Shown here: in pieces, positions 1 to 17,973 of the stretch
How the letters are laid out: the number at the start of each line of letters is the position of its first letter
How positions within the stretch are numbered: position 1 is the first letter of the stretch
DNA from: Gemmataceae bacterium
Lineage (GTDB): Bacteria > Planctomycetota > Planctomycetia > Gemmatales > Gemmataceae
Reading direction: 5' to 3'
DNA: 17,973 nt
Assembly (NCBI GenBank): GCA_022614915.1
Contig: JAKEHV010000558.1
Location: 1 to 17,973, forward strand
Program-made: the position numbers and the translations under genes
The notes under the pieces: generated by a model
What the model was told of the DNA's origin: nothing
Seen by the model: the letters and a program-made list of their open reading frames with translations, nothing else
Database searches by the model: none

Positions 1-2
1 AC

Positions 3-80
3 GTGGGTGGCATGCCTTGGCGGATCGTGTGCAACGACAGCAAACCTGGGACAAGCACCGCCAAGGCATGCGAAGCGCCA
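3..80 (+). repeat. REP element copy A (~78 bp, internally palindromic: gcatgccttggcgg ... ccgccaaggcatgc)
   Basis: Near-identical copies at 202-280 (same orientation) and 875-955 (reverse complement). The internal 14-nt inverted repeat (10-23 vs 59-72) forms a REP-type hairpin. It lies next to a RAYT gene. Confidence 0.8.
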
Positions 81-104
81 CGTAACCGGGCGCTTCCGCA
101 TCCT

Positions 105-172
105 TTCGCCGTGCTGGTCCAGGGTTCGCTGTCCTTGCAAAGGATCGGCGAAAGCATGCCACCCGGCGCCTC
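105..172 (-). repeat. Degenerate REP copy in opposite orientation (BIME-like alternation)
   Basis: Partial reverse-complement similarity to copy A: cgtgctggtccagggttcgctgtccttgcaaaggatcggcgaaagcatgccacc vs revcomp of A. Imperfect. Confidence 0.4.
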
Positions 173-201
173 ACGGTGGTTGCTTCAAACATTCAACTTC
201 G

Positions 202-280
202 TGGGTGGCATGCCTTGGCGGATCGTGTGCAAGGAAAGCGAACCCGGAACCAGCACCGCCAAGGCATGCGAAGCGCCACG
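202..280 (+). repeat. REP element copy B
   Basis: gtgggtggcatgccttggcggatcgtgtgcaaggaaagcgaacccggaaccagcaccgccaaggcatgcgaagcgccacg matches copy A except for the central loop region. Confidence 0.8.
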
Positions 281-294
281 CAACTTCATCCCAT

Positions 295-867
295 TCAAGA
301 GTCCAAACAAGGCAAGGGATCCATTTCGATTGGCACGGGCCGGATTCCCGCAAAGAATCTTGCGCTTGACCACACCCAATCGGTCGCCTTCTCCACGAGA
401 CCGCGTCGAACGGGATTGTTGTGAATGTACTCGATCATCTGCAAAAGTGTGTACGGCTCAATCACATTTCGATCATAGCCTCCGCCGCGCTGCCAGAAAC
501 GATGATGCACCTTGCCGCTTGGCTGGACATCTTTCATTTGAGCCAGAAAGCGAGGCGCCTTGCTGCGAAGAAACCGTAACGCCTTGCGCTGTACGGGCAC
601 TTTGAGGGCTGTACGAATGTCTGCAATGTTGTAGTCTGGTTCCTGCGGCCAGACGATGATGTGCACGTGCTCCGGCATGATCACATAGGACAAAATGGAT
701 AATTTCAAATCGCGACGAGCATTGCGCATGGCGCTAATGAGCCATTGCCGGGTGCGATCCTTGGACAGGAGCTGGAGCCCGTGAAAACAGGAGAACGTGA
801 GTTCATGGGCTTCGCCCGGATTGTTGTAACTGCGGACTCGTTTGCGCTTGGATCCTTGCATGTTCAT
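295..867 (-). CDS. REP-associated tyrosine transposase (RAYT / TnpA-REP, IS200-like HuH transposase)
   Basis: Translation contains the HuH motif (IMPEHVHIIVWP) and the catalytic Tyr motif (FWQRGGGYDRNVI...YIHNNPVRRGLV) typical of RAYTs. It is flanked by inverted REPs. Start is taken at ATG 865-867 (MNMQGSKRKR...). The longer ORF reaching 1029 runs through REP copy C and is probably not translated. Confidence 0.85.
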   Translation of the reverse strand: MNMQGSKRKRVRSYNNPGEAHELTFSCFHGLQLLSKDRTRQWLISAMRNARRDLKLSILSYVIMPEHVHIIVWPQEPDYNIADIRTALKVPVQRKALRFLRSKAPRFLAQMKDVQPSGKVHHRFWQRGGGYDRNVIEPYTLLQMIEYIHNNPVRRGLVEKATDWVWSSARFFAGIRPVPIEMDPLPCLDS

Positions 868-874
868 TCCGTTC

Positions 875-955
875 TCTGGCGCTTCGCATGCCTTGGCGGT
901 GCTCGTCCCGGGTTCGCTGTCGTTGCACACGATCCGCCAAGGCATGCCACCCACG
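875..955 (-). repeat. REP element copy C, inverted relative to A/B, immediately 5' of the RAYT gene
   Basis: The reverse complement of 875-955 matches copy A (ggcatgccttggcggatcgtgtgcaacgacagcgaacccgggacgagcaccgccaaggcatgcgaagcgcc). Confidence 0.8.
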
Positions 956-1094
956 ACGCTGAATGATCGAGATTCAGCAAATCCCGATTCATCATCGCGC
1001 GTGCCTTCCTTGCGAGCAAGAAAAAACACTTTGCTTCATGGGGCAAAGATTGGAAAAATCGTGAGGAATCTCGAATGTCACAAGGAGCTTGTTA

Positions 1095-1988
1095 ATGCTC
1101 ATCATCAGGAAAACAGTTCCGCGACAAGGATTGCTGTACCTTGCCCTTGCGCTTTTCGTCGCGCCTGCGCCGGCGCAAGATGCCCCATCCCACGCCATCG
1201 ACAAAGGTCAGCGCGTCTTCTCCGCCGGCCACAGCTTCCACATGTTCATTCCCGCCATCGTGCGCGAGCTGGCCAAGTCGGCGGGCATCAAGGATCACGA
1301 GCAAGTCGGCCAGCAAGGCATCGGCGGCTCGCGCGTCATTCAGCATTGGGATGTCGCCGAGGAAAAGAATCAGGTCAAAAAGGCGCTTAAGACCGGCAAG
1401 GTCGACGTACTCACGCTCTCGCCCATTCACCTGCCCGATCCCGGCATCGAAAACTTCCTCAAGCTGGCGCTCGAGCACAACCCGAACATCCGCATCACGG
1501 TGCAGGAGAACTGGCTGCCCTTCGACATCTACGACACGACCTTCAAGATACGGCCCATGAAAGTGGACCACAACGCGCTGACCGCGGCAGAGTTGCGCAA
1601 GCTGCACGCGCCTTATTTCCAGACCATCGACGACCACGTGCGCGAATTGAACAAGAAGTTCGGCAAGGACGCTGTCTTCGTAGCCCCGGTCGGTCAGGCC
1701 GTAATCGCATTGCGCGCGAAGATCATCGCCGGCCAGGCACCGGGTTTGAAGACGCAGGACGAATTATTCACCGACGCGATCGGCCATGCCAAAGCGCCGT
1801 TGGCGGCCCTCGTCGCGTATTGCCATTATGGCGTCATCTACCGCAAGAGTCCGGCGGGTCTGGCGGCCCCGGCCGTCTTGACGAAGGCGAATATCGCAGA
1901 AGAGGAGAAGCTCAATCGTCTCTTGCAAGAACTGGCCTGGCAAGCGGTGACGCAGCATCCATTAAGCGGCGTGAGGGCAGCGAAATAA
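1095..1988 (+). CDS. Secreted hypothetical protein (N-terminal signal peptide; weak resemblance to an SGNH/GDSL-like hydrolase fold)
   Basis: An AAGGAG SD lies 7 nt upstream of ATG 1095. Signal-peptide-like N-terminus (LLYLALALFVAPAPAQDAP). A GHSFHMF block near the N-terminus and a D-x-x-H block (DAIGHAKAP) near the C-terminus are loosely reminiscent of SGNH blocks I/V. No family is firmly recognised. Confidence 0.55.
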   Translation: MLIIRKTVPRQGLLYLALALFVAPAPAQDAPSHAIDKGQRVFSAGHSFHMFIPAIVRELAKSAGIKDHEQVGQQGIGGSRVIQHWDVAEEKNQVKKALKTGKVDVLTLSPIHLPDPGIENFLKLALEHNPNIRITVQENWLPFDIYDTTFKIRPMKVDHNALTAAELRKLHAPYFQTIDDHVRELNKKFGKDAVFVAPVGQAVIALRAKIIAGQAPGLKTQDELFTDAIGHAKAPLAALVAYCHYGVIYRKSPAGLAAPAVLTKANIAEEEKLNRLLQELAWQAVTQHPLSGVRAAK

Positions 1989-1992
1989 GTGA

Positions 1993-3477
1993 TCACGGAT
2001 TCGCGGTTCGGACACGCTTGGTTAGCTCATTGACTTTGCCGACAAGACGCTCTTCCACGCTCGGCGCAAAGGGTCCAGGCAAGAGAGTGAGGCGCATCGC
2101 GCCGCCGCCTTCGTAGCCGCCTTCCTTCAGGACGCGCACCGTCGGCACATAGCCAAACACGTCGTTGCAATAGCCTGCCACCCACACCGCTGCTCCGGCG
2201 CCGCCTAACTCCTTCTTCAGTCGCAATGAATAATCCACGACCGTTTCCCCCGCCAGGCCGACGAGCGTCAGGTCTTTGCCGAATTGGATTGCCTGGATGG
2301 GGTAGGAATACGTGGCGTGAATCTTGCCGGTCTTGTCGAGCTGATCGAGAAAGTGCTGGGCACGCTTTTGATCGGCAACAGTAGTCGACATCTTGAGCTT
2401 GATCAGCTCTTCACGCGACATGGGCACAAAGTCCAGGGTGACTGTTTCCAGCACGGAGCGCACCGGGCCCGCGACAGGCCGCGGCTTGGGCAAAAGCGCC
2501 GCCTCGACGGCGTTGGCCAGCGCCCGGCCATGCTGCTTGGCGTTTTCCAGCGTGCCGCGCGGATACGGGTTCTGGTCGCCGCCGCAGCCGGTCAGGAACA
2601 GGGCGACGGTTCCCGGCTGCGCCTGTTCCAGATACTCCTGCGCATAGCCCGCGTAGTCGCCGCAGTATTCGTAAAAGCTCAATGTCGTGTTGTGGCAGGC
2701 GTAGCCGAAGAGCACGGCGCGCAGCTTGCCGTCGGCGCTATCGATACGCAAAACGGGCACTTCGTGATCGACGGGCCCTTCGGGATACGGGCTGTTTTGA
2801 TAGCCCTTCGCGGTGGGCAACCGGCGATTCATGGCGAACCCCGCCCGCGCATGCGAATAGCCGAGCCGCGCAGGCGAAAGGTTCTTCAGAGCGTCGCCGA
2901 CAAGGTCAACGAGTTTTTCCTCCAACCCGGCGACATAATCCGCGATGCCCTTTACTTGAGCAGCATTAAGGTCATACAACACGGAGCCGCCGGAACGCAC
3001 GACGGGACCGCAGTGTGTGTGCGAAGCGTTCAAAAGCAAAGATTCGGGCAGAAGTTTATGACGGTCCCTGACCTTTTTCTCGACTGCCTCGCGCATCGAT
3101 CGGGTTATGCCGATGAGGTCCATGGTGACCAGGACGACGCGCTTGCCGGACGCGTCTTCCAGGGCCAGCGCCTTGGCATAGAGTTCTTGCGCTTTGCCCT
3201 CGGCGGGCTTCTTGCGGGCGGCGTAGCCGGCCATCCACAGGTTTTCTGTTGGGGTGATGACCAATTTGGCGACGCCGGCTTTCCAGACATCGCTGGCTGG
3301 TTGAGCTTGCGCGTCGCGGGACTGCAGAAAGATGCAAGCGAATAACAAACCACCCGCCAAAACCATCTTGAGCGCCACCAAACGATTCAGTTTGAGATCG
3401 CGCGCGGAGGTATCCGCAGGCACGATGGGATAGGGGACCGTCGGCGGTTGATCCGTGCTGTTGCCGGCATTGCTCAT
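1993..3477 (-). CDS. Neutral/alkaline ceramidase-family hydrolase (membrane-anchored or secreted)
   Basis: VVLVTMDLIGIT and NASHTHCGP resemble neutral ceramidase VFVSIDIGMVS and SGTHTHSGP. A hydrophobic signal/anchor segment (MVLAGGLLFACIFL) is present. The start is ambiguous: ATG 3477, ATG 3366 or TTG 3492. Confidence 0.65.
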   Translation of the reverse strand: MSNAGNSTDQPPTVPYPIVPADTSARDLKLNRLVALKMVLAGGLLFACIFLQSRDAQAQPASDVWKAGVAKLVITPTENLWMAGYAARKKPAEGKAQELYAKALALEDASGKRVVLVTMDLIGITRSMREAVEKKVRDRHKLLPESLLLNASHTHCGPVVRSGGSVLYDLNAAQVKGIADYVAGLEEKLVDLVGDALKNLSPARLGYSHARAGFAMNRRLPTAKGYQNSPYPEGPVDHEVPVLRIDSADGKLRAVLFGYACHNTTLSFYEYCGDYAGYAQEYLEQAQPGTVALFLTGCGGDQNPYPRGTLENAKQHGRALANAVEAALLPKPRPVAGPVRSVLETVTLDFVPMSREELIKLKMSTTVADQKRAQHFLDQLDKTGKIHATYSYPIQAIQFGKDLTLVGLAGETVVDYSLRLKKELGGAGAAVWVAGYCNDVFGYVPTVRVLKEGGYEGGGAMRLTLLPGPFAPSVEERLVGKVNELTKRVRTANP

Positions 3478-3644
3478 GAGGCGCCACCACAACTTGCTGA
3501 GAATCTTAATATACTAACGACAACTCAGGTGTCGAATGAGGCGCAATAAAACTTGCCCGGCAATCCCAATGTGTGCCGCGTCTTGGCGATTCCGGCTTGG
3601 GTCCTTAGAAAAGCTCCTTTCCTGTTACTTCGAGAATCTTTGCC

Positions 3645-4139
3645 ATGGACATTCGCCTGCAAGCGGTGACTGGAGTGGTGCCGCCGGAATTGGCCGAAGC
3701 GCGCATTCGCGAGGTGTGGCCGAGCGTGGCGCGGGCGCCGGGCATCGCCGCTTTGGGCAAGAGTTTGACGCGCACGATTGTCTTGGCCCCGCTGGCCTGG
3801 ATGCTGATGGGCATGGTTTACTTCGGTAAGGTGCTGCCCGTCTTCGCCCGTCGCTACGAATTGACCAATCGCCGGCTCGTGGTCCGCAAGGGTTGGAGCG
3901 GCAAGATCAGCGAGGAAATCCCATTGGCAAAGATCGACGCTGTGGAGATGGTAACCGACGCCAACACCGAATTCTTCCGTGCCGCGACATTGCGGATTCT
4001 GTCCGACGGCAAAGAAGCTATGGCATTGCCCGGCGTACCCGATCCTGAGTCTTTTCGCCAAGCCATACTCAACACGTGCAACGCTTGGGTGCCGGGTCGA
4101 AGCAAGTCGTTGCCCTTTGTTGCTGCCAGTGCGAAGTAA
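3645..4139 (+). CDS. Membrane-anchored bacterial PH-domain (bPH_2 / YdbS-YdbT-like) protein
   Basis: An N-terminal TM hairpin (IVLAPLAWMLMGMVYFGKVLPVF) is followed by YELTNRRLVVRKGWSGKISEEIPLAKIDAVEM, the bPH_2 signature (Y-x-LT-x-RRL...I..VE). Confidence 0.6.
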   Translation: MDIRLQAVTGVVPPELAEARIREVWPSVARAPGIAALGKSLTRTIVLAPLAWMLMGMVYFGKVLPVFARRYELTNRRLVVRKGWSGKISEEIPLAKIDAVEMVTDANTEFFRAATLRILSDGKEAMALPGVPDPESFRQAILNTCNAWVPGRSKSLPFVAASAK

Positions 4140-4144
4140 GGCGC

Positions 4145-4222
4145 GGAGAGTGGAGCGCGGAGAGTGGAGCGCGAAGCGCGGCGAGTTGCGCTTTGCGCAC
4201 CACTCTCCGCGCTCCACTCTCC
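4145..4222. repeat. 78-nt near-perfect hairpin / imperfect palindrome; arms contain a tandem 14-mer (ggagagtggagcgc x ~1.6)
   Basis: 4145-4167 (ggagagtggagcgcggagagtgg) is the exact reverse complement of 4200-4222. Pairing continues inward with only G-U wobbles to a 4-nt loop (4182-4185). It starts 6 nt after the PH-gene stop and ends ~20 nt before the ecfT start. No U-tract follows. Confidence 0.8.
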
Positions 4223-4244
4223 ACTCACCTCCCGCGGAGCACTT

Positions 4245-5015
4245 GTGACCCTCACGTTCGATTTTCCCGAATGTACACGGTCGCCGCTGGGGCGCTGGGA
4301 CCCGCGTTGGAAACTGGCGGGCGTTTTGCTGAGCGTGATCGCCGCGGCGCTGGTGCGGACGCTCCCCGCGTCACTTGTGATCTTCGCCGGCGCGGTAATA
4401 CTCGTCCTCCTCGCCAAGCTTCCGCTGCGCTGGTATTTCGGCCGGCTTGTCGTCCTCGCCGTCTTTCTCGCTGTCTTCCTGGTCTGGTTGCCGTTCCTTT
4501 ATCCTGCACCGACGCTCAAAATCTTGGGGGTTGAGCTCTCAGAAGAAGGAATCCGCTTGGCGCTGACGCTGCTCCTTAAGGCGGCGGCCATCGTCTCGCT
4601 GTTCCTGGCGCTGTTAGCGACCGCGCCCTTGCCTGAGACTCTGCTGGCCGCCCAAGCGCTGCGCTGCCCGCGCTTGTTCTTGCATTTGACCCTGCTCACC
4701 TATCGCTATGTGTTTCTGCTGGCGGAAGAAGTGGTGCGCTTGCGCAGCGCACTGCGTGTCCGCGGTTATCGCAACCGGGCGACGGCCCACAGCTACCGCA
4801 CGGTCGGCCAGGCCGCTGGATCGCTTCTGGTGCGCAGCCACGAGCGGGCCGAACGCGTCGATCAGGCCATGCGCTGCCGGGGCTTCGACGGAGTCTTTCG
4901 GACGCTGCAGGCGTTCGCAACACACTGGAGTGACGTGGCCGGCTTCCTGCTGCTCGTGGCCGGTTCGACGGCAGTGCTGATCTGGGATATTGTGGTGCGT
5001 GCTGCTCAAATCTAG
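4245..5015 (+). CDS. Energy-coupling-factor transporter transmembrane (T) component, EcfT/CbiQ family
   Basis: Polytopic membrane protein with the EcfT coupling-helix motif (EEVVRLRSALRVRGY, the Ala-Arg-Gly signature). The start was moved from 4164 (inside the hairpin) to GTG 4245, which has a GGAG 8 nt upstream. TTG 4242 is an alternative. Confidence 0.65.
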   Translation: MTLTFDFPECTRSPLGRWDPRWKLAGVLLSVIAAALVRTLPASLVIFAGAVILVLLAKLPLRWYFGRLVVLAVFLAVFLVWLPFLYPAPTLKILGVELSEEGIRLALTLLLKAAAIVSLFLALLATAPLPETLLAAQALRCPRLFLHLTLLTYRYVFLLAEEVVRLRSALRVRGYRNRATAHSYRTVGQAAGSLLVRSHERAERVDQAMRCRGFDGVFRTLQAFATHWSDVAGFLLLVAGSTAVLIWDIVVRAAQI

Positions 5016-5120
5016 CTCCACTACTTTACGAATAACTCACGGGGTTAAGTTCCTTACAACCGAAGCAACCGTTGCCGACGGATGGGATTGCCCGAACCGC
5101 ATTGCCCAAATTGCATTGCA

Positions 5121-5141
5121 ATCCAGCTGTTCCAGCTGGAT
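5121..5141. promoter_or_regulatory. Perfect 9-3-9 palindrome ATCCAGCTG-ttc-CAGCTGGAT (candidate operator) in the nfeD-flotillin leader
   Basis: Read directly from the sequence. It lies ~140 bp upstream of the nfeD start. Confidence 0.5.
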
Positions 5142-5154
5142 CATGCGAGTGCGC

Positions 5155-5258
5155 TTCGTAGGACGGCCCTGGAGTGCCGTCCCACACCGGGAAACTCGTA
5201 GGACGGGTCTCCAGGCCCGTTCTGCTATCGAACAATGGGACGGTCTAAGGCCCGTCCA
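5155..5258 (+). repeat. Three tandem related stem-loops (GGACGG-N8-CCGTCC) in the nfeD 5' leader
   Basis: Hairpins at 5161-5182, 5201-5222 and 5237-5257. The first two sit inside a ~28-nt direct repeat (tcgtaggacgg...ccgtcc). Confidence 0.6.
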
Positions 5259-5278
5259 AGCGGATAGCAAGGTGCACC

Positions 5279-5878
5279 ATGGAAACCACATACATCATTT
5301 GTGCGGCCGTGGGCGGCACGCTGATCGTTTGCCAGTTTCTTTTGACGCTGCTCGGCATGGGCGGCGACCACGACGCGGGCGGCCACGACGGCGGACATGA
5401 TTTCGGTGGGCACGACGCAGGTCACGCCGCCGGCCACCATCACGCCGGTCACGGCAACGAGTCCTCCTGGTACTTCGGCCTGTTGACCTTTCGCACTCTG
5501 TCGGCCGCCGTTGCGTTCTTCGGACTGACCGGACTGGTCGGCCACAATGCCGACTTCGAACCGCAGGTCACATTGATCATGGCAGTCGGCGCCGGCCTGG
5601 GCGCCATGTTCCTGGTGGCCTGGATCATGCAATTCATGACCAAGCTGAATGTGGACGGCACAGTTCGCATCGACCGTGCGCTCGGCAGCCGGGGAACGGT
5701 GTATCTCACAGTCCCGGCAGAGAAGAGCGGCGAAGGCAAAGTCATGGTGGACTTCATGAGCCGCACGATGGAATACAAAGCAGTCACGGCCCAAGGCGCG
5801 CTGCCCACCGGCTCCAAAGTCGTCGTCGTGGGAGTCTTGAACTCGGATACGGTTGAAGTTGCTTCAACAGCAGAATAG
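5279..5878 (+). CDS. NfeD-family membrane protein (short NfeD / YuaF-like, C-terminal OB-fold) with a His/Asp/Gly-rich insert
   Basis: N-terminal TM segments. The C-terminal segment (GTVYLTVPAEKSGEGKVMVDFMSRTMEYKAVTAQGALPTGSKVVVVGV) is typical of the NfeD beta-barrel. The gene sits immediately upstream of a flotillin gene, the canonical nfeD-floT arrangement. AAGGTG precedes the ATG. Confidence 0.7.
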   Translation: METTYIICAAVGGTLIVCQFLLTLLGMGGDHDAGGHDGGHDFGGHDAGHAAGHHHAGHGNESSWYFGLLTFRTLSAAVAFFGLTGLVGHNADFEPQVTLIMAVGAGLGAMFLVAWIMQFMTKLNVDGTVRIDRALGSRGTVYLTVPAEKSGEGKVMVDFMSRTMEYKAVTAQGALPTGSKVVVVGVLNSDTVEVASTAE

Positions 5879-5885
5879 GTGACTC

Positions 5886-7604
5886 ATGTTTGCTTCACTC
5901 TTCGCGCAGGGTCCCAGCGGCCTTCCCATCTCTTGGCCCGCGTTGACGCTCATCATCGTCGCGGTGATGGTGTTTTTCACCATTCTCATGCTGTTTGTGC
6001 GCCGCTATAAGCGTTGCCCCAGCAACCAGGTCCTGGTCATCTTCGGCAAGTACACCGGCAGCCCCACCGGCACTCGCTGCCTGCACGGCGGGGCGCGTCT
6101 CGTGCTGCCGCTCGTGCAAGACTACTCGTATCTGAGCCTGGAGCCCATTCAGATCGAGGTTCCGCTCAAAGGCGCCTTGTCGATGGAGAACATCCGCGTC
6201 AATGTCCCCAGTGTCTTCACCGTCGCCATTGGCACCAATCCGGAAACCATGCAGAACGCGGCCATCCGTTTGCTCGGACTCGACATCAACGAGATCAAGC
6301 AGCAAGCGGGCGACATCATTTTCGGCCAGCTCCGCCAGGTCATCGCGTCGATGAAGATCGACGAAATCAACCGGGACCGCGACAAGTTTCTACAAAGCAT
6401 TCAAACTTCTTTGGAGATCGAGCTGCAGAAAATCGGCTTGGTGCTCATCAACGTCAACATCACCGACATCACGGACGAGTCCGGCTACATCGAAGCCATC
6501 GGTCGCAAGGCGGCGTCCCAGGCGGTGCAGCAGGCCAAGATCGACGTGGCGGAGCAGGAAAAGCATGGGCAAATCGGCGTGGCCGAGGCGGACCGGGAAA
6601 AGTCGATCCAGGTGGCCAACGCGACCAAGCTGCGCGAGATCGGCACGCGCGAGGCCCTGCGCGAGCAGGCGGTGCGGGTCGCCCAATTGGAAAAGGAAAA
6701 GAAGGTCGGCGAAGAAACGGCGGCCCTGGAGCGTGAAACCCAGATCAAGGAGGCGCAGCGGCTCCAGGCCGTCCGCGTCGCCGAGTTGGATAAGGAACAA
6801 AAAGTCGGCGAGCAGCAAGCGGCGTTCGAGAAAGAGGCGCAGGTGAAGGACGCCGAGCGCAAAATGCGTGTTTCCATCGCCGACGCCAACGCCAAGGCCA
6901 TCGCCGGCGAGGCCCACGCCCAGGCGGAAGTCGCGCTGGCCCAAGCGAATCTGCAAGTGAAGCAAGCCGAGGCGTTTCAACTGGGCGAGACCCGCAAGCG
7001 CGAAGCCGACGCTGCCGTCCAGGAAGCGCAGCACCGTGCCCAGGCCAAGGCCGCGTTGGCCCAAGCCGAGCGCATCGAGGCCGAACGCCGCGCCCAATTG
7101 GAAGCGACGGCCAAAGCGGAAAAAGCCAAGGTCATCGTCGAAGCCGAGGCGGAAGCCGAAAAGCATCGCATCGAGGCGCAGGGCGAGGCCTCAGCCATCT
7201 TCGCCAAGCTCGACGCCGAAGCCCGTGGCCAATACGAGATCCTCGCCAAGAAAGGCGAGGGCCTCAAGCGCATCATCGACGCGTGCGGCGGCGCCCAGCA
7301 AGCCTTTCAGCTTCTCATGCTGGAGCACCTCGACAACCTCGCGCAGACGGCGGCCCAGGCCATCTCCAACATCAAGTTCGACAAAGTCATCGTTTGGGAA
7401 AACGGCGGCAACGGAACCGGCACAACCAACACGTCCCAATTCCTGCAAGGCATGGCCCGCACCCTGCCACCCATGATGCAAGTCATGAAGGACATCGGCG
7501 GCATCGAAATCCCTGATTACATCGCGCGCTTTACTGCGGAATCAAAGCCCGCGGACAAGGCGGCCGTGGACGGCGAGCGGCCGGTGGAGGCGGGAAAAAA
7601 GTGA
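5886..7604 (+). CDS. floT: Flotillin-like SPFH/band-7 protein (FloT/YuaG-like) with an extended Glu/Ala-rich coiled coil
   Basis: N-terminal TM helix, then an SPFH domain (LSLEPIQIEVPLKGALSMENIRVNVPSVFTVAIG...), then long EA/KQ repeats, then a C-terminal flotillin tail. Begins 8 nt after nfeD. Confidence 0.85.
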   Translation: MFASLFAQGPSGLPISWPALTLIIVAVMVFFTILMLFVRRYKRCPSNQVLVIFGKYTGSPTGTRCLHGGARLVLPLVQDYSYLSLEPIQIEVPLKGALSMENIRVNVPSVFTVAIGTNPETMQNAAIRLLGLDINEIKQQAGDIIFGQLRQVIASMKIDEINRDRDKFLQSIQTSLEIELQKIGLVLINVNITDITDESGYIEAIGRKAASQAVQQAKIDVAEQEKHGQIGVAEADREKSIQVANATKLREIGTREALREQAVRVAQLEKEKKVGEETAALERETQIKEAQRLQAVRVAELDKEQKVGEQQAAFEKEAQVKDAERKMRVSIADANAKAIAGEAHAQAEVALAQANLQVKQAEAFQLGETRKREADAAVQEAQHRAQAKAALAQAERIEAERRAQLEATAKAEKAKVIVEAEAEAEKHRIEAQGEASAIFAKLDAEARGQYEILAKKGEGLKRIIDACGGAQQAFQLLMLEHLDNLAQTAAQAISNIKFDKVIVWENGGNGTGTTNTSQFLQGMARTLPPMMQVMKDIGGIEIPDYIARFTAESKPADKAAVDGERPVEAGKK

Positions 7605-7752
7605 TTACCACGTTGTTCTTGCGATTGCATAACTCTTGACCATTCACGACTTTTGGAACGGGATGGAGGGCGGCAGGCTCACGAAGTTGCTTGAGTCGAT
7701 TGGAGCCTCGCCATAAGCTTGGGCTGGCCGAATGCAGTTCTTTCAGTCCGCG

Positions 7753-9504
7753 TCACCTCGCCTTGCGCACGTGCAGTAATATTGGATCTGTACCCTCGAT
7801 GGTATCGCGCCGCGTCAGTGCCAAAACCTGATCCGGCGTCACGCAGTCGGCAGGGTCGCGCTTTGGGTCGGGCCGCAGCCAGCGTTTGAAGCTGAGGCTG
7901 TAGGACAGCCCGCTATGGGGAAGCGTGAAGTTGAGCGTGTCGCCGTAAGAAGACGGGGCGTTGCCGGTCGGCTCGCCGAGCACCTTGCCGATCTTGTTGT
8001 CTTGCACGAAGACAGCGAACCAATTGCCGCTGCTGAACGTGGCTTTTGAGGTCAGCACGAATACCTGACCGCGAAACGGCTTTTCGACGCGGGTGTTCGG
8101 AACTTTGCGCGGATCGTAGCGCATGACGCCGCTCGCCAATTTGGCAAGGCCGGTTTGCCGGGCGCGCGCCTCCTCGGACCAGCGAATAACACTGCCGGGT
8201 ACGTGGTAGCTGTCCACATCGACGTAGCGCAGAAATTCGTTGATCACGGTGGAGTTGCCGCCGCTGTTGCGACGCACATCCACCGCGATGCGGCTGATCT
8301 TCATTTGGCGCACGGCTTCAAAGAACTTGCGGAGCGAGTCCTTGTACAAATCGTTGTTTAGGCACTGGTCCACGATGAAGATGCCAAGGTCGTTGCTCTC
8401 GTCGATTTCGAAGCGGACCCACGGCGGACGACTGCCGGCGGCCGCGGCGCCTGCCAGCGACGCCGTTAACTCCAACTCTTTCCCATTGCGCTCGATCGTG
8501 ATCTTTACCGGCGCCTCGTCAACAATTCCGAGCGTGCGCAAGAAGCCCACGTCGCGCAGGAAGCTCTCCGCGCGATGCCGCACCCAATGAGCGTTTTCGG
8601 CTGGGAGGACCCCGCGCAGCAACTCGAGAAGTTGTGGCTCTGTTTTCGTACCGATGCGCACAAGGCGATCGCCTTTCTGCAGCGCGCCTGTGTTCGCATT
8701 CACGATCATGCCCTCACTGGTCCAAAGAAACGGCATGTCCAGCAATTCGCCGGTCCGCACCGGCTCGACGGCGGAATGCGCGTCGTGCAGCGTGTGCATG
8801 ACCCGGCTCAAAGTGAGCCAGAAACGGTCTCGGCGCATGGGGGCCGACAGCTCGTCACGCGCCCGCTTCAACGCCGCCTCGACGCCGCCCGGCAAACCGT
8901 CGATCGCCGCCGGGTGAACATTCTTGATTTTCGCCGCCAATTCCTCCAGATCGGCGACAAGTTGCTTCACCGCCAGAGCCGGGCCGACAAAGCTGCCCGC
9001 CGCCAAGATGCGCGTGCCGTCGGCAACCACCCATTCGGTCGGTCCGTGAAAGACGGCGTTGATTTCCGGCACATCTTCCGCTTTGGCAGCCGTATAGAGG
9101 ACAGCCCGGCGCTTGGGATCGTCGGGATTGCGGATTGCACAGATGACGCGCAGCCTCTTGCCCTCGAAGCGCTGGCCTTCGAGGACAACAGCGCCCTTGT
9201 CAAAAGAAAAGGGCAGCTTCAACGTGCGCAGCCAGGCATGTTCCGGCGTGCCATAAACGATGACATCGACGCCGGCGAAGCGCTTGTCGAGCGGCTCCTT
9301 GTCGTCGATGAGCTCCGCCTTGGTAAAAAACTGCTTTTGCACAACTTGGGCAATGCTCTGGATCACGGGATCGTCTTGCGCGACGATTACCTGTTTGGGC
9401 CCGCCCAGAGCCGCGTTGATGCTGCCGGCGGGAACGAGTTCCTGCGAAAACGCAGCAAAAGGTATGGACCACACAAGAAAGCACAAAGCGATACGGTGGG
9501 ACAT
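7753..9504 (-). CDS. S41-family peptidase (C-terminal processing / tail-specific protease-like), secreted
   Basis: Signal peptide (MSHRIALCFLVWSIPFAAFSQ). The block RIAVDVRRNSGGNSTVINEF matches the S41 DxRxNxGG motif. PDZ-like LQKGDRLVRIG. Convergent with the flotillin gene. Confidence 0.7.
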   Translation of the reverse strand: MSHRIALCFLVWSIPFAAFSQELVPAGSINAALGGPKQVIVAQDDPVIQSIAQVVQKQFFTKAELIDDKEPLDKRFAGVDVIVYGTPEHAWLRTLKLPFSFDKGAVVLEGQRFEGKRLRVICAIRNPDDPKRRAVLYTAAKAEDVPEINAVFHGPTEWVVADGTRILAAGSFVGPALAVKQLVADLEELAAKIKNVHPAAIDGLPGGVEAALKRARDELSAPMRRDRFWLTLSRVMHTLHDAHSAVEPVRTGELLDMPFLWTSEGMIVNANTGALQKGDRLVRIGTKTEPQLLELLRGVLPAENAHWVRHRAESFLRDVGFLRTLGIVDEAPVKITIERNGKELELTASLAGAAAAGSRPPWVRFEIDESNDLGIFIVDQCLNNDLYKDSLRKFFEAVRQMKISRIAVDVRRNSGGNSTVINEFLRYVDVDSYHVPGSVIRWSEEARARQTGLAKLASGVMRYDPRKVPNTRVEKPFRGQVFVLTSKATFSSGNWFAVFVQDNKIGKVLGEPTGNAPSSYGDTLNFTLPHSGLSYSLSFKRWLRPDPKRDPADCVTPDQVLALTRRDTIEGTDPILLHVRKAR

Positions 9505-9579
9505 AGACCGCTCCGTTGCGGGGCTGCCTTCTTAACACTCCTAGCCTAGTCAAATTCCGGCGCGTGAATGCACCATGCC

Positions 9580-10020
9580 TCAGAAACGCCCGAATAAGCG
9601 AACCAACTTTCTGATGAAGGAGAAGTCTTCGTCGGACGTGCGATACGCGAACTTGCGGCCGACATGCTTGTTGACCATTACCAAAAGGATCACTCCGTCA
9701 TTCCCGACCCATTCCAATACCGTAACCCTGCCAGATTTCTCGATTTCGGCGGCAATGTCGCGCACGAGCCTGACGTTTCCTTGGCCGGTGTCTTGGAGTT
9801 TATCTTCGACCGAATGGCAGTTGTACTTGCCCGGTGGACCGAGAATTGCCAAAACGTCTCGCTCCGGCATTCCTTCAACGATTGTGGCAGATCGAGCAAC
9901 TCCAATGTTGTGGTGGCAAAAGGAAATACATTCAATGGCACAGTTCACTAGAACTAGAATCACGACGAAAATGAGCAGCCCTACCAAGCAGCAGACACGT
10001 CTTCTTGTGCACGGAGCCAT
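9580..10020 (-). CDS. Small membrane-anchored protein with a BamE/SmpA-OmlA-like domain, in a low-GC patch
   Basis: N-terminal TM (VCCLVGLLIFVVILVLV). TIVEGMPERDVLAILGPPGKY matches the SmpA_OmlA signature (GM...V...LG.P). On the minus strand, GGAGG sits 5 nt upstream of the ATG (ggataac...aaagggaggcacatATG). Local GC (~47%) is well below the flanks. Confidence 0.45.
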   Translation of the reverse strand: MAPCTRRRVCCLVGLLIFVVILVLVNCAIECISFCHHNIGVARSATIVEGMPERDVLAILGPPGKYNCHSVEDKLQDTGQGNVRLVRDIAAEIEKSGRVTVLEWVGNDGVILLVMVNKHVGRKFAYRTSDEDFSFIRKLVRLFGRF

Positions 10021-10242
10021 ATGTGCCTCCCTTTTCTTATACTTTACTCTTCAATAGTTATCCATTGGGACGGACGACTTTTGGCTGATACTTCGTCAAC
10101 AATATGATCCGACGCGAGGGCACCCGCAGCGACAATTCGCTGCCGATCGGCGATTACATGTCCGCTGATGTGTGCGGAAGGGTAATTGGTGGCACAAATC
10201 TCAGGGAGGGCGGCCTGCGCTTGAAGGACGCGCCGAAACTCG

Positions 10243-12267
10243 GTGGATAGTCGAATCAGTCGCACCATGGCAGAATCAGCGTCACAACCATTGTCGCCTT
10301 CCCAAGGAATTCTCAGTCAACTCCGAATCCGGCTAGGCCTAGGTCTTTTGCGCTTGGCGACCGAAGGCCGCCCGTCCGAGGCGGATGCCATTGCCGTTAT
10401 CCACACCGCGCTCGATCAGGGCGTTCGTCTGCTTGATACGGCCGACTCCTATGCGCAGAGCGACGCCGATTTTCACTATGGCGAGCGATTGGCAAGTCAA
10501 GCGTTAGCATCGTGGCAGGGACCCAAGGACGAAATCAAAGTCCTTACCAAGGCCGGCCTGACTCGACCCAAAGGGCGCTGGGTCCCCAACGGCCGGCCTG
10601 AGCACTTGCGGAAGGCGGTCGACGGCAGTCTGCAAGCCCTTGGCGTCGAGCGGCTGTTCCTGTTGCAACTTCATGCCCACGATCCACGCGTGCCGTTCGA
10701 GGAAACGCTCGCAGCGCTGGCCGAATTGCAGCGCGCGGGCAAAGTCGAGCATTTGGGACTTTGCAATGTCACTCCGTTGGAGCTCAAGCAAGCGCAGCGG
10801 CACTTTCGCGTGGCCGTCGTGCAGAACGAACTGAGTGTACTCAATCGCAAGAGCGCGGCGGACGGCATGCTGGAATGGACGAGGCAGCAAGGGATACCTT
10901 TCCTGGCGCATCGGCCGCTCGGCGGCTACGCCAAGGTTGCCCGCCTTGCCAAGAACCAGGTGCTCGGACCGCTCGCCGAACGGCACAACGCGACGCCGCA
11001 CCAGGTTGCCTTGGCCGCTCTCTTAGTCGCAAGCCCGCACGTCGTGCCGCTGGTCGGCGCCACCCGCGCCGAAAGCGTGCTCTCCTCAGTGGCCGCGCTA
11101 CGCATCTCGCTAGATGTGAGCGACCGCACGGCGTTGGAAATGCGCTATTCGTTCGCCGCGGAACCCGACGCGCTCGCCTTCATCGCACCCCCTACTCCAA
11201 TCATCGAACAGAAGGCTGCCCCTTCACGCCTTCACCCTTTCACCCCTTCACCTCTTCCCGCTGCTGTGCCAGCCCAAGCCCAAACACTAAGTCCCGGCGC
11301 CGATCCCGAGGTCGTGCTTCTCACGGGCATTCAAGGGGCGGGAAAGTCGGAATTGGTCGCGACTTATCTCGAAAAGGGCTATGCACGCCTTAATCGCGAT
11401 CTGTTGGGCGGCAAGCTTGATGACCTGGTGCCGCGCCTCGTGCAGCACTTGCGCTCGGGACAAATACGCGTGGTCTTGGACAACACCTATCCAACGCGGG
11501 TATCGCGCGCTCCGGTCATCGCCGCCGCGCTGGCTCATGGCGTGCCGGTGCATTGCCGGCATCTGGCGACGCCGCTCGCTGAGGCGCACATCAACATCGT
11601 CCTGCGCACCTTGGCGAAATACGGCCGGCTTTTGGGTCCGGAAGACATGAAAGCGCTCAACAAAACCGACCCGAACCTGCCGCCGCCGCCCGCGCTTTTG
11701 CGCTACGTCGGCAGCTTCGAGCCGCCGGCGCTCGACGAAGGCTTCACGGCCTTGGAGACGATCCCGTTCGTCCGCCGGGTCAATCAGCGCCACACCGAGA
11801 AAGGCATTTTGCTCGACGTGGATGGCACGCTGCGCAAAACGCGCAGCGGCGAGATTTATCCGCGCCATCCCGACGACCAGGAGCTGTTGCCCGGTCGCCG
11901 GCCGACGCTGGCCCGTTGGATCGAAGCGGGCTATCGGCTTTTCTTCGTCTCGAACCAAAGCGGCGTCGCCTCGGGCAAGCTCGACCGGGCAGTTGCGGAA
12001 GCGGCATTTCTGCGCACCGCCGAGATTTTGCAATTGCCGGTCGCGGAGGTCGCCTATTGCCCGCACCCCGCCTTCCCCGTCGGCTGCTATTGCCGAAAAC
12101 CGATGCCTGGTCTTGGCATCTATTTGATGCAACGCCATCGGCTGGCCCGCGAACAGCTCATCGTCGTGGGCGACATGGACAGCGACGCGCAATTCGCCGC
12201 CGGATTGGGCGCACGCTACTTCGATGCGACAACGTTCTTCGCCCTCAACGGCCCGAGACCAGAATAG
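10243..12267 (+). CDS. Tri-domain fusion: aldo/keto reductase + PNK-like P-loop kinase + HAD-IIIA phosphatase (GmhB/PNKP-like, Zn-binding Cys loop)
   Basis: AKR domain aa ~20-300: LDTADSYA, VLTKAG, LLQLHAHDP (catalytic D/Y/K/H positions). A Pro-rich linker follows. The Walker A motif (LLTGIQGAGKS), VVLDNTY and the R-x3-R motif (TRVSR) match a T4-Pnk-like kinase. The HAD motif I (LLDVDGTL), plus CPHPAFPVGCYCRKPMPGLG and VVGDMDSD, match the GmhB/PNKP-type phosphatase with a Cys zinc loop. The start is 10243, with ATG 10267 as an alternative. Confidence 0.7.
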   Translation: MDSRISRTMAESASQPLSPSQGILSQLRIRLGLGLLRLATEGRPSEADAIAVIHTALDQGVRLLDTADSYAQSDADFHYGERLASQALASWQGPKDEIKVLTKAGLTRPKGRWVPNGRPEHLRKAVDGSLQALGVERLFLLQLHAHDPRVPFEETLAALAELQRAGKVEHLGLCNVTPLELKQAQRHFRVAVVQNELSVLNRKSAADGMLEWTRQQGIPFLAHRPLGGYAKVARLAKNQVLGPLAERHNATPHQVALAALLVASPHVVPLVGATRAESVLSSVAALRISLDVSDRTALEMRYSFAAEPDALAFIAPPTPIIEQKAAPSRLHPFTPSPLPAAVPAQAQTLSPGADPEVVLLTGIQGAGKSELVATYLEKGYARLNRDLLGGKLDDLVPRLVQHLRSGQIRVVLDNTYPTRVSRAPVIAAALAHGVPVHCRHLATPLAEAHINIVLRTLAKYGRLLGPEDMKALNKTDPNLPPPPALLRYVGSFEPPALDEGFTALETIPFVRRVNQRHTEKGILLDVDGTLRKTRSGEIYPRHPDDQELLPGRRPTLARWIEAGYRLFFVSNQSGVASGKLDRAVAEAAFLRTAEILQLPVAEVAYCPHPAFPVGCYCRKPMPGLGIYLMQRHRLAREQLIVVGDMDSDAQFAAGLGARYFDATTFFALNGPRPE

Positions 12268-12338
12268 ACTCGACTACACTGGCGTTCCAAACCCGATAAA
12301 CTAGTAGTGTCACACTCAGTTGAGGTAGGGTGCAAGTA

Positions 12339-12671
12339 GTGAACAAGCGCTTTTTGATGAACGCCGGCCGAACGACCAAGCAAGGACAGCAAATCAACGT
12401 GGGCAAAGATTCCGCTGAATATCAAGCAATCGTCAACACCATCACGATGCACGCGGACGATATGAAGGAAGTGGGCATTGCCGCCGGCGCCACCGTCCGC
12501 GTCCGTTCCGATAATGGCGAGGCGCTTTTTCAGTGCAAAGAAGGTAAAGTCCCTCCGGGGATGATTTTCGTGCCGTATGGACCGCCGACTTGCCGCCTCA
12601 TGGGCCAAACCACCGACGGCACCGGCATGCCCACGTCGAAGGGTTGGGAAGTCGAAGTGGAACCGGCATAG
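12339..12671 (+). CDS. fwdD: Formylmethanofuran dehydrogenase subunit D-like (stand-alone molybdopterin-dinucleotide-binding domain)
   Basis: ~110-aa protein (NAGRTTKQGQ...TDGTGMPTSKGWEVEVE) resembling FwdD/FmdD (MxVxLNTGRTxxQG...TDGTGMP). Directly upstream of fwdB. The start is GTG 12339 or GTG 12330, with GAGGT upstream. Confidence 0.65.
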   Translation: MNKRFLMNAGRTTKQGQQINVGKDSAEYQAIVNTITMHADDMKEVGIAAGATVRVRSDNGEALFQCKEGKVPPGMIFVPYGPPTCRLMGQTTDGTGMPTSKGWEVEVEPA

Positions 12672-12879
12672 GCCAGGAGTCAGAGGTTATGGAAGTGAAG
12701 CGAGACGATCTTGTGGAACAGGCGGCGTGGGAATTGATCGACACGGGACGCTACAGGCCGCGCCGGATTCGGGGAAGCTGCCTTGGCCGGGAATTGGGCT
12801 GAACGTTCGTCGTGCCGCCCGGTACGGGCGCTGAGGCGAACGTTGAACACACTCCCATCCTGCCAACTGAGAACACGCA

Positions 12880-14211
12880 ATGACGTTATCCATTGTCAAA
12901 AACGCTACCTGCACCTTTTGCGGCTGCGTGTGCGACGATATCGAACTGCACGCCGAAGGCGAGAAAATCGTCAAGACCAAAGGCGCGTGCAGTCTCGGCG
13001 AATCTTGGTTCAAGCACCACACCGCCGAGCGGCTGTACCCGGATGCCTTGATCGACGGCAAACCCGCAACGGTCGATCACGCAGTCGAAGCAGCCGCCAA
13101 TTACCTTTACGACGCGAATATGCCGCTTGTCTATGGCCTCAGCAACATCACGTGCGAGGCCCAGCGCGAAGCAGTGTTTCTGGCTGAGATCATCGGCGGC
13201 GTCATCGACAGCCACACCTCGTTATGACACGGTCCCACGGAAATCGCCGCCCAGTTGGGCGGCAAGGTCTCGTGCACTCTCGGCGAAGTCAAGAACCGGT
13301 GCGACTTCATGATCTATTGGGGCGGCAACCCGGCCGAATGCCACCCGCGCCATTTCACCAAGTACTCGCTCACGCAAAAGGGCAAGTTCATCCCGAATGG
13401 CCGCAAGGATCGCACCATGGTCCTGGTGGACATTCGCGAAACGCCGAGCGCCAAAGCCGCGGACCTGTTCCTGCAAATTCGGCCCGGCAAGGATTTCGAA
13501 GTCATCACCGCCCTGCGCGCCATCATCAAAGATCAGCCTGTCAACCCGAAAAGCGTCGCCGAAACCGGCTTGACTGTCGAGCAATTGCAAGACCTGGTCA
13601 AACAGATGAAAGCTGCTCGCTTCGGCATCATCTTTTTCGGCATGGGCCTGTCGATGACGCGCGGCAAGCACATGAACTCCGCCGGCGTCTTGATGCTCGC
13701 CGCCGAGATGAACGCTTTCACCAAGTTCGTCGCCATGCCCATGCGCGGCCACGGCAACGTCACCGGCTCCGACATGGTTATGCGCTGGAGCACCGGCTAT
13801 CCCTTCGGCGTAAATCTGTGCCGCGGGTATCCGCGTTTCAACCCCGGCGAGTACTCCACCGTGGACCTCTTGGTCCGCGGCGACAACGACGCCGCCCTCA
13901 TCCTCGGCGCCGACCCCGGCGCGACCATGCCGCAACCCGGTATCGACCACCTCGCACGCATTCCCACGATTGTGCTCGACCCCAAAGTCACCCACACCAG
14001 CCGCATTTCGCGCGTGCACATCACCACCGCCGCCACCGGCGTCAGCGCGCCCGGCACCGTCTACCGCATGGACGAGATCCCGTTGCCCTTGCGGCCCGCG
14101 CTCAAGTCGCCGTATCCGACCGATGAGGAAGTGATCCGGCGGATTCGCGAGGCGGTGGCGAAAAAACCGGCGTGGCGGCCGAGCCCGAACGGGCAGATGG
14201 CAATTGTGTGA
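12880..14211 (+). CDS. fwdB: Formylmethanofuran dehydrogenase subunit B, selenocysteine-containing (in-frame TGA at 13225-13227 read as Sec)
   Basis: N-terminal Fe-S motif (CTFCGCVCDDIEL, as in FwdB). The ORF-track pieces 12880..13227 and 13255..14211 are in the same frame. The TGA context reads ...DSHTSL-U-HGPTEIAAQLGG, which matches the conserved U/C-H-G-P-[ST] active site of the formate-dehydrogenase/FwdB group. The total length of 443 aa equals a full-length FwdB. A GC hairpin at 13246-13263 downstream of the TGA is consistent with a bacterial SECIS. Confidence 0.7.
13240..13270 (+). other. Putative bacterial SECIS element (stem gccgccc / gggcggc, loop aguu) 18 nt downstream of the UGA
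   Basis: 7-bp GC stem at 13246-13252 paired with 13257-13263, 4-nt loop. The apical loop lies ~28-31 nt from the UGA, similar to the fdhF SECIS spacing. Confidence 0.5.
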
Positions 14212-14280
14212 ATGCGTTGTAACGATTACGATACATTCGTGAATGGTTGCCAGCCGAATGCCCGATGCAGAGGGACCACT

Positions 14281-14541
14281 ATGGCAAATCCTCAGGAAAA
14301 CGGTCAGGCGAAAATCGAAGAAGCGAGCAGCAAGGCTGAGAACGCTCGACTTACGGCTTTGGTGCAACAACTTCAAAGCGAATGCGAGACGTTGCGCCGC
14401 GCCCTCGCGAAAGCCGAAGAGGAGCGCAACCTCTATCTGAAAGCGGTGTATGAGCACCATCGTGCGAGCCGCGAGTTTGAAGACGTCGACATTCCCTCCC
14501 TCGAGGCGATCTCAGCAGGTCCCGTGGAATTGATCGATTAG
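14281..14541 (+). CDS. Small charged coiled-coil hypothetical protein (first gene of the low-GC insert)
   Basis: AGAGGGA lies 6 nt upstream of ATG 14281. The sequence (AKIEEASSKAENARLTALVQQLQSECETLRRALAKAEEERNLYLKAVYEHH) is heptad-like. No family recognised. Confidence 0.45.
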   Translation: MANPQENGQAKIEEASSKAENARLTALVQQLQSECETLRRALAKAEEERNLYLKAVYEHHRASREFEDVDIPSLEAISAGPVELID

Positions 14542-14556
14542 CGCGAGGACCGCCTG

Positions 14557-14847
14557 ATGCCCGCTGTCAAGGTTCATTGGACGCGCCTATCGAAGCCGCA
14601 ATTTGACGACTTGCGCAAGCGGGCGGAAGAAAGTGAACGGCTAGCGGAATTCAGTCGCGCCCACAACGAGATTGTCTTGGCGCTCCGCGATCTCGATCAA
14701 GCGATGACGAAAGGTGAGCCTGCCTACCGGACCCGTAAGTCCGGTGGCGTGCGGACCAGCAGGAGCAACGATCTGTCCTGCGGTATTCAATGCAAAATGC
14801 GGCAAAAGTCGCCAGAAAGAACCGCTATTGATTGCTCGATGAGCTAG
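14557..14847 (+). CDS. Hypothetical protein (96 aa)
   Basis: GAGGA lies 7 nt upstream of the ATG, which is 16 nt after the previous stop. No recognisable family. Confidence 0.4.
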   Translation: MPAVKVHWTRLSKPQFDDLRKRAEESERLAEFSRAHNEIVLALRDLDQAMTKGEPAYRTRKSGGVRTSRSNDLSCGIQCKMRQKSPERTAIDCSMS

Positions 14848-14884
14848 GATGAACCACTGGCATTCTTAGAATCGGAATAAAGCC

Positions 14885-15325
14885 ATGAGTGAGCAACTTG
14901 AACAACGCTTTGACGCAGCGATGATGGATATCTATCGTCGTGCAAAGTCAGAAGCAAATTACAACGCCAGTCGCTTCTTTCAGATGCTTACCGAGCATCG
15001 GGGTCTTGAGACAGCCCGTATCCTACTGCACGCGGACACGGTCTCGGAAGGTTACACTGCTCTTTGGGAGCGTGGCCGTCTCGACCTGACCGTTGAAGCG
15101 CTTATTCACGACCATCCTGAGTTTCATCCCCTGTTCACTCAGGAGGAGCTAGGCATTGCGCGACGGCGTCTGATTGACTACAAGTATCCGCCGCTTATTG
15201 ATCCTGTCGAGCCGCTCATTGGGCGGTTCCCAAGCAACGTCCCGAATTGGACGACCGAACACGACAAACACCTTGGGCAGGCGCTAATGGAGGAAATGCG
15301 CGGCAAGAGCGGCGCCGGGGGCTGA
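14885..15325 (+). CDS. Hypothetical protein, candidate cognate partner (antitoxin-position) of the downstream PIN toxin
   Basis: Its stop (TGA 15323-15325) is separated by 1 nt from the PIN gene ATG (gctGAcATGccg), i.e. translational coupling. No family recognised from sequence. Confidence 0.45.
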   Translation: MSEQLEQRFDAAMMDIYRRAKSEANYNASRFFQMLTEHRGLETARILLHADTVSEGYTALWERGRLDLTVEALIHDHPEFHPLFTQEELGIARRRLIDYKYPPLIDPVEPLIGRFPSNVPNWTTEHDKHLGQALMEEMRGKSGAGG

Positions 15326-15326
15326 C

Positions 15327-15743
15327 ATGCCGGAGTTGTTCGCGGACACGTCGGGGTGGGGGAATTTGGTGGACCCCACGGAGCCCTACCATTCATTGGC
15401 GGCAAGCATCTACCGCACGGCGCGCCAACAAGCACACAAACTCGTCACCACGAATTACGTTTTGGCTGAACTTGTGGCGTTGCTCACCAGTCCGCTTGGC
15501 TTTCCTCGGCCAACAATCGTAACAATCATCGACGGTTTCAAGCATTCACCCTTTGTCGAAGTAGTTCATGTGGACCAGGTCTTGGATTCGGCCGCGTGGC
15601 AACTCTTGCGAAATCGACTGGATAAGGACTGGAGCCTGGTTGACTGTGCGAGCTTTGTTCTTATGCAAAACCGTGGCATCATTGAAGCACTGACCACGGA
15701 TCATCACTTCGAACAGGCAGGGTTGGTCCGTCTCTTGAAATGA
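15327..15743 (+). CDS. vapC: PIN-domain ribonuclease (VapC-like toxin)
   Basis: All four PIN acidic residues are present in the expected places: LFADTSGW (D7), VLAELVAL (E), SLVDCASF (D), TTDHHFEQAG (D). Confidence 0.7.
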   Translation: MPELFADTSGWGNLVDPTEPYHSLAASIYRTARQQAHKLVTTNYVLAELVALLTSPLGFPRPTIVTIIDGFKHSPFVEVVHVDQVLDSAAWQLLRNRLDKDWSLVDCASFVLMQNRGIIEALTTDHHFEQAGLVRLLK

Positions 15744-15753
15744 GATTTCACGC

Positions 15754-17379
15754 ATGCTGCGTATCACCGGCGGCAAAGTCTACGACCCCGCCAACAACAT
15801 CAACGGCGTCGTCCGGGATATCTGCATCGCGGATAGCCGCATCGTCGCCGGCGTCGAGGGCGGCCGAAGCATCGACGCCACCGGCATGATCGTTTTCCCC
15901 GGCGGTGTGGACATTCACACACACGTGGCCGGGGCGGCGCTCAACTTCGCGCGGGCCATGACCCCGGAAAACCAGCGCGCCGCCGCCAAGTTCACGCACA
16001 CGCCCGAGCGGCGCATGGGCATCGGCGGGCCCACGCCCACCACCTTCGCGACCGGCTACCTTTACGCCGGCATGGGCTACACCACCGTCGTCGAAGCCGC
16101 AGTCCCCGTCCTGTCCGCCAAGCACACGCACGAAGAGCTGCGCGATACACCCATCGTCGACAAGGCGTCCTGCCTGTTGATGGCCAATAACGAAATCGTG
16201 CTCGACCTTCTAGAAGCCGGCGACGTCGAGCAGGCCAAGCACGTCGTCGCCTGGCTCGTCTGGGCGGCGAAGGCCTACGGCGTCAAAGCAGTCAACCCCG
16301 GCGGCGTCACGGCCTGGAAGTGGGGCAAGGACGCCAAGATCATGTCCGAACCGGTCTATGGCTACAACAAAGTGACGCCGGCAAAGATTGTTTCCAGTTT
16401 GGCCAGGATCATCGATCAACTTGGTTTGCCACATCCTCTACACCTGCACTGCAACAACCTGGGCGCGCCGGGCAACGTCGCCACCACGCTCGAAACCATG
16501 AAGGTGCTCGAAGGCAACCGGGCACACATGGCACATTTGCAGTTCCATAGCTATGGTGGCGACGACTGGCACTCGATGCGCTCCGAGGCGACGCAGATCG
16601 CCGATTACTTTAACGCCCATCCCAACCTCACTGCCGACGCCGGCGCGGTCCTCTTCGGCAACGCGGTCACCATCACCGCCGACGGGCCGTGGCAGCACTT
16701 GCTCTATCAGCTCACCGGCCGCAAGTGGGGCAACCTCGACGTCGAAAACGAAACCGGCTGCGGCATCGTGCCCTACACCTACAAGGGCAGCAATCTTGTC
16801 AACGCGGTGCAGTGGGCCGTCGGCTTGGAGCTCTTGCTCTTGATCAAGGACCCGTGGCGCATCTTTTTGACCACGGACCATCCCAACGGCGCGTGCTTCT
16901 GGCGCTATCCGGAGATCATACACCTCTTGATGAACGCCGACGCCCGCAATGAGCGCGTCCGCAAGCTGCCGGAAAAGGCGCTCAAGCGCATCGTTCTCGC
17001 CGACCTAGACCGGCAATACACGCTGTCGGAAATCGCCATCATCACTTCCGCGGGCCCGGCGCGAGCGCTCGGACTGAAGCAAAAGGGCCACCTCGGCGTG
17101 GGCGCCGACGCCGACGTGACCATCTACAACGAAAACCCGGACGGCGAACTCATGTTCCGCTATCCGCGCTACGTCATCAAAGCGGGCGAAGTCGTCGTCG
17201 AGGAGGGCGACATCCGCGCCGGGCACGATGGCCGCGAGTTCGTCGTCAAGCCGGCGTTCGACGAGAAGATAGAAGAGTTTCTGCGACCGGTGTTCCAGCA
17301 GTATTACACGATGTCGTTCGACAACTACCCGGTTGAGCTGGAACGCATACACAGATTAGAGATCGCGGCTTGCCATTAG
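15754..17379 (+). CDS. fwdA: Formylmethanofuran dehydrogenase subunit A (amidohydrolase-superfamily FwdA/FhcA)
   Basis: N-terminus (MLRITGGKVYDPANNINGVVRDICIADSRIVAGVEGGRSIDATGMIVFPGGVDIHTHVAGA) is collinear with FwdA (M..I.NG.VYDP.NGI.GE..DI.I.DGKI......IDA.G..VMPGGVD.HSHIAG). ~541 aa. Confidence 0.8.
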   Translation: MLRITGGKVYDPANNINGVVRDICIADSRIVAGVEGGRSIDATGMIVFPGGVDIHTHVAGAALNFARAMTPENQRAAAKFTHTPERRMGIGGPTPTTFATGYLYAGMGYTTVVEAAVPVLSAKHTHEELRDTPIVDKASCLLMANNEIVLDLLEAGDVEQAKHVVAWLVWAAKAYGVKAVNPGGVTAWKWGKDAKIMSEPVYGYNKVTPAKIVSSLARIIDQLGLPHPLHLHCNNLGAPGNVATTLETMKVLEGNRAHMAHLQFHSYGGDDWHSMRSEATQIADYFNAHPNLTADAGAVLFGNAVTITADGPWQHLLYQLTGRKWGNLDVENETGCGIVPYTYKGSNLVNAVQWAVGLELLLLIKDPWRIFLTTDHPNGACFWRYPEIIHLLMNADARNERVRKLPEKALKRIVLADLDRQYTLSEIAIITSAGPARALGLKQKGHLGVGADADVTIYNENPDGELMFRYPRYVIKAGEVVVEEGDIRAGHDGREFVVKPAFDEKIEEFLRPVFQQYYTMSFDNYPVELERIHRLEIAACH

Positions 17380-17382
17380 CTC

Positions 17383-17476
17383 GTGGGGCGGACATTCTTG
17401 TCTGCCAGGCAGGCTCGAAACCTGCCCCACTTGGACTTGACTCACCAACTACGGCAGACAGGAATGTCTGCCCCAC
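17383..17476. repeat. 24-bp imperfect inverted repeat (22/24) flanking a 6-bp-stem inner hairpin in the fwdA-fwdC spacer; GTGGGGCAG-type motif present 3x
   Basis: 17383-17406 (gtggggcggacattcttgtctgcc) vs revcomp of 17453-17476 (gtggggcagacattcctgtctgcc). Inner hairpin ggcagg-ctcgaaa-cctgcc at 17407-17425. The right arm is itself palindromic (ggcaga...tctgcc), allowing alternative folds. Confidence 0.6.
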
Positions 17477-17482
17477 AAGAGC

Positions 17483-17973
17483 ATGATAACGCTGACTCTC
17501 AAAGAACAACCGTCAGTGCCTCTGGAAACGGAGGTCATCTCGCCCGATGTGACCGCGAGCTTGACGCACGACGCGCTTCGTGCCCTGCCCGTGTACTTGG
17601 GCAAGCGTCATTGCCGGCTGGACGATTTCTTCGCGGTCGAAGGAGCCGCCAGCGACGCCATCGAACTGCGCGGCGACCTCTCGAAAGTGAAATGGATCGG
17701 CCGGGCCATGACGCGTGGCCGCATCAGCGTGCAGGGCAACGCCGGCATGCACCTGGGCGCGTACATGAAGGGCGGCAGCATCGAAGTGGCGGGCAACGCC
17801 TCTGACTGGGTCGGCGCCGAGATGACCGGCGGGCTCATTCGCGTGCGCGGCAACGCCGGCGGCCAAATCGGCGCGGCCTACCGCGGCAGCCTCGCCGGCA
17901 TGAACGGCGGAGCAATCCTCATCGGCGGCTCGGCGGGCCTCGAAGTCGGCATGCGCATGAAACGCGGCATCAT
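17483..17973 (+). CDS. fwdC: Formylmethanofuran dehydrogenase subunit C (FwdC beta-helix repeat protein), 3'-truncated by the window end
   Basis: Not in the ORF track because it runs off the window. Frame 2 from ATG 17483: MITLTLKEQPSV...RISVQGNAGMHLGAYMKGGSIEVAGNASDWVGAEMTGGLIRVRGNAGGQIGAAYRGSLAGMNGGAILIGG. These are the repeated G-N-A-G / M-x-G-G-x-I-x-V beta-helix units characteristic of FwdC and GltB C-terminal domains. Confidence 0.7.
   Translation, partial: MITLTLKEQPSVPLETEVISPDVTASLTHDALRALPVYLGKRHCRLDDFFAVEGAASDAIELRGDLSKVKWIGRAMTRGRISVQGNAGMHLGAYMKGGSIEVAGNASDWVGAEMTGGLIRVRGNAGGQIGAAYRGSLAGMNGGAILIGGSAGLEVGMRMKRGI

Follow-up and report, generated by a model that had tools for sequence, protein, structure and literature searches.

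A widespread bacterial fusion of an aldo-keto reductase with a polynucleotide-kinase-like kinase and a zinc-loop HAD phosphatase: a candidate enzyme for healing damaged polynucleotide ends

The window (the whole stretch of 17,973 nucleotides that was analysed) harbors, at 10243..12267 on the + strand, an ORF of 674 codons plus stop whose product combines an aldo-keto reductase (AKR) with a P-loop kinase and a HAD phosphatase on a single chain. We propose, with a probability of about 0.4, that the product is a conserved three-activity enzyme that heals damaged polynucleotide ends. An earlier note on this DNA had described a single ORF joining three catalytic modules, and Pfam/NCBIfam domain searches indeed find AKR, kinase and HAD. 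The same order, sought in other genomes, turned up widely, including in complete genomes, and the AKR-kinase-HAD protein is a widely conserved, unstudied bacterial enzyme. The fusion had been called unusual; in fact it is widespread and common in several phyla, although it does appear to be undescribed, as the note had suspected: literature searches found no description of this architecture, and databases give such proteins generic names only.

The gene is, practically beyond doubt, a real fusion. The idea of an artefact, whether from chimeric assembly or from a frameshift that joined separate genes, has next to no probability and is refuted by the protein search and the search of a species-representative genome collection. 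The protein search returned 682 matches; each of the best 120 spans all three domains at full length (61-100% identity), and full-length homologues at 60-75% identity number in the hundreds, spread over Planctomycetota, Myxococcota (among them Sorangium cellulosum So ce56), Verrucomicrobiota and Lysobacterales. The genome collection holds relatives in 107 stretches from at least four phyla. Furthermore, cultured strains with complete genomes also encode the full-length architecture (Sorangium cellulosum So ce56, NC_010162; Minicystis rosea, CP016211; Nannocystis punicea, CP114040). Finally, the frame of 10243-12267 (+) is uninterrupted: a stop or frameshift between the domains, named earlier as the observation that would speak against the fusion, is not seen. 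Comparison of homologue N-termini in the alignment suggests that translation likely begins at ATG 10267 (M9), for a product of 666 aa. An identical protein, P0001, comes from a metagenome-assembled Gemmataceae genome, which is apparently also the kind of source the window comes from. Its GenBank model starts later, at TTG 10354, and with 637 aa it lacks conserved residues. The neighbours in the window (SPFH, S41 peptidase, PIN and amidohydrolase) are unrelated to the AKR-kinase-HAD gene, and a search upstream of the gene(s) found no SOS-box-like motif.

The N-terminal module is an (α/β)8 AKR barrel at residues 27-303 (10321..11151, +), recognized by Pfam Aldo_ket_red (PF00248) at residues 30-296 with E 4e-46 over profile positions 1-284 of 291. 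The catalytic tetrad, which the note had rightly read as intact, consists of D65 (10435-10437), Y70 (10450-10452, in the context D65-T-A-D-S-Y70), K103 (10549-10551) and H144 (10672-10674), all on the + strand, and is invariant in 37/37 close homologues and in 61-62/62 distant AKR-containing representatives. From established AKR knowledge, we take N175 and Q194 (nicotinamide) and T274 and R275 (G-x-T/S-R, 2'-phosphate) to be NAD(P)H-binding positions; across the 62 representatives they are kept in 62, 52, 44 (Ser in 10) and 49, respectively. The module is thus predicted, from sequence and model, to be an NADPH-type reductase. The closest PDB entry is AKR13B2 (8HNQ; E 5e-40, 37% identity over 275 columns, TM 0.84 with the AF2 model), other PDB matches lying at 27-30% identity, and the nearest structures are all small-molecule enzymes: the 3-keto-deoxynivalenol-type reductase AKR13B2, the pyridoxal reductase PdxI (8TE8/8TF1) and perakine reductase (AKR13D1, 3V0S). 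These AKR13 reductases share the barrel (TM 0.81-0.84), the tetrad and the cofactor-binding motifs with the window protein. However, they are stand-alone, whereas the window AKR is fused and its catalytic Tyr is followed by a conserved insertion of 9 residues (..Y70-AQSDADFHYGE..), of which H78, G80 and E81 are invariant. AKR nomenclature defines family membership by more than 40% identity to members; at 37% to AKR13B2, a borderline value under that threshold, the window's AKR would found a new family. The NCBIfam list also includes a weak Kv-beta match. To our knowledge, the known substrates of AKRs are all small molecules, and we know of no AKR that acts on a polynucleotide terminus.

The barrel is followed by the Pro-rich linker described in the note (residues 304-352, 11152..11298, +), predicted from pLDDT and alignment to be disordered. 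In the AF2 model, residues 319-347 have pLDDT <50, and the linker varies in length among homologues. Its pairwise identity is 36%, against 0.64 for the AKR, 0.66 for the kinase and 0.70 for the HAD domain, so that by alignment the three domains appear about equally conserved. The full-length AF2 model reaches pLDDT 86 and pTM 0.77.

The P-loop domain (residues 353-516, 11299..11790, +) is polynucleotide-kinase-like. It is matched by Pfam AAA_33 (residues 357-453, E 3e-8) and by the kinase part of NCBIfam TIGR01663 PNK-3'Pase (312-517). All its motifs lie on the + strand: Walker A G362-IQGAGK-S369 (11326-11349), N384-R-D386 with the putative general base D386 (11392-11400), D413-N-T415 (11479-11487) and the invariant lid residues N451/R455 (11593-11607). 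These are directly followed by a family-specific lid insert of 29 residues, TLAKYGRLLGPEDMKALNKTDPNLPPPPA (11608-11694), that ends in DPNLPPPxA and contains a 17-residue insertion relative to mouse PNKP. Of the T4-Pnk-like features proposed before, Walker A and D-N-T held; the literal R-x3-R did not, the invariant lid residues being N451 and R455. In T4 Pnk, D35 occupies the general-base position and T86 the backbone-phosphate position. UMP/CMP kinase has Gly at the general-base position, as in PFK-2. In the alignment with mouse PNKP, R385, D386 (in N-R-D396 of the mouse protein) and T415 correspond to Arg395, Asp396 and Thr423; each of the three, like K368 of Walker A, is kept in 61/62 representatives. 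Mouse Asp396 is the general base, Arg395 and Thr423 contact the backbone phosphate, and the Asp396 position is Gly in small-molecule kinases such as PFK-2 (PMC2764422). The alignment shows no conservation of mouse surface-1 residues W401, R403 and R432 in the window kinase.

Searches against solved structures point in the same direction. With the C-terminal half as query, mouse PNKP (1YJ5/3ZVL) is the best PDB sequence match (E 2e-26, both domains matched), the kinase domain scoring 51.6 bits (i-E 8e-13). The top Foldseek matches of the kinase are 3U7F, 1YJ5, 3ZVL, T4 Pnkp, Pnkp1 (E 6e-9), 9DRZ and CthPnk, and PFK-2 is about 10^6-fold weaker than the polynucleotide kinases. Among viral structures in BFVD, the neighbours are phage and giant-virus Pnk/PNKP proteins. 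By sequence and by model, polynucleotide kinases are the solved proteins closest to the kinase-phosphatase half. Pnkp1 belongs to the Pnkp1/Rnl/Hen1 RNA-repair complex, and a fungal RNA 5'-OH kinase is also found among the neighbours.

The HAD-IIIA phosphatase domain (residues 517-666, 11791..12240, +) is matched by Pfam PNK3P (residues 523-645, E 5e-6) and TIGR01662 (78.2 bits vs cutoff 44.6). It contains motif I D525-V-D-G-T529 (11815-11829), motif II S570-N-Q (11950-11958), a zinc loop running into motif III, CPHPAFPVGCYCRKP (C606-P-H608...C615-Y-C617-R-K-P, 12058-12102), and motif IV G643-D-MDS-D648 (12169-12186), all on the + strand. Within the window's subfamily D525-V-D-G-T, S570, K619 and G643-D...D648 are invariant. 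The same is true of the loop residues C606, H608, C615 and C617, for which metal binding is predicted from the motif. The note had labelled this loop GmhB/PNKP-type. The first half of the label is apt, since the loop is of the GmhB/HisB-N type, but the second must be dropped, as mouse PNKP lacks cysteines there and shows a gap in the alignment. Among PDB entries, the domain on its own scores best with GmhB and HisB-N structures (4PNH, 67 bits; 2FPR; 3L8H), the PNKP phosphatase domain reaching 38 bits, although its scores with the GmhB/HisB equivalogs lie far under their cutoffs (PRK08942, 65.4 vs 178; TIGR00213, 41 vs 149.6; NF050049, 26 vs 250).

In a large sister clade, the phosphatase has decayed. 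Motif I is degenerate in 31/33 representative clusters of 560-700 aa, the nucleophile Asp being replaced by E, W, Q or G, and motifs II and IV are usually changed too (SNQ to SWQ, GD to GR). The AKR tetrad and the kinase motifs stay intact across AKR-containing representatives. Because the HAD decays while the other two sites are maintained, selection keeps reductase and kinase together, and AKR plus kinase is, by these alignments, the conserved catalytic pair.

The window protein resembles several known systems without matching any of them. Mammalian PNKP (1YJ5, 3ZVL, 3U7E-H; TIGR01663), a 5'-kinase and 3'-phosphatase of strand-break ends, is, by sequence, the solved protein nearest to both kinase and HAD (kinase about 32% identity) and shares Walker A, N-R-D, D-N-T, DxDGT, T/S-N-Q and R-K-P. 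However, PNKP has the order FHA-phosphatase-kinase and neither zinc loop nor AKR, while the window protein has both, lacks an FHA domain and places the kinase before the phosphatase. With 94.9 bits against the TIGR01663 equivalog cutoff of 502.8, a mammalian-type PNKP was rejected. T4 Pnkp (PseT; 1LTQ, 2IA5, 1RPZ) has kinase and HAD phosphatase on one chain in the same order, as the note had pointed out, and the Foldseek alignments with 2IA5, 1LTQ and 1RPZ span both domains in that order (339 columns, E 8e-11). Yet identity is 13-15%, phmmer does not detect the relationship at E<=0.01, the two domains are oriented differently to each other (rmsd about 13 Å), and T4 Pnkp lacks both zinc loop and AKR. 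GmhB and HisB-N share with the window HAD the C-x-H...C-x-C loop directly before R-K-P, but they are small one-domain enzymes, phosphatases of sugars or amino alcohols, encoded in biosynthetic operons, whereas the window protein has no pathway neighbours. Identity as a GmhB heptose-1,7-bisphosphate phosphatase was rejected on the equivalog scores and on the lack of heptose/LPS biosynthesis genes, none of which is present in the window or conserved across 86 loci. The bacterial systems Pnkp/Hen1 (Clostridium thermocellum) and Pnkp1/Rnl/Hen1 (4XRU) are also multi-module end-healing assemblies built around a P-loop 5'-OH polynucleotide kinase. In contrast to the window protein, CthPnkp contains a metallophosphoesterase instead of a HAD plus a ligase domain, these systems form an operon with Hen1, and none includes a reductase. 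Since the window protein has neither of these domains, and no Hen1-like neighbour was found in the window or across the 86 loci, this assignment was rejected as well.

Genomic context differs between the fused and the stand-alone forms. Across the 86 loci no neighbour is conserved, and none of these loci is flanked by genes of sugar, heptose or B6 pathways; polA adjoins only four, two labelled Nannocystis and two on unlabelled metagenome contigs. Stand-alone homologues of the kinase-HAD half (about 310 aa, 39-43% identity) occur in phages, as does T4 Pnkp: wherever the contig is long enough to judge, it is phage-like. One of them lies with Tpt1/KptA 64 bp downstream (L096), another with the NAD-dependent DNA ligase LigA 1.4 kb downstream (L098), a third with Fpg/Nei 0.8 kb downstream (L090), and a fourth has RtcB on the same contig (L086). 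RtcB does not need Pnkp chemistry. Two stand-alone homologues (P0153, P0166) match phrog_505 'polynucleotide kinase', the group of phage Pnk; the window's C-terminal half has no PHROG match.

How the three activities might cooperate can be outlined as follows. The AKR would reduce an aldehydic terminus, namely the nucleoside 5'-aldehyde left by C5' sugar oxidation (hydroxyl radical, enediynes), to a 5'-OH. The kinase, whose R385 and T415 would grip the first backbone phosphate while D386 serves as general base, would then phosphorylate this 5'-OH. Across the same break, the HAD would use nucleophile D525 to clear the 3'-phosphate, leaving a ligatable 3'-OH/5'-P nick. The 5'-aldehyde is the most logical AKR substrate because only its reduction feeds a neighbouring domain, by providing 5'-OH for the kinase. 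The note had offered 3'-phosphoglycolaldehyde and abasic ends as examples; these are less logical, since reduction of a 3' aldehyde yields no substrate for either neighbour. The parts of this scheme differ in strength. From sequence and structural models, the kinase-HAD module quite probably acts on polynucleotide ends, with DNA somewhat more likely than RNA as the substrate. That the AKR acts on an aldehydic nucleic-acid end is a tentative proposal, and that this end is specifically a 5'-aldehyde is doubtful. C5' oxidation yields the 5'-aldehyde as a major and long-lived product, for whose removal only long-patch BER is known (PMC12564780). Enediyne breaks combine it with a 3'-phosphate or 3'-phosphoglycolate, and its resolution there is described as 'essentially unknown' (PMC3825254). 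5'-aldehyde termini are among the most abundant hydroxyl-radical/enediyne ends and persist for days. According to reviews, no specific end-processing enzyme is known for them, only generic long-patch displacement synthesis (PMC12564780, PMC3825254, bioRxiv 10.1101/2025.02.19.636396).

Several observations count against end healing: the lack of a conserved neighbour or SOS-box-like motif and the unrelated genes in the window, the preference of the HAD for GmhB over the PNKP phosphatase together with its small-molecule-type zinc loop, and the small-molecule substrates of the nearest AKR structures. The protein could instead serve small-molecule salvage or repair, the AKR reducing a free carbonyl (a sugar, vitamin B6 vitamer, nucleoside 5'-aldehyde or similar), the kinase phosphorylating the alcohol, and the HAD removing a different phosphate or controlling flux; in that case the likeness to PNKP would be due to shared ancestry alone. 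The affinities of the HAD and of the AKR, which include pyridoxal reductase, would fit, as would the lack of DNA-repair neighbours at most loci, and reduction followed by phosphorylation explains the conserved AKR-kinase pair equally well. Moreover, one can conceive of a mononucleotide as substrate, given that T4 Pnk accepts nucleoside 3'-monophosphates. We nevertheless consider this unlikely. The kinase keeps the general-base Asp (Gly in PFK-2) and the backbone-phosphate Arg and Thr, invariant; its top structural neighbours are all polynucleotide kinases; GmhB and HisB models fall far short of their cutoffs; no sugar, heptose or B6 genes adjoin the 86 loci; and stand-alone homologues adjoin Tpt1, LigA or Fpg/Nei in phage contigs. 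Between the two alternatives left by the note, a nucleic-acid end and sugar-phosphate salvage, the PNKP-specific residues, the structural neighbours and the phage homologues beside Tpt1, LigA, Fpg and RtcB thus favour the former.

It is also improbable, though worth weighing, that the protein is a Pnkp whose AKR never touches nucleic acid, being either a detoxifier of diffusible reactive aldehydes that sugar oxidation sets free or an NADP(H)-sensing, regulatory or scaffolding module. Base propenals, furfural, butenedial and methylglyoxal are aldehydes of this kind, and Kv-beta AKRs are a regulatory-type module for channels. All evidence for a Pnkp-type module supports this version too, as do the weak Kv-beta match and the exclusively small-molecule substrates of known AKRs, and the long, disordered and variable linker is compatible with an independently acting domain. 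On the other hand, a purely regulatory AKR would not need a tetrad that is invariant in such diverged representatives, and the pTM of 0.77 speaks for domains that are arranged in a defined way and not strung like beads. Detoxification leaves unexplained the strict fusion in sampled cellular genomes, while every stand-alone form on a contig long enough to judge lies in a phage-like one, and an independent AKR does not explain why it and the kinase stay catalytic while the HAD decays.

Healing of polynucleotide ends is the reading we prefer. By joining an intact aldehyde reductase to a polynucleotide kinase-phosphatase, the fusion provides a tangible candidate for the missing 5'-aldehyde end-processing enzyme, in a family that spans several phyla and includes the cultured Sorangium cellulosum So ce56. 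Still unlikely, on our estimate, is the boldest form of the proposal, that the family is the first dedicated 'direct-reversal' enzyme for C5'-oxidised breaks, in one polypeptide reducing the 5'-aldehyde with NADPH, phosphorylating the 5'-OH and removing the 3'-phosphate. If true, a hydroxyl-radical or enediyne break would be turned into a ligatable nick without resynthesis or flap removal, and the sister clade would use its decayed HAD only to recognise the break. An enzyme active on oligonucleotide ends might also be a useful reagent. Even if the 5'-aldehyde idea is wrong, the family would give PNKP-like end-healing enzymes their first oxidoreductase partner, offers a natural series of pseudo-phosphatases and represents an uncharacterised, widespread bacterial and phage PNKP-like clade, marked by a zinc-loop HAD and a lid insert.

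The open reading frame at 10243-12267 (+) runs through 674 codons without interruption and encodes an aldo-keto reductase (AKR; Aldo_ket_red, residues 30-296, Pfam E 4e-46), a P-loop kinase (AAA_33, residues 357-453, E 3e-8) and a HAD phosphatase (PNK3P, residues 523-645, E 5e-6). The tri-domain fusion that an earlier note had read from the sequence is thus borne out, and the intact frame together with full-length homologues rules out a product of misassembly or frameshift. The AKR carries the tetrad D65/Y70/K103/H144, the kinase a Walker A motif (residues 362-369), N-R-D (384-386) and D-N-T (413-415), and the phosphatase the HAD motifs DVDGT (525-529), SNQ (570-572) and GDMDSD (643-648). All motifs named in the earlier note are in place, except that R-x3-R does not occur literally; in the lid, N451 and R455 are the invariant positions. 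The zinc loop with its RKP motif (CPH...CxCRKP, residues 606-620) is also present, but it is a feature of GmhB and HisB-N and not of the PNKP type, as mouse PNKP is gapped there. The linker between AKR and kinase (304-352) is Pro-rich, disordered in the AlphaFold2 model and poorly conserved.

Judged by sequence, the protein belongs to the AKR superfamily, to the polynucleotide-kinase clade of P-loop enzymes, all of whose sequence-level defining features it has, and to HAD subfamily IIIA, with a match to TIGR01662 above the curated cutoff (NCBIfam). The kinase portion matches the eukaryotic PNK-3'Pase model TIGR01663 at 312-517, the whole-protein score (E 4e-27) being far under the equivalog cutoff, and NCBIfam has no curated model covering AKR, kinase and HAD domain together. 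AKR families are delimited at 40% identity; the nearest member is at 37%, which places this AKR marginally outside AKR13. Compared with AKR13B2, it has a conserved 9-residue insertion after the catalytic Tyr (Y70-AQSDADFHYGE, window 10450-10485, residues 70-81), in which H78, G80 and E81 are invariant and which is a candidate substrate-specificity loop. The start of the gene is probably ATG 10267, because homologues begin 13-20 residues ahead of a conserved 'GVLGxL'. P0001, an identical protein from a Gemmataceae MAG in GenBank, is annotated with 637 aa from TTG 10354 (L38), a start that removes the family-invariant G34, L36 and R37 (window 10243-10362); judged against the homologue N-termini, which ATG 10267 matches better, it is placed too late.

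A fold search with the full-length model (pLDDT 86.3, pTM 0.77) returned only AKRs, so a second model was built for the C-terminal half (pLDDT 91.8, pTM 0.87). By sequence, the closest solved relatives of this half are mouse PNKP structures (1YJ5, 3ZVL, 3U7E-H; E 2e-26), to which both the kinase and the HAD domain align, though in permuted order. Taken by itself, the HAD domain further matches GmhB (67 bits) and HisB-N in the PDB sequence search. Its fold neighbours are PNKP, T4 Pnkp, Pnkp1 of the Pnkp1/Rnl/Hen1 RNA-repair complex, a fungal RNA 5'-OH kinase and Clostridium thermocellum Pnk, and, among viral models, phage Pnk/PseT, baculovirus NRK-1 and giant-virus PNKP, whereas 6-phosphofructo-2-kinase appears only at about 1e-5. 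T4 Pnkp aligns across both domains in the same kinase-phosphatase order, as the earlier note had proposed, although the inter-domain orientation differs. The protein is nevertheless not a mammalian PNKP equivalog (no FHA, reversed order, low score), nor GmhB (scores under the cutoffs, no pathway context), nor a member of the Pnkp-Hen1 system.

The kinase residues point in the same direction as the fold. In mouse PNK, Asp396 serves as general base towards the 5'-OH, a position taken by Gly in small-molecule P-loop kinases, while Arg395 and Thr423 touch the phosphodiester backbone (PMC2764422). The equivalents of R395-D396 and T423 are R385-D386 and T415, which are invariant in close homologues and, among diverged representatives with an AKR, retained in 61-62 of 62; the family shows no conservation at the more distal W401, R403 and R432, which bind DNA in the mouse enzyme. 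Relative to mouse PNKP, the kinase lid contains a 29-residue insert of the family's own (window 11608-11694, residues 456-484) with a nearly invariant end, K-x-D-P-N-L-P-P-P-x-A. Because stand-alone phage homologues have it too, the insert is a marker of the bacterial and phage clade and not of the AKR fusion.

The fusion, which the earlier note took to be unusual, is not rare: full-length tri-domain homologues occur in several phyla. A search of 5.8 billion proteins gave 682 matches, and the best 120 of these are all full-length tri-domain proteins with the same domain order (61-100% identity). In a scan that took a single genome for each species, 107 genomic stretches proved to carry relatives, and 80 loci were retained from them. 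Carriers include Planctomycetota (Gemmataceae, Pirellula), Myxococcota (Sorangium cellulosum So ce56, Minicystis rosea and several Nannocystis species), Verrucomicrobiota, Lysobacterales/Rhodanobacteraceae and MAGs labelled Burkholderiales. The Sorangium cellulosum So ce56 orthologue occupies 10,477,373-10,479,247 of NC_010162, and Pirellula staleyi has an orthologue as well. In an alignment of 37 tri-domain homologues, constraint is equal over the three domains (pairwise identity: AKR 0.64, kinase 0.66, HAD 0.70) and falls to 0.27-0.36 in the linker and N-terminal tail. Source names for the homologues are limited to 'HAD-IIIA family hydrolase', 'aldo/keto reductase' and 'histidinol-phosphate phosphatase family protein', and the literature searched contained nothing relevant on an AKR-kinase-HAD fusion or connecting AKRs with DNA ends in any way; the earlier view that the architecture is undescribed therefore stands.

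Searched exhaustively with HMMER, 1.84 billion representatives yielded 7105 relatives of the C-terminal half, 326 of them at E<=1e-30. The best 150 of the 7105 fall into three architectures: stand-alone kinase-HAD proteins of about 310 aa (approximately 48), AKR-kinase-HAD proteins of 560-700 aa, and AKR-kinase-HAD proteins of 700-1059 aa that are extended at the N-terminus by a conserved domain of about 150 aa. This last domain precedes the AKR, includes the motifs 'LxFCExxEAxRLGxxW' and 'DWSGG', and has no Pfam match even at E<=5. Long-form members (about 740-1059 aa) are the homologues P0122, P0127, P0128, P0131, P0133, P0136, P0137, P0141, P0143 and P0149, and P0133 has an additional C-terminal extension of about 300 aa. 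Among the 560-700 aa representatives, HAD motif I is degenerate in 31 of 33 clusters and motifs II and IV are usually altered too. In this sister clade Glu, Trp, Gln or Gly stands in place of the nucleophilic Asp (ExDGV, WCDGV), SNQ becomes SWQPE and the GD of motif IV becomes GR (GRxxxD), while the zinc loop is usually kept. Its members (570-630 aa) include P0151, P0161, P0162, P0164, P0170, P0181 and P0185, as well as P0277 at locus L092; the neighbourhoods of L092 and of a long-form locus (L093) are uninformative. The degenerate domain is an apparent pseudo-phosphatase and looks like a catalytic module turned binding module, whereas the window protein falls in a subfamily with all three active sites intact. 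Throughout the AKR-containing representatives, the AKR tetrad and the kinase motifs are each intact in 61-62 of 62. Since both are maintained while the HAD domain decays, selection has kept reductase and kinase as an obligatory pair, which speaks for a catalytic AKR that works in functional coupling with the kinase and is not a passenger.

The stand-alone forms provide a context for the kinase-HAD module. On contigs long enough to judge, 5 of 5 are in phage-like contigs, 4 of which carry nucleic-acid repair genes near the homologue: a Tpt1/KptA RNA 2'-phosphotransferase (L096, 9045-9659, 64 bp downstream of the homologue at 8007-8981), an NAD-dependent DNA ligase (L098, 9397-11472, 1.4 kb downstream of 7001-7960), an Fpg/Nei glycosylase (L090, 4544-5332, 0.8 kb downstream of 2818-3753) and RtcB, which shares its contig with the homologue (L086, 1-372 and 8001-8942). 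These four homologues have 39-43% identity. Two huge phages also encode stand-alone homologues, and P0153 and P0166 match PHROG 505, 'polynucleotide kinase'; the neighbours in the huge phage LR756511.1 and the viral contig L097 are uninformative. Together these proteins appear to form an uncharacterised clade of phage Pnkp whose HAD domain has a zinc loop. On the combined phage context, residue evidence and fold evidence, we assign the kinase-HAD module to polynucleotide end healing and not to sugar-phosphate metabolism. Of the two functions offered in the earlier note, the processing of nucleic-acid ends is accordingly favoured over sugar-phosphate salvage; a role in the heptose pathway was rejected (scores far under cutoffs, pathway genes absent from the context).

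Since the AKR must produce an alcohol and the substrate of the kinase is a 5'-OH, a nucleoside 5'-aldehyde, a product of C5' hydrogen abstraction, is proposed as the AKR substrate: it would be the sole aldehydic nucleic-acid terminus to give a 5'-OH on reduction. Reduction of the 3'-phosphoglycolaldehyde suggested earlier, or of 3'-PUA, would give a substrate for neither the kinase nor the HAD domain, and reduction of 5'-dRP would prevent its removal by a lyase. The 5'-aldehyde, a major product, persists with a half-life of days; its removal is known only by non-specific long-patch BER (PMC12564780, section 2.5); a 2025 preprint calls it the most abundant hydroxyl-radical break end, without specific end processing (bioRxiv 10.1101/2025.02.19.636396). 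In the proposed scheme, the AKR would reduce the 5'-CHO to 5'-OH, the kinase would convert 5'-OH to 5'-P, and the HAD domain would convert 3'-P to 3'-OH, so that a C5'-oxidised break would become a ligatable nick. The scheme is inferred from the logic of the domains.

Several features of the genomic context weigh against this scheme. When ORFs from 86 loci were clustered (minimum length 100 aa), no neighbour proved to be conserved across phyla. polA adjoins the gene in four loci, L001 and L016 (labelled Nannocystis) and the metagenome contigs L004 and L005 (9961-12630 in L001, 5180-7957 in L004/L005), in two orientations, convergent downstream or divergent 44 bp upstream in at least two of the four; it is not adjacent in the remaining Nannocystis, Sorangium or Planctomycetota loci, and the adjacency is weak evidence. 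A scan of 540 nt around the start of the gene, made in some 80 loci with LexA-box consensus sequences for Xanthomonadales, Verrucomicrobia, E. coli, Myxococcus, Gram-positives and Alphaproteobacteria, showed no enrichment. Two palindromes of the form CTGT-N8-ACAG occur in Pirellula loci; they were dismissed because they lie over the start codon, in leader sequence that is itself homologous. PADLOC gives no anti-phage defence match for the gene or its neighbours. The window neighbours are unrelated (SPFH, S41 peptidase, a molybdopterin-binding-domain ORF, PIN, amidohydrolase). Directly downstream, the 113-aa ORF at 12330-12671 (+) consists of a molybdopterin-dinucleotide-binding domain only (PF01568, E 6e-14), either a stand-alone domain protein or the leftover of a larger molybdoenzyme. 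The PIN-domain gene at 15327-15743 (+, E 4e-6) begins one base after a 146-aa ORF (14885-15325, +) that has no family match, possibly a toxin-antitoxin pair. At 295-1029 (-), weak similarity to an IS200-like Y1 transposase (E 3e-4, 21.2 bits, under the 23-bit cutoff) may reflect a degraded mobile element or chance.

A small-molecule pathway of reduction followed by phosphorylation keeps some likelihood, albeit a rather low one, because the HAD domain is most like GmhB/HisB-N, the AKR is most like AKR13B2, pyridoxal reductase and perakine reductase, and the loci show neither a conserved neighbour nor an SOS-like operator; the polynucleotide-specific kinase residues, the folds and the phage context oppose it. 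Slightly less probable again is a Pnkp-type enzyme in which the AKR deals with diffusible aldehydes or acts as an NADP(H) sensor. This would share the kinase-HAD evidence with the end-healing reading; an AKR carried as a mere passenger is countered by the retention of tetrad and kinase motifs. The polynucleotide end-healing reading is preferred, and the window protein is predicted to act like a Pnkp/PNKP-type enzyme.

The earlier observation is therefore confirmed and its interpretation partly supported and sharpened. We found no earlier description of the AKR fusion, of a zinc-loop HAD domain within a Pnkp-type protein, of the lid insert or of the sister clade with its pseudo-HAD domain. The architecture is surprising for specialists in nucleic-acid repair, and would make the processing of 5'-aldehyde ends addressable with one protein.

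Follow-up and report, generated by a model that had tools for sequence, protein, structure and literature searches.

A selenium-dependent formylmethanofuran dehydrogenase, FwuB of Methanopyrus kandleri, was reportedly described by Vorholt et al. in 1997. FwuB and the FwdB proteins of the Methanococcales resemble the FwdB considered here in belonging to TIGR03129, in their UHxP motif and in the position of their selenocysteine (Sec), and Sec and Cys isoenzymes coexist. Archaeal SECIS elements are found mostly in the 3′ UTR and have another architecture (PMC13188914), whereas the hairpin described below lies within the open reading frame (ORF) and encodes A-A-Q-L-G-G. The archaeal complexes also include polyferredoxin subunits, FwdF and FwdG, neither of which is encoded in the window, that is, the whole 17,973-nt stretch of DNA analyzed (contig JAKEHV010000558.1 of the Gemmataceae assembly GCA_022614915.1). 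FwdB of the M. wolfeii tungsten complex FwdABCDFG (5T5I) matches the window protein with E = 1.3e-108 (residues 5-428), with conservation of the Fe-S Cys motif and of the equivalents of His119 and Arg288, and FwdA and FwdC are present as well; the methanogen enzyme, however, has Cys118 as ligand and reduces CO2, whereas the window encodes a predicted Sec and no electron-supplying subunits.

Two further systems are more distant. FdhF of E. coli (Sec140) has a UGA followed by an in-ORF hairpin read by SelB, as predicted for fwdB, and shares the UHxP active-site motif. Its homology to the window FwdB is remote (1aa6_A, E = 2.8e-4), its domains, unlike those of FwdB, are fused in one polypeptide of 715 aa, and its SECIS sequence is unrelated to the fwdB hairpin save for the GU in a small apical loop. 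FhcB of Methylorubrum extorquens (6S6Y) is a bacterial homologue that operates with methanofuran-type and H4MPT cofactors and has FwdA- and FwdC-like partners; the complex is non-redox. This protein (6s6y_B) comprises 361 aa, is weakly similar (E = 1.2e-12) and aligns from query residue 57 onward, and thus lacks the N-terminal Fe-S motif.

FwdB is already listed as a verified selenoprotein family of bacteria and archaea, with UHxP given as the motif for both FwdB and FdhA (PMC13188914); the present case is therefore correct but ordinary. Kim et al. (2016) reported Sec-fmdB in the planctomycete "P2," a relative of Rhodopirellula, and in a Lake Washington fosmid bacterium (PMC4807772). Like the window gene, "P2" fmdB has a UGA at the ligand position, belongs to an fmdD-fmdB-fmdA-fmdC operon and is annotated as two genes, and it coexists with Cys paralogues, as is also seen here for L083 (PMC4807772). 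The preliminary description of this DNA, which considered a Sec-containing FMD-type complex in a bacterium noteworthy, was to that extent overstated. For "P2" fmdB, bSECISearch gave no SECIS (S9 Table, PMC4807772), whereas a conserved bSECIS-type hairpin is found here across 80 species; the clade examined, compared with "P2" by its published description, also differs in consisting of Gemmataceae-type bacteria together with soil and freshwater metagenome-assembled genomes (MAGs). In the literature, selenium incorporation was found reported for no bacterial FwdB. What is new is a SECIS for this clade that comparison across species validates, the shortened homologue calls and signs of cross-phylum fwd transfer, while knowledge of the enzyme family and of Sec decoding is left unchanged.

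The fwdB gene of the window (Table 1) is very probably one intact gene encoding the Sec-containing catalytic subunit of a Mo/W-bis-pyranopterin formylmethanofuran dehydrogenase, and its mid-gene stop codon almost certainly encodes Sec at the metal-binding site. The frame opens with the ATG at 12880, crosses the in-frame TGA at 13225-13227 and closes at the terminator 14209-14211, for a layout of 115 codons, TGA and 327 codons (443 residues). The ORF list divides it into 12880..13227 (115 aa) and 13255..14211 (318 aa, TTG start). With Cys put in at the TGA position, joined FwdB scores 491 bits against TIGR03129 (cutoff 328, more exactly 327.8) over residues 8-426 of 443 and model positions 1-421 of 421, and the solved FwdB chains 9sfi_Q, 8rja_B and 5t5i_B match residues 3-428 with E = 1e-113 to 1e-108. 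Residues C11, C14, C18 and C37, which also align with Cys of full-length homologues, are predicted from the FwdB structure to be [4Fe-4S] ligands. The Arg289 column is invariant in alignment A1, and this residue (Arg288 in 5T5I FwdB) is presumably catalytic, in keeping with the FwdB and formate dehydrogenase structure literature. The six-frame split with both parts in one frame, the 443-aa product collinear with full-length FwdB including its N-terminal Cys motif, and the SL-U-HGPT context of the stop, all pointed out in the preliminary description, are borne out by the coordinates, the end-to-end TIGR03129 match, the solved-chain alignment and the sequence itself.

Table 1. Features of the fwd locus, with positions counted from the first nucleotide of the window.
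Feature	Position	Strand	Basis or detail
fwdD, 113 aa, molybdopterin-dinucleotide-binding small subunit	12330..12671	+	Pfam Molydop_binding 52.5 bits
fwdB, full length, 1 predicted Sec codon	12880..14211	+	443 codons; TIGR03129 and PDB FwdB chains
N-terminal Cys motif C11, C14, C18, C37	12910..12990	+	aligned with CxxCxxxC...C of solved FwdB chains
In-frame TGA, predicted Sec116 and Mo/W ligand	13225..13227	+	aligned with Cys118 of 5t5i_B
His117, UHxP motif histidine	13228..13230	+	CAC codon constrained
Bacterial SECIS-type hairpin	13246..13263	+	stem 13246-13252 / 13257-13263, loop AGUU 13253-13256
TTG (Leu126), annotated start of shortened 318-aa "FwdB"	13255..13257	+	ORF list
Arg289	13744..13746	+	PMRGH aligned with PMR288GH of 5t5i_B (Arg288)
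Four small ORFs (109, 96, 146, 138 aa) between fwdB and fwdA	14212..15743	+	insert
fwdA, 541 aa, amidohydrolase subunit	15754..17379	+	TIGR03121 696 bits, cutoff 393
fwdC, N-terminal part, runs off window end	17483..17973	+	Pfam GXGXG 31 bits

FwdB is encoded with its partners FwdD, FwdA, and FwdC in the order fwdD-fwdB-(insert)-fwdA-fwdC. The fwdD product scores 82 bits with NCBIfam FwdD, below the 175-bit cutoff, and all five of its PDB matches are FwdD chains (best 5t5i_D, E = 7.7e-17). The truncated fwdC occupies the position of a syntenic 270-276-aa GXGXG gene in the nearest contigs, L081 and L082, which share 92-94% DNA identity with the window over the fwd cluster and 83-85% in the AKR and S41 flank. 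An exact-protein look-up with FwdA, meant to extend the contig, gave no match. The insert ORFs, the last of which (138 aa) has a PIN domain (28 bits), occur in L081 and L082 but not in L017 or L018, and lie outside the conserved fwd module. Clustering of neighboring ORFs across 81 loci, a coarse procedure because the greedy ORF picker preferred antisense ORFs to the split fwdB, gave no electron-transfer partner conserved beside the cluster; apart from fwdD, fwdB, fwdA, and fwdC, no neighbor ORF was common to more than about 15 of the 81 loci.

The column of residue U116 holds Cys118 in 5t5i_B, Cys in 8rja_B, the non-standard residue X in 9sfi_Q, and Cys in eight full-length bacterial homologues. 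Cys118 of M. wolfeii FwdB (5T5I) is the tungsten ligand, and the alignment proposed earlier as a check, of U with the Mo/W ligand Cys or Sec, turns out accordingly. Among 80 other species, codon 116 is TGA in 79 and TGC (Cys) in one, L010, which has a single continuous ORF as a result. The peptide after the TGA, HGPTEIAAQLGGK, is unchanged except in one species (L080, Val for Ile), and synonymous change is unrestrained in the codons for Gly, Pro, Thr, Glu, and Ile that separate the TGA from the supposed TTG start, so that this stretch must be translated in frame. Purifying selection is evident on both sides of the TGA, the two halves of fwdB being 79-87% identical in protein across species with abundant synonymous change. 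The codon for His117 is CAC in 79 of 81 sequences, whereas the other His codons divide about 2:1. More distant homologues carry Ser, Thr or Arg at the U116 column; since these are full-length proteins of 60-69% identity that lack the hairpin, they leave the Sec assignment for this clade intact. Reassignment of the genetic code was considered and is excluded, as TGA is the ordinary terminator of 7 of the 14 genes in the window, fwdB included.

Downstream of the TGA lies the hairpin GCCGCCC-AGTT-GGGCGGC, a perfect 7-bp GC stem that starts 18 nt after the TGA, just as first described. Published limits for the bacterial SECIS (bSECIS) are a loop of 3-9 nt on a stem of 4-16 bp, a distance of 16-37 nt between the UGA and the loop, and a minimum free energy ≤ -7.5 kcal/mol, together with G[G|U] at the loop start and a G in the first two loop positions (PMC13188914). 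The fwdB hairpin combines a 7-bp stem with the 4-nt loop AGUU, whose second and third bases are GU; its loop is 25 nt from the UGA and its folding energy, taken by itself, is -15.0 kcal/mol, so that it falls within every one of these published limits. The Gln CAG and Leu TTG codons of the hairpin are found in 81 of 81 sequences and its Ala GCC codons in 75 and 78 of the 81, and these four hairpin codons all fall within the top seven by constraint out of 97 conserved degenerate codons (Mann-Whitney p = 5e-4). Variation in the stem is nearly all from GC to GU wobble, four of the seven pairs vary on one side, and 96.4% of stem cells are paired as against 29-56% in slid registers. Double compensatory changes are absent within the clade, which is too uniform for a covariation test, and support for the stem consequently comes from synonymous freezing and wobble-only variation. 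The invariance of the TTG is explained by its position, as its first two bases close the loop and its third opens the 3′ arm. The window's copy is intact and matches the commonest forms of the clade, for which the consensus GCYGCYCAGUUGGGYGGN, 18 nt after UGA, is defined here.

Several controls bear on this signal. The hairpin is missing from Cys, Thr, and Ser homologues, used as negative controls, and the Thr homologue encodes the same A-A-Q-L as GCC GCT CAA CTA. In the single sequence, the 66-nt fold after the UGA is not unusual (z = -0.69), a value that is uninformative because the DNA is GC-rich, and a hairpin of this kind, spaced as a SECIS would be, comes after 4 of the window's 215 TGA triplets (1.9%). 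The hairpin is hence only weakly beyond chance in one sequence and clearly non-random across 81. Rfam gave no match over the whole window in gathering mode, and in E-value mode over 12800-13500 it gave chance-level matches alone (E = 3-7) and no SECIS family. The Sec/Cys pair, the prevalence of TGA and the frozen hairpin together sustain the original proposal that the UGA at the Mo/W ligand position encodes Sec and is served by a SECIS downstream of it.

The machinery for Sec insertion was sought nearby. Neither sel genes nor tRNA-Sec were found within the 18-kb window, and L081 and L082 have no sel genes in the contig stretch examined. In five relatives (L017, L018, L022, L042, and L074), sel genes are located within 10 kb of fwdB. 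A tRNA-Sec accompanies them in four, always on the upstream side of fwdB (L018, L042, L074, and L017, the last with two copies), and selA, selB, and selD occur together in three. The tRNA-Sec copies of L017 and L018 score 71-75 bits with Rfam. In L018 the fwd genes are immediately preceded by selB, selA, tRNA-Sec, and selD. A complete set of Sec-insertion genes has been described for Gemmata obscuriglobus (PMC4807772). In the mechanism we propose, UGA 13225-13227 would be read as Sec116, with the in-ORF hairpin serving as a bacterial SECIS through which SelB·GTP·Sec-tRNA(Sec) is brought to the ribosome. Sec116 would be the metal's protein ligand, where M. wolfeii FwdB has Cys118, and, with His117, Arg289, and the N-terminal [4Fe-4S] cluster, would form the redox site for formate and CO2, while FwdA would interconvert formate plus methanofuran with formyl-methanofuran. 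We infer both the incorporation of selenium at the UGA, with binding of SelB, and the metal (Mo or W) and electron acceptor of the Fwd complex. The physiological direction is probably oxidation of formyl-methanofuran in H4MPT-linked C1 metabolism.

Other explanations of the internal stop deserve consideration. A nonsense-mutated pseudogene, or an error of sequencing or assembly, has nothing in its favor but the presence of the stop codon, and its probability is negligible: the same TGA recurs in 79 independently assembled species, and its conservation and the synonymous pattern across species, with both halves 79-87% identical in protein, exclude pseudogene and error alike. The contention that a pseudogene does not explain the conserved downstream frame and hairpin holds, both being kept across 80 species. 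The UGA might instead be a true stop, so that the split gene would yield an Fe-S fragment of 115 aa and, after re-initiation at TTG 13255, another of 318 aa. Gene callers give exactly such a model and that TTG is invariant, but its place in the hairpin accounts for this, and the nine codons between TGA and TTG (HGPTEIAAQ), one of them for the catalytic His and the whole stretch alignable to the solved FwdB structures, are invariant in protein except in one species while their synonymous sites vary. Splitting would also forfeit the metal ligand entirely, and the TGC of L010 yields a continuous ORF, all of which makes a split gene extremely improbable. It is highly improbable, too, that the UGA is read by a near-cognate tRNA as a standard amino acid (Cys or Trp) in a source genome devoid of Sec machinery. 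The absence of that machinery from the window and the switch of one relative to Cys are what such a reading can claim; yet the window's hairpin is intact and in the clade's commonest form, though it would decay without SelB, full sel gene sets are found in relatives, some adjoining fwdB, near-cognate decoding would be inefficient for a metabolic enzyme, and the easy escape from TGA to TGC has been taken in only 1 of 80 species.

A last possibility accepts the Sec assignment and holds that the complex is a non-redox formyltransferase/hydrolase resembling Fhc. The bacterial H4MPT pathways so far characterized, as in methylotrophs, are known to use Fhc, which counts for this view, as does the lack of a polyferredoxin or other electron carrier conserved beside the cluster. 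Retention of a costly Sec ligand, of the catalytic His and Arg, of the Fe-S Cys motif and of FwdD weighs against it, as does the contrast between archaeal FwdB (E = 1e-109) and M. extorquens FhcB (6s6y_B, E = 1e-12, lacking the first ~55 residues). An Fhc-type FhcB would be expected to have lost both the Fe-S domain at its N terminus and the residue that binds the metal; the window FwdB retains both, and a non-redox complex is very unlikely. The evidence supports a formyl-methanofuran dehydrogenase that is redox-active and Se-dependent in bacteria widespread in soil and fresh water, and bears on how these organisms oxidize C1 units and on their requirement for selenium.

The reading of fwdB as one Sec-containing gene has consequences for annotation. 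About 100 of the best 120 database homologues of FwdB are shortened calls of 311-330 aa, NCBI MAG records included, and fwdB of L081 and L082 is annotated as 115 aa plus 318 aa. In such fragments the Fe-S domain is missing, as is the catalytic Sec-His, and the gene is systematically mis-annotated. Because the calls are shortened, reconstructions of Gemmataceae, Vicinamibacterales, and related MAGs show a broken or "Fhc-like" enzyme. The hairpin consensus offers a simple rule for repairing these calls.

More tentatively, and with the balance of probability somewhat against it, fwdDBAC, whose built-in SECIS hardly varies, may be a selenoenzyme cassette capable of lateral movement, with a recent spread through Planctomycetota, Acidobacteriota (Vicinamibacterales), Gemmatimonadota, and others of soil and fresh water. 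If so, one "portable" SECIS would be read by very divergent SelB proteins, and a redox-active formyl-MFR dehydrogenase would be present in many uncultured non-methanogenic bacteria known from MAGs alone. As the sel operon directly adjoins the fwd module in L018, L042, and L074, FwdB could be the client to which the Sec trait owes its upkeep, a role usually assigned to FdhA. Between L017 and L018, identity is 87% for FwdB and 76% for FwdA, as against 48% for SelA and 33% for SelB, and the tRNA-Sec genes differ.

Mechanical ORF listing cuts fwdB in two, an ORF of 115 aa (12880..13227) and one of 318 aa with a TTG start (13255..14211). Joined across the in-frame TGA, with Cys put in place of the TGA residue in the profile query, the 443-residue product covers the whole of NCBIfam TIGR03129 (formylmethanofuran dehydrogenase subunit B) and scores 491 bits (cutoff 328). 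The preliminary description had read this split gene as a single selenoprotein gene, and all the features it described are present, including a hairpin downstream of the TGA. That interpretation is supported by the TGA at the ligand site, the conserved frame and the SECIS-type hairpin; the UGA very probably encodes selenocysteine (Sec).

Features of the fwd cluster and its surroundings in the window
Feature	Position	Strand	Description
fwdB	12880 (ATG) to 14209-14211 (terminator)	+	one in-frame TGA at 13225-13227
Hairpin	13246-13263	+	GCCGCCC-AGTT-GGGCGGC; perfect 7-bp stem, beginning exactly 18 nt 3' of the TGA
FwdD	upstream of fwdB		113 aa; Pfam Molydop_binding; PDB matches all FwdD chains, best 5t5i_D (E = 7.7e-17)
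Four small ORFs	14212-15743		109, 96, 146 and 138 aa, between fwdB and fwdA; PIN domain in the last
FwdA	downstream of the four-ORF insert		TIGR03121, 696 bits
FwdC, N-terminal start	window end (gene runs off)		GXGXG domain
Fusion gene	10243-12267		674 aa; aldo-keto reductase (AKR), P-loop kinase (AAA_33, polynucleotide-kinase-like) and HAD-IIIA phosphatase
RAYT	295-1029	-	REP-associated tyrosine transposase, 81 bits (cutoff 80)

Codon 116 was read in DNA fetched for 80 species-representative genomes, and is TGA in 79 of them and TGC in one. The context [I/V]DSHTSL-U-HGPTEIAAQLGGK is identical in all species except at locus L080, where Ile is replaced by Val. Over the nine codons from the TGA to the supposed TTG start, the peptide is essentially invariant across the 80 species while synonymous variation is free (four codons each for Gly, Pro and Thr, three for Ile and two for Glu), so these nine codons must be translated in frame with fwdB. 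Such translation rules out a nonsense-mutated pseudogene, a reading already set aside in the preliminary description, as well as the production of two polypeptides (115 and 318 aa) implied by the ORF list. Reassignment of UGA in the genetic code is likewise ruled out, because TGA terminates 7 of the 14 window genes checked, fwdB among them. In the sole species with TGC (Cys; L010, 10346-10348) the hairpin is still kept (GCTGCCCAGTTGGGCGGC), suggesting a recent Sec-to-Cys conversion.

In a PDB search, FwdB residues 3-428 align with archaeal FwdB chains (E = 1e-113 to 1e-108). Residue 116 falls on Cys118 of Methanothermobacter wolfeii FwdB (5t5i_B), the tungsten ligand, and also lies opposite a Cys in 8rja_B and a non-standard 'X' in 9sfi_Q. 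The catalytic His and Arg are conserved (His117 and Arg289, corresponding to His119 and Arg288 of 5t5i_B), as are the FwdD, FwdA and FwdC partners and the N-terminal Fe-S motif noticed earlier, whose C11, C14, C18 and C37 match the Fe-S Cys residues of the FwdB chains. The U-H-G-P of the window protein agrees with the UHxP motif given for FwdB and FdhA selenoproteins alike (PMC13188914). Of the full-length bacterial homologues compared (60-71% identity), eight carry Cys at the ligand column, forming Sec/Cys pairs. More distant full-length homologues have Ser, Thr or Arg at this position (column 149 of protein alignment A1; P0003, P0005, P0006, P0008, P0009, P0022, P0032, P0044, P0058 and P0113); the Fe-S Cys motif is retained in every one of them, the His and Arg in nearly every one. 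The Thr-type gene of locus L084 stands alone, with fwdA, fwdC and fwdD not found nearby.

Taken from the single sequence, the evidence for a SECIS element is weak: the fold of 66 nt gives z = -0.69, a comparable hairpin follows 4 of 215 window TGA triplets by chance (1.9%), and an Rfam search matched no family at the hairpin. The hairpin agrees with a published bacterial SECIS model (PMC13188914) in its apical loop of 4 nt (AGUU; 3-9 nt required), its loop start (A-G-U-U; G, then G or U, required in the first two positions), its 7-bp upper stem (4-16 bp), a UGA-to-loop spacing of 25 nt (16-37 nt) and an MFE of -15.0 kcal/mol (≤ -7.5 kcal/mol). Comparison across the window and the 80 species loci argues strongly for a SECIS function. 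Among these 81 sequences GCC encodes Ala+7 in 75 and Ala+8 in 78, GCT taking the remaining 6 and 3, and Gln+9 and Leu+10 are CAG and TTG in all 81, with nearby Leu positions using five or six codons. When 97 conserved degenerate codons (-100 to +60) are ranked by constraint, Gln+9 and Leu+10 take the top two places, and all four 5'-arm and loop codons come within the top seven (Mann-Whitney p = 5e-4). The stem pairs in 96.4% of cells, versus 29-56% for slid registers, and its variation is almost entirely GC to GU wobble; there are no double compensatory changes across the 81 sequences, a clade too uniform for a covariation test. The frozen codons are not an amino-acid or codon-bias effect, since the hairpin is absent from a Cys-type paralogue adjoining a Sec-type copy (L083), from a Thr-type homologue that spells A-A-Q-L as GCC GCT CAA CTA (L084), and from Ser-type (L086) and Cys-type (L085) homologues. 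At L083 (4590-7332) the Sec-type fwdB (TGA at 4968, same hairpin) and its Cys-type paralogue P0117 lie in tandem, with Ftr and fwdD upstream and fwdA downstream, an arrangement resembling the Sec/Cys isoenzyme pairs of methanogens.

The 17,973 nt of the window contain no tRNA and no sel gene, and no sel genes occur within the stretch retrieved around the fwd cluster of L081 and L082, the nearest contigs (92-94% DNA identity over the cluster). ARAGORN detects tRNA-Sec at L017 (two copies), L018, L042 and L074, in each case a few kb upstream of fwdB; those of L017 and L018 are confirmed by Rfam RF01852 (71-75 bits; threshold 47), and five loci have sel genes ≤10 kb from fwdB. In L018 selB (323 bits), selA (514 bits), tRNA-Sec and selD (393 bits) precede the fwd genes, in that order. 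The two full-length tRNA-Sec genes of L017 (3804-3897 and 8475-8570) lie 4.6 kb apart, differ at two positions and are separated by an NHL-repeat protein and other ORFs; they may reflect duplication, or insertion at selC. Complete Sec-insertion gene sets occur in Gemmata obscuriglobus and Isosphaera pallida (Kim et al., PMC4807772).

L017 and L018, one from an Acidobacteriota-labelled and the other from a Planctomycetia-labelled genome, are 87% identical in FwdB and 76% in FwdA but 48% in SelA and 33% in SelB, a contrast added by the present analysis. Their tRNA-Sec genes are clearly different and their SECIS hairpins the same save third-position wobble variants. This pattern suggests that the fwd module may have spread laterally among phyla, each with its own Sec machinery, a tentative point because the MAG taxonomic labels are the submitters' own; it also suggests that the SECIS can be read by divergent SelBs.

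In the proposed mechanism, SelB·GTP·Sec-tRNA(Sec) on the hairpin would insert Sec116 as the ribosome arrives at the UGA, and Sec116 would ligate the Mo or W of the bis-pyranopterin cofactor between FwdB and FwdD. The metal site would interconvert CO2 and formate, and FwdA would condense formate with methanofuran or perform the hydrolysis. The likely role is formyl-MFR oxidation to CO2 within H4MPT-linked C1 metabolism, since related clusters of the Cys type have methanofuran and H4MPT genes as neighbours (at L085, those for 4HFCP synthase and for an Mpt_N protein; at L083, Ftr). Neighbour-ORF clustering, a coarse method, found no conserved electron-carrier gene beside the fwd cluster across the 81 loci.

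An Fhc-type identity was rejected because the window protein matches archaeal FwdB at E = 1e-109 and Methylorubrum extorquens FhcB (6s6y_B) far more weakly, at E = 1e-12; this FhcB has no counterpart to the first ~55 residues of window FwdB. FhcB of M. extorquens is non-redox. FwdB is an experimentally verified selenoprotein family, from work on Methanopyrus kandleri (Vorholt et al., 1997). The preliminary description called a bacterial Sec-containing true Fwd complex noteworthy, which overstates its novelty: Sec-fmdB has been described in a planctomycete fmdD-fmdB-fmdA-fmdC operon and in two unclassified bacteria, with Cys forms coexisting (Kim et al., 2016; PMC4807772). Sec-FwdB in a bacterium is already known, and the window gene adds another member. 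Kim et al. detected no SECIS for Sec-fmdB (S9 Table, PMC4807772), whereas that of the window clade is comparatively validated here; this and the tandem Sec and Cys paralogues of L083 are additions of the present analysis.

A further addition is the scale of FwdB annotation error. Some 100 of the 120 top-ranking homologues in a large protein database (83-98% identity) are only 311-330 aa, the length of the post-TGA fragment. The gene model of P0001 (ncbi, 417 aa; 83% identical) lacks 26 residues exactly at the TGA site and looks like an annotation that skips over the stop codon.

The cluster runs fwdD-fwdB-[insert]-fwdA-fwdC. Its four-ORF insert, possibly a toxin-antitoxin-like module, is shared with L081 and L082 and absent from L017 and L018, where fwdA lies directly 3' of fwdB. 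The remaining window genes are unrelated: the RAYT, ceramidase-like, CbiQ, flotillin-like and S41 peptidase genes and the AKR-kinase-phosphatase fusion, which in L081 and L082 likewise has the S41 peptidase gene as its neighbour. Relative to those contigs the fwdD-to-fwdC block of the window is inverted against the fusion/S41 peptidase/flotillin flank (breakpoint 12260-12342); in L081 and L082 this flank is found 3' of fwdC and on the opposite strand.

What the first reader, a model, noticed from the sequence alone, without database searches (positions are those of the whole stretch)
14212..15753. Low-GC four-gene insertion carrying a PIN toxin, wedged between fwdB and fwdA
Between fwdB (stop 14211) and fwdA (start 15754) lies ~1.5 kb with visibly lower GC (~48-52% versus ~62% in the flanks). 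It encodes four small same-strand ORFs with good SD spacing: a coiled-coil protein, two unknowns, and a bona fide PIN nuclease with all four catalytic acids. The 146-aa protein upstream of the PIN is translationally coupled (TGAcATG) but is not a recognisable VapB/Phd/AbrB/RHH antitoxin. The first two genes are unexplained. An addiction module or small defence island inserted inside a respiratory/C1 operon is unusual. The architecture (coiled-coil + two unknowns + PIN) may represent an undescribed multi-component system.
Basis: partly seen in the sequence, partly recalled or inferred. Interest (0 to 1): 0.6.

Follow-up and report, generated by a model that had tools for sequence, protein, structure and literature searches.

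The report
Toxin-antitoxin stack inside fwd operon
The 1.5 kb between fwdB and fwdA is not one four-gene system: it holds a working-looking VapC/PIN toxin-antitoxin pair, whose antitoxin has a new front domain, plus the decayed remains of other small modules, at an operon junction that many related Planctomycetes fill with different toxin-antitoxin or defence genes.

Summary
The four same-strand ORFs between fwdB (stop 14211) and fwdA (start 15754) are real. The region has the lowest GC in the window, but at 54.9% vs 60.1%, not 48-52%.

**ORF3-PIN (14885-15743).** This is a vapBC-type type II toxin-antitoxin pair.
- The PIN is closest to M. tuberculosis VapC20, and D7/E48/D106/D125 are conserved.
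- ORF3's last ~40 residues are homologous to the tails of 86-aa antitoxins that precede 70%-identical PINs in other phyla.
- ORF3's 103-aa helical N-domain has no Pfam, PDB or fold match.
- In relatives the same N-domain carries a different tail and is followed by a PemK/MazF toxin.

**ORF1-ORF2.** This is a separate, rare two-gene module that also occurs outside fwd operons. In this window ORF2 is a truncated out-of-frame chimera. A 245-bp deletion made it and also removed most of a fifth, 65-aa gene.

**The junction.** Across 66 non-redundant related genomes the fwdB-fwdA spacer is under 200 bp in 40 and 443-2032 bp in 26. The long spacers hold unrelated cargo, including BrnT/A, PemK, DUF433/DUF5615, Uma2, AAA+DUF4276 and DUF4058.

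**Verdict.** This is an operon-internal toxin-antitoxin/defence hotspot, not a multi-component system. It is a new variant of a known kind, of moderate interest.

The parts
12880..14211 (+). fwdB (left flank of the hotspot). It carries an in-frame TGA at 13225-13227, a probable selenocysteine codon.
   Evidence: TIGR03129 matches both halves. TGA is conserved in 64 of 65 loci and is TGC in one.
14212..14280 (+). 5' spacer of the cargo. The apparent upstream extension of ORF1 (ATG 14212) is not conserved.
   Evidence: In L001/L002 the ATG is ACG and a 1-nt indel shifts the frame. A TACATT/TACAAT-like motif recurs just after fwdB in several cargo-bearing loci, which is only a lead for an internal promoter.
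14281..14541 (+). ORF1, 86 aa and acidic (pI 4.8). It is a coiled-coil protein with a conserved C-terminal FEDVDIxxLExxSAGPVEL motif. It is the inferred antitoxin or partner of ORF2.
   Evidence: Homologs lie in the same gap in L007, L009, L033, L035, L038, L088 and L176/177. It is always immediately upstream of ORF2 where ORF2 exists. An analogous 85-87-aa coiled-coil gene lies 15 nt upstream of a distant ORF2 homolog outside fwd. pI.
14557..14847 (+). ORF2-delta, a truncated out-of-frame chimera and probable pseudogene. Only codons 1-64 belong to the ORF2 family (101-aa basic proteins).
   Evidence: 245-bp deletion relative to L001/L002, junction 14749/14750. The family profile matches only positions 1-64 of the 96-aa form. 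Family alignments are A3 and A5.
14751..14831 (+). Relic 3' end of a 65-aa gene that is intact in L001/L002. It reads ...ADQQEQRSVLRYSMQNAAKVARKNRY*, an end like the PemK-type antitoxin tail (tail B).
   Evidence: alignment; 65-aa gene called in L002; tail-B consensus REQEAVLRYSMKQAAKVAKENPY.
14885..15193 (+). ORF3 N-terminal domain (aa 1-103). It is an all-helical domain of a large unannotated family. Its role as a dimerisation, regulatory or scaffold domain of the antitoxin is inferred.
15194..15325 (+). ORF3 C-terminal tail (aa 104-146, 'tail A': IDPVEPLIGRFPSNVPNWTTEHDKHLGQALMEEMRGK) plus the stop codon. It is the inferred PIN-neutralising segment.
   Evidence: 63% identical (E 5e-18) to the tail of the 86-aa antitoxins of homologous PINs in L171 and L173. 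The tail type tracks the toxin type. Low pLDDT with a predicted helix at 122-141.
15327..15743 (+). PIN-domain toxin, VapC-like and closest to VapC20. It starts 1 nt after the ORF3 stop and ends 10 nt before the fwdA ATG.
   Evidence: PF01850. 5wzf VapC20 at E 1.5e-11. Conserved acidic quartet. 2063 homologs, one of them named VapC by its source.
15754..17379 (+). fwdA (right flank of the hotspot).
   Evidence: TIGR03121, 696 bits.

Best explanation
The fwdB-fwdA spacer in this Gemmataceae-like planctomycete is a variable cargo site. It holds a stack of independent small modules, all co-oriented with the operon.

**Module 1: ORF3 + PIN, intact.** This is a vapBC-type type II toxin-antitoxin pair.
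- The PIN is a Mg2+-dependent endoribonuclease of the VapC kind. Its nearest solved relative, VapC20, is a 23S rRNA-specific endonuclease.
- ORF3 is its antitoxin. Its C-terminal ~40 residues bind and block the PIN (inferred). Its 103-aa helical N-domain is a previously unannotated module that replaces the usual RHH/AbrB/Phd domain.
- The N-domain's role in dimerisation and/or autoregulation is inferred, not shown.
- The same N-domain carries a different tail and is paired with a PemK/MazF toxin in relatives. So the toxin and its cognate tail have been swapped as a cassette at this site.

**Module 2: ORF1 + ORF2, decayed.**
- This is a rare bicistronic pair of an acidic 86-aa coiled-coil protein and a basic 101-aa protein. 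It is probably a second toxin-antitoxin pair.
- A 245-bp deletion truncated ORF2, the putative toxin. It also removed most of a 65-aa orphan antitoxin-like gene.

**How the site behaves.**
- No terminator separates the cargo from fwdA, so read-through with the operon is plausible.
- The cargo probably persists through addiction and turns over by recombination through the highly conserved fwdB and fwdA flanks (inferred).
For: **Flanks and ORFs**
-.

**PIN identity**
- Pfam match, conserved D7/E48/D106/D125, VapC20 5wzf at E 1.5e-11.
- VapC20 is a PIN toxin targeting RNAs essential for translation (PMC5175351, title and abstract as listed). The 5wzf molecule name is '23S rRNA-specific endonuclease VapC20'.

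**Antitoxin assignment**
- TGAcATG coupling.
- ORF3(tail A)-PIN adjacency with a 1-nt gap holds in the independent lineages L088, L175 and L176/177; in L091 the predicted gap is 28 nt.
- 70%-identical PINs in a KSB1 bacterium and another genome are preceded by 86-aa proteins. These share only the tail with ORF3.
- In L034, L038, L093, L094 and L127 the same N-domain (74-80% identical) has tail B and is followed by PemK, PF02452 at E 2e-10.
- Toxin-first decay with an intact antitoxin is seen in L087 and L174.

**Independence of the modules**
-.
- An ORF1-like + ORF2-like pair with the same 15-nt spacing lies outside fwd in L178.

**ORF2 truncation**
-.

**Hotspot**
- 26 of 66 non-redundant loci have at least 400 bp at fwdB-fwdA, against 2 of 73 at fwdA-fwdC.
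- The cargo is diverse: BrnT + CopG antitoxin, PemK, DUF433 + DUF5615, Uma2, AAA_21 + DUF4276/DUF3226, DUF6932, DUF4058, ParE-like, HTH_3.

**Composition and transcription signals**
- Lower GC and GC3 in the cargo.
- No + strand terminator-like site in the gap.
Against: - No experiment shows toxicity or neutralisation.
- The N-domain has no detectable HTH, RHH or AbrB features. It is mildly acidic (pI 5.7), and no operator-like palindrome lies upstream of ORF1 or ORF3. Its assumed DNA-binding or autoregulatory role is therefore unsupported.
- ORF2's assignment as a toxin is weak. Only 2 of 35 family members hit ParE_toxin, and below threshold (E 0.016). hhalign against RelE and ParE was not significant. 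The AF2 model is poor (pLDDT 60).
- All 13 tail-bearing ORF3 lineages examined sit at this one junction, the PIN-paired (tail-A) ones 7-10 nt from the fwdA start and the PemK-paired ones about 25-30 nt. That could mean some functional tie to fwd rather than pure selfish residence.
- No integrase, transposase or flanking repeats explain how cargo arrives.
Confidence: 0.75

Rival explanations
1. One reading: the four genes (coiled-coil + two unknowns + PIN) form one undescribed multi-component defence or addiction system.
For: - All four genes are on the same strand, tightly spaced and share a lower GC.
- ORF1 is found next to ORF3-toxin modules in L038, L088 and L176/177.
Against: - The components assort independently: ORF3-PIN without ORF1/2 in L175 and L091; ORF1-ORF2 without ORF3/PIN in L009, L033 and L035; ORF1 without ORF2, ORF3 or PIN in L007.
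- An ORF1-like/ORF2-like pair occurs elsewhere in a genome, outside fwd.
- ORF2 is truncated here while ORF3-PIN is intact.
- Homologous PINs work with a single 86-aa partner.
- No PADLOC model matches.
Confidence: 0.05
2. The small genes, especially ORF1 and ORF3-PIN, are ancestral accessory or regulatory components of the Fwd complex or its mRNA. For example, the PIN might process the fwd transcript upstream of fwdA.
For: - ORF3-toxin modules sit at this junction in 13 of 13 diverged lineages examined. The PIN stop lies 7-10 nt before the fwdA ATG.
- ORF1 recurs in at least 8 lineages at this site.
- The genes are co-oriented with the operon and no terminator intervenes.
Against: - They are absent from 40 of 66 loci, where fwdB and fwdA are 0-183 bp apart.
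- The site is otherwise filled with unrelated toxin-antitoxin or defence genes.
- The toxin can be PIN or PemK.
- Toxin genes decay at this site in L087, L174 and in the window's ORF2.
- GC3 is about 20 points below that of the fwd genes.
- Close PIN homologs with the same antitoxin tail lie in unrelated contexts in other phyla.
Confidence: 0.08
3. A single recent horizontal insertion (a genomic islet) specific to this strain.
For: - The gap has the lowest GC in the window and low GC3.
- The closest species-level relatives in GTDB (L007, L008; FwdA 88% identical) lack ORF3-PIN.
Against: - ORF3-PIN homologs at only 56-82% identity occupy the identical position in other lineages.
- The content is a mosaic with internal deletions and relics.
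- There are no mobility genes or boundary repeats.
- This fits long residence with turnover better than one recent event.
Confidence: 0.1

Closest known systems
VapBC type II toxin-antitoxin systems (PIN toxin + upstream antitoxin), nearest solved toxin M. tuberculosis VapC20 (PDB 5wzf)
   Same: - PIN fold signature with four conserved acidic residues.
- Antitoxin gene immediately upstream with stop and start 1 nt apart.
- The antitoxin C-terminal tail is homologous to the tails of short antitoxins that precede 70%-identical PINs.
   Different: - NCBIfam has no model for this PIN subfamily.
- The pair sits inside an enzyme operon.
Combinatorial or 'hyperpromiscuous' antitoxin domains (Panacea/PanA; NetFlax network; PMC8832971, PMC10440598)
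   Same: One antitoxin-associated domain is found with unrelated toxin families. Here these are PIN and PemK/MazF, plus many tail-less and N-extended forms.
   Different: - Here the variable C-terminal tail tracks the toxin, not the shared domain. The shared domain therefore looks like a scaffold rather than the neutraliser.
- There is no DUF4065/Panacea match.
- Only two toxin partners were seen.
PemIK/MazEF modules
   Same: Relatives carry N-domain + tail B followed by a PF02452 toxin at the same junction. The window keeps a relic of a tail-B end at 14751-14831.
   Different: No PemK gene remains in this window.
Defence/toxin-antitoxin integration hotspots between conserved core genes
   Same: - A conserved junction carries highly variable, low-GC cargo in about 40% of genomes.
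- The cargo includes AAA_21 + DUF4276, Uma2 and BrnTA modules.
   Different: - The hotspot lies inside a multi-subunit enzyme operon, between two subunit genes.
- The cargo is small (0.4-2 kb) and always co-oriented with the operon among the Pfam-supported genes.
- It has no integrase and no att-like repeats.

Membership tests
VapBC type II toxin-antitoxin | Toxin is a PIN domain with the conserved acidic quartet. | tested here: met
   PF01850 at 28.1 bits, above the 23.6 cut-off. D7/E48/D106/D125 are at least 99% conserved. VapC20 at E 1.5e-11.
VapBC type II toxin-antitoxin | Small antitoxin gene immediately upstream, in the same operon, overlapping or abutting the toxin gene. | tested here: met
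   TGAcATG at 15323-15329. The same 1-nt spacing is seen in L088, L175, L176, L171 and L173.
VapBC type II toxin-antitoxin | The antitoxin C-terminal region is the toxin-specific neutralising segment. | tested here: inconclusive
   The evidence is comparative only. Tail A is shared (63% identity) with otherwise unrelated antitoxins of homologous PINs. Tail B goes with PemK. Binding itself was not testable.
VapBC type II toxin-antitoxin | The antitoxin N-terminal domain belongs to a known DNA-binding class (AbrB, RHH, Phd/YefM, HTH). | tested here: not met
   [not shown]
VapBC type II toxin-antitoxin | The toxin arrests growth and the antitoxin rescues it. | not testable with these tools
   Needs expression assays.
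   Genes occur in independent combinations. ORF2 is truncated here.
Fwd accessory subunits | Present in fwd operons generally, with host-like composition. | tested here: not met
   40 of 66 loci have a spacer under 200 bp. GC3 is 59-65% against 81-84%.
RelE/ParE toxins (for ORF2) | Significant profile match to RelE/ParE families. | tested here: inconclusive
   ParE_toxin matches are sub-threshold, in 2 of 35 members (E 0.016). hhalign probabilities are under 1%. PDB profile search found nothing. The AF2 model is unreliable.
Mobile genomic island | Integrase or transposase genes and boundary repeats. | tested here: not met
   No such ORFs in the gap. No direct repeats.

The most novel reading that the evidence does not exclude
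The ORF3-toxin module is not just a selfish passenger. It may be functionally wired into the fwd operon. It is fixed directly upstream of fwdA in every tail-bearing lineage seen (13 of 13), with the PIN stop 7-10 nt from the fwdA start. This could couple translation or mRNA stability of fwdA/fwdC to toxin-antitoxin state, so that C1 oxidation shuts down under stress or phage attack. ORF3's N-domain would then be a new, tail-swappable antitoxin scaffold.
Probability: 0.1. Interest if true: 0.7.

Novelty: new variant of a known kind. Interest (0 to 1): 0.45.

Why it matters
- **A new antitoxin architecture.** About 2000 'hypothetical' proteins share the ORF3 N-domain, which has no Pfam family and no structural relative. 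Here it is fused to interchangeable toxin-specific tails (PIN or PemK). This is a clean natural example of how type II antitoxins are assembled from modules.
- **An unusual hotspot.** A subunit-gene junction inside a conserved C1-metabolism operon acts as a lineage-wide docking site for toxin-antitoxin and defence cargo. About 40% of sampled genomes are occupied, with at least 10 different cargo types, and no integrase is present. That raises questions about how such cargo moves and whether it perturbs or regulates the operon.
- **Practical value.** The findings give annotation for many unannotated planctomycete genes. They also show that 'ORF2' in this window is a deletion relic.

Tried and rejected
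- **Family libraries.** PADLOC and PHROGs scans of the four proteins found nothing meaningful. NCBIfam found nothing for any of the four.
- **RNA.** An Rfam scan of the whole window gave no hits, including no SECIS family.
- **ORF3 N-domain.**
  - PDB sequence-profile search gave no hit.
  - Foldseek against BFVD gave nothing.
  - The afdb50 library was unavailable.
- **ORF2.**
  - The word-index search found only 4 relatives.
  - The exhaustive HMM search found 36 clusters.
  - Pfam on all members gave only sub-threshold ParE hits.
- **Regulatory and boundary signals.** A search for operators or att sites found one weak inverted repeat inside ORF1 and no direct repeats. The promoter/terminator scan found nothing above shuffled expectation.
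- **Literature.** No paper links fwd operons of Planctomycetes with toxin-antitoxin modules.
- **Rejected start codon.** The longer ORF1 start at 14212 is not conserved in L001/L002.

Full report
**Observation**

The window comes from a Gemmataceae-like planctomycete. Identical or near-identical loci are L003/L006 and L001/L002/L004/L005. Relatives found with FwdA are almost all Planctomycetota MAGs.

- FwdD is at 12330-12671.
- FwdB is at 12880-14211.
- FwdA is at 15754-17379. TIGR03129 and TIGR03121 support FwdB and FwdA.

Four + strand ORFs fill the 1542-bp gap. The gap has the lowest GC of any same-size window: 54.9% against a mean of 60.1% (sd 1.9). GC3 is 59-65% in the ORFs against 81-84% in fwdB and fwdA.

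**ORF3-PIN is a vapBC-type pair**

The PIN (15327-15743) passes Pfam's PIN threshold. D7, E48, D106 and D125 are at least 99% conserved among 120 homologs. Its best solved relative is M. tuberculosis VapC20, labelled a 23S rRNA-specific endonuclease (5wzf, E 1.5e-11; VapC biology in PMC5175351).

ORF3 (14885-15325) ends 1 nt before the PIN start, reading TGAcATG. It belongs to a family of about 1990 proteins. All are 'hypothetical' and none has a Pfam domain.

Reading the hits shows a modular build:
- **N-domain.** Residues 1-103 are conserved.
- **Tail A.** IDPVExFIGAFPSDVPDWxxxHDKYLGQAL, found in the 146-aa forms.
- **Tail B.** REQEAVLRYSMKQAAKVAKENPY, found in the 131-aa forms.
- **No tail.** Forms of about 104 aa.

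The tail tracks the toxin. Tail-A forms are followed by the PIN in the window, L088, L091, L175 and L176/177. Tail-B forms are followed by a PemK/MazF toxin (PF02452) in L034, L038, L093, L094 and L127.

The decisive evidence comes from other phyla:
- PINs 70% identical to this one lie in unrelated contexts in a KSB1 bacterium (L171) and in another genome (L173).
- Each is preceded, with the same 1-nt spacing, by an 86-aa protein.
- That protein's N-terminus is unrelated to ORF3. Its last 40 residues are 63% identical to ORF3's tail (E 5e-18).

So the tail is the PIN-specific module, and ORF3 is a VapB-like antitoxin with a swapped front domain.

**ORF1-ORF2 is a separate, decayed module**

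The window carries a 245-bp deletion relative to L001/L002, with its junction at 14749/14750. In those strains:
- ORF2 is 101 aa.
- It is followed by a 65-aa gene that ends in a tail-B-like sequence.

In the window only ORF2 codons 1-64 remain. They are read out of frame into the relic of the 65-aa gene (14751-14831).

The ORF2 family is rare, with 36 clusters at 50% identity among 1.84 billion representatives. Its conserved C-terminal third is exactly what the window lacks.

ORF1 is acidic with a coiled coil and a conserved FEDVDIxxLExxSAGPVEL end. It lies immediately upstream of every ORF2 seen. It also survives without ORF2 in L007, L038, L088 and L176/177.

A distant ORF2 homolog outside any fwd operon (L178) is preceded at the same 15-nt spacing by an 85-87-aa coiled-coil protein. 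Three observations fit an antitoxin-toxin pair:
- The pI values are 4.8 for ORF1 and 9.4 for full-length ORF2.
- The downstream gene is the one lost in relatives.
- The pair recurs in an unrelated context.

ORF2's fold and activity remain unresolved.

**The junction is a hotspot**

In 66 non-redundant loci the fwdB-fwdA spacer is under 200 bp in 40 and at least 443 bp in 26. By contrast, 2 of 73 loci exceed 400 bp at fwdA-fwdC.

The long spacers carry unrelated cargo, all of it on the operon strand among the genes with Pfam support:
- BrnT + CopG antitoxin
- PemK
- DUF433 + DUF5615
- Uma2 endonuclease
- AAA_21 ATPase + DUF4276/DUF3226
- DUF6932
- DUF4058
- ParE-like
- BrnT-like + HTH_3

The cargo GC is below the flank GC in every case. 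No integrase and no boundary repeats were found.

All 13 tail-bearing ORF3 lineages examined sit at this junction. The PIN stop lies 7-10 nt before the fwdA start. Toxin genes decay in place: the PIN is truncated in L087 and L174, and ORF2 is truncated in the window.

**Mechanism**

*Shown:*
- the gene order and coupling;
- the PIN catalytic signature;
- the co-variation of tail and toxin;
- the independence and decay of the modules;
- the variability of the site.

*Inferred:*
- the PIN cleaves a translation RNA;
- the ORF3 tail occludes the PIN active site;
- the N-domain dimerises and/or regulates;
- cargo is exchanged by recombination through the conserved fwdB and fwdA flanks;
- the modules are transcribed with the operon, since no terminator-like site lies on the + strand.

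**Comparison and novelty**

The pair works like VapBC and meets the toxin and gene-organisation criteria. It fails the 'known antitoxin DNA-binding domain' criterion.

It resembles the combinatorial antitoxin-domain theme of Panacea and NetFlax (PMC8832971, PMC10440598). Here, though, the shared domain is not the part that tracks the toxin.

The four-gene system idea and the Fwd-accessory-subunit idea both fail their tests. I rate the finding a new variant of a known kind. Interest is 0.45. Toxin-antitoxin modules are common, but the unannotated antitoxin domain with swappable tails and the operon-internal hotspot are worth a short follow-up.

Noticed in passing
window 13225-13227 (and 13246-13263): fwdB contains an in-frame TGA at the ...DSHTSL-U-HGP... 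position. It is TGA in 64 of 65 related loci and TGC (Cys) in L035. A perfect 7-bp hairpin, GCCGCCC-AGTT-GGGCGGC, starts 18 nt downstream. FwdB is therefore probably a selenoprotein, and gene callers split it into 115-aa and 318-aa ORFs. No Rfam SECIS family matched.
   Followed up: partly
window ~12689-12802 (+), fwdD-fwdB spacer: A conserved micro-ORF, MEVKRDDLVEQAAWELIDTGRYRPRRIRGSCLGRELG. Its C-terminal motif AWExIExGR(Y/F)xPRRxxGSxxGRxLG is shared with the 51-54-aa genes called at the same place in L087, L174 and L176 (tblastn E down to 2e-11). Function unknown.
   Followed up: partly
window 10243-12671 vs L001 7072-15462: The fwd operon is oriented differently relative to its neighbours in near-identical strains. 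In the window/L003 the AKR-PNK fusion gene is on the + strand directly upstream of fwdD. In L001/L002 it is on the - strand directly downstream of fwdC, and a sulfatase gene lies upstream of fwdD. This is either an inversion of the whole operon block or an assembly artefact.
   Followed up: no
window ~14320-14420 (inside ORF1): A dense cluster of substitutions separates the window from L001/L002 in the ORF1 coiled-coil (ORF1 is 91% identical at protein level). The surrounding DNA is almost identical. This may be a recombination patch or diversifying selection.
   Followed up: no
L058 and L070, just upstream of fwdA: A relic reading ...MKQAAEVALENP (a tail-B-like antitoxin end) lies directly before fwdA, after an AAA_21 + DUF4276-like cargo. 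It suggests that an earlier ORF3/PemK-type module was replaced.
   Followed up: no
L105, L136, L137, L139, L140 (metagenome loci): Stand-alone ORF3-type N-domain genes are followed by a 152-171-aa protein. That protein contains a similar ...SGYTALVEMGLQEYAFEAVILRHPDEFS... motif and looks like a tandem paralog. Other stand-alone copies sit next to GmrSD_N/HNH genes in L112, L114, L135 and L170.
   Followed up: partly
window 14232-14237, and L008, L019, L031, L034, L058, L067 just after the fwdB stop: A TACAAT/TACATT motif recurs a few dozen bases after the fwdB stop in cargo-bearing loci. It may be a -10 element of cargo promoters. The sigma-70 consensus scan did not support this.
   Followed up: no
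window 10243-12267 (+): A 674-aa fusion protein combining an aldo/keto reductase, an AAA_33 kinase-like domain and a PNK3P/HAD phosphatase. It is conserved next to the fwd operon in L001-L003.
   Followed up: no
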